A stretch of 64,000 bases of DNA from Oikopleura dioica. Lineage: Eukaryota; Animalia; Chordata. The translations under genes were made by a program, and so were the position numbers. The stretch covers positions 5,828,001-5,892,000 of the forward strand of contig OU015567.1 of NCBI GenBank assembly GCA_907165135.1, given 5' to 3'. The notes beneath the pieces are model-generated. The model had not been told where the DNA came from. It was given only the letters and a program-made list of their open reading frames with translations, and ran no database searches. Of the stretch, positions 1 through 64,000 are shown piece after piece; position 1 is the first letter of the stretch; every line of letters starts with the position of its first letter.

Positions 1-119
1 ATGATAAAAAATAAAACTCAGCAGAAAATTCCAAATGATCTTTTCTTTCAAATGAGCCTCAATAAAGCTCAAATTTATGAGAAGTTTCGTTCGTAAAAAC
101 AAATTTACGACTAAAAATT

Positions 120-293
120 CTAGTTTTTCTTTGACTGATAATTTTTGTCATCAATTCCTTCTGAAGTTTGATCTTCAAGAAAGCCCGAGGTCTCGTCTTC
201 TGGCATTTTAGATTCGGACTCATTTCGGGGCAAACTACTGCTACAGGTACTCACTGTCTCGACCGTCTCAATCGTCGCAATCTCCGAAGCCAT
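120..293 (-). CDS. Candidate first coding exon of a gene running off the left edge (MASEIATIETVETVSTCSSSLPRNESESKMPEDETSGFLEDQ...)
   Basis: ATG at 293 opens a 57-codon acidic frame to a TAG at 120-122, with an internal GTGAGT donor-like site. No recognisable homology. Confidence 0.3.
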   Translation of the reverse strand: MASEIATIETVETVSTCSSSLPRNESESKMPEDETSGFLEDQTSEGIDDKNYQSKKN

Positions 294-2647
294 CTCTCCC
301 CCACCCCACCGAATTTTTCTCTCTTTTTGGAGTCAATCGCGTGCGTTTTTCCCTCCCATAAAATCGCCTGCGTGCATTATTATGCAAAGCAAATTTGTGA
401 ATCACTCATTAAATAACTCTTCTCTTTCCAACCAAAAAAAGTCTGAAGTTTTCGACCTTTTCTTGAAAGATTTTTTTTTTCTATTTTGAAAATCACTCCG
501 CTTGGGAGCCCTTGGGGCCCCTCGAGGGGAAAATCGAAAATTTCTTTTTGCGAAAGTTTTTTTTCTCGACTTTCCGGTCGATTTGCTTTCACGCTAGTAG
601 TGGTACTGCTGGCTGAGCAGGTGCACTACGAGATAGTAATCAGAAAAGAAGAGAAAGGGAAAGACGTAAATGTCACGTTTACGAGCAAGAACACAAGTTC
701 AACTCAAGCCTTTCTGATTCTGATTCTGACGCTGTCTTGCGCAAATTTTACGGAAAAAAAGAGCGAAACAATCAAAGAACTCTCAAAGGAGACAGAACGT
801 CTGTCTTTCTGCTGTGATTAAAAATGATGATCTTCTCAGTTAAAATTCTCCAACGATGATCGTGATTAATAAGCAATTTATGAACCGCATAATCATTTTT
901 ACGGCCATTTTCTCTGACGCAGTAATTTTTCTCCCGTACTCATTCCCTACCTATTTGATTAAATCTAGTCATCCTTTTTTTCCAACAAAAAAATCTCTAT
1001 TTTCTTCAAACCTCCATTTTTCTCGCCTTGATTCTCAAGTTGAATCGCTAACCACATAATTTCCCGCCCATTATTCCATAATTTCCCCCTCTCTTACCTT
1101 GCTTTGCCTCCAGAATAGTTGGCGAAATTTTGCAAAAAATAATATTTTTCGAACTTTTTTTTTGTTCTCGTGAGTTTTGCCCTTTGCCTGATTGTTGCCC
1201 CTGATGGCCCTCTGGTCGTCGTCCCACTCGTTCACTTCGGCCCAGACTATCGATTAGGGTCAGCAGCACTGCGCCGCGCTGAGAATTTTCATCGCTCAAT
1301 TACTTCTGTATTCAATGCCCTTAGAAAAAAGCCAAAAAAGGGGGATTCGGCAATTTACAGATTTCAGAAAGCGGCGGCCTTCTGAGATAATCTGACCGCG
1401 GTACTACTTTCTCTCTTTCGCGAACGCGTGATTGGCGATAATGCTGACTTGAGAATTATGCCTGAGAGGCAGGCTAGACCGCCGCGGTATTTTACGATAT
1501 CCCTTTTTTAGAAGCGCAATCGTAAAAACGTAAATGACGCCATGTGTATTGTTTTGAGAGTACAACTCACTCGTGACCAAGTTTCTACTAGTAACTTCAG
1601 CTTACTATTCCATAATAGTCTGTTATTAATAGATGATCATAAAAATTGACACTTTCCTAAGATGAATAATTACGACAATAGAAAAGCGTCACCAGCGATG
1701 AAAAAACAGGAAATAGAAGCATCAATATTTGCTCTTCATAAGTTCTTCTCTCAGAAGATATAAAAAGAAGCTGACCCTTTTCCTGAGCGTTTTCTCCCTC
1801 TTTTCAGCATTTCTCTTTTTTCTTCTTCGTTGATTTCCTATTTTCTGTTTGAAGCTTGAAGCTTGAAGACTGAGCTGTAAAGTTTTTATGCAGCCAAGTT
1901 TGAGCAAATTTGAAATTCACGCCGGCTGCATTTTCATTTCTTTTTCTTTCTTCTTTCTTGATTGAAAATCACTGGAGAAAAAAACTTAATTCAAGGGCCC
2001 CTTTTTCTTTCTCTCTTTTCTTCGAATATTGGCACGTAGTTTATCGATTGATCAGCCCTTCTTTTTGCATCTTAATTCGCACGGACTCTGAAAACGAAGA
2101 AATCATCGAATGACTCGCTCTCGCTTGGCAAACAGACAGTAATTTTATGAAGCCGCTCGCTCTCTCTTTTTCCGCGGAATTGAGCAATTATTGTTGATAT
2201 TCAGGGCAAATTGGAGGGAAAAACCATCATTCGAGCTATTTTTTACCTTTTTTTTATCGATTCACAAGACAATTTTTCTTAAAAAAAACAGCTGTTTTCT
2301 TTATTTTCTCTCTCAGGAAACACTCAGAATTCGTTCAATTACAAAAGACGATTGTCGGCGACGAAATGTAACGGTTTATGTCTCTTCGTTTTTACGATCT
2401 TTCGATTTCGCGAGCTTGAAGGAAAAAAAGCTCAGAATTTCGCGCTTTGAGTATTTTTACGTACCGCGCCGCGGAAATGCCTCGAGTTGATGACCTTTTG
2501 GGATCCTTTTGTCCTTAATCTTATTCAAAAGAAAAGCTTTTTAATGGCGCGACTGTTTTAAAATTTAAATGGAAGTTTGCTTATTTTCTCTAGAAAACTA
2601 TTTTTCAAGGCGTTTTCCAGCATTTCTCAATAAAATAAAATAGAGAA

Positions 2648-2915
2648 ATGATCTGGCTTTTGCTCCTAGGCTTAGTTGAGTCAGTAGTTTTTAATGAAAA
2701 GAAGGTGTTTGATCAGGACTTCTACGGTGGAATCTGGCTCAACCAGGAATATGAATATTTGAGGTAAAGTGAATAAAGAGTGTTTCTGGTTTCAAAAACT
2801 TGCTAGATTCGAGGATGTTTCCAGCTACGGAGGATTGTACAGGAAAAAGTACAACTTGGACAAGGATAAACTCAACGCCAAAGACGTATGGAATGAAGGG
2901 CTCGGCAACCTGTGA
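2648..2915 (+). CDS. Small putative secreted protein, two exons (MIWLLLLGLVES...NEGLGNL*)
   Basis: Hydrophobic N-terminus. A GT-AG intron at 2764-2806 (43 nt) keeps the frame to TGA 2913-2915. An alternative frame in exon 2 is also open, so the model is uncertain. Confidence 0.4.
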
Positions 2916-3024
2916 AGAAAAACTCAGTCAGGGTCTATTAAGTTTGAAGGTAAGGCAGGGACACTTGTAGCAAAAAGAGGCGTCTGATTTTCAGTAAATT
3001 TTGTTTATTTGACTGAGAGTAAGT

Positions 3025-4343
3025 TTATGCACAGAAACATTCAGCGACAGGGAATATTATCGGCCGGAAAAAAATGCCCGAGTGATTGTTGATGACTTTT
3101 GCCGAGGATATTTTTTCGCTATCCCATTCCAGTTTTTCGACGGCGTTACTAAGTTTAATAATTTTTGTTGATTCTTAAAGATAACATACGGTTCTTTGCT
3201 GCCGCTTACAAGATAAATCGTATTTCCGATTCGCGCTGCGGAAGAGAACCGATGCTTAAGTTAAATTTATATGGCTGAATTTAATAAAAGTCTTACAAAT
3301 TCGTTGAGCTGGCCAACCACGGTCCATTTTGAGTCGCGAAATAAATAAACATCTTTTGAATCTTCTCGGTCATCAGAGTAATAACCTCCAAGGAGAAGAA
3401 ATCCGTCGTAAACTCCAATGCAGGAGTGAAAGGAAATTGCTCTACAAATCATTATTTTAAGATATTTAAATCAAATTACTTTGGAAAATCTGGTAATTCT
3501 ATCCAAGAACCTCCGTCGAATTTCTCCACTTTCTTGTAACCGTCAGAAAGGGAGGAGCCGATTCCAACTGGTTGGTCGAAGTAGAGCGCCAAGCATGAAC
3601 TTCTGTGCGAGTATTTCGTCGCCGGTTTTATTGACACCGCGCTGCCGTCGAATTCTTCGCAGTTTTTGTATTCATCATAGGAAAAACAAATTAATGCTAA
3701 AAATTTTAATATTTTTTGAACATTTCGACTTGTCCTTTACCTGATTGTTGATCCGCCGCCGTGACTGTAGCAGAGCTATAGTAATACCAATTGTTGAGCT
3801 TCACATCTAATTCCTCGATTTCGCAGCCGTTTATCATCGAAATCTATTTTTCCAGGGAGTAAAAATATTTATAAGCTGACACTTACTCTGAATTCATAAT
3901 CTTGGTATCCGCTAAAAATGTAGACTTTTCCGCGAATCAAAGCAGAAATCGAATGGTAAAGATAGTGATATGTGTGACTTGAAGGAGGCATTTTGATTGT
4001 CCGAGAACTCTTGCTTCCGTCTGGTTTGACAACGTAGCTCAGAATCTCTGTTTGAGATTCATAACCAGAAAGAACCATCAATGAGCGACTGTTTTTGAGT
4101 TCTTCGATCTCTTTTTGAAGCCGGAGAACATCTATGTTAAATTTTTAAATGTTGTTAAACAAAATTTGCACTGGCAGTGTTCAGATCATAAGCTTTACCT
4201 GAAGCTTCCGCATCGGTAGAATTGTCCTGCGAGTCTGAACGAGTACCCATTTTCGAAAGAATCAAAGGCGTAACGATTCCGTGGATGGTCAGAAGAGCCA
4301 CTGCAATCTTCAAAATCAGCGAAAGACCTTTTAGTTTATTCAT
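3025..4343 (-). CDS. Kelch/galactose-oxidase-like beta-propeller protein, copy A (multi-exon)
   Basis: Exons encode SISALIRGKVYIFSGY, FHSCIGVYDGFLLLGGY, RDSKWTVVGQLNEF and HSGIFFRPIIFPVAECFCA*, joined by short GT-AG introns. Collinear inverted paralog at 5971-9582. Confidence 0.7.
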
Positions 4344-4693
4344 GCACGATTTTTCTCCTTTTTCTCCTTCTCTTCTCCTTTCTTTTCTGCTTGGTTGTTA
4401 ACTTGATTGCTGACGTTGACTACGACATTCAAGGGAACAGATGAAGCATCTTCTGAACTCTCTTCCTTTTTAAAACTTCCCTTCATTTCAAGAATTTTTT
4501 ACGAGTTTATTTGGCTGTTAATCGTTTAACGTGACTCGGCTTTGAGATTTTCAATTTGTGATTGCAGAGTAAACATTCAGAGTATTCAATCAAATTTCAT
4601 TTTTGAGTCTTTTGTTGAAAATTTCAGAATATGAGTAATTTTTCGTTCAGAATATTTCTGAAATTCAGACCCTGACTCATGTTTTCTGCACAG

Positions 4694-5576
4694 GTTTTCG
4701 AGCCCAGATGGAATGCTTTCGAGCCAATTCACTGCAAAGGAGTAATTGTCAGCAAACACTTTTTCGTCACCAGTAGGTTTCGCTCTTCGAAGCGAGTATT
4801 GATGTTCTTTTTAGTCCGAGAATGCTACGACCAAAAGAAAATTTCCAAAAACGAAATTGCGGCTGGAGAAGTTTTCGTCCGATACGGCGCATTTTCCCAA
4901 AATTCGATGGCCGATTCGAGATCGTGGACGAGATTCGAATTCAGTACTACCACGTCGTTTTGAAGGCGCGCGGCGATTTTATTCTCGGCGAGTATTCCAA
5001 GCCCGCGAAGATGATGTCCTGGCCAGAAGTCGAGAAAAATATTTATGTAATTCGAATTGCTCGTTTTTATGGTTGAAATCGTCTGCTTCAGAAACGTCAA
5101 GGAAACAAGTCGCATAAAGACAAAGATCGCTGCGTGATAATCGGTCCGAAAATGAACCCGACTAATCCAGATGCTCATTTCAATGTGATCAAATGGAGCA
5201 TTTGGTCAAACAAGAAGCATCTCGAGGGGTTCAGAGGCCACGAAGGCGTCTGGTGGGCCAAGCCCAAGGGCCAGAAGCCTTATTCTCCCGAAGAATCAGG
5301 TTCAAAAGAGAATCAATTAGCAATTCATTCCTTTTTTTAGATCTTGGGGCGCCGGCGTTTTGCTGGAATTTCGAGAAACACGAATGGCAGGTTTTCGGCT
5401 TCGTCCTCCAGCAACTGCCAAGAAACGACGAGAATTTTGGAATTCTAGAGCGAATCGTAATCGAGTTCTATCAAATCAGAGAAGAGAGAATTGAAATGTA
5501 CGAACATAACAAGCCAATTTGGGAGAAAATCAACCAGAACATGATTGGAAGAAAAGAACTGAGAAATGAGCTTTGA
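4694..5576 (+). CDS. Degenerate trypsin-like serine protease homolog (probably non-catalytic), with a 1-nt frameshift near 4895-4920
   Basis: Ordered motifs resemble the S1 fold: CKGVIVSKHFFVTS (cf. CGGSIIS..W.LTAAHC), EVFVRYG, YSKPAKM, RCVIIG and SDLGAPAFC...WQVFGFV (cf. GDSGGPLVC...W.L.GIV). Introns at 5048-5091 and about 5259-5340 region are GT-AG. The first exon was not located. Confidence 0.5.
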
Positions 5577-5970
5577 AAAAATGAACTTTCTGCCAAGAAA
5601 TAAAGAAATTTCAAAAATCAAAAATTTGATTCGACGAAATCGAAGAAGCGATTTGTCGGCGCTGCAAAAAAGCGCGCCGATTAGTGTCCATTATTTTCGA
5701 GAAGTGGCAAGTCTTGGGCCAAACTTCCGAAAAGGTTGCCGAGCCAAGGGATGAAAAATGATCTCAATTTCAAGAAAGAAAAAGATTAAAATATAGCTTG
5801 ATAGTCACGTGAACCCTTTAGTTACTGGCATTAATTATACTAATAATGAATATTATTAATAATTTACTGAGACTCTCAGACTCTCAGACTGAAAGGCACG
5901 TCTTTACTCAGAAGGTGACTCACGGCTTTTTTACCATTGGCTCCGAAGGACAGAGTTTTTCAAAAGAGAA

Positions 5971-8900
5971 ATGATCGTTTTTCTTGTATTTTTTGCGAAA
6001 TTGATTTCAGCAGTAAATGAACGGGTTGATCTTGAGGAGCATTCAAATGGCCTAGAAAGCAGGGCGGTCTAATTTGCATTCTTGTAAATAGTCTTTTTTC
6101 CGAAGACTATTCATTTATTCTTATAACATTAATCTCGACGCGAGATTAGTCTGTTTGAATAAAAAAGATTAATTCGGGAAATTTTCGAAATAGTTCCGAG
6201 ATTATTTCAAATAATCTTGAAACGCGCGCTGTGATTGGTGGACCAATGGCCGACGGCGCGAGAGAAAAATGAAACTCAAACATGCTTGGAGCGCAGCTTG
6301 AAATTTTGTCCGCGCCGCCTCGCACTGCTCACAGCTCGCCAGCGCCACCCAAATTTTTCCCCCGAGCCACGCGACCCTCGCTAAAAAGATTAATCTCGAA
6401 ACTAGTCCAGTCTTGACTAATCTCAGAATTTTTTTCCAAAGAAGATTAATCTCGCAAATTTTCGAGATTATTTACAAGAATGCAAATTAGACCGCCCTGC
6501 TAGAAAGCGAAAACGAGCATTTGAAAGCTGAAATTGAAGCTCTTTATCTAAAATCCGAGAATCTCTCTGAAAATCTGGCGAGCTTGAAAATTGAGAATGA
6601 AAGACTTTCGAACGAGGAAAAACGGTAATTTCCATCATTTAAATTTCATTTTCAAAATGGATTCAGACTCAAAACGAGAAATTACAACTTATGGAAGAAG
6701 CTTCAGGGTCAAGCTCAAAAAGGTTTATTTTGGGAAGATTTTTTCTCGAGTTTGAATGAATTTAGATGAGGAAGTAATAAGATTGAAAAGAGAGAATGCC
6801 AACTTGATCGCTGCGAACATGGAGCTTAAAAGATCGAGAACGGATCAAAAACAGGCTGCTTTGAAGGAAATCAACGAAGATTTAGAAAAAGCGAAAAGGG
6901 AGAAGGGCGAGATTCAGGAAAAATTGGATATCGAGAAGATTAGGTGAGCAGTCGGTCTCTTTTTGACTTGATTTATCTTTTAAGAAATGCTGATCTTCAA
7001 AGCGAAATCGAGCAATGCAAAAGCGAAGAGGAACATTTGAAAGATGAAATCAAGGAGGAGAAGGCGCGGTGTTCTAGGGCTACTCAGGTTTGATTGAAAA
7101 TTGAAGCTTGGTTTTTATAAGATTCGCTAGGATTTGAAAAATGATCTCGAGCGAGAAGACCTCGAAAATCAAGAGAAGAACTCGTTGATGGTGCTTTCTT
7201 ACCAATCAAAAACAGAGTTTCTGAGCTACGTTCTCAAGCCAGACGGAAGCGAGAGTTCCCGCACAATCAAGATGCCTTCTTCAAGTCATGAATATCACTA
7301 CCTTTACTGGTCGATTTCTGCTTTGGTTCGCGGAAAAGTCTACGTTATTGGTGGATACGGAGAATATAAATTTAGAGTAAGTGTCAGCTTATACAGTTGA
7401 CTCGCACAATTTGGACCCGCACAATTCGGCCCTTTTTCCGAATTTTGCGAAAATTAATGAAACTCGCTCAACAAGCCATCTTTGTGAATTTCTGTTAAAT
7501 TTGCTTGCTCAAACGTAAAAAATGCTATTTCTTACCTTTTTTTCTGATAAACACGTAGAATTTACGGGGATAATTGACGAAAAAAGTGATATTTTAACAT
7601 TTTAGGGCTCTAAAATTGATCTTTTTTAAAGTAACAGCAAATTAATTCGAATTTCGGACCCGCACAATTCGGCCCTTTTTCGAGAAATCTGCCTGACAAA
7701 ATGGTCAAAATTTTGTGCGAGAAATTGTGCGAGTAAACTATAAATATTTTTATTCCTTGAAAAAATAGATTGCGATGATCAACGACTGCGAAATCGAAGA
7801 ATTAGATGCGAAACTCGGCAATTCGTATTCCTTGAGCTCTGCTGCTGTAACGGCGGCGGATCAACAATCAGGTAAAGGAAACGTCAAAATGTTAAAAAAA
7901 TGAAGTCCCTTTTTTTCCTATTTTTAGCATTGATTTGTTTTCCTTATGAAAAATACAAAAAATGCGAAGAATTCGACGGCAGCGTTGTTTCAACAAAACC
8001 GGCGACGAAATACTCGCACGAAGATTCATGCTTGGCGCTCTACCACGACCACGCAGTCGCAGTCGGCTCCTACCGTTCTGACGGCCGCAAAAAAGTGGAG
8101 AAATTCGACGGCGATTCTTGGACAGAATTACCAGATTTTCCAAAGTAATTTGATTTATATCTTTTCGGGTTGACTTCGTTAATAGATCATATGATTTTGT
8201 ATCGAACGTTTTCGTTTATTGGATAAACTTCATCAGGATACTAAACTTAAGATGAACGAAAAAGAAACAGAGGAAAAAGAATACTTTTATGTTGAGAGAG
8301 CAGTGTGAAATTGCTAACTGACGAAAACAGAAAAACAAGATCAAAAAATGGCTGTTTTTAGTCGAGCGCCAAGGTGGCCCAAAAGTAACACCTTCTTTTT
8401 GCCTAGTCGTTAGTTGGAAAACCATACGACTCGAAAGAGCCTTAGGCAAATTTCTCAAAAGAGTCCCTGAAAAATACGATTTGTGTGATCTCATTTATTC
8501 CTGGAAATGTGACTGTAAAGCGCAATACATTGGTCAGTCCAAACGAAGAGCTGGTATTCGTTGGACTGAACATGTTAATTCTAACAACCAGAATAAAAAT
8601 GCGTCTTCTTCCATCTTCAAACATTTTTCCACTTGCAAGACCTTTCAAAAAAGCTATGAAACTTACATTAGTGAGCCAAGCACAAAAAATCTCACCAGTC
8701 AATACAAGACTAAAATCGCCCAATCGAAACTTGCTCTAGAGTCCTTTCACTCTAAAAATCCTCCGAAAATTCGATACAAATTTTCAAAAAATGACTATGC
8801 TTTAAAATACTTTGATGTTCTGCAAACTAATCTAACTAATGAGAGTCAAAGGAGAAGCGCTGAACAATTTCTTATTTTACTGCATCGACCTTCCCTAAAT

Positions 8901-9582
8901 GAACAATCTGATTTCAAACAGTTCAAAACTTTTTAATTTAGTCGAGCACTGTTTTGGGCCACCTTGGCGCTCGACTAAAAACAGCCATTTTTTGATCTTG
9001 TTTTTCTGTTTTCGTCAGTTAGCAATTTCACACTGCTCTCTCAACATAAAAGTATTCTTTTTCCTCTGTTTCTTTTTCGTTCATCTTAAGTTTAGTATCC
9101 TGATGAAGTTTATCCAATAAACGAAAACGTTCGATACAAAATCATATGATCTAATTTGATTTAAATATTTTTAATTATGATTTGTAGAAAAATTTACTTT
9201 CATTCCTGCATTGGAGTTTACGACGGATTTCTTGTCCTCGAATACTCAAAAGATGTTTATTTACTACGCGACTCCAAATGGACCGTGGTTGGCCAGCTCA
9301 ATGAATTTGTAAAACTTTTATTAAAGTCAGTCATCGTAAAATTTAACTTTAGCATTCGTTCTCTTCCGCAGCGCGAATCGGAAATACGATTTATCTTGTT
9401 AGCGGCAACTCAAAACCGTATGTTGTTTTAAAGAATCAACCCAAATTATTGAACTAAGTTATGCCGTGGAAAAACTGGAATGGGATGGAGAACAAATTGC
9501 CTCGGCAGAAGTCATCAACAATCACTCGAGCACATTTATTCGTCCGATCATATTCCCTGTTGATGAATTTTACTGTACCTAA
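5971..9582 (+). CDS. Coiled-coil plus kelch-like beta-propeller protein, copy B, interrupted by three mobile-element insertions
   Basis: Signal-like MIVFLVFFAKLISA, then heptad-rich exons, then exons matching copy A (SISALVRGKVYVIGGY; KKVEKFDGDSWTELPDFP; HSSTFIRPIIFPVDEFYCT*, TAA 9580-9582). Confidence 0.7.
6060..6499. mobile_element. hAT-like MITE (440 bp) inserted in a coding exon
   Basis: Perfect 31-bp TIRs (CAGGGCGGTCTAATTTGCATTCTTGTAAATA) and an 8-bp TSD CTAGAAAG (6052-6059, 6500-6507). An 8-bp TSD with CAGGG ends is typical of hAT. Confidence 0.9.
7394..7740. mobile_element. Tc1/mariner-like MITE (347 bp) in an intron
   Basis: TIRs CAGTTGACTCGCACAATTT / AAATTGTGCGAGTAAACTA and TA duplication. 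The paralogous intron in copy A (gtaagtgtcagcttaTAaatattttt) is the empty site. Confidence 0.85.
8199..8241 (-). ncRNA. Identical hammerhead ribozyme in the inverted pLTR
   Basis: Exact reverse complement of 9095-9137. Confidence 0.85.
8385..8936 (+). pseudogene. C-terminal GIY-YIG endonuclease fragment of a Penelope-like element
   Basis: The frame is open from the junction at 8385: DLIYSWKCDCKAQYIGQSKR...RWTEH...SSIFKH...RRSAEQFLI...PSLNEQ. No start codon and no reverse transcriptase domain. Confidence 0.85.
9095..9137 (+). ncRNA. Minimal type I hammerhead ribozyme in the 3' pLTR
   Basis: GUAUC-CUGAUGA-A-GUUUAU-CCA-AUAAAC-GAAA-ACGU-UC-GAUAC: complete core, 6-bp stem II, palindromic AACGUU stem III and 5-bp stem I. 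Confidence 0.85.
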
Positions 9583-10858
9583 ATCTATAAAATCAAAATT
9601 AATAAACCAAAGAAAAATCATCGCAATTTTCGCTAAATTGCTACTTTCTCAAACTAAAATCAAGGAAGACATTTTCTCCTCAATTTCAAAAAAGAAAAAA
9701 TTCCAAATCGATCAAAAATTTTCGAAAGAAATTCGTTTGAAAAAGTTGTTATTTATAAGATGTTTATTTGTTCCTTGTTTTAGCAGTTTATTATGTTGTT
9801 GGTGGTTGCGTGTTACAAAATAGTAGTTTCAAGTCCGTTTCGGGTCGCTATTTACAGATCATTTTTAAAAATAAAATAAAGTCATTTTTCCTAAAACGGC
9901 GAGTTGCTATTGCTGTACAGGCGAAAGACGCAAATAGAAAAGTCGAAATCGAGAAATCGTCAAATTTGAAATTTGAAAACAAAAATAACTCGTCTCGGGA
10001 GTCGAAACGAATTGAAATACAGAAGAGTTGAACTTGAGGTGATGCTACGGTAGATTGTATCGAGCGAAAGGAAACGCGCGCCGCCTCCTCTGCGCTCGTT
10101 TGCATAGATGGGTTAAGCTGCTTAACCCTCCAGGACCAGGGCTCAAAGCGGCGCTCTCCTTGGTCTAGAATTCGTTGTTTAAGTAGAAGGAAGGAACTGC
10201 ATCAGGAAGTTACTGATCGAAGTTGGACTGTCGGGCCAGAATTCGTTTTATTATTATTATTATTAATCAATTATTATTATTAGCGTGTTAGTGATCAAAA
10301 AGGCAGTTACTGGCTGCAAAAGAGGTAATGTCAGCTGTACAATCAGAGTATGCGTAGGTGTGTGTGAGCGGGCTTGGACTCTCTTTTTTTGCTAAATAAA
10401 TAGACCAACCGGTTGGTTGGGCGGTTTAGGCACACACAGCTGCGAAAATGAATCGAAATGCTATTTCCAAATTTGGCACGAATCAAAATCAAACGTTTTC
10501 AGACCCCCTTCTTTCTCCAAGCCTTCCAAGCAGATACAGTGGGCAATCGTCCATCCGAACCCGAAGACGAGTCCTAAGACTGGAGCCAAAGCAGTTGACT
10601 GTCTGAAAGACAGATTTTCTAGTGGACAACGATGATTCGACTAAATCGCCAGAACTCTACAGTCGAGAGAATATTTTTTTTGCAGAATGAGTAATCAATT
10701 TATCCACAAATTGCATAAAATTTCTTGCTGCGTTTTCTCGCCAGCTCCGAAATTCAATAAAATTAGGCAACTTCATAAAATCAACATAATTTTTCAAAAT
10801 GTCAGACACTCTGAACTTCATATAAAATGGACGCGCGAATCAGTCTATCAACTGCAAA

Positions 10859-13348
10859 ATGAGAGGAAGTTTCATCGCGTCATTTGTCGCAGCTCAAGAT
10901 TTCACTCCGCAGGACTCGGAATCGCAAGAAAAAAAACTATTGAAATCATGGAAGAGAACTCACATTTTTCGATTCCGGAAAAAAGATAACATGGGAGCAA
11001 TTTCTGACTCAGCAAGGTCGGCTGGCTGGAGGAGATCGTCCGATGATTCAGGTAAGTAGTTTTTACTGCAAATAACTGTATGTTCATTGTACAATCTAAG
11101 TCAATGGCGGAATTTATGCTTTTGATGGAGGGCGTGATGGATTTCGACGCAAATAACTTGATCAACTACGGCTGCTGGTGCCAAATCGATCCGAATTCCG
11201 GCTTATATTCTCAGCGAAAAGGGAAGGGTTTATGATTATATGTTATAATTTATAACGCGCTGGTCTTGTCCAGGGTTGTAAATCACCCCGACCACCCCAC
11301 CTCGAGGGTGGGGTGTTTGTATAGCACCTTGATATTTTTCGAGGTGGGGTGGGGTGGTCACAGAAGCACCTCAGTTTTCCCAGGGTGGGGTGGGGTGGTG
11401 AAGGATGCACCCCGATTTTTTCAGGGTGGGGTGGGGTGGCCTTGGTGGCACCATGGTTTGTGGTGCTCTCTTGTCAGCTCAAATCGAAACCCTTCGACAG
11501 GAAGAGCATTAGACGGTCTGGATCAACAGTGTCGAAACTGGCACCGCTGCTACAAGTGTATCAAAAAGGACTCAGGATAGGTTGAAACCGATTTTGATTC
11601 GATTTTATTGAGAATCATCGGCTATCCTGGAACGGCCGAGTCATGTGATCCTGACAACGTCGAATACATCGCCAACTACATTCCGGAAGAAAACAAGTTC
11701 GTCTGCGACGAGTCGGAGAACACCTCGTGCGAGAATCAAGCGTGCTTGTGTGACGTTGAAGTGGCTCAGCAAATGTTCAACAGCTTCACCACCGTCGACG
11801 ACAGTTTCATCAACGCGAATGGCTTCGATCACGCTGCCTCATGTGTTCCAACGAGCAATGCGGGAAAGAGGGATTTGGAATGTTGCGGGACTTTTCCGCA
11901 CAGATGGACTTACAATACCGACGCGAGGGAGTGCTGCTCGGGAGTTATCAGCGCTCTTGGAACTTGCTCGGACTACAACCCTCCTGATATTACTGTGGAG
12001 CCACCAACTGATCCACCGACTGATCCGCCAACAACAACGACTACTTCAACAACTGCCTCTAATCCCTGTGAAAACGTCACGTGCAGCAACTACGGTACCT
12101 GCTACGTCGATGCCTACAGTCAACCTTACTGTATTTGCGACGATGGCTGGATGGGGTAAGTAAATTTTAAAGTCTGCTTTTGCTACTGCAGATCTGCAGT
12201 CTAAATTTTGAACAGACAGGGGGTCAAAACTGACCCCAGAATGACGTTAATTTTGATTCTAGCGACAACTGTGCCACGCAAGTTTCCAATTATTTTGGAG
12301 CAAAGACGACTTGCACGGAGAATGACGGGCGACGCGACCTTGCAATTCTCCTCGACGTGTCGGGCAAAACCAATCGCAAGACAGATGTTTTCGAGTTTGT
12401 CAAGAAGATCCGCCAGAGCATCGATCTCGCCAGCGTCAAGGTGTCGTTGACGACATTCGCCAATTCCGACGAAGAAGTCATTTTCCCCGCCAAGTTCGTT
12501 TCTGCTGCGGAAATCGACAGCAGCGTTGATGGGTTAAAGTGGGGCGGAGATAAGGTCTCATGAAGTTTTCTTTTTTGAACTTTCTGACTTTATTTTTAGA
12601 CGAAAACAATGCTTGGTCTGAACACCGCGGCGAGAAGTCTTGACACAGATGACGCTATCGCCGATATGATTTTAGTCATTTCTGACGGTTGGGAAAGGTA
12701 AATGGAAAATTGGTCAAGGAGGAATTGAAATTATCTGTCTCGCGTGAGATAAATATGTTTTCGAGTCTCCTCGCCGAAGTAGCTTGATTCAAGCTCCAAA
12801 ATTCCGAGGCTCGAAAACACTTGAATCGAGCTACCGAACGTGATATTTTGTTGAACGTCTCAATTCGACTCCCTTTCTGTTCGTTTTTTCAATTCGTTTT
12901 TTCAGTGGAAACATTGAGGGCGCACTGGGCGCAGCTAGCAAAGCCGCTTCAGCTGGAGTCACAGTTGTGGCCGCAGCCGTGGCGACTCCGTCAACGCGAA
13001 CAAAGACCCAGGACCTGCTCGAGCCAGAGGTCGACTTTCTCGGCTCGCTGACCCAAGACGTCGCGGGCAACGTTTTCCAGCTTCGGCCAGACGCTGTCGA
13101 CGCTGCCGTCTCTTCCTTCATGGAGCTGTTCAATGCCCTTCAGAATTGCCAGATTTCCTCCAACGCGGCCAAAGACGCCGCGCGAGTCTATCTCGCTTCA
13201 AAAGTCGAGATTCCGACAAAGGTTGCGACTCACTCAGTCATCTCCCAGGCGTTTTATTGCATCTTTTTAGGAGGCTTTCAACTTGCAGTCGACCGGAAGC
13301 ATGATCGACTTCTTCGGCTACTTGCCTGACTGGGCGCAGAAATCATAA
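10859..13348 (+). CDS. Secreted PLA2-like domain + Thr/Pro linker + EGF + VWA-like protein
   Basis: INYGCWC, DGLDQQCRNWHRCYKC and ACLCDVEVA (PLA2 fold); CENVTCSNYGTC...CICDDGWMG (EGF); DLAILLDVSG...MILVISDG (VWA). Ends WAQKS* at 13346-13348. Needs a 1-nt frameshift correction near 10930-10945. Confidence 0.75.
11271..11468. repeat. G-rich intronic insertion with GGGGT runs
   Basis: Flanked by a duplicated TCTTGTC (11264-11270, 11469-11475) and absent from the paralogous intron at about 42575-42605. No clean TIR pair. Confidence 0.6.
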
Positions 13349-13538
13349 ACTTCACTTGAAACTACTGTAGACAACACTGTAATTAAGGCCTTTTAGCTTA
13401 TGACGAAGCTTCAAGCCCTGGCCTCTTGATGTTTCTGAAGGATAAAAGCTTGATTTTTTTCTAACAAGAAACTAGATTCTTTGTAAACTTCATTTTTGAT
13501 TGACAAGTTGATTCGAAAAGCGAGTGATTATAACTTAA

Positions 13539-14069
13539 CCGCATGGGACAGATCGGGGGATAGAGGCGCTCGGACAGAAGGTGTATTCCACTGCACTTAA
13601 GAAAACTACTGGTCGGATAAACTTGAAAATTATACCCAATACTAATTTTGGGGTGCAGATTTCAAATCCGCTATCAAAATTTGCATAGCGCTTTTCCTTA
13701 TTGCAGAAAAAATGCCATTTATCTCTGGGGGGTTTCAAAAATTATCTCTTATTTAGATTTTTCGAAAAAGTAAATTCAATATTTGAAGTCAGCGATATCG
13801 AAATCATATAAAACCCCTTTTAGTAGACAAAATTCTTGATATTGGTTCGGTTTCAATGTGCAAACACTCAGCGGGACGGCAATTAGGCCGCATATAATCC
13901 GGTGCAGAGGGCGGTTGGTAACCGATAATTCCTTGAAACTTATCAGACCTGCTCCAATTATATGAAGGAACAACCATTTTAATTTTTATCTAATTTGGAC
14001 AATTCGTTCGGAAGTTATTTAGCTGAAAAGTCCTTAAGTGCAGTGGAATACACCTTCTGTCCCATGCGG
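13539..14069. mobile_element. piggyBac-like MITE (531 bp)
   Basis: TTAA on both sides, 14-bp TIR CCGCATGGGACAGA, and a 30-bp subterminal inverted repeat GGACAGAAGGTGTATTCCACTGCACTTAAG. Confidence 0.85.
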
Positions 14070-15907
14070 TTAACTGGTGCAGAGAACTCGAAGATATGGA
14101 TGCAAAAAGCAGATATCTTATTAGGATCAATTAAAAATAAAACAATCGATATAAATAGTATCTTTCTGCGGGTAACAGTCAAAATATCCTAATTACTGAT
14201 TTCTCCGTCGAAATAGTATTTTGATTCCAAATAATATTTTTGTCTTGAATACTTAATTTCTAAAATGAAAATAGTACATTCATTTTGTCATCTGCAGAAT
14301 AAGAAACAGCTGATTTTTTGCCAGCGTTCCAAGTCGACCCGATCCAGCTTTATTTACATGCAAATAGTCGCAAATAACCGGGATCGAAAAACCGTAAACA
14401 GTATAAAAACCTTTATCTTTGAAGAATGGCTGGTCACGTGACAACATTTGGAGATAGAAAACCTGTCATTTGAGGATTGATTATTTGCGTGTTCTTTTTA
14501 GCCCTTTATCAGCCTTTGTCTAGCAGACAAAAATTGGCTTGAAAAACTTAACTTTGAAAATTAATTAATTCGAATAATTAATTCAGCAAAGCAAGAATAC
14601 GCTTGCTATAATTGCATCGCTCGACACGCAATGGTGATCTTGAATTGGCATATTGCGGGTTCGTACAAGCTCCAGTGCCTCCAGTACCTCGCCTCGTCTG
14701 AGAGACAAGTTCCCTACGTGAGAAATTTCACCAAACATACGACCATGGGAAAAAACATATTATCGTTTACGGAAGCTCGCTAACAACAGCGAGCATCTAC
14801 TGCATAATTGCTACGCCTGAGTGGATCCTAAATGAAATGAATGCTCCTTTCATTTTCTTTTCTTCCAATTTTATTGAAAATATTTTCGAAAAAAAAAGAA
14901 AAAGAGAAAGGTTTTCAAATTAAAAAAAACGACGGTTGAAAATATGTTTGGAAAGAGTAGACATTTTTGGCTTGGAAAACAAAGCTATCGAATCTCGGAC
15001 GGGATCATCTGGTGACAAGGCGTCGTCTCTCAGATTCCCCCGTCTGAGAGAGAGAGTGTGTGTATCGCTCTGTACTCAAAGTCGGTCTCTCCGACGAAAT
15101 CTCGGATGGCAGATCGGGGATCGGTAGCATCGGTTACTCAGATTCCTCTCGTTTTCTGTCGACATCAGCGTTGTATCCTGGCGGCCGGCGGCATCGAGGC
15201 CATTGTCGACCAGACACCAACGAATTCGACGACTTCAATTGGCTAAAAACGATCCAGAGGAACGTTATTTCTTGTTGTCAAAAATCAAAACAAAGTCAGA
15301 AGGAAAACGACCATATGACTAAAGAGAATACGCATTTAACTGCGTACGTGCCAGGAGAGAAACAAACACTCTCGCAAGAAGGTTGAAAAATTAGGGAGGG
15401 AAGGGGTGGAAGAGGAATGGAGCGCGAAAAAACGATGGAGCGAGGAAGAGGAAGAAGATGAAGTTGCGAGGTGCTTTTGGAAGATCTAGAATGCGGATGG
15501 CGAAGGAGTGTTTTGAGGACGAGTGTTTTCAGACGTTGCTGTCTAGATCGAGAAAAACAACCAGCGGACGAGTTCGGTAAGGGGCGCAACGCCACTTGCG
15601 ACCCAACTTGCGGCCAGCAGAAGAGAGAGAAAGAAAGAGGAAGACGATCACAACGGAGAAGCCACTCTTTCCGAAAAGAACACAAATTATCGTCGGATAA
15701 TTTTGCAACTCCCTCCTCCCAGCTGCGTCCTTCTTCCTCGCTGAAAAGTCAAAGTCGCGCATTTCTTGCGCGTGAATCAAGACTGATTAATCCGAAAAGA
15801 GAAGAAGGAAAAATCAAAAAATGGCGATTCTGATAGGAAGGAACTTCGAATAGAGAGTTTTTTTTTGGAAGAGAAAACATCTCCCCCGCTTCGATTTCGA
15901 TTGACAA

Positions 15908-18900
15908 GCTCAAGCCAGTACAGTCAGCGTTACTGGAACAGCAAGATGCACTGCTATGTCCAGGGTACTCGTCGCCGCGTCACGACAATTGTCATAGGTA
16001 TGTACAGTTATAGAGCAATCAAGAGTTAAGGAAACGGACTAAAAACACCAGTACTACGAGAAAAGTTTCATCGTCTTTTAGCTGGGCCCGGGGCATGTTC
16101 AAAAAAGTTTCCTCGACAAAGTTTTTTTCATTTTGTTTTTTTTTTAATTTAATTTTTGCGTGTTTACGAATTTGCTTATTTTTGAGCTCTTAATTTTACG
16201 CTGGGAATTAGTCAAACATCACCGCACTTTTCATCAACAGCAAACATGTGATTTGATGATGTTATATAACCGCCCTTGGCGATTATTGTCCTTTCTCACA
16301 TGATTCAAAAATGACTACTTCCCTCTTAGTAGTAAAGGAATATTCGATCAAAGCAATAAAGAAATTATTGTAATTAGTTCTATTTTCAAAGCGATAACGT
16401 TTTAGTAAGTTGACAAACCGACTTTTCTTCTCCTATTGTTAAGGGTGTCAATGCATTCTACCTTGTCTCAAGGGAATCGATCCTGGCCCCTTTCCAAAAA
16501 TGGAAAATCTACAAAAATGCCTTTTTTGGAATCTTTGGCGTCTGTTTTTTTAAGAAAAAATCAGACAAACTGACTTTTTTTCTTTGTTTTTGAAAAAATC
16601 AACTCTCAAATTTTCGCGATTTTTGGAATTTGGTCGATTTTAGTTCAATTTTCGCGAGTTTTTTTCATTTATCGATGGAAAATTTGACTTTTAGTGTTTG
16701 AAAGTGTTGGATAATGCGGTTAGAAACGGTTCTTGTGGAAGTGGGAAATATTTTTCTCCTTGGCTTGGCTACCTCGCGTGGCTTTTGGCGTGTTTTCCGA
16801 TTCGTAAACAGCAGCGCCGTGGTTGCTACTGCCAACTCTGACCAGTTTTTTTATTTTCCCTTCAAAACTACTATCGCTGCTTTTTCCCAGCTTTTTCCTG
16901 ACGATTAAACGGCTTTTCCAGAGAGAAAGAAATTGAAAGATAAAAAATATTTTGAAAAAAAGAAAAAATAAATTTAAAATTGCGCGGGCGAAAAAAAGAA
17001 AGAAATAATATGCGAAAAAAAGGATGAAAAAAAGAAACAACTTCGGATTTTCAAATTTTTGGTCTTCAGCAGTAAAAGGTAAAAATATTTTTTGCCAAAA
17101 AAAAATTTTTTTCTCGACGGTTATTTTTATGATTATTTTCGAAAAGAAAAACTGGGCGTAAAATCGATTTTCCAGGTCATAATTCAAGGTCAGGGCCTGA
17201 CCGTCTTAGACTGCTGGCCGTCTGGTAGACGAGAAAGCTCGGTAGCTACGGTATTGAAAATTTCAGCGCTACAGTATTTTGAATGGGCTATTTATTTCTT
17301 CGAAAACATCATGAAAAATAACAAAATTCGCGTCTTAAATCCTGGGTGGCCCCTGTCATCCCCATAGATCAACAAGAGAAAGCAACAACACCTTTTTAGG
17401 GTGGGTTCGCGTGACCCCGAGAGAGTTCCAGTCACAGCGCTAGAATGTAGAACTCAGAAGACCCCGCGCGACAAACAATTAGTAGATAAACTTTGAATCC
17501 GTCAGCAGTTTTTTTTTCGACGGAAAAGGACGAAAACGCAAGACATTCTCAAAAACAAGCCAGTTTAAAAAAAGAGCTTCTCGCACCTTTTTTTAATTAA
17601 TTGAAAAAGAGACTCAATTTTTCATCAAAAATGACGAAAAACACCGAAAAAAATTTGAGCTTGAAAGAAATCTTTGTCCAAATTCTCAATGAGAATCTTC
17701 TTCTTCTTTTCCATGGAAGAGAATACAAAAGTGAGTTATTTGATAATGAAAAAAAAAATTAGTGTTCAAGAATTTGGAATCCAAAAAAGGCTGCTTACGA
17801 GCTTGAAAACATCCCCCTCGCGTTGAGCCCGCGCCAACCAAGGGCAGAAGCCTCTTTTTTTTCATCCTTTGGAAATTGTTTTTGGCAATAAAAAAAAATA
17901 GACAAAACAACAAACAATCTGAAAAAAGAAGGGGTCCGTTAGAATTGGCGCCGGAAGTCATGAGGCGTGAAATTCCAAATTTCCAGTAAAGTTTCTCAAT
18001 TAAAGACCCTTTTGCTCAAGTTGAGAATCGATTAGTTTTCGAGCTCGAAAATATCATTTTCGCGCGAGCCACTATTCTAACGATTAAATATTTAAATCGC
18101 TGGCTAGAACTAAACACGCTTAGGATGATCAATCGATCATGGATACTGTAATACTGTAAACTTACTTGTTCCTCAAAAAAAAATTGTAATGACGATTATT
18201 CGATTTTTTTTTTGAAGGGCAATAAAGCTGTCATTGGGACCAATTTATTCTGTTTGCAGGCACTTGAAAGTTACGCGGCGCGCAGCCCTTTTTAGTCCTT
18301 CCAAAGTTGACGATTCAAATTTTAAAGTGGCAATTTTAGTCGGCGGGTGCTTATGGGCAGTCCTGCTCGTTGGTTTCGTGGTGGAGGTGGGCCTGTACGA
18401 GACGATGTGCCAGCACTCGCCGGACATGTTCTCCGTCTCGTGCCAGTTGTCCGGCGACCTGATCTCCTACGTCTGCTACTCGCTCTTCATCTTCACCGCC
18501 ATCGTCGTCGGCATCCAGCTCCTCAAGACTGCGTCAAACACGCCCCCCGCCGCTCGCAACTTCAAGTCCCCGCTCGCGCTCAAAAAGGACAAACTCTGCA
18601 AACAGATCGCCTCCTCTACTGCCCTCGTCAGACTCATCGCATGTCCCCCTTCCCTTGTTTTCCTCCTAACCGCTTTTCAGATTCTGATCATCGCCGCCCT
18701 CGTGCTACTGTACATCGTGCAGAAAACAAAGGAGCTCTTTCCACAGTTGCTAAACGGCTTCGAGCCAGCTGATCATCCCAAACTAGCCATTTTGAATGTC
18801 TTCATGTATGTCCTCAACAATCTCGCACTACTAGGTAAGCAAGTCACTGTTATAGGGGGTTTTAAGCCAATCAGAAGCGAACATTCTATTCAGACAGAAA

Positions 18901-19349
18901 AGACTGCCTTCTGATTGGCTGAAAATCCCCTTTAAATTTCGAAAATGTCCGATTGAAAAAACGAAACTCTTCCTTGATTTCAATTCGTCTTTTTAGGTGT
19001 TATCTTTTTTGCCTCACAAGAACTAACAAAACTCAACCAGTCGATCGTTGACCCGATGGGCACGGCGCGGAAGAAGATGGCGGCCGAGAACGAGAAGGAC
19101 TTGGTGGAGGCGGAGTCGCCCCCGCCCCAGGCGAGCTCCTTCTTTCGCCTGAATCGCCACACGGACCACATCCAGATCATCCGCAGTTCAACGAAACAGA
19201 GTCTGCAGAAGACTCCCGAATCTCATTCCTCTTCAACCTCGGGCATCGGCTCCTGCTCCCCCAGCTCCTCGTCGCCCGGCTCGGGCTCCACGCCGCCACC
19301 GAGCCAGAATAACGCGCCAAGTTCAAAACGCAGCCAACCGCGCGCTTAA
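15908..19349 (+). CDS. Partial 7TM/GPCR-like membrane protein (about TM4-TM7 plus Ser/Pro-rich tail)
   Basis: Exon ...QRYWNSKMHCYVQGTRRRVTTIVI ends at a GTATGT donor (15998) and joins in phase to the acceptor at 18340 (VGGCLWAV...). Four hydrophobic segments follow. The N-terminal exons were not found. Confidence 0.5.
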
Positions 19350-20434
19350 AAATGCGAAACTGCCCAGACACAAATCATCGTACCTGAAAAAATCATTTCG
19401 TATCAACCTTTTTTTTCGAAAAACAGTCATGCAAAATATCTTCTGCAAATATTCCTCGGGCCTGAATTCTTCCTCCCTACTCCATTTTTCTATTTTATTC
19501 GTATTTTCTTTCGTAATTATGTTGATTTACATATTCGTTCATCTTCGTGACATTGACTCGAGTCTCATTTCACAACTTTTTTTCTTTCCTACTTGCACAA
19601 TACTTTAGTACTGTGCTTTTTCAGCCAAATACGAGTCATGTTCAAGTTCAAGGTTCAAAAAATTTTTTTTATAAAAAAGCTATTAAAAAAAGTATAAAAA
19701 GTACCACCCGCTCCCCGTAATGCCCAGCAACATTCTAAGTTCAAAAACATGTTTTTTCCTCCTCGAGGCGAGTTTCGTCGTCGCCTCGGGCTTGAGTCCG
19801 CTTTCTGCTGTATTTTCTTTTTTTCAATACTTATTATGAACTCGTTATCGCCGTTTCTCACGACCCCGAATATTAAAAAAATTCTTAAAAAACCCAAAAT
19901 CTTCTTTTCTCGATTCAAATTTAAGAAAAATCTCATTGAAAAGTATCCTTTTTCATTCTAGCTCTGCTTCTTGAGCCCTCACGAATTCGATTTCAATAGC
20001 TAAAAACTCTTGCTTGCTCAAAAGTTAAACTCGGTGTTCCAAGCTTTCACAACCTGTTTTTTACCTGCTTTTTTGTTCATCGTTTTCCACAATTTCCCAA
20101 TTCTTGCTCCAAAAATGAGCAAATCTAAAAACTCGCATTCAATTGGCAAATCTTTGAACACTGATCCTTCGACCCTAAATCCAGCAAAGTAATTTCTAAG
20201 AGAAAGAAAAGACACCATCATTACTTCTATGTAGATTTCTGTTTTATTCATTTCGAAAAAATACAAAATAAACTCAAAAAATCAACCTCGACTTTCAAAG
20301 TTGACAGGTCATCAATTTAAAACAGGAACGCTTAAATCTGTAATTCGCACAATTTTAAAGTGATTTAAAGCGAGAACTTTCGGCGAGGAATAAAAGCAAC
20401 TTTTGCAGCCACTTTTGCAAACATCGTATTCTTC

Positions 20435-23006
20435 ATGCTCTTTTTCATCTTTTTACTTTCGGTCGTGCAGGTCTTTTCATTCAAGAGCTACCGGTATTAC
20501 GGCTACGAAAACAGCGATGAGTCTCGAAGCGATGATTTCTACCCCTTCATTTACGAGAATGACTATTTTATAAAGAGTTGCGATTTGAGCGAAAAAGGAT
20601 CGGAGCAAGAATTAAGGGAGTAGACATCGTTAAATCGATTCATTTCAGCTCGAGTTTTCTTCAGCAATAGTTTTCGTTGTGACACCCTTATTGTCCCCTC
20701 CGGACATTTGAGACAAAAACAGAAGGTTTAACGATGTCTATCCCCTTAAGAAAGATGCTGTTCGAGAGCTACAACAGTAATGCCAGTCCCGATAGACTGG
20801 TTGAAGGAAAAGGTTTTTCCATCATGTTCTTATTCTTATGCTAACCCAATTTTTATGATAAAGAATCCTAAAAAAGTCCTCCTAGAAGTTCAATTAGACC
20901 AAGGGCCCGCTCAAACAAGTTCAAATAAGGATTTTCTACTGAAATTGGTGTTTAAGGAAGGCGAAACGATAACTGATCCTTTCCGGGCCGGGAACATGGG
21001 GCCTTTCAAACAAGCTCAAACTGGTGCATCTGTTTGAACGCGGCGATAGTGATGGATATGCGCATTAGAGAGGAGACGCTTGTGACGCGGCTAGTAATCC
21101 GGCAATCGTGGATAGACGCGCGCTTCTTTTGGATGGACGACTGCAGATTCAACACCATCGATCGGCTCCACATCGACATTGAGCGAATCTGGCGGCCCGA
21201 CATCGCCGTGCACAACAACGTCGACGGCACCTACATTTCCTCCTCCGTTCCCACCTTCAAGGCGATCGTCTTTTCCAACGGAACGGTGCTCCACTCCCAC
21301 ATCGGCAAATACAGCACTTTCTGCCGCGTCAACGTCGAGAACTTCCCCTACGACGAGCAAGTCTGCAGCATCGACTTCCACCCCTACGTCTACAGCGGCG
21401 AAGATGTCAAACTCAAGACAGCAGAAGTAATGCGCAAGAACTTGAAGCCCAACAGTGAATGGGAGCTGAAACGAGCCACGACGGAATATAAAGGTACTTC
21501 ATTTTAATCAAAAAAGAGGCTCTGAGAAAGTAATTATGTTACTATGTTTCGACCGAATTTTGAAATAAAAGTAGGGATGGAACAAATTCTATTTCGATAT
21601 TCAATCAAAAACTAAGTAGTTTCTTGTGAAATCATATTATATATTCAATATAAATTCCATTAAATTTTATTAAAAAACTCATTCATTCAGAAAAATGGGA
21701 CCCGCTCACCGGCCAAAACGAAACCTTCGTCCGGGCATCATTATACCTCGTCCGCCTGCCTCTTTTCTACACTCTTTACATCACCCTTCCGATTCTGATG
21801 ATCACTTCCATGGTTATTTCCGTCTTCCACCAACCAAACATGGGCGGCGAAAAAATCACGCTCTCGATTTCGGTCCTCCTCGCGCTCACCTTCTTCCTCG
21901 GCCTGGTTTCCTCCATGACTCCAAAAAGCGCCGCCGCGATCCCGCTCATTTCAAAATATCTCATCTTCTCGATGGTGCTGGTCAGCTTATCGGTTGTGTC
22001 GTCTGTTTGCATTGCGAATTTGCATCACCGAACGCCGGAAATTCACGCTATGCCTCGCTGGCTACAGAAGACCTTTTTGGATACCATTCCTACAGTGCTC
22101 TTGATGCAAAGACCTACAGTCTGGGCTCAGAAACCTTTGTAGAAAGCCTGAGTCAGGGTTCTGAAAGAGCTTTGATAAAAGAATTATCGAAAAAGCCTCT
22201 ACTGGGCTTTAATAAATGATTTTTCGGGATCCTGAGTCAGGTTTTCAACGCAGGTTTCCGAGCCCAAAATACAGTCCCGCATCCGATCTTCCCAACTGGT
22301 CATCGTTTCTCTGTTTCATCGGAATACCCTTCAAGCTACAAGTAAATAGTGAATCTTCCCCAAAAAGTATTTCCCCGACCATTTTTTCTAGCACTTATCA
22401 AGAACGAAAAAACTCGGAAAAACCCGAAGATGAAAAAACTGTTTTCACGTTGGATCACATTCCAGTGCTCTCCGGCCGTCTCAGATCAGAAGAATACATT
22501 TCCAAAAAGCTGAAGCCGCGAAAAGTTAAAATAGCGAAACAGGACACCATCTACGGATCTTTCTCGAGTATAAGTTCGGCCACGTCGAGCTTTAACGAGC
22601 GGCGAATTTCCAAGCTTGGGTTTCAAAATTTAAAAAGCGGTCGATTTCGACCTTGAAAGACATTTTTCAGCCCTGAAAAAAAGCGATTGCAACGATACAA
22701 GAGTCAAATTTTGGAAGGACTCGCTCCAGAGATGATTTTTTCGAGCAACAGAGCAGTCAGGATTGTCCTTCAAAGACCTCATTTTCTTCGTTAAATTTTA
22801 CGAAAAAAAAACAATCCGAAACGAGAATGATCGCTGACCAGCAAAAAGTGGCGGACGAGTTGGCTTCGGGCGAGGCGGACTGGATCTTCCTGGCGCTGGT
22901 GATCGATCGCTGTCTGCTGCTTATTTTTATTATGAGTTTCGCGTTTGGAAGCTGCACACTGTTCTACGGCGTCCAAGACGCTAATTACCAGTTGACACTG
23001 ACTTGA
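20435..23006 (+). CDS. Cys-loop ligand-gated ion channel, nAChR-like non-alpha subunit
   Basis: IWRPDI, Cys-loop CRVNVENFPYDEQVC, M2 GEKITLSISVLLALTFFL, HHRTP after M3 and M4 DWIFLALVIDR. No vicinal CC. The N-terminal and M3-M4 exon structure is not fully resolved. Confidence 0.9.
22109..22270. repeat. Derived member of the CCTGAGTCAGG repeat family in the nAChR M3-M4 intron
   Basis: CTGGGCTCAGAAACCTTTGTAGAAAGCCTGAGTCAG matches 61507-61542. The right end matches 34740-34780. Confidence 0.65.
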
Positions 23007-23920
23007 GTGAATATATCAATTTTCTGATTTTGAAAGTTTATTTCCTGATTGTTACAGGTAGGCACTCAGTTCCTAAGAGTTGATATTTTGTTTAATATTT
23101 TACAAGAAAGGTGGGAACTCGCCCGGGGCGCTATTAATTTTGGAGCAAAAGTAGCAGCGGCCCGGGGCGAGCACTTTTGCGTGATCGAAGCTATTTCCAT
23201 TGTGGGTTCGTTGTTGTTTTCAAGGGTTTTTCTATGGTGGATTGGTTCTGGTTTGGGTGGTGTCTTTGCTTTTTGCTTGGAGGTGGAGGAGGTGTGGAAA
23301 TTTTGGTGAGTGCGCTTGCCACGGGCGGAAAGTGAAATAAGAGAACAGAAAAAGTGAACTTTGGGATTCTGGTAGTCTTGACTCTCTCTCAGTAGTCACC
23401 TCGGTCGAGCAGTGCAAATGGCGAGGAACAGTAGCTACTGTACGTGCGGGCGACTCACCTGCCTTGAATTAATGTGGTAATAATTCTAGCAGCAATTTTG
23501 ATTCGGGACTGATCACGTGTGGCTCATGCGGACGGAGCGACCTCAAGTGGCGACGTTTTTTTTTGTTTTTGGAAAATTGCAGTTTCTGAGGAGTTTCGAA
23601 AGCAATGACGGAATCAGCAATGGCAGACGCGAGACAGGGGCAGGATTCATTTTCATCTCGAGCTGTGGCTGCAGTTAGACAACGTCGTCGGTTTCACTTG
23701 CCCCGGGCGAGCTGGCGCGCCGCGATTTTTCCTTCACATCACTAAAATATCCTTCATCAAAAATCTCTACATCAGATGGTCTATACAGTGAATACTTTCA
23801 TCCACGCTCTTGATTGGTCAATCTTATTTCAAGCTTTAATTATTGGCTGAAAAGCTCGATGACCCATCGGCGCGCTAGATGGACATATTCGTTATTATGC
23901 TAAATCAAAGTAGAATGGAC

Positions 23921-35480
<11,560 letters not shown>

Positions 35481-38400
35481 AAAGTCGGGATGCGGCGCGG
35501 CTTCATTTCGGATTCGCAAGAAACATAAAAGAATCGACAATTCTAGCTCTGTCGTCTTTCAAATACAAATTTGCCTGCGAAAATTGCCCTTGCTTAGTTT
35601 GAAACTTCTTGCTATCGAAGCTGAAAAACTGCTTTCAACGTCTTTTGAATGGTTTAAATAAGGGTGTCACTGTTCTAAAAATGCGAAATACCTTTTTATT
35701 AAATAGACCCTCTTAAAATCTTTATGCTAATAGCCAAGTTAATTTTATAGTAAAATAGCTAGTTTTTATTATTATTTATTATGGTCTGCCTAGGTATTAT
35801 TCTGCCTAGCTATGGTCTTTTTTCTACGACAATAATCATTAGTAAATAAAAAAAGCGAGAAGTGAGCTGTTGAAGGTGACCTAAAGACTCATCATCTTCC
35901 TAGTAGTATCGATCCTTTTCTGCTCTATCAATTCATTTTGAGAAGAAGAATAGACAATAGTAGATTGGCAGCATACAGATTGATCTTTCTTTTTTTTTAA
36001 TTTTTGTAATTATGTTATTTTTCGTTTTTTTTTGTTTCATTCATTTAGCTGGAAAGTGGAGGGCTAGATCACCCTGAGGAACGAAATTGGTGAATTATTT
36101 AAACGCCTCGACGAATAAATAAAAAATGTCTTTTTTGAATAAATGAAGGTTTCAGTCGGAAGAGATCCTCAAATATATCGCTTTGGATGAAATATGCAAT
36201 GGCACATGAATTCTTGCAAAGACCGTTTTTGGGAAGAAAAAAGGTTGAAGGTCAGCTTGTCAATTTTAGTCGATGGAAAAGGCGTTTTGGGAATTTCTAC
36301 TTGAGCAAAATCAACAGTTCTAGATCTTAAAGTTGGTGCAAATTTGATTGGTTAATGGGCTCAATACAGCTATTTTATTGGTCGATTTCGTCATTCCATT
36401 TTTTTATGGAAAATGCCAGTCTGATTTTCGCTACCAGTAAAAAGCAGGTCGACGCATAATTCATCAAAAGAAAGGCTTTCATTCTTGACTTATGCCGCCT
36501 CCGAGAATCGTTATTCTCGTTGATGAATGAAACAATAAACTTTAATTATTCAACATTGTTTTTAACATTCTTGGTAATTTATTTTCTCCCTCTTATTTTC
36601 CTATCGCGCCATTTTTTTCTCATTTTTCATTTTGCCACTTTTCGAACATCCATTCTAGCGTTACCCTGCAATGACCCTCCCTGCCTGCTGCAGTTGGACA
36701 AGCCCTAACCTCACAATCGCCCTGTTGTTAACCCGTTAATCAAAATGATAATCTCCGTACTTTGACAGCTGCTATGTGACATGAATTTATAGCGCTAGAA
36801 ATTAGGTAGTCAATTTTGCTTCCTCGCGGAAGACAGGCTCCATCATTCTAATAGACGGTCTCCTGCAGGCTGCATCGTAAAAATTGCATTTTTTAAGCTG
36901 CGAATCCGTTCCTGGCGCGAGCCGTTCCGCGACGTATTCCGCCGGAACGCCGGAGTCTGAGCTCATCGTGCGTGAGCGGGGTCCACTCCACCTCAAGAAT
37001 GGTGAAGCCACCCCCATCAGACATTTGCTATGTCACGGGATGAGGCGCCAACGGTGCTGCTGATATTTAAACATAAACACAACCACGACGGCCGCCTTCT
37101 AAAACAACTGGATTAGACTACGTGCGAGTGGCGAGTGTGGCTGCTCTGCCCCCAGGGGAGTGCCCAGCCGTGCTAGTGCGCGAGCGCGGCCCCCACCGAA
37201 AAATGGCGAGCGAGTTTTGGGCACGCGCCGCATCGGCAAAATGTCACACAAGCGATGATTAGTCGGAAACAAATCAGCTCATCCTGCACAACTACCGAGT
37301 AGAAGTAGAAGTACACGGCTAAATTTATTACGCCGGTAACACCCTTAATTCGCCGAGTTATCCGCCGCCCTCTGATCTATTTCATTCAAGAAGTTGTAAA
37401 AAGAAAGCTTACAGAAATAGCTTATCAAATTAAACATTCCTTTAACATACTTCTATTCCTGTATCCTAACAACTATCTATAATCAAATCTATTTTACTAA
37501 TGGTAAGACAAGTTAAAATTCCCTAAAAGAATCTACCTAGAAATTAGTAAGCAAGAAAGTCTATGGAGTTTGGAAGTCTCTGATTGGTTCCATTGAGGAA
37601 TAAGGGCATTTGATTGGCTGAAAAGCCCTATGAAAGGGCACAGCCTATTTTGAATTAGTAATTTTGTAATAGAAATCGTCAGTTAAACTGCAAAGAAAGC
37701 GAAAGAAAAATGACGGCCTTCTGACGGCAGGGGTCCATTTTGGACATGTTGCCGATCGATTTTGGAAAATTCAAAGCTGTCAGCTCTTTTGATTAATGTT
37801 ACACTGTGTGGCGAACAGGGGCGAATATGATTCGCCGATGGGCCCGATCGGACGAGCAGTGGAAGGGATGGCCTTTCCCCATGGACCCATCCTCGCTGAC
37901 TCATTTTATCGGAATATTTTACAAAAGAAAAATAAAAGAAAAATGGCGTCGAAAATATCAAAAGGGATTATTGCTGATTATTGATAGTTTTTCTTTTGAT
38001 TTTTACGACTTCCAAAAGCCATAACACGGGCGTCTCGCCAACCACCGCTTCTGACATTTTTTTCGAAGCAAAGAAACTAACCTGTGGATGAACCTGACGT
38101 GGTTGTCGAGAATCTTCGTCTTAGGGCAGTGCTTCCATCACCTGGAAGCTTTCTGTTCTTCTTCGTTGATTTCTTCGTTGAATTCTCTGTTTTTCGAAGT
38201 CTTCTTTTTTCTGTCTTTTTTCTGGTTCTCTTTGGCTTCGTTTCTCTAGTGAGTGAGGTTGCTGTAGTTGTGTTGTAATATTCGGCGGTTTAGTTTAATC
38301 TAGGTTAATAAATCGCAGGACTGGCCGTCTTCGATTTTCCACCAGCTCTCTTTTCTCGTTTTTCTCAGTTAATAATATTTCAAATCGAGGCTGCGCGCCG

Positions 38401-40734
38401 GTGCGCCCTCTTGCGGCCCGCCCAAGAAGAGAGAGAGAGAGGATCTTCTTTTTTCTGCTTCTGCTTGAGGAGGATGGTCGAATTCGGCGATTTCGAGTTT
38501 AGTTCTCTCTCCTCGCTGGAATTGCTTTTCTTCTTTTCGTATCGTTTTTGGACCGCTCGCTAGGCGTAGTGTGTTTTGGCAGACTCCACCTGTAACAAAG
38601 GATTCAGATCTGTTCCCAGTGCAAGAATGAGTTACTACTAAAAAGGAGGAGGGGATAAGCTCGTTTGGACAAGTTCAAGATTGGGCAAGAAGATCTGCGG
38701 CGGAAAGCCCTCAGGATGTTCATGAAATAAGCGCCACCCGTCCAAAGAACATGGTTAATTGTCATCACCAAGACAATTGGTAGACGCTTGTTGATTAAAA
38801 TTGTTATGTTTATCTAGAATTTTCGAAAGAAGACGCCGGTCTCTTGAGAAATCTCCCTCCTCGCCAACAAAGAAAAGGAACAGATCTGAACCCTTCCCCA
38901 AATGCTTGTTTATCTAATTAGGACATGCCTTCATCAGTAAATGTCAAAAGGAATAAAAGAGGGGAGAAAAAAAAAGAAAGTTTTACGACGGAAAATTTGA
39001 AATTAGCCTGTTGGTTATTATTAGCTTGCAAAAAGGGTCGTTGTTTGAAAATTTTTGCGAAATCAATTTTGAATGATGAATCGAAACAATGGGGAAAATA
39101 GGAAATGCGAAAAAGAGAATGGGAGGTGCGCAGTGGCGGAAACTGAACCCAGCAGCCTGGGTAATAAATGGTCAAGTTTACGATGAAACGTGACGGTATT
39201 CCGAGGCGTTTACGAAAAGTAACAACCGTTAATTGTCGAAAAAAAAGAGTTTCATTCTGAAAAACGCTCGAAATAGTAAGCTTTTATTGGGTTTTAAATA
39301 GCGCAATCTGGATTTTTTATTGAGCCTTTTATTAAGTTATATCGTAAATAAAGAAGAATCCTCTTTCATCATCACTTTCTTTTTAGTCTCACATCAGCAC
39401 TTATAAATCAGCGACTTCCCGTTTACACCCGCTCAAAAATCCACAGATCGATCATCGAGGCACGAAAATTCAGACTTCAAAATTTCATAAATTGGCAGAT
39501 GATTTGCGCCCTAATTACGCATGATTGGCTCTTTCTCTCCCGGAAAGAGCCCCCCTCTTTGTCACTTTTTGACATTTTTTTCCTGAATAAGAGTCGCCAA
39601 TTTTTCGAATTGTCGTTTTTTTTGGCGGCTTTTTTGGCAAAAGTTGGCGGTATTTGCCGATTCCGATTTCTACAGTCTAAATTACGAGAATGTCATTTTA
39701 GCAGCCGCCCAGGCACAGTGGCGTGATTTAGCCTGCCCTCCATGGCTCACTACTTTGTAACCTAATAAGCTCGCAGTCTATTACTATCGATTTCTGAATC
39801 CGCATATTTTTTTTCCTCTTCGCGGAGAAAAAATAGCAGCGTAAAGTTCACTCTCCCAATTTGCCAAATTGAGAAACAGAGGGAATAGATATCCTTTATA
39901 TTGCCAATTGGCTATTACTCTCTGCTTTTTTTTTCAAAATCGCAGCGAGTTTTTCTTTTTAACTCTTTTGGATATTGAAGAGTTTTTTTTTTCTTCTGAA
40001 TCTCTTTGGCCGGAAAAGCGAATCTCTTGAATAAGTCCCTTTTTTGGTATTTTTGGTATAAACATTATTATTAAGAATTTGCGAGAAAGAGTAGCAGATT
40101 TCGAGCGATTTTCCTGGTGGAGAGGCGTTCGAAAAATCGAGAAGGGCGATTCTCCCTCAGGCGTGAATTTGCAGCCCGCGCGCGCCCCCCAGCTATCCGG
40201 AGGGTCGAATCCATCTTTACTGGTAACGAGTTAAGCTCGTGCAACTCATTCAACTCGCATATGGAAAATAACAAATGAGAGCATTTTTTTCGTTGATGCC
40301 GGATGTACTCTAGTACGCGCGGCTGGCTTAGCGCCTCTGTCAACTGGCTTAGTGATTTACTCTTCTTTTCTCAGTTGTCTTTCCAGTTATCATTATCTCC
40401 AATCTCGTATATTATAGAGAGACACCCGGCTCTACAAAGAACAATGATCCTTGGTCCCGCCACTATATTCCGTTCTGGAGTTTACTTCGAGCAGAAAGCC
40501 CATGCTAAGTGTTTGAGTTGCATTATTGACGCGGCTATGTCGAGTTGACGATCGATTTCCCGCATAACACAATGCGATGAATACAAAAATCACCACCAAA
40601 ACTCCACAAGGTGGCGCCAATGCTTAATTAAACTAAGCATGGGTCATCTAAGTCCAGCACCCTTCTTTTATTAAACAAAAATTAAAGTAGAGATTTCAGC
40701 CGAAAAAGAAAGAAAGTCCTCAATTCGGGCCTCG

Positions 40735-40960
40735 AAAACCTGGTGAAAAAGCTGTGTCAGGATCTTAAGAGCCGACATGAAAAGTCGCGTAGCGGCTTTT
40801 TTGAAAACGAAGCCGCGTAGCGGCTTCGCAAAATTATCATTCCAATCAATTCTTATGTTTTGGCGAAGCCGCTCTGCGGCTTCGATTTTAAAAAAGCCGC
40901 TACGCGGCTTTTCACTTTCGCTTCTCAAATCCTGACTCAGCTTTCTAAGCAGGTTGCCGA
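40735..40960. repeat. Nested-palindrome family member, intergenic
   Basis: AAGCTGTGTCAGGAT / ATCCTGACTCAGCTT arms with inverted AAGCCGC...GCGGCTT units. Confidence 0.7.
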
Positions 40961-41087
40961 GCTCAGCCATTATCTTCTTCCGGACAAGACGATCCAAATC
41001 TCCCGTCGACAACTTTCATGCATACGGCTCAATAGGCTTCACACTTGAGAAATTGCAAGAAACAGTAGATTATTCAGCAAATAAATT

Positions 41088-42504
41088 GTTTGAGGCGGGA
41101 TTAAGTATGTCTCGTTTTACAGAGCTGCTGATTGCAAGTGATGATTCCTTTATGTCTTCATGCGGACAAGCGAGAAAGTAATAAATTGATACTCGAAGCG
41201 ATTTATTGTTTTATTCGAAGCCAAGGCTAAAAACTCAGGTTTTTGTACGGCTCATGTATTTTCTGAGCCATGACGAGGACGAATATTCAAAAATTTACGC
41301 TGTCCGCTTATGAGTATGATTGTCATTATTTCCCAACAGAGAGTTAAATAGAAGCATCCACACTGGATTCCACAGGTTTTATATTCACTTCACACCGATG
41401 AAAGTGGAACTCGGAGCCGTTGTTTTAACTACTTTTTCAGTTTTTCTAGCTCTTTTATTAACCAAAGGAAGAAAAAGAGAGCAAGTACAATCGGAAGAAA
41501 CTTCATGGACTCAAGATGAGCTCACTGGAGTGAGCAAAATCGGCTATAGAAATATTTTAATCGAAATAGAAAGAAAAATTTTTGACGGAATTATTTCTAC
41601 GGATCGCTTTACGTTCCCCGATGCGCTGAAATTTTGCGAAGAAAATGAAAAACGAATGCCAACTGATTACTTTAAAATCAAGAACAATGAATTCAAAGAA
41701 TACCCTGATTTAGGCCTTTGGGTCAATGCCTCATTGGATGTTACTAAAAATGTGAGTTATGGTTTGCCAAAGATGCAAGAAAAATTCGAAAAAATAATGT
41801 CAAAAATTTTTGATTAGCCTCTTTGGGTCCTGCAGAATTATGACGGAGAGCATATGAGAAAAAATAGTCTTTTCTTCACTCTTCCAGGAGAGCATTATTG
41901 GGATTATATTCGGTTTATTTGCGACGATGATCGCGTTGATGATCAAAGTGGAGAAATAAAAATACAAACTGCGTAAGTGAATTCAAGATGTTGCTCTCCC
42001 AAACGAGTATTCTAGTGAAACAGCTGAAAATCTACCTTGTAAGCCGATGGTTCTCACAAAAACATTTTTGGAAACTTACTTCAATAGCGATGGATACATC
42101 GGAAACGGCTTTTACTCCGGCCTGAAGCTCAAAGACTACGATTTTCACCTCACGAATCTAATGATTACCAATGAAGGAAGTAAGTCGTTCAAATAGAATT
42201 AAGTATCGTTTATTAAATAACACTAGAATTCGCTCTTTCTTGGATGTCATGCAACGCAGGAGATTCTTTTCTCAGCGAAAATTGTGATCATCCCTTTTCG
42301 GATAAACTATTTGGTAGGATCTTTTCTTTTATTCTTGTTTGTCAATTTCTTTTCAGGAAAAGTAAAAATCGTGGATCAATCAATTTATCGAAAAGTAGTT
42401 TGTTACTGAGAAGGGACCTTCATTCTTTTATCTGGACAAAGAGTAATAAATTGATAGACAAGCGATTTATCGTTTCATTGGCAAGCAATCGCTGAAAATT
42501 CCGA
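41088..42504 (+). repeat. 1.4-kb direct segmental duplication, copy 1 (copy 2 at 45947-47318)
   Basis: Near-identical sequence from GTTTGAGGCGGGATTAAG to GCTGAAAATTCCGA in both copies. Confidence 0.95.
41398..42409 (+). CDS. Type II membrane protein with a C-type-lectin-like region, copy 1
   Basis: N-terminal TM, then FTFPDALKFCEE...LWVNAS. Four GT-AG introns keep the frame to IYRKVVCY*. The fold assignment is by motif resemblance only. Confidence 0.65.
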
Positions 42505-42760
42505 TGCCGGCTTCGACACTGTTGATCCAGTCCGTCCAATTCTCATCCTGTCGAATGGTTTTGATTTGAGCTGACAAGACTAGCGAGTAATAATCATAAA
42601 CCCTTCTCTTTTCGCTGAGGATACAAGCCGGAATAAGGGACCATTTGGCACCAGCAGCCGTAGATAATCAAGTTATTTGCGTCGAAATCCATCGCGCCCT
42701 CCATCAGAAGCATGAATTCCGCCATTGACTTAGATTGTTCAATCAGAAATGCCCACAAAA
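42505..42760 (-). pseudogene. Fragment of a second PLA2-like gene (SMAEFMLLMEG...YGCWC, then LDGLDQQCR), truncated
   Basis: Matches 11092-11240 and 11470-11535. Homology stops at the edge of the lectin duplication. Confidence 0.7.
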
Positions 42761-44272
42761 GGCATTTTCTCGTTTTCGGAATAACTTCTTTATGTATCAT
42801 TCGAAAAAATTTGTAAGGTGACTTTGTGATCATCCGAAATTCATGCCGGCGACCTTGCTATGCCGGTGATATTGGTGTTTTGTTGTACGGTGAGACTTGT
42901 CCACACGGGGAGAACGAGGATTCGCCGAATCAAGGGCAGTTCCCTCGGATACGAAGCACTTCGGATCAACGCGGTTCAATACGGTACAACGCAAGACCAA
43001 GAGTAATCAGCCCGCCGGCATAAATTGAGAGAATTTGCTTAAACTTTGCCTAATGGGGTTATTGAGGCCCTACATTGTAGACATGTAGATTCAGAATCTG
43101 AATTAAAAATTGACAAAGGGCAGGAAAGATTGAGTACTTTGCAGCTGATAAAAGGAAATGATTTATTCGAAAATCAATCATCGAAAGCCTTCATCAGTCA
43201 ATTTTGACTTCAGATTCTGAATTTTCGGCCTCAATTACCCCATTGGGCAAAGTTTTAGCGAATTCCATCTTTGAATCTTCTTTATCTTCACTTTTTACCG
43301 TCAGAAATTTTACCGTCAATTATGCCGAACTGATTTTTTAAATAATATATTAATAAATACTACAAGAGAAGCATAGTGACCAGAGAAGCGTGGCTACAAG
43401 AGGAGCATTTTACCAAATGGCTATAAGTCGAAGGTTTCCTCCATTTTCATTTTTTTCGTATTTTATTAAACCATTTCGAAGTACAAAGTTCTTGATTCGA
43501 CCCTCGCTGAACCTGGCTTCCGCGGTGTTTAGAATACAAGCGATCGAAGTACTTCGCATTCGACTCGATTCAACACCGTACAACACATGACCAAGAACAA
43601 CCAGCCCGCCGGCATAAATTATGAGATGTGTTCGTCTCTCTAGCAAATTCTGATGCTTATAAAGCAAAATAATTTTTTTTTCGAGCAAAACGTAAACAAG
43701 TAAATCTTAAAAAAATCGTAAAAATGATTAACGTATCACAATCTATAAAACCGCTCATGATGATAACACTTCCTTCATCTCGAGAATTATATATATTCGA
43801 GGTCAAAAAATGGCTAAAATCGGGATTTTCGATGAGATGGGTTGGTGTCTCGCTTTCTACCGTTAAAATTTGATGACGAAAAATTTATTTGAGAGAGATG
43901 TTGCTCGATTTAAGATAGCTCTGTCTATCGCCAAAGAGAAAATTTGAAAATTTAAGGCTAGCTGGCTTTGAGCGCCGGGCTAGAATCGGTTATTTTCGGG
44001 AAAACCTATCTCTCCCCCTTAAAACCAGTCTTTCAACGGGTTTTTTGTTCGTCTCAATTCTAGAGACGAGCCGACCTTGCTAGAGTATTACTTTTGATGA
44101 AAACTCTCCATGGCGACCTTGCTTGAGTGTAACTTTTCTTGAAAACTCTTTATGGCGTAATGGCGACAACTCGCGGCGGCGCTACGAATCGACGAAATAA
44201 AACGGTTCGTACTCGTAAAATATGTAGATTCAAAAAAGTCTCTTTTTCTGATAAATTATCAGATTTCCAAAT

Positions 44273-45465
44273 ATGAAGGTAAAAATCAGAGATAAACGGC
44301 GTTCAAAAAATCGGCCCAAAAACCGATTTCGAACGTAGCCGCCCGCCACCCTTAATAACGCTTAAATTTAGCTATCTACGATCTTCGCCACTGCGGCAAG
44401 CTACGCCTCTGCGTATGAAGCGTTGACTTCATCTTCTTATTCATCGTGGGAAGCAAAGCCGGACAATTTTCAATGCGGAGGATCAATCACTGGCCCGGGG
44501 ACAATTCGATCTCCAAACAGCGCAAATAACTTCTACTACGATCAAGTGGACTGCTTCTGGAACATTGCACTCGATCCTTCCGTCACTCAGTTCACCATCG
44601 TTGCCAAGTCGTTCTCCGTTGAAGAATGTGCAGGTTGCGGCTGCGATTGGCTTGAAATTATCGACAGGAGCTACCAGGGAAAGGCCTACTGTGGTCTTGT
44701 CGACCCCAACACTCTTCGACGCCGACGATCTGCTGAAAAAAAATCGGGTGGAGATCTGGAAGGTAGACAGACTTCGTGGCAACCGACCGACCAGACCGGC
44801 CTGAAAACGCACACTGTGAATGGAAACATGGGTACAATCAGATTTTACTCCGATGACAGCGTATCGTACAGAGGCTTCGAACTCTGCATCTCCATTGACG
44901 GAGATGACTCCTGCCCGCTGCCTGATGGAGGATCTGCCGGCAGTGCCGGTGGTAACGGTACTACTACAGACGCGCCCGCTACTCCGGCCGAGGCTTGGGA
45001 TGCGATCGCCGTAGCTGCTGCCGATGTTGCCGTCGAAGTCGACGACTTTTATGCCGCCCTTCCTGGCCTCGGCAAAAACTCAGTTCTCGCATCAAAGAAG
45101 GTCGATCGATACAACGCTTTCTTCAACAAGATGCTCTTCCTCCAGGAAAGGGTTGACAACAAATGATTAAAGAAATATTTTTTGCGACAAAACGCGTGAA
45201 CCCTTTCTCTAAGAACAAAGCTTCTGCTGATCCCTGCGACTACCCCGCCGGCTCGAACGATCCCGCCACTTTCGTCGCACCTGTCGATTCCGACGATGCT
45301 TGCGAAAAACTTCAAGGAGTTTTCGCCTCGCTCATGTCCTTCGTCGACTCTTACGTCTGCATGAACGACGCCGACGAGAGCCCTCTCAGATTGACAAGAC
45401 TCATCCAACGACAGCGAATGCAGATTGTCACCAGGAAGCTCAAGCAGATGAAGTGCGGAAACTAA
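44273..45465 (+). CDS. Secreted CUB-domain protein with a C-terminal helical Cys-containing region
   Basis: MK|LSTIFATAASYA (intron 44279-44371). CGG...IRSPN...CFWNI...CDWLEI...YCG...IRFYSDDSVSYRGF are CUB motifs. One further short GT-AG intron. Confidence 0.9.
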
Positions 45466-46221
45466 GTCTATCGAGTTTCTACTTTCGAGACTTTGATGTT
45501 TATTGGTGATTTTTTTCTCTTTGATTCTGCTAAAAGAGCCCTAATCTCATTCTGTTTTTGAAAAAACATTGTTGCTAATAAATCGTCATTTCTCAGAAAT
45601 TTCGTGTGTGTCTTTTGAATATGGTATCTTTTCGCGCTCGCTGATTTTCTGACAATGATTGTGACGGGAACAAATACTTTTGGCTTTTAAGTGTTTTTGG
45701 TCGCAAGTCTTTCAGATGCCGAACACACAAGAGCAGCAGAATTAAGCTAATTGCAACGCAAGAGCGGCGGCATATCAAATCTGCAATTCTCACTCATGTC
45801 CAGTCTAACAAGGAGCATTGTCTTTTCTGCATGGAGTTGAGTGAATTACGCTGGGAACCATGCTGCGGCTGGTTTTTGACGGACTACGCGGGCAGCTGGG
45901 GCTTCTATATTCATAATACTTAAAAAACTATTTAAAAAAATAAAAAGTTTGAGGCGGGATTAAGTATGTCTCGTTTTACAGAGCTGCTGATTGCAAGTGA
46001 TGATTCCTTTATGTCTCCGTGCGGACAAGCGAGAAAGTAATAAATTAACACTCGAAGCGATTTATTGTTTTATTCGAAGCAATAGAGAAATATTCAGGAT
46101 TTGGTCATGTATTTTCTGAGCCATGACGAGGACGAAATATCCGCTTATTACTTGATTGTAATTATTTCCCAACAGAGAGTAAAAGAGAAGCATCATTAGG
46201 TTCTACGTTCACACCACGACG

Positions 46222-47228
46222 ATGAAAGTGGAACTCGCAGCGATTGTTTTAATTATTATTTCGGTTTTTCTTGCTGCTCTTTTAACTCAACTAAACGATA
46301 AAGAGCGAGTACAACTGGAAGAAATTTCATGGATTCAAGATGAACTCACTGAAGTGAGCAAAATCGGCTACAGAAATATTTCAATCGAAATGGAAAAAGA
46401 AATTTTCGACGGAATTATTTCTACGGATCGCTTTACGTTCCCCGATGCGCTGAAATTTTGCGAAGAAAATGAAAAAAGAATGCCAGCTGATTATTTTAAA
46501 ATAAAGGACAATGAATCCAAAGAATACCCTGATCTAGGCGTTTGGGTTAATGCTTCATTCGATGTTACTAAGAATATAAGTTATGGTTTGCCAAAGATGC
46601 AAGAAAAATTCGAAAAAATAATGTCAAAAATTTTTGATTAGCCTCTTTGGGTCCTGCAGAATTATGACGGAGAGCATATGAGAAAAAATAGTCTTTTCTT
46701 CACTCTCCCAGGAGAGCATTATTGGGATTATATTCGGTTTATTTGCGACGATGATCGCGTTGATGATCAAAGTGGAGAAATAAAAATACAAACTGCGTAA
46801 GTGAATTCAAGATGTTGCTCTCCCAAACGAGTATTCTAGTGAAACAGCTGAAAATCTACCTTGTAAGCCGATGGTTCTCACAAAAACATTTTTGGAAACT
46901 TACTTCAATAGCGATGGATATATCGGAAACGGCTTTTACTCCGGCCTGAAGCTCAAAGACTACGATTTTCACCTCACGAATCTTACGATTACCAGTAAAG
47001 GAAGTAAGTTGCTCAAATATAATTTAGTGTCGTAAATAACACTAGAATTCGCTCTTGCTTGGATGTCATGCAACGCAGGAGATTCTTATCTCGGCGAAAA
47101 TTGTGATCATCCCTTTTCGGATAGACTCTTTGGTAAGATTTTTTCTTTTGTCTTTTTTTGTCAATTTCTTTTCAGGAAGAGTAAAAATCGTGGATCAATC
47201 AATTTATCGAAAAGTCATTTGTTTCTGA
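46222..47228 (+). CDS. Type II membrane protein with a C-type-lectin-like region, copy 2
   Basis: Same exon structure as 41398-42409. Ends IYRKVICF*. Confidence 0.65.
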
Positions 47229-47383
47229 GAGAAAAACATCATCTTTTTCATGAAGGAAATAAATTGATAGACAAAGCGATTTATTGTTTCATTGGCAAGC
47301 AATGGCTGAAAATTCCGACTTTTGTCAGCTTTTCCAGAGACAGGCAGTAAGGAATAAATAACAGTTGATTTTCGGTTTTCGAT

Positions 47384-49549
47384 TTAGTTATCTCCAAAAA
47401 GACTGCTGTAGAAGAGGGCCTGTGGGTTGTTGCCGGTGAGGGCGTAGCTCAAAAGTGGCTTGTCGCTGTTCAAGGCGGCGATGTTGACGAGTGGGTTTCC
47501 GCCGAGCGAGTTGGCGAAAAGCATCTTGGGGTCCTTGTTGATGGCGTATGCGGTCCATGGGTCCGCGATTTGCTGAGCAACGGCCAAGTTGGTGAGGGTT
47601 TCCTTGGTGTCTGGTCGGTTGACCATGTTGGCGATGATTGGGTTGCCAGTCAAAGCATAGGCGGTCTGTGGGGAGCTGGCGATGGAGCCGTACCAGAGAT
47701 CCTGCTGAGATGGTGTTGGGTGGTTGTAAGCGTTGACAAGGGCGAGGTTCAAGGAATCAGGGTTGGTGTTGCTGATGAGCTTGTCCATCATCAAATAGTT
47801 GGAGTCGCCGGTGAGAGCGAAGCCAAGAGATGGAGAAGCGTTGCCGGCGATGATTCCGGTGGCTGGGTCGACCTTAACTGGCTCTTTTGGAAGGACGTTG
47901 CCTTGTTGACCAGCCATCATGGCGAGAAGTGGGTTGTCGGTCAAAGCGTAAGTGAGAAGTGGGTTGCCAGTGGAAGCAGCACCCCAAGCAAGACCTGGCT
48001 TCTGGTCCTTGGCGGCGAGGAAACCAGCTGGGGAACCAGTGTGGAAGAGACCCTTGAAGGGCTTGTTCTCGGCGGCAGCGGCGGTGACGGCAGCGTTGGC
48101 GAGACCTGGGTTGTTTCGGATGTATTCAGGTCCTTCTCGGAGTCGAATGGCATCGACATCACCACCAGAAGCGTGGAAAGAAGTGGCGGGGTCCTTGATG
48201 TTGGCGGCGATGAGAGCATCGGTGATTTCTTCAACTGGCTTCTGGGAGATGTGAGCAGCCTGGAGAGGAGTGATGTTGCCAGCCTGGCCCTGGATAGCGA
48301 TCTGCATGTACTTGCCGGCCTGGCTATCGGCAGCGTTGCCAGCAAGGAGGAGAGCAGCTGGGTTGACACCACCGTTGGTGCCGGCCATGAGAGCGAGAGA
48401 AGCATCGCTGATTTTGTTGGAGGTGTCTCCGTTCTTGTTGATCAAGAGAGCAGGAAGGAGAGCAGAGACGTCCTGGCCGTTGTTGGCAGCAGTCAACATA
48501 GAGAGAGTTGGGTTCTGCGTCAAGGCAAAGGTGGCAAGTGGATCGTTGGTCTTTGAAGCAAGGAGAGATGTGGCGGGATCTTCGAGCTTCGAGTTGATCA
48601 AGTGGTAGTTGAATGGGTTGACACCGGCTTCGTTGGCAGCGACGAGGGCGAGGTTGTCGTTGCTAATCTGGCCAGTGGCAGCCATGACCTTGGCGGGCTC
48701 AGCACCAGCAACGAGCGCAGACATAGCTGGAGTGACGTTATCGGCAGTAGCGAGAGCGATACCAGCAGCTGCGGGGTTGTTGGATTGAGCGGCCAAGAAG
48801 AGAGGAGCGCTGATTTCACCACCGGTAAGGGCAGCAGCGGTGAGAAGGTTGTTTCCAGATGCTCCAGCGGCAAGGAAAAGTGGAAGGTTGTTGCTGTTGC
48901 CTTCAGCATTTGGGTCCTGGAGGGCCTTGGCGGTAAGGAGAGTGTTAGTATCGAGTCCACCGTTCATGAGGGCGAGTGGAGCGAGGTTTCCAAGACCGTC
49001 ATTTCCGGTAGAAGAAAGAAGGGCAGCAGTGGCAAGACCGCTGTCTGGAGCATCTTTCTGGGAGTGAATGGCAGCAGCATTAAGGTTGCTCTCCATATCG
49101 TCAGCGCCGAGGACGGTAGCAGTGATCAAACTTTCAGCAACGCTACCTCCGTTAGCGGCGTTCTGGGCCATCATAGCCGCTGGAAGAGCAGCTTTCATGT
49201 CATCGTCACCTGCGAGAGCGACGGTGGCGACGGGGCCCATCTTGCCGAGAGCACCTGTGGCGGCAAGGACTGGAAGAGCATCGTTGTTGTCGCCGAGAGC
49301 ACCAGTAGCGGCGAGAATTGGAAGGGCACTGTTAGAGTCTCCTCCGAGCGCACCAGTGGCGGCAAGAAGTGGGAGGGAAGAGTCGGTGTTGTCTCCAAGG
49401 AGGAGGGCGAGGAGAAGGGGATCAAGTTCTCCAAGAGTCATTGATTTGGACATACATCCTTGAGCGGTCTGGACACAATCCTCTGAAGTCTCTCGTCGAG
49501 TGACAGCAGCGTTGACGGAAGTGGCAATGAAAAATTTCGCAAGTTTCAT
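47384..49549 (-). CDS. Intronless 721-aa secreted Ala/Leu/Asn-rich repetitive protein (possible house/extracellular structural protein)
   Basis: Long uninterrupted ORF with biased codon use, a signal-like N-terminus, one Cys pair and recurring P-L-x-x-A-L-T-x-N-P units. Confidence 0.9.
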   Translation of the reverse strand: MKLAKFFIATSVNAAVTRRETSEDCVQTAQGCMSKSMTLGELDPLLLALLLGDNTDSSLPLLAATGALGGDSNSALPILAATGALGDNNDALPVLAATGALGKMGPVATVALAGDDDMKAALPAAMMAQNAANGGSVAESLITATVLGADDMESNLNAAAIHSQKDAPDSGLATAALLSSTGNDGLGNLAPLALMNGGLDTNTLLTAKALQDPNAEGNSNNLPLFLAAGASGNNLLTAAALTGGEISAPLFLAAQSNNPAAAGIALATADNVTPAMSALVAGAEPAKVMAATGQISNDNLALVAANEAGVNPFNYHLINSKLEDPATSLLASKTNDPLATFALTQNPTLSMLTAANNGQDVSALLPALLINKNGDTSNKISDASLALMAGTNGGVNPAALLLAGNAADSQAGKYMQIAIQGQAGNITPLQAAHISQKPVEEITDALIAANIKDPATSFHASGGDVDAIRLREGPEYIRNNPGLANAAVTAAAAENKPFKGLFHTGSPAGFLAAKDQKPGLAWGAASTGNPLLTYALTDNPLLAMMAGQQGNVLPKEPVKVDPATGIIAGNASPSLGFALTGDSNYLMMDKLISNTNPDSLNLALVNAYNHPTPSQQDLWYGSIASSPQTAYALTGNPIIANMVNRPDTKETLTNLAVAQQIADPWTAYAINKDPKMLFANSLGGNPLVNIAALNSDKPLLSYALTGNNPQALFYSSLFGDN

Positions 49550-49649
49550 CTCGCCTGACTATTTCAGTTGCCGAGTGTTAATTAAAAAGTGAATAGCTTT
49601 GGTAAACGCTTGGTGAGCGATAAGCGACTGCGGCTGCGTGATCACGCGC

Positions 49650-49656
49650 TTTTATA
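49650..49656 (-). promoter_or_regulatory. TATA box of the 721-aa gene
   Basis: TATAAAA in GC-rich flanks, about 100 nt upstream of the ATG at 49549. Confidence 0.55.
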
Positions 49657-50549
49657 GAGTCGCGCGGAGTTGCGCCAGCCGCCACCGCGTGGTGGTGGTG
49701 CCGACCGTCATCGTGCTTCCCGTAACTTACGCAACCCACGGCACTTCGTAGCAAGCAGTAAGTCTCTGGCTTCATGGAATCTGACGAAAGCTACAGTACC
49801 AAAAATGACGAAATAAGTAACTTTGGGCGAAACAAGTTTCGGAGAAAATCGAGCGGTCCATACCATCTTTGACGACAATGTTCGACCAAAAAAGATGATT
49901 CAGTTGAATAACTGATCCAAAATCGGATCCAAGCATATTTGAAAGAGCCGTGACATCAATCCAATACAGTAGATACCCTCTACTATGTCTCGTTCATTCG
50001 TTCAGGTGTCACTTTTAATATAAAAAATATGTGCTAGTATTATTCCTATGACCATTTCGCGCGTTCATAATATTTTTCTCCGTCTGAAACTGTAAGGCCC
50101 TGCGGATACTTCTGTATATCTGAAAGGGGTGCCCTAAAAGACGTTCAACCACAGCTGATATTACTGTGAAGAGAGCAGTTCTTAGCCTGCGGGCATGTAA
50201 GTCATTCTCTTTTACTACAAACAGTAAAAACTGTCTCACCGACAGCGAAAACTTTTGCAATTCACGGAAATAGCTTTCGACACTTTTTTTGATTTATTAA
50301 TCAATTTATTTAAAGCTTTAAAGCTTGTCAAAGCTTATACTTATTGTCTGAATAAATAAAGGAAGTACAACAGCGGTGTAAGATAGTAGGATCATAGTAA
50401 AGTAAAGAAAGAAGCATTTTCCGTTTAGTAGTTAAATAATTCAAGAATTACGAATATCACGAACAGCGTAAAATAACTTTGCTTGCAGAAGGTAAAATAA
50501 AAGATCGAGATCGTAAATTGCACTGACCGAAAAGGGTCCTAGAATCAGA

Positions 50550-53500
50550 TTACTGAGGAAGTTCTCCATTGAGCTCTGGCATCACATAGCTGATGTCATC
50601 CCATGGGTGGCGGTAAAGACCTTGTTTGAGTCGCTTCTGATCCAAGTAATGGCCGATGAAGCCCATGCTTAAAACGGTTTTTAAACTTTCATAAGATCGC
50701 CCTGTCTGCTGATAGATTTATCGAGAAAGTGACTTTCAACTTTCAATAAAAAGTCAATTTCAATAATGACATGAGTCGTCTAAGAACCAGGTGACAATCC
50801 AGGAATTATGCGGATTTGGCCAGAAAAATCTAATTACCTTCGACCGAGAACGAAAACGCCGTTCAACGCGCCAATGTTGATGAACTCTTCGGCCTCTTCC
50901 TTGGTGAAGCAGCCGCACTGGCGCATTAAGTCGACGAAACATACAGCAATGCAGCCATCAACGTTAAGAATGAGATTGGGTTTCTAAAGCAGTGTTACTT
51001 TCAGGCTTTTCGGATCATTGTCGCTTTATCCCCATTAAAACTTTAAAGACTTTATTTCCCGTTAATATAAATATCGTCTGAAAAATAGTCGTAAGATGAA
51101 GACTCTTAGTGTGTTTGTATATTATTCAGCTTTTGTCTCGAAGCTTTTGAAATTGAGACGAAGTTAATACGATTTTCGTTTTATTTTATTAACTTGAACC
51201 TTTTTTTTTCAATAAAAAATAGCGATTTGTAATGAAATAAACGAACCTTGGCAGTGGTGACTTGTTCAACTTGAAGCGCATAATCGAGTAGAGGATGTGA
51301 CGGGAACGATTCCATCACGAATTTCTTGATGATTTCGACACGTTTGTCAGGATTATTAATCTAAAGAACGTCGGGTTAATTCTGTTTTACGCTGGAAATT
51401 TTAGCTTACCGATTTGACTCGGTGACCTATTCCCATAATCAGCTTGTGTTGTTTGCGCATGTCGGTGACAAACTCGTGCGGAAGCAGGTTAGAATCAAAT
51501 GCACGCGAAAATTGACGTGCGGCTTCGTCCAGAGCACCACCAAAACGGTCTCCCTAAGTGTTAAAATGTTAAATCGCAGCCTTTTAAAATCGCTAAACAA
51601 CGTCATTGCTTCTTTGAACTCGATAGAAAGGAGCGGGCTTTAATCCAAAGTGTCGATTAATTCGAAGATTCTCTTTTTTTTTAACAAAAAGCATCGTTAA
51701 AATCCCTTACAATCTCCGTAATCCAAGATCATCGGTTTTATAAGAAACGAATCTGAAACATAATGACTTCGATATTATCTATGACAATGTGCATATTTAT
51801 ACGAAATACCGCAGCTATTCAAAAAATGGGTACTTTACTACTAAGCAACGTACTAATCTGAAGTGCAGCTGAGTGTTTCGGGAATACCCTATTCAGCGAT
51901 TAAATACGGCAATTGCCAATAATTAGGACAGAGAAAATAAACGGGACCAATCTTTGATCAACCACAAGACGACCTCTGAAAAGTGTTAAAATAGCAGAAG
52001 TTAACTAGTTATAACTTATACATGCTTAAATATTTCATCCATTATCAATGGCGTTGATGAGTACACCAGTAGCGCTGGTGAACTGGTAGATGGCGCGTGA
52101 GTGCAAGATTTTCTCCGATTTAAAAAGCCCTGAAGGTCTCTTCCTTTCACCAAAAGAAAGAAGCAAAAAAGAATCAGTTTTCATAAGAATGAGGACCGCG
52201 ATATTTTTTACCATCACAGCCGTTTTCAGTGCTCGACTTTCAAAACGAGGCGGCGACGGGTTCAATCCTTGGAACTAGTGAGTACTCTACATTCATCAAT
52301 TGACGTCATAGACTTTAGAACATAAGATTTAGGCTTAAGATCAGTGAGTTCTGTGAACAATGAATGTGTTGCCACGGGGCAAACTTTCTCCCCATCGCTT
52401 GGTAGCCAAAATAGTACCAAAATACCGCGGTCCAGAGCTATGATTCTCCATTCTTTTAAAGATAAAGACCAGTAGAACGCAAAAATTCCCACTAAAACTC
52501 ATAACTAGTCGTGAAACCCGTCTTATGTAACAATTTTTCTTTCGAAACTCGTATAACCTTTTCCGAAAATCGGCAGATTTAGCGGTTCGGCACATGGTTT
52601 AGAATAGTTTCGGAGAACCTTTTCTCTCCCCGCCGCAGAAGGTTATCTAATAAGGACACTTAACCGAGTTGTCATTCGGACTTTTGGTAAGACAGGTGCT
52701 CCTAGCTGGCCCTTCTACGTTCCTAAGCCACTTAGAGATAGCCGACAGAGCTCAACCGCAAGAGCAGATACTAACACGGTTTTCTAGCGTTTACGAGGAT
52801 GAACCAACGAAGGACTTTTTATACGACTCGACGAATGGTGGCGACCAAAAAGCATCGTCTTTCAAACCTTATATGACGTTTTTGAATAACTGAAATACTC
52901 AAATAAAGCATAAAGAGTTCAAACCTTTTCCACTTTCTATAAAAAGCAGCTGATATGAGCCGATAGAACAAAGGATTTTCAAAAAGGGCGCTTAGGCTCT
53001 CGAGAGCACCGCGGGCGCTTATCACCTGCTGTATGCGTCAGCTGGACTAGTGGACGATTCGAGTAAAACCTCGAAGCACGGGCTAGCGGCCAAGTTAAAT
53101 CTGCCCTGCGGCTTTAGTTTACCAAAGTTAGACTCGCTGTTATTGCAACTAGACAAGAGATCCAAACATGCCAGAGATTCTTGAAATTGACGATGAAGAG
53201 GCAGAGCGAATGCAACAACAAGCTGCTAAGAAAAAGGCTGAGGAAGAGGCAGAGCACGCTCAAGGTACTCTATTTGAAGTTACCTCAAATAGACTCTGTT
53301 AGTTAACTCGTTTCAACTTTAATCCGAACACAAACGGCTTCTTGGAAGCATCCATACATATATTTAAAAATCTATAAAAGCTATTGATGAATGAATAAAT
53401 AATGCTATAAAAATGTGCTATAATCTTCATATAAGGAATCTCCTTAAAAAAACATTGGAATTGATTTTCATGAAAGGTAAAGCAAGTGCGCTCTAATGGA

Positions 53501-56500
53501 AAATAGACAAAGATAAGCTTCTGAGTTGAAGAGGATCGTTGTAATGCTATTACAGTAACGGTTTTACTACTGTCGTCATGGAATGACAGATGGAATGTTC
53601 CGCTCAGAATGAAGGATTAAAAAGTAATTAAGCGCTGAAGGATGCAGAAAGAAGACGAAAAGTCGACGACGAGAACAAAAAGCAAAAGGCAGCTCGAGCC
53701 GCTAGAGTCGAAGAAAAAAAGAAACAAACCGCCGAATTGATGAAGAAAATCGGTAAAGTCGATCTCGACGACGACGACAATCCCGACTTTCTATTCACGA
53801 TGCCAAAGGAAAACAAGGATGTGAATGTCAAAGATCTTGGCTACAAGATTTTCGTCGACGACGTCAAGGGACGAGGGATCCGGGCGACAAGAGACTTCAA
53901 AGTTGGAAACCTGGTGCTCAAGGCGGAACCATTCGCTTACGTCATCTTCGACCACATGTCCGAGCATGTTTGTCATCAATGCTTCAACATGGTCGTCCGA
54001 GATCGTCAAGGTCAACCGACAAGTCAGCTGCTTCGATGCTCGAGTTGCAAGTTCGCTCGATACTGTTCCCGCGAGTGTCAGAAAAAAGCCTGGCCTACTC
54101 ACAAAAAAGAGTGCATGGCGATCAAGGTCAGCAAACAATCAATGCATATCAAAACTATATAAAACCTGTATGAAACTTTTTTCACGAACAAATGGTAATC
54201 GGTGATTTAGCGAATCGCGCCGCGTACGGCATCGGATGAGGTTCGTATGGTGTCGCAAATTCTATGGAAACAAGCTGAGCGAGGCGACAAGCGAGCCAAA
54301 TCAGAGGAGTTATGCAGAGTCGAGGAGCTTTGCGATCATCTCAATGACATGTCCTTTGAGGACGTCCAAAAGGAACTGGTTTTATTCATTTAATAAAAAG
54401 TCGCTTGAAATTTACGAAAACACATCGTGAATTAACAAGGTTTAATTCACGACCGAATTACATTTACAATTTGCGATTTGCAATTACAAGAAACTCTAAT
54501 ATTAGAACTTGGCATAATAAACAGCTAACACCAAATTTAAATTAGCTTTCCTCGTAAGCCACGTTTGATGATCACAATTGGTAACTGACGTCAATTATTT
54601 GAAAAAATAGAAATAGACGGAATTCAAAATAGAACCAGAAAAAAGTTGGAGGAGCAGTCAAAAGAAATTGGCGACTACTTTGGCTACGAAAACCTGCCCG
54701 ATTCTGACGAGTACATCGATCATTTGTTTGGCATTGTTTCCTGTAACGGAATGTCAATAACCGATATGCGAGGTTTGCAATACCTCGGAGTTGCTATCCA
54801 CCCGACCTTGAACTTGATCAACCACGATTGCAACCCTAATGTTGTCGCCGTCTCCTGTGGCCCCAACATCTTCGTTAGAGCCATTAAGGTATTGACAAAT
54901 CCCTATTATTTATTAACTACATTGAACTAACCTCTGTTCACCGAAAAATCGGAGAATAAAAACTTAATTCTACTGCACTTAACACTGACCGCATTTAGCC
55001 AATTAAAGAAGGCGAGGAACTGTTCATTTCGTACATCGACACATCAGCTACGTCAGAAACCCGTAAGCAGATCTTGAAAGACCAGTACTACTTCGATTGC
55101 GGCTGCAAAATGTGCGAATGTGGCGACAAAGACGAACTCAAAAGTGCCTATGTGATGCCAAAAGAAGATGTTCCCGAAAAGCGCTCTACTTATATCGAGA
55201 AAAACACGGGTAAATTAATAACCACTTGTCGACCAATCTACAAAAAATATCAATTCCAGACATCATGTTGAAGAAAATCGAGAGTTCTAAAAAGGTACAA
55301 GCGTGGGAACGAGTCGCAGCTCAAGCCGGAGGATGTCTTTTGCAACAAGAAAATCTCTTCGACGACACGCATTTGAAAAAACTAACGATCTTGCAAACAT
55401 GCTCTGAAGTTTCAGGTACACCTTCCTTATTCAGCAGTCGCCTAACACATTTTTTGAAAGCCATTCTCAACCACTACGATGATGCTGCGCAATATGCAGA
55501 GCGAGTTCTTGCGGCTTACGAGCAAATTTACCCCGAATACTCTACACAGGTAAACTTGAACCTGATGAGAATATGTGCCGATAAATCTGAGTGGTCGTCA
55601 TTTGCCCAAGTCGTCATCTGCCCAAGTCGTCATCTGCCCAAGATCGTCATCTGCCCAACTTGGGCAAATGACGACCTGGGTGAATGACGATGTAATTGAA
55701 TTCAAAATTTAAGAAAAATGAAGCAAGATGAAAGTCTAACTGACATCTTGCAAAAAAGTACTCGCAGGAAGTTAGCGTTTTATCAGTTCAAATTCGACAG
55801 TTTTTGTTGAGAAAACAATCTCATCTGCTATAATCTGGGACTTTAGCACCGTATCGAAAAGCAAGGTGTTATGAGTTTTGCCAACGCGTATCCCCCTTTG
55901 CTGACTCTTAGCGCCGGAAAATGGTGCTAAAGTCGGTTTTGTGTTTAGTCTGAACTTTGGATGAAATTTTGTTTGAATTGATTGAATTTAAATGTTGAAG
56001 TGGAACCGAGGATACTCGGGCCGAGTAACCCGGCAGCCTAGTCTCGGCTCACATTTGAACTTGAGTGATAACTTTTGAAAAAGTAGAGAAAAGTTATGAA
56101 TCTCCTCCGGAAGCTAGCTCCAAGTTTTGACCATACTGTATGGTACAGTATTCAGGAGATTTTTTAAGAAGGACTTTCTCTCAGTCTTTTTCTGATCGAG
56201 GACTAATCGAGTAAATCTTTGCTATTAAAATATATCGACCGGACTTCCGGACTTTGACAGTGATGAGTCCGTTCCTGTGAAACATAGAAAAGCTTTTTTC
56301 AAATTCAATTGCAGATCGTCTTTCACCCAAGATCGTCATTTGCCCAAGTTGGGCAGATGACGACCTGGGCAGATGACGACTTGGGCAGATGACGACTTGG
56401 GCAAATGACGACCACTCGATAAGTCTGTCTATTATTAAGATCGGCATGCAAGCTTATCGACTTGGCGTGCACTACTGGCACTTGCAGCGAGTGGAGGATG

Positions 56501-59500
56501 CGATCAAGATGCTTGGCAGAGCGCTCAAGCATCTGGAGATCACGCACGGCCCCGAGCATGGAATGTACCAGGTACCTAATTGCTACTTAGTTCTTCAATC
56601 CTAATGAGCGGCGTAGGACGGCCTCGAAATGATGAAAACGTGTCTCCAGGAGCGTCAAATGGACAAAGCAACATTAATGCGAATTCGCGTCGCTCGAGAA
56701 CGAATGGGCCAGGGCAAAGAAATCGACATGGCTAACCACATTGGAAACGGACCGATCAACTGGACCAGCTCGAACGAATTAAGCTGGAAGGGAAAGAATT
56801 AAACGATTTGCTGTCTCTTATGAAAAAACTAGAATATCCAAAAAGGATTCTGTTCATACCCGTTTTAGATTAATATCAATATTACTACTGTACTTGTACC
56901 ACGTTGTTTCCTGTACAATACTTTGAAAGATCACTTATCTGCTACTATATCTTCTTGATAAATAAAAATATAGGTTTCTTAAAAATGCACGATGTCATTT
57001 TCTCTTCTATCTACTTACAATTGTTAACAAGCCACTTGTCAGCGATGACACCAAGTCTTTTCCGGCACGAGCGCAGACGATTGTATTGTGCGCTCCTGAA
57101 TTAAAAATTAATTGTCCCGGTACTACGAAGCTTCTAAATTTACCAGAAACGGCGGGGCCATGGTCGGCAGTCACCATCAAGCACATCTCGAGAAACTTGG
57201 CGGCGTAAGGAGGGAGGCGCTTTTGGAACCAAAGCAGCGACAGAACTCCGCCGATTCCCATGTCAGATTCGAACACCTTCGAAATTGGAACACCAGCGTA
57301 GGATAGCTCCTGTCCTCGTTCGTCCGAAACTGAGCTCATAAAGCTCGCGGGCTTCCTAATCAGCCCGAGTTCTCGAGCCCAGTTGTAGTCCATCGGCACT
57401 GTCGGCGGTGGAACTTCTTCTTCTTCGACGATGATTTCTTCTTCGACCAGTTTCTGGTAGGTTTCTTTGATCGCATCGCCGAGTCCATCGAATGAAGTCG
57501 GAACGCAAAAGCCCGCTTCTCTGAGTGCCTCGTTCTTGGCCACTGCAGTTTCGGCATTGGCATTTGCCGAAGCTCCAGCGTGGCCAAATTGAACATCGGA
57601 GCCGAATAATTTGGCGCACGTTCCGATGCACCAGGCGACCACGGGCTTCGTGATCAATCCGTTTTCCTTCGCTTTGATGATTTCGTATTCTTCCAAGCCG
57701 CCGATTTCGCCGAGGAGGACGAGGAGCTGCACTTTTGGCTCGTTGTGGTAGCGGATTAAATGGTCGAGGAAGGTGGAGCCGGGATAGCGATCGCCTCCGA
57801 TTGCGCATCCCTCGAACACGCCATTTGTCGCTCTGGAAATGATGTTGTTCAGCTCATTCGACATTCCCCCAGATCGAGAAACGTAAGCAACGCTTCCAGG
57901 TCGATAGAGCTTCGAGTCCAGGATGTTATCGAGCATTCCACCAGTGTTGCCAATTTTGAAGCAACCGGGCTTGATTCCACCCACTGTTGCGGGACCAATG
58001 ATGGTGACGCCGCGCTCTTTTGCCATTTTGTTGAGTAGTTTTGTCTTGTTCTCAGGAATGCCCTCAGCAATGGTGGCGATGGTACGAATTTGAGGGTATT
58101 TTAGAATGTCTGTGAAACGGTTGAACAATTTTTTAATTCGTCATTTTCAGATTTTTTAACCATGAAAAATTCAAATTCGCGGTTCTAATTGAGGTTATTG
58201 ATGATTTTTTCGATATTCTATTCACTGAATAGTATTCAGCCGGCCTTTAGTTGCTTCCTCGGCAGATCGAAGCGAAGCAAAATTGATAACAACATCAGCC
58301 TTAAAAATCCTGATGAGAATACATATTTCTGGATCGATTCCAAAAGGTAGTCGTTTATTAAACAACGGGCTTTAGGAGATAACGGGCATTACTGTAAAAA
58401 TGAGTAATATCGCTTCCTTCTGAATTAATATTAACACGTGCGCCGTAATGTGTACTGCCTAATGTTCTCCCTAGCGAGTTGCCAGGGCTTTATTTTGTTT
58501 TTTTTTTGTCATTTTTTCGAACCTTTGGAAAAGCGGCGATAGCATCGGACATGTTCTTGTAGACGGGAATCAGAATTTCTAAGAAGAAAAATTAATCAGG
58601 TCACTTTTAGAGAAAAAAAAAAGATTAAAGCTGCATGTAAGTCTAAAGATAAAAGAAAAGCTACATGAGAAAATACAAGATAAGCTTCTTTTTAAAATCA
58701 TCTGTCATTTTGTGGAAAAAGACCTACCTTTGTGGCCCCAGTAGAACTTCTGATTATGATCGCCGCTGAAATTAATAATTAAACGTTAGAAGACTCGCGC
58801 CTCAAAATTGGTAAAACGCATTTTCCAATAATACTTTAGTTAACTAGCTATTGAAAAAGTGTTATCGTCGATATTCAATTTTTAATCAATTTTTTTTCTC
58901 CTCTCTCAGATCTTGGCCGAAAATTAATTAGCGGAAAATAACGATGGGAAGATTACAAAGCTGCTGGTTTTAGACAAGAAAGAAAATGAAACTAGTTCAA
59001 AAGTTCGCGAAAGTCGAATAAATGGAAAGAAGAAAGAATGATTCCTGGTTAGATAACGAGGCCGCTGACTTAGAGAAATACCTTACAGAAATTCCTTCAG
59101 AGACTATTGCACAATGGCCTTATCAAGAAGTGGTGTTGTGGCAGTTGGTGCTGAGCAATCTTATCTTAGGAAAGGGGCCTTTCAATTTTCAAATTTACAA
59201 ATTATACAATGGAAGAGACCCATTTTAGTCGTAATATTCCTGTGCATCCTTTGCTACATGAGTTATTTTTTCGAAAAAGAACGCGCTTTCCAACGCCGAA
59301 AGCTTCACGAAACACTTCAAAGATTTCAAGACGAGTACTTTCCGCTCTCACGAAATGCTCTGGGTCCTCCGGAAGGTAATTTCCTAATTGTCCGTTTTCA
59401 AGAAAGTCAAGTTTCTCAACATATCGAAATTCAAGAGGAAAAAACCGTTTAGGAACGCTCTTGCGCAGAATTATTACCGAAGAGGGCAGCATTTATCGAA

Positions 59501-62500
59501 ACAACAATTCTGTTTCGATCGAAATGAATGCTACAAGAATGGAAAACCAGGCCGCGAATAGTAAGCTTGAAAACCTACCGCGTGGAAACAGGAACTCGTT
59601 AATTTTTAGAAAGATCCGAAAGTTTAGCACCTGCCTAAATCTTGTCTGTTTATAATTTTGACAAGATTCGCTCTTCTAACTTTATCCCGACTCGAGAGTC
59701 TTATTTCTGACTCATTAATTTTTGCTCGAATTTCGTTTCTTACTACAGTAAAATTACTGTTCAAAATCGAGAAGCCGCTTGCGGCTTCGAGCAAAGTAAG
59801 AAAGGAAAGCCGCGCTTCGCGCGGCTTAATTCTTCTCAAGCTCGAAGCCGCAAGCGGCTTCTCGATTTTGAACAGTAATTTTACTGTAGTAAGAAACGAA
59901 ATTCGAGCAAAAATTAATGAGTCAGGAATGAGAATCACGGTTATAATTTTAAAATTAAAAAAATGGTTCTAAAAAGAAATGAACGGGAAAAAAGCTACGA
60001 AGTGTGCGTGTAACGCTCGACTTACACGAATGGATAAACCGAGGCGACGACCGACGGTTTCTTTCTTCGACAAACAAAGTCAAAGTCGAGCATTCCCTGT
60101 ACAGCGCGATTCTGCAAGCCCCAGATGATCGCTTGCGTGTCTTTTGTAAATAAACTTTGCGCCTTGGAAACAGCTGTTTTCAACAAATCCTTGCTCGCTT
60201 CTGCTTTTCTTTCTTCCTGATCAGTTCCGGCGCGCGATCGGCTTTGAGGAGTTTGAGCTCCTGAACCAGCGGCGCCGCTGCCGAGAACGTTTGATGACGA
60301 TGTTGAGAGCAAGAAGTTGGCGGTGGTGCTCGCTCGCGATTGATTAGAACGCGAGGCGGTGGTGGTGGCACGTTGGCCAAGCGCCATCGCCACCACCGCT
60401 GTCATGTGCGTTTCGGGACCGAAAACGTGGAGGGGGACGCCCAGTGTGTCGCCCAGCTCTTTCATTACACGTAGACCTTCCTAAAAGTAAATTTTGCAGA
60501 AAATACTTCGAGAAATCTGATTTGATTTTCAGAAAATTCGCAACGAGAATCTAATTTTGCGATTTCTCCGAAGTAAATAAATTATTTTTCTTTATAAAAA
60601 AATTGAGAAGCCGCTTGCGGCTTCGAGTAACCAGTTTTAAAGCAGCGCGAAGCGCGGCTTTTGAACTTTTCCTCCTCGAAGCTCGCAAGCGGCTTCTCGA
60701 TCTTTTTATAAATTATTTTTAAGAAATCGAGAAACAACTCTCTAGAGGCGAGTGTTTTAATAATAAAATCATTGATTTTAATTAATTCTTCCGTGAATTG
60801 ATAAAACGCTTCATTTTTACTGCTTTTGAATTTTGAATTATGATTTACCTGGTAATTTGGACCACCTCTGCGGACGAAAATCTGAGTTTTATGCTCTTGA
60901 AGTTGGAGCTGGTATTCCTTGAGTGCTCTGACGATGCCCTTGAATGTGGCAGCGACGTTGGTGAAGTTGGCGATTCCGCCGCCGATGATGAGTTTTTTCC
61001 CATCTGGATGAGGATGTCTCGTGAGGAGGGAAAGAATGGTCCTGGCGTAGTCGTAAGTTTGCTGCTCGCTGGGCGCGCCAGAATATTCGCCGTAATTGGC
61101 GAGTTCCGAAGTTCCGCCGAGCTCGCAAATTGTGTCGCTAGAAAAACACCATAAGAAAATAGAACAGCATGTGATGTCTAATTTGAGAGGGCGAGAAATG
61201 GATGAGCTTCCATATCTTTCAATGATTAGCTGGATTCAACAACCGGTCGGTCGTCCAACGGTGTGGTAAATAAAACCGTGTGTCTTTGGCTTGTTCCGTC
61301 ATTCTTGCGGTTTATTGAGTCACTCAACACCCGGACAACGTGACCAAAAGCATGTTCCGAAAATGCCACCCGAAAATAACCTAGTTTTAATTTTCTAGCG
61401 CCGCGCTACTTCACCGAATTAGCTTTCGCAAGTCAATTCAATTACAACTAGACTCAACTGAAATCAAGGAAGACTACCAGTTTTTATAAAAAATAGCCTG
61501 GGGTTCTGGGCTCAGCAACCTTTGTAGAAAACCTGAGTCAGAGTTCTTAAAGACCCTGACTCAGGGATAACTGACAGCCGCGTAGCGGCTTTCTTGAAAA
61601 GAAGCCGCAAAACGGCTTCGCCAGAGTTTTGGTTCTATGCATTATTGGCAAATCATTTTTCATAACCCTGACTCAGGTTTTCTACACAGGTTCCGAACTT
61701 GGCCAAGGTAAAAATTAACACTGAAGCTAATTTGAAATACGTCTTGGAATAAATTCTGACCTGTAAATGACGGAAGCGCCGCCGCCAGCAACCATGGTCC
61801 AGATGTTGCCCTTTGGATTCAAGATCGTTAGCTTCATTGATGAGCCGGATTTAGCGTCGAGCTCGGCAATATACTTTTCCTCCGGAAAGGCATCACGTCC
61901 GAATGGGGGCGGAAAGGTTATCGAGCCCCATTCCCGCGAGCAAATGTACTCAGCGCACTGAAAATGTCAATTCAATAATTTTAATTAAAAAGTTAATTTT
62001 AAAAAATTTCTAGAACAATATGTTTACTAAAAAAATATTTTCAAAAATTTTCTTTTTAGTTGTAGTTGTGGGAAAAATAAAAAAATATTGAGTAAACAAT
62101 TTGTTCTAGAAATTTTTCCCAAAATTTGGGATTTCTGACCAATCAGATTCGAACATCGGGAGGCAGAATCCAATAAGAAGAATTCATGCTTGAATTAAGA
62201 TGAAAATCCATGACGAATTGCCCGTTTTCCCGGGCAGACTCACGAGTGAGCCATCAAACAGCCGATTAATGCGTTTCAAAGGTCGAAAAGATCAAACGAT
62301 TCGCCGCAAACGCTAAATTACCCAGGCCCGATCCCACGACTTCTGCCAACTTTTCAACACATCGTAATCGTAATAAGCTCAGCGTAATTTTATGTGTTCT
62401 CTTGTTGGAAGTTCACCCATCCCTGTTGAACTTTCATCATCATTCTAGTACCTGGTCAAGTTTGGCGGCCAAATCAAGGATGAAAACCTTCCCGTCTCGG

Positions 62501-63513
62501 ACAACAATAGGGTTGATTTCCATGTAAGCAAAGTAAAGCTTTCTGTAGACAGAAAATAGCCCAACAATGAATTCCGCGACGAGGCTTTTCTGCGCCGAAT
62601 CTTTCACTCCGCCCAACAGTTTTTCCTCGACCTCGGCTTTTTCAATAGCCTGGTCGACATCAACGTCCAAGCTGACGGCCTTATCATCGACGTCGCCGAT
62701 GTCGACTCCTCCCTCGTGATGGAAGAGGATCTTGTCGCCAGTTTTAGTCCCAAAATCGCCACGTACATTTCATCCTTTTCCTCGTGCGCCACGAACGGCT
62801 CGATGATGAAGTTCTTCAGCTTTCCACTCGTGTTTCCAATCGTAAAGGGCTCCTTCTGTTTCTCGGCAATCCAGCCTGCCGCTTCGTCGAGCGAGCATTT
62901 CACCTTCACAAGTCCTAATTTGCCTCTTCGCTTAATCAATTGATCAGGCTTGGCCACGAGAGAGCTGTCCTGCGCCCATGAATGGGAGGCCCTAAGTGCA
63001 CTGAAATCCGTGGCGGGATTCACTGCTATCGCCAGATTCTTATTTGCCACGCATGGCAAGTCGATATTGTTCCAGACAAGACGCTATTCCTGGCTGTTTT
63101 TAATCTATTTCTGTTTATCAGTTTTGAAAATGGGAAGAAAATGCGTCAATTTGAAAATGCATCAAATGCGAATTTTTTCTGCTTTTCTTCTGCAATTTTA
63201 CAAAATAGCTAGTACCGCGATTCTGATTCTTGAGTCAGGATTCCTAATAATTTAGAAGAAACATTGACCATTAAAAACCGAGAAGCCGCTTGCGGCTTCG
63301 AGACAAATTAATATAATAGCCGCGCTTTGCGCGGCTTTTTTAACTAAGCTAGAAGCCGCAAGCGGCCTCTCGGTCTTTCGTGGCCAATGTTTTTTTTCTA
63401 ATTTTTAAGATTCCTGACTCAGGAATCGGAATCGCGGTACTAGCTTTAGAAAATTACTGTAATTTATCAGCCTGTTCCTTCGCATCGAACTCACTAATCG
63501 CCTTCACTGACAT
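50550..63513 (-). CDS. ACLY: ATP-citrate lyase (single-chain, metazoan type)
   Basis: [44 protein letters not shown] (catalytic His), [31 protein letters not shown] and RHPWDDISY, in correct order across GT/GC/GA-AG introns. Confidence 0.98.
52189..52278 (+). CDS. 29-aa secreted-peptide-precursor-like micro-ORF ([29 protein letters not shown])
   Basis: Hydrophobic signal-like segment, KR dibasic site and a 9-aa tail. An acceptor-like ttttcataag lies just upstream and a GTGAGT donor overlaps the stop. Confidence 0.45.
   Translation: MRTAIFFTITAVFSARLSKRGGDGFNPWN
53168..56802 (+). CDS. SMYD1: SET/MYND lysine methyltransferase, SMYD1-like, nested in an ACLY intron
   Basis: [12 protein letters not shown] Cys pattern, FGIVSCNG...[31 protein letters not shown] and THGPEH. 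The RGLQ..GV and NHDC motifs resemble SMYD1 more than SMYD2/3 (from recall). Confidence 0.9.
55589..56417. mobile_element. Mutator/foldback-like non-autonomous element (829 bp) in a SMYD1 intron
   Basis: About 120-bp TIRs built from GTCGTCATCTGCCCAA tandem units, and a 9-bp TSD with one mismatch (GATAAATCT 55580-55588 / GATAAGTCT 56418-56426). Confidence 0.8.
59707..59925. repeat. Near-perfect hairpin, nested-palindrome family, ACLY intron
   Basis: 86-bp inverted arms (59707-59792, 59840-59925), each holding GAAGCCGCTTGCGGCTTC. The spacer is itself palindromic (AAGCCGCGCTTCGCGCGGCTT). Confidence 0.9.
60575..60720. repeat. Short nested-palindrome family member, ACLY intron
   Basis: GAGAAGCCGCTTGCGGCTTCGAG...CTCGAAGCTCGCAAGCGGCTTCTC. 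Confidence 0.75.
61500..61700. repeat. Nested-palindrome family member, ACLY intron
   Basis: CTGGGCTCAGCAACCTTTGTAGAAAACCTGAGTCAG...CCTGACTCAGGTTTTCTACACAGG. The left end is shared with 22109-22150. Confidence 0.75.
63207..63445. repeat. Nested-palindrome family member in ACLY intron 1
   Basis: Termini AGCTAGTACCGCGATTC / GAATCGCGGTACTAGCT, with TGAGTCAGG and GAAGCCGCTTGCGGCTTC units. Confidence 0.85.
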
Positions 63514-64000
63514 CCGGATCTGCTGCTGCGTCCGATTATTTGCGACGAGTGGCCTCTAGAATTTTCACAAAAATTAAAACGACGCTCCTGCCGGACTCTC
63601 TTTTGCCAATTCTGAGCAATTCAATCTGGCAAGGAAAGATTTTTTATACAGGGTGAGTTTATTCATTGATCTTCGCGTGATCAATATGCAGGCTCTTTTG
63701 ATTGAAAACTCGATCCAAATCAATCAGTCAGGGCTTACAGAAATACACAGTGAAACTACTATCGATACTTCTCTCTTTTCCTCTCCTTTTGGAAATTTTC
63801 ATGTTTTGGAGATTTGAGGAGAAAAGCTCGAAATTTGCAAATTCATTAAAAATCGTTAAATATTACAGTTACAGGAGGAGAAACAGAGAGAGAGCTTTAC
63901 ATAACAGAATTTGTACAATTGAAATTTTGGCCGATCGTTGTTGATTCGGCAGAATTAGGGCAGTTGGCAACAGTACGAAATTTACAAGAAGACATAAATG

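Follow-up and report, generated by a model that had tools for sequence, protein, structure and literature searches.

Two copies of a hammerhead ribozyme motif face each other on opposite strands in the window, the whole 64-kb stretch of DNA analysed here. How did such a pair come to lie inside the intron of a host gene, and is either copy likely to act as a ribozyme there? Positions 8156-9153 are very probably a single, recent and dead-on-arrival insertion of a canonical (endonuclease-bearing) Penelope-like retrotransposon (PLE) in the 37-nt intron of a host gene of Oikopleura type, with the hammerhead masked and uncleaved.

Anatomy of the Insertion

An earlier note on this DNA described a pair of minimal hammerheads, at 8199-9137, held in a perfect 202-bp hairpin. 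The hairpin is confirmed, its arms (8183-8384 and 8952-9153) being 202 nt long, 100% complementary and separated by 567 nt. The motif and the 202-bp arms are real, but the insertion is larger than that span; it forms one unit, 8156-9153, that includes a 27-nt tail. Its features are as follows.

8148-8155, no strand: left copy of the target-site duplication (TSD), ATTTGATT, present once in the empty intron of a paralog
8156-8182, minus strand: 27-nt PLE tail on the outer end of the inverted arm, following element position 2073
8183-8384, minus strand: inverted pseudo-LTR, the short arm, 202 nt, equal to element positions 1872-2073
8381-8384, no strand: inner junction of two cDNA-derived copies, with the 4-nt microhomology AAAA
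8385-8939, plus strand: open 3' end of the PLE ORF, 184 codons, linker and putative GIY-YIG-type endonuclease, stop codon at 8937-8939
8940-8982, plus strand: local 11-bp hairpin directly after the stop codon, -19.2 kcal/mol
8952-9153, plus strand: direct pseudo-LTR, the 3' end of the 5'-truncated long copy
9154-9161, no strand: right copy of the TSD, ATTTGATT, matching the left copy

The TSD measures 8-12 bp, as its 8 nt can be extended to 12 nt via bases shared with the element ends. The 5'-truncated long copy runs from 8381/8385 to 9153 (element positions about 1297-2073) and retains the 184 last RT-endonuclease codons and the pseudo-LTR. The inverted arm terminates in the loop of the hairpin at 8940-8982.

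Host Gene and Target Site

The placement of the unit inside a host intron, with the plus copy in the sense of the pre-mRNA, was part of the earlier description and holds: the flanking exons are in frame once joined at GT..AG, and a paralogous intron is empty.

7900-8144, plus strand: upstream host open frame, which holds the exon ending at 8144 and joins across the intron
8145-9187, plus strand: host intron, phase 2, GT at 8145-8146 and AG at 9186-9187, flanking ORFs joining in frame
9188-9311, plus strand: downstream host exon, its start shown, ORF joining in frame
3442-3479, minus strand: empty 38-nt intron of the nearest paralog in the same window, which shows the target before insertion

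The intron now measures 1043 nt, compared with 37 nt before the insertion, which lies 11 nt inside it. An intron at the same codon is found in five paralogs (37-90 nt), and the insertion is absent from all five of those compared. An exact 34-mer for the empty allele of the intron gave 0 matches in metagenome contigs and 0 in the species' own genome at up to 2 mismatches. The host gene belongs to a family with more than 100 matches in the genome. Its Kelch-like matches, from Pfam runs on one host exon at a time, are weak and sub-threshold and come from the neighbouring exon only.

Identity of the Element

The spacer between the arms is colinear with positions 1297-2073 of longer copies of the same element. 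One longer copy has an uninterrupted frame of 583 codons with a match to RVT_1 (E 2e-6, 28.1 bits vs. a Pfam cut-off of 29.6), and the homologs P0005, P0007 and P0013 match RVT_1 above the Pfam cut-off; the RT domain is absent from the truncated copy in the window. At its C-terminus, P0005 aligns with the spacer ORF (E 7e-18), as does P0013 (E 3e-6). The latter alignment covers the weak Pfam GIY-YIG (PF01541) stretch of P0013, and the spacer carries the motif LIYSWKCDC..YIGQS..R..R..EH. Motifs and homology to relatives are what support the endonuclease assignment, as Pfam GIY-YIG matched neither the spacer ORF nor the frame of the long copy.

The architecture is that of a PLE: a pseudo-LTR with a hammerhead, a 5' truncation, an inverted upstream copy, a one-sided tail and a TSD are all present. 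The earlier note had stated that minimal type I hammerheads occur in Penelope-like pseudo-LTRs. This attribution is supported at the locus, where the spacer encodes what is probably the C-terminal, GIY-YIG-type part of a PLE ORF and the motif covaries in related PLEs.

The Same Layout at Other Loci

The head-to-head layout was found at about 15 loci of the window element's family. Across these loci, the start of the long arm varies from position 1 to 1776, and that of the short inverted arm from 1869 to 1898. In 11 of 17 arms, the inverted copy has its inner end at element positions 1869-1874, in the hairpin loop after the stop codon. The TSDs at the family loci compared are 10-11 bp. Each paired insertion compared has the 27-nt tail on one side and one side only; the tail also sits between tandem units in L031. 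In other PLE families of the genome, an inverted arm is followed by a pseudo-LTR, the ORF and a second pseudo-LTR, and the length of the inverted arm equals that of the pseudo-LTR in every PLE family examined. Simple random 5' truncation does not account for the near-constant length of the short arm.

Perfect terminal inverted repeats and a short flanking direct duplication would also be compatible with a foldback or MITE-type DNA transposon with 202-bp terminal inverted repeats, or with a nanopore assembly artefact, but these readings are barely credible. Both arms represent the 3' end of a retroelement ORF unit, whose ORF extends into one of them. Only one side carries a tail, and the inner truncation point varies, the arm pairs at other loci enclosing 5' truncations of differing length. 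The DNA transposon was rejected on these grounds, and the assembly artefact because the layout is found at more than 10 independent loci, each with its own TSD.

PLE integration leaves such a layout as its standard by-product (PMC8557442; PMC4209133). PLEs typically have inverted 5'-truncated copies and a tail of 30-40 bp (PMC8557442), and a PLE protein has been shown to cleave and extend both target strands (PMC11167929). From published PLE biochemistry we infer the following steps. The GIY-YIG endonuclease would make staggered cuts in an AT-rich target, giving rise to the 8-12 bp duplication, and both DNA ends would then prime reverse transcription of the PLE RNA. Synthesis of one cDNA would cease once the pseudo-LTR had been copied (202 nt and the 27-nt tail); the other cDNA, of about 776 nt, would break off within the endonuclease coding sequence. 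A head-to-head joint between the two at the 4-nt microhomology would yield an inverted pair of pseudo-LTRs with a minimal hammerhead on each.

Could PLE integration set the near-fixed length of the inverted arm in a programmed way? We regard this as unlikely, if conceivable. A possible route would be priming of the second strand on the upstream pseudo-LTR, in an RNA of more than unit length, with run-off at the RNA 5' end. The perfect hairpin so formed would mask the ribozyme and the poly(A) signal. If true, such masking might explain how PLE insertions of 1 kb survive in introns of 40-50 nt in a compact genome; alternatively, the hairpin might feed small-RNA silencing of the PLE family.

The Hammerhead Motif and Its Conservation

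A complete hammerhead core and its exact reverse complement had been noticed in the arms, and both are borne out by the motif parse.

9095-9137, plus strand: minimal type I hammerhead (motif parse, covariance model), sense in the element and in the host pre-mRNA
8199-8241, minus strand: minimal hammerhead motif (motif match, covariance model R1, 64.3 bits), antisense in the host transcript

To speak of a pair of ribozymes is correct insofar as both motifs are present, but in any one transcript just one is a ribozyme and the other is its antisense. The plus motif reads, in order, helix I GUAUC/GAUAC, core CUGAUGA, an unpaired A, helix II GUUUAU/AUAAAC with loop CCA, GAA, AACGUU and C17. CUGAUGA is at 9100-9106, GAA at 9123-9125, A15.1 at 9126, U16.1 at 9131 and C17 at 9132. 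The catalytic core of a hammerhead is complete (C3-U4-G5-A6-N7-G8-A9, G12-A13-A14, the A15.1-U16.1 pair and an H17 that is not G), and the features of the minimal PLE variant accompany it: the unpaired A9107, the G10.1-C11.1 pair (G9108-C9122) and the palindromic helix III AACGUU at 9126-9131. The predicted scissile bond of the plus hammerhead is C9132/G9133. An AAUAAA hexamer lies inside helix II/loop II.

In the 64-kb window, a hammerhead descriptor matched 2 sites only, namely this pair. Its background over 200 dinucleotide shuffles was a mean of 0.01 matches, and 0 at strict stem lengths; in a separate motif search of the hammerhead, 0 matches were expected. A chance motif was rejected for the pair on the shuffle background. 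The search with Rfam covariance models that the earlier note proposed was run as well: the hammerhead families considered (Hammerhead_1, _3, _II, HH9 and HH10) gave no match at the gathering score in the window or at E<=10 in 8100-9250, and the output consisted of chance lncRNA/IRES matches only.

How well is the motif conserved in related elements? Because MAFFT misplaced the 3' halves of 4 of 11 hammerheads, a covariance model was used instead. In the resulting alignment of PLE-family hammerheads, which was fitted to the model and accompanied by independent parses of the motif, 97.6% of cells were paired (28-40% in slid controls), and both sides had changed in 5 of 9 pairs. Pairing in helices I and II is maintained by compensatory change, and the hammerhead is retained with such changes in relatives at 29-71% protein identity. 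The helix III palindromes of other families are AUAU, AGCU, ACCGGU, AGAUCU and ACGU. Elsewhere in the genome there are about 40 covariance-model matches, from the window element's family or its sister family, and AACGUU is common to most of them.

Fate of the Ribozyme in the Host Transcript

In the life cycle of the element, the hammerhead is thought to process more-than-unit transcripts, pairing with a second sense copy via AACGUU. The host pre-mRNA would hold just one sense copy. Its antisense twin, transcribed first, would form a duplex of about 200 bp that leaves the hammerhead uncleaved, and the whole insert would leave with the spliced-out intron. Folding energies bear on this scheme. 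With the full hairpin formed, the MFE of the intron RNA is -459.8 kcal/mol; the arm duplex alone reaches -354 kcal/mol. The 43-nt duplex of hammerhead and antisense has -69.9 kcal/mol vs. -14.7 kcal/mol for a double-hammerhead fold, which differs little from two monomers (-14.4 kcal/mol) as far as energy only is concerned. Since antisense pairing far outweighs the double-hammerhead fold in these predictions, the plus hammerhead is likely masked by the antisense arm. The earlier note had proposed two fates. The energetics speak strongly for silencing by the duplex. Cutting of the intron is unlikely, as helix III cannot arise from one sense copy alone. We infer a lack of cleavage and of host function. 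An exapted regulatory ribozyme was also considered and rejected.

Intact core nucleotides and the sense orientation of the motif would allow the hammerhead to cut the host pre-mRNA, alone or in trans with PLE transcripts, and so to lower the output of the host gene; among the genomic matches, mostly with AACGUU, a partner in trans is conceivable. Such cleavage is nevertheless highly improbable. Published minimal PLE hammerheads, located in pseudo-LTRs, do not cleave as monomers and cleave weakly as dimers (PMC4209133; PMC6765202). A PLE hammerhead has been shown to be dispensable in vitro, and cleaved ends were unseen in RNA-seq (PMC11167929). The antisense arm, made first, beats any dimer by more than 50 kcal/mol, and an intronic cut need not alter the mRNA.

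Another reading takes the hairpin as a host or genome-defence device, in which dsRNA from the intron is passed to Dicer or ADAR and the resulting small RNAs or edited RNA silence the PLE family, or in which the hairpin loops out the 1-kb insert for splicing. The length and perfection of the duplex would suit this role, as would the genes with A_deamin and Dicer_dimer domains in the genome and the head-to-head form shared by many PLE insertions. We consider it quite improbable, since the five paralogs compared lack the insertion and the integration mechanism alone yields the architecture. Furthermore, the insertion looks very young (arms 100% identical, TSD intact), and selection had no time to act and left no sign. 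A masked, dead-on-arrival PLE copy is the preferred reading.

Relation to Known Systems

The arrangement matches published PLE biology and is a well-described layout. The motif resembles the minimal metazoan PLE hammerheads (Cervera and de la Pena, 2014; PMC4209133) in being of type I, with a short helix I of 5 bp, a long helix II of 6 bp that contains the pair G10.1-C11.1, a single unpaired nucleotide separating A9 from 10.1, and, in place of a helix III hairpin, a palindrome (AACGUU) that suits dimerization. As in those elements, it lies in a pseudo-LTR, and pairs on opposite strands a few hundred bp apart (100-700 bp) have been described there as well (PMC4209133). The same comparison applies to Lunse et al. 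(2017), as far as that work is cited in PMC6765202. Unlike the published examples, the present hammerhead belongs to a specific family in an Oikopleura-type genome and has AAUAAA inside helix II/loop II; in the library searched, no paper turned up that mentions hammerheads in Oikopleura PLEs.

Like canonical EN+ PLEs (Craig et al., 2021, PMC8557442; PMC11167929), the element has pseudo-LTRs, short TSDs and AT-rich targets, is frequently 5'-truncated, and carries a tail at one end and, on its 5' side, a 5'-truncated copy in inverted orientation; it also resembles them in a probable RT and a putative C-terminal GIY-YIG-type endonuclease. It differs from them in its short unit (about 2.1-2.75 kb), its 27-nt tail and an inverted arm near-fixed at the length of the pseudo-LTR. 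A sense core in a host intron is also known from Hammerhead_1 and from the amniote intronic hammerheads (Rfam Hammerhead_HH9/HH10). The amniote hammerheads, however, are stable monomers that are conserved at orthologous sites, whereas the present one is a young transposon copy, antisense-paired and without an Rfam match.

The locus matters little alone, but as a PLE insertion it is clean and fully resolved: the TSD, the tail, the inverted pseudo-LTR, the junction with its microhomology and, in a paralog, the empty site can all be read. It also shows minimal hammerheads to be abundant in this genome, for which the published repeat annotation has PLEs nearly absent; this is useful for larvacean repeat annotation. 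The locus is also a possible natural test case for the masking of a PLE hammerhead by its antisense twin in vivo.

Hammerhead Motifs in an Inverted Repeat

The host intron (8145-9187) holds an inverted repeat with arms at 8183-8384 and 8952-9153, each 202 nt, 100% complementary and 567 nt apart. The earlier note had placed a complete hammerhead core at 9095-9137 and its exact reverse complement at 8199-8241. Both were recovered by direct reading and by pattern search.

Components of the hammerhead motif (direct reading unless stated)
9095-9099 and 9133-9137, + strand: helix I, GUAUC/GAUAC
9100-9106, + strand: hammerhead core CUGAUGA
9107, + strand: unpaired A
within 9095-9137, + strand: helix II, GUUUAU/AUAAAC, with closing loop CCA
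9126-9131, + strand: palindrome AACGUU, preceded by GAA
9132, + strand: C17
8199-8241, - strand: exact reverse complement of the motif (sequence match)

A pattern specific to this motif matched just these two sites, against a chance expectation of 0. A general hammerhead descriptor built for this analysis found the same two sites only in the 64-kb window; on 200 dinucleotide shuffles it gave a mean of 0.01 matches per window, and 0 with the observed stem lengths. As had been described, stem III consists of the palindrome AACGUU alone. The covariance-model search of Rfam proposed earlier was run and matched no hammerhead family, neither at gathering score nor at E<=10; the motif lacks by design the helix III hairpin that Rfam models expect.

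The motif was found at the same place in relatives with 71, 67, 36, and 29% protein identity, in a sister family, and in three further families of the same genome. Its helices vary among them: helix I occurs as GUUCC/GGAAC, GUUUUUC/GAAAAAC, and GUCA/UGAC, helix II as GAUAU, GGAGGG, GGAU, GGAG, and GAAGGG, and the helix III palindrome as AUAU, AGCU, ACCGGU, AGAUCU, and ACGU. Seven of these sequences were used to build a covariance model, which matched the genome at 71 or more sites, frequently in closely spaced +/- pairs. In an alignment of 10 distinct sequences, which was fitted to the model and is therefore biased towards the structure, 97.6% of cells were paired and five of nine pairs were altered on both sides; slid controls gave 28-40%. 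In an older subfamily (93-94% identical) the motif differs at H17 alone, by an allowed C to U change, and in a subfamily 85-88% identical loop II is also altered. These traits are those given for metazoan minimal hammerheads of Penelope-like elements (PLEs), namely a short helix I, a long helix II, G10.1-C11.1, an unpaired base before 10.1, a palindromic 15.2-16.2 region, and opposite-strand pairs 100-700 bp apart (PMC4209133).

An AAUAAA hexamer lies at 9116-9121, within helix II and loop II and 32 nt upstream of the element's 3' end. It could serve the element as a poly(A) signal, or simply reflect AT-richness. The hexamer is also within helix II in four relatives (L047, L048, L049, L055), and directly past the cleavage site in two other families.

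Identity and Architecture of the Element

The proposed origin of the hammerheads in a Penelope-like pseudo-LTR (terminal repeat) is supported by colinear longer copies, which carry a putative reverse transcriptase (RT)-endonuclease frame. The 202 nt of the right arm match 45 places in the genome, many as +/- pairs. Against a 2073-nt reference copy (L033:764-2836), the long (+) copy in the window corresponds to element positions ~1297-2073 and the short (-) copy to 1872-2073. The 567 nt between the arms hold an open frame with a GIY-YIG-type signature (LIYSWKCDC..YIGQS..R..R..EH) and a stop at 8937-8939. One longer copy has an uninterrupted 583-codon frame with an RVT_1 match (E 2e-6) slightly below the Pfam cut-off. 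A word-index search for protein relatives returned only unnamed metagenomic proteins and two wasp proteins; RVT_1 is present in several of them, and in one a weak GIY-YIG match covers the stretch aligning to the window's motif.

The insertion extends from 8156 to 9153, because homology end, tail, target-site duplication (TSD), and junction could all be mapped. Homology stops at 9153, element position 2073, in every copy. In each paired insertion just one of the two sides continues past this position into a conserved 27-nt tail, here the inverted arm (8156-8182); in L031, a partial tandem, this tail bridges position 2073 and the following unit. The TSD, ATTTGATT, is at 8148-8155 and 9154-9161, and ambiguous bases allow its extension to 12 nt; duplications at other loci are 10-11 bp. 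A 4-nt microhomology, AAAA (8381-8384), marks the junction of the two copies. The insertion looks young, since its arms are identical and its TSD is intact; gene conversion between the arms could also account for their identity.

The architecture is not special. The same head-to-head form was observed at ~15 loci of the family, where the long arm starts anywhere from element position 1 to 1776; of 17 short arms, 11 start at 1869-1874 and the others at 1881-1898. Other PLE families in the genome, with only 23-40% protein identity and several with open frames of 840-850 codons, are ordered as inverted arm, pseudo-LTR, ORF, and second pseudo-LTR, with arms of 190-250 nt and a unit of ~2.75 kb. 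Published PLEs have direct or inverted pseudo-LTRs and a 30-40 bp tail at one end, and the layout of the window's family agrees with this (PMC8557442). Cleavage and extension of both target strands has been described for a purified PLE protein (PMC11167929). The earlier observation of paired hammerheads is correct, and the feature is ordinary and well described.

The inverted short arm is nearly fixed in length, and in the 11 of 17 arms its inner end falls within the loop of an 11-bp hairpin directly past the ORF stop (window 8940-8982). Random 5' truncation does not account for this fixed length; it would follow if the RNA had its 5' end, or a template switch took place, at the arm's inner end. 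In the other families the inverted arm roughly equals the direct pseudo-LTR in length.

The Host Intron and Its Transcript

The element sits in sense, 11 nt into a former 37-nt intron, because the exon frames join in phase and a paralog intron represents the empty site. The upstream frame ends "..FDGDSWTELPDFP-K" before GT at 8145-8146 and picks up in phase past AG at 9186-9187, which upholds the earlier placement of the plus hammerhead. The upstream exon has >100 matches in the genome, and a short intron interrupts the corresponding codon in five paralogs. The nearest paralog, on the minus strand of the window, has a 38-nt intron (3442-3479) that resembles the window flanks minus the insertion and one TSD copy. 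Pfam searches of individual host exons gave sub-threshold Kelch matches only. The host family (window 7900-8144, and 3482-3664 on the minus strand) includes a tandem cluster at G000:C4:13.89-13.99 Mb; one paralog is 4.5 kb off on the opposite strand. L031, another copy of the PLE, adjoins a gene whose GG-rich repeat is similar.

Two sense copies must pair with each other to give helices I and III of a double hammerhead. The host transcript contains one such copy.

Predicted folding energies (kcal/mol)
Intron RNA, minimum free energy, both arms fully paired: -459.8
Arm duplex: -354
Hammerhead (43 nt) paired to its antisense twin: -69.9
Double hammerhead, two sense units: -14.7
Two separate monomers: -14.4

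The monomer fold is indistinguishable from shuffles (z -1.14). Transcription reaches the antisense arm before the sense arm, and the sense hammerhead lies at the distal end of the latter, which would leave it no kinetic window for folding. In published work, minimal PLE hammerheads show no activity as monomers and only weak activity as dimers (PMC4209133, PMC6765202). Given this weakness, the single sense copy, the predicted duplex energetics, and the order of transcription, no cleavage is expected at the window's hammerhead. Insertion of one PLE in vitro did not require its hammerhead (PMC11167929). If the intron, now 1043 nt, still splices, the insert is expected to be removed along with it. 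Processing of the double-stranded arms is possible, as the genome carries genes with A_deamin and Dicer_dimer domains.

PLEs Across the Genome

The genome searched consists of 19 contigs totalling 64,281,565 bases. The Okinawan Oikopleura dioica assembly in the literature has 64.3 Mbp in 19 scaffolds, and its authors described PLEs as "almost absent" and 44% of repeats as unclassified (PMC8008620). Beside the minimal-hammerhead matches (at least 71), there are at least 70 PLE RT matches from several families, some with open frames of 840-850 codons; contig C3 (2.9 Mb) carries roughly one in three of these RT matches.

An internally deleted pseudo-LTR derivative of ~94 nt, in which element positions 1936-1971 are fused to 2016-2073, still has both hammerhead and 27-nt tail. 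This derivative is present at a minimum of three loci (G000:C1:5091447-5091540, L045; G000:C2:8510435-8510638, L044; G000:C2:8901097-8901201), one of them an inverted pair, and has its own TSD at each of the two with flanks examined. It resembles a non-autonomous mini-PLE that has been mobilised, and it recalls the PLE origin proposed for animal retrozymes (bioRxiv 10.64898/2026.07.22.740005).
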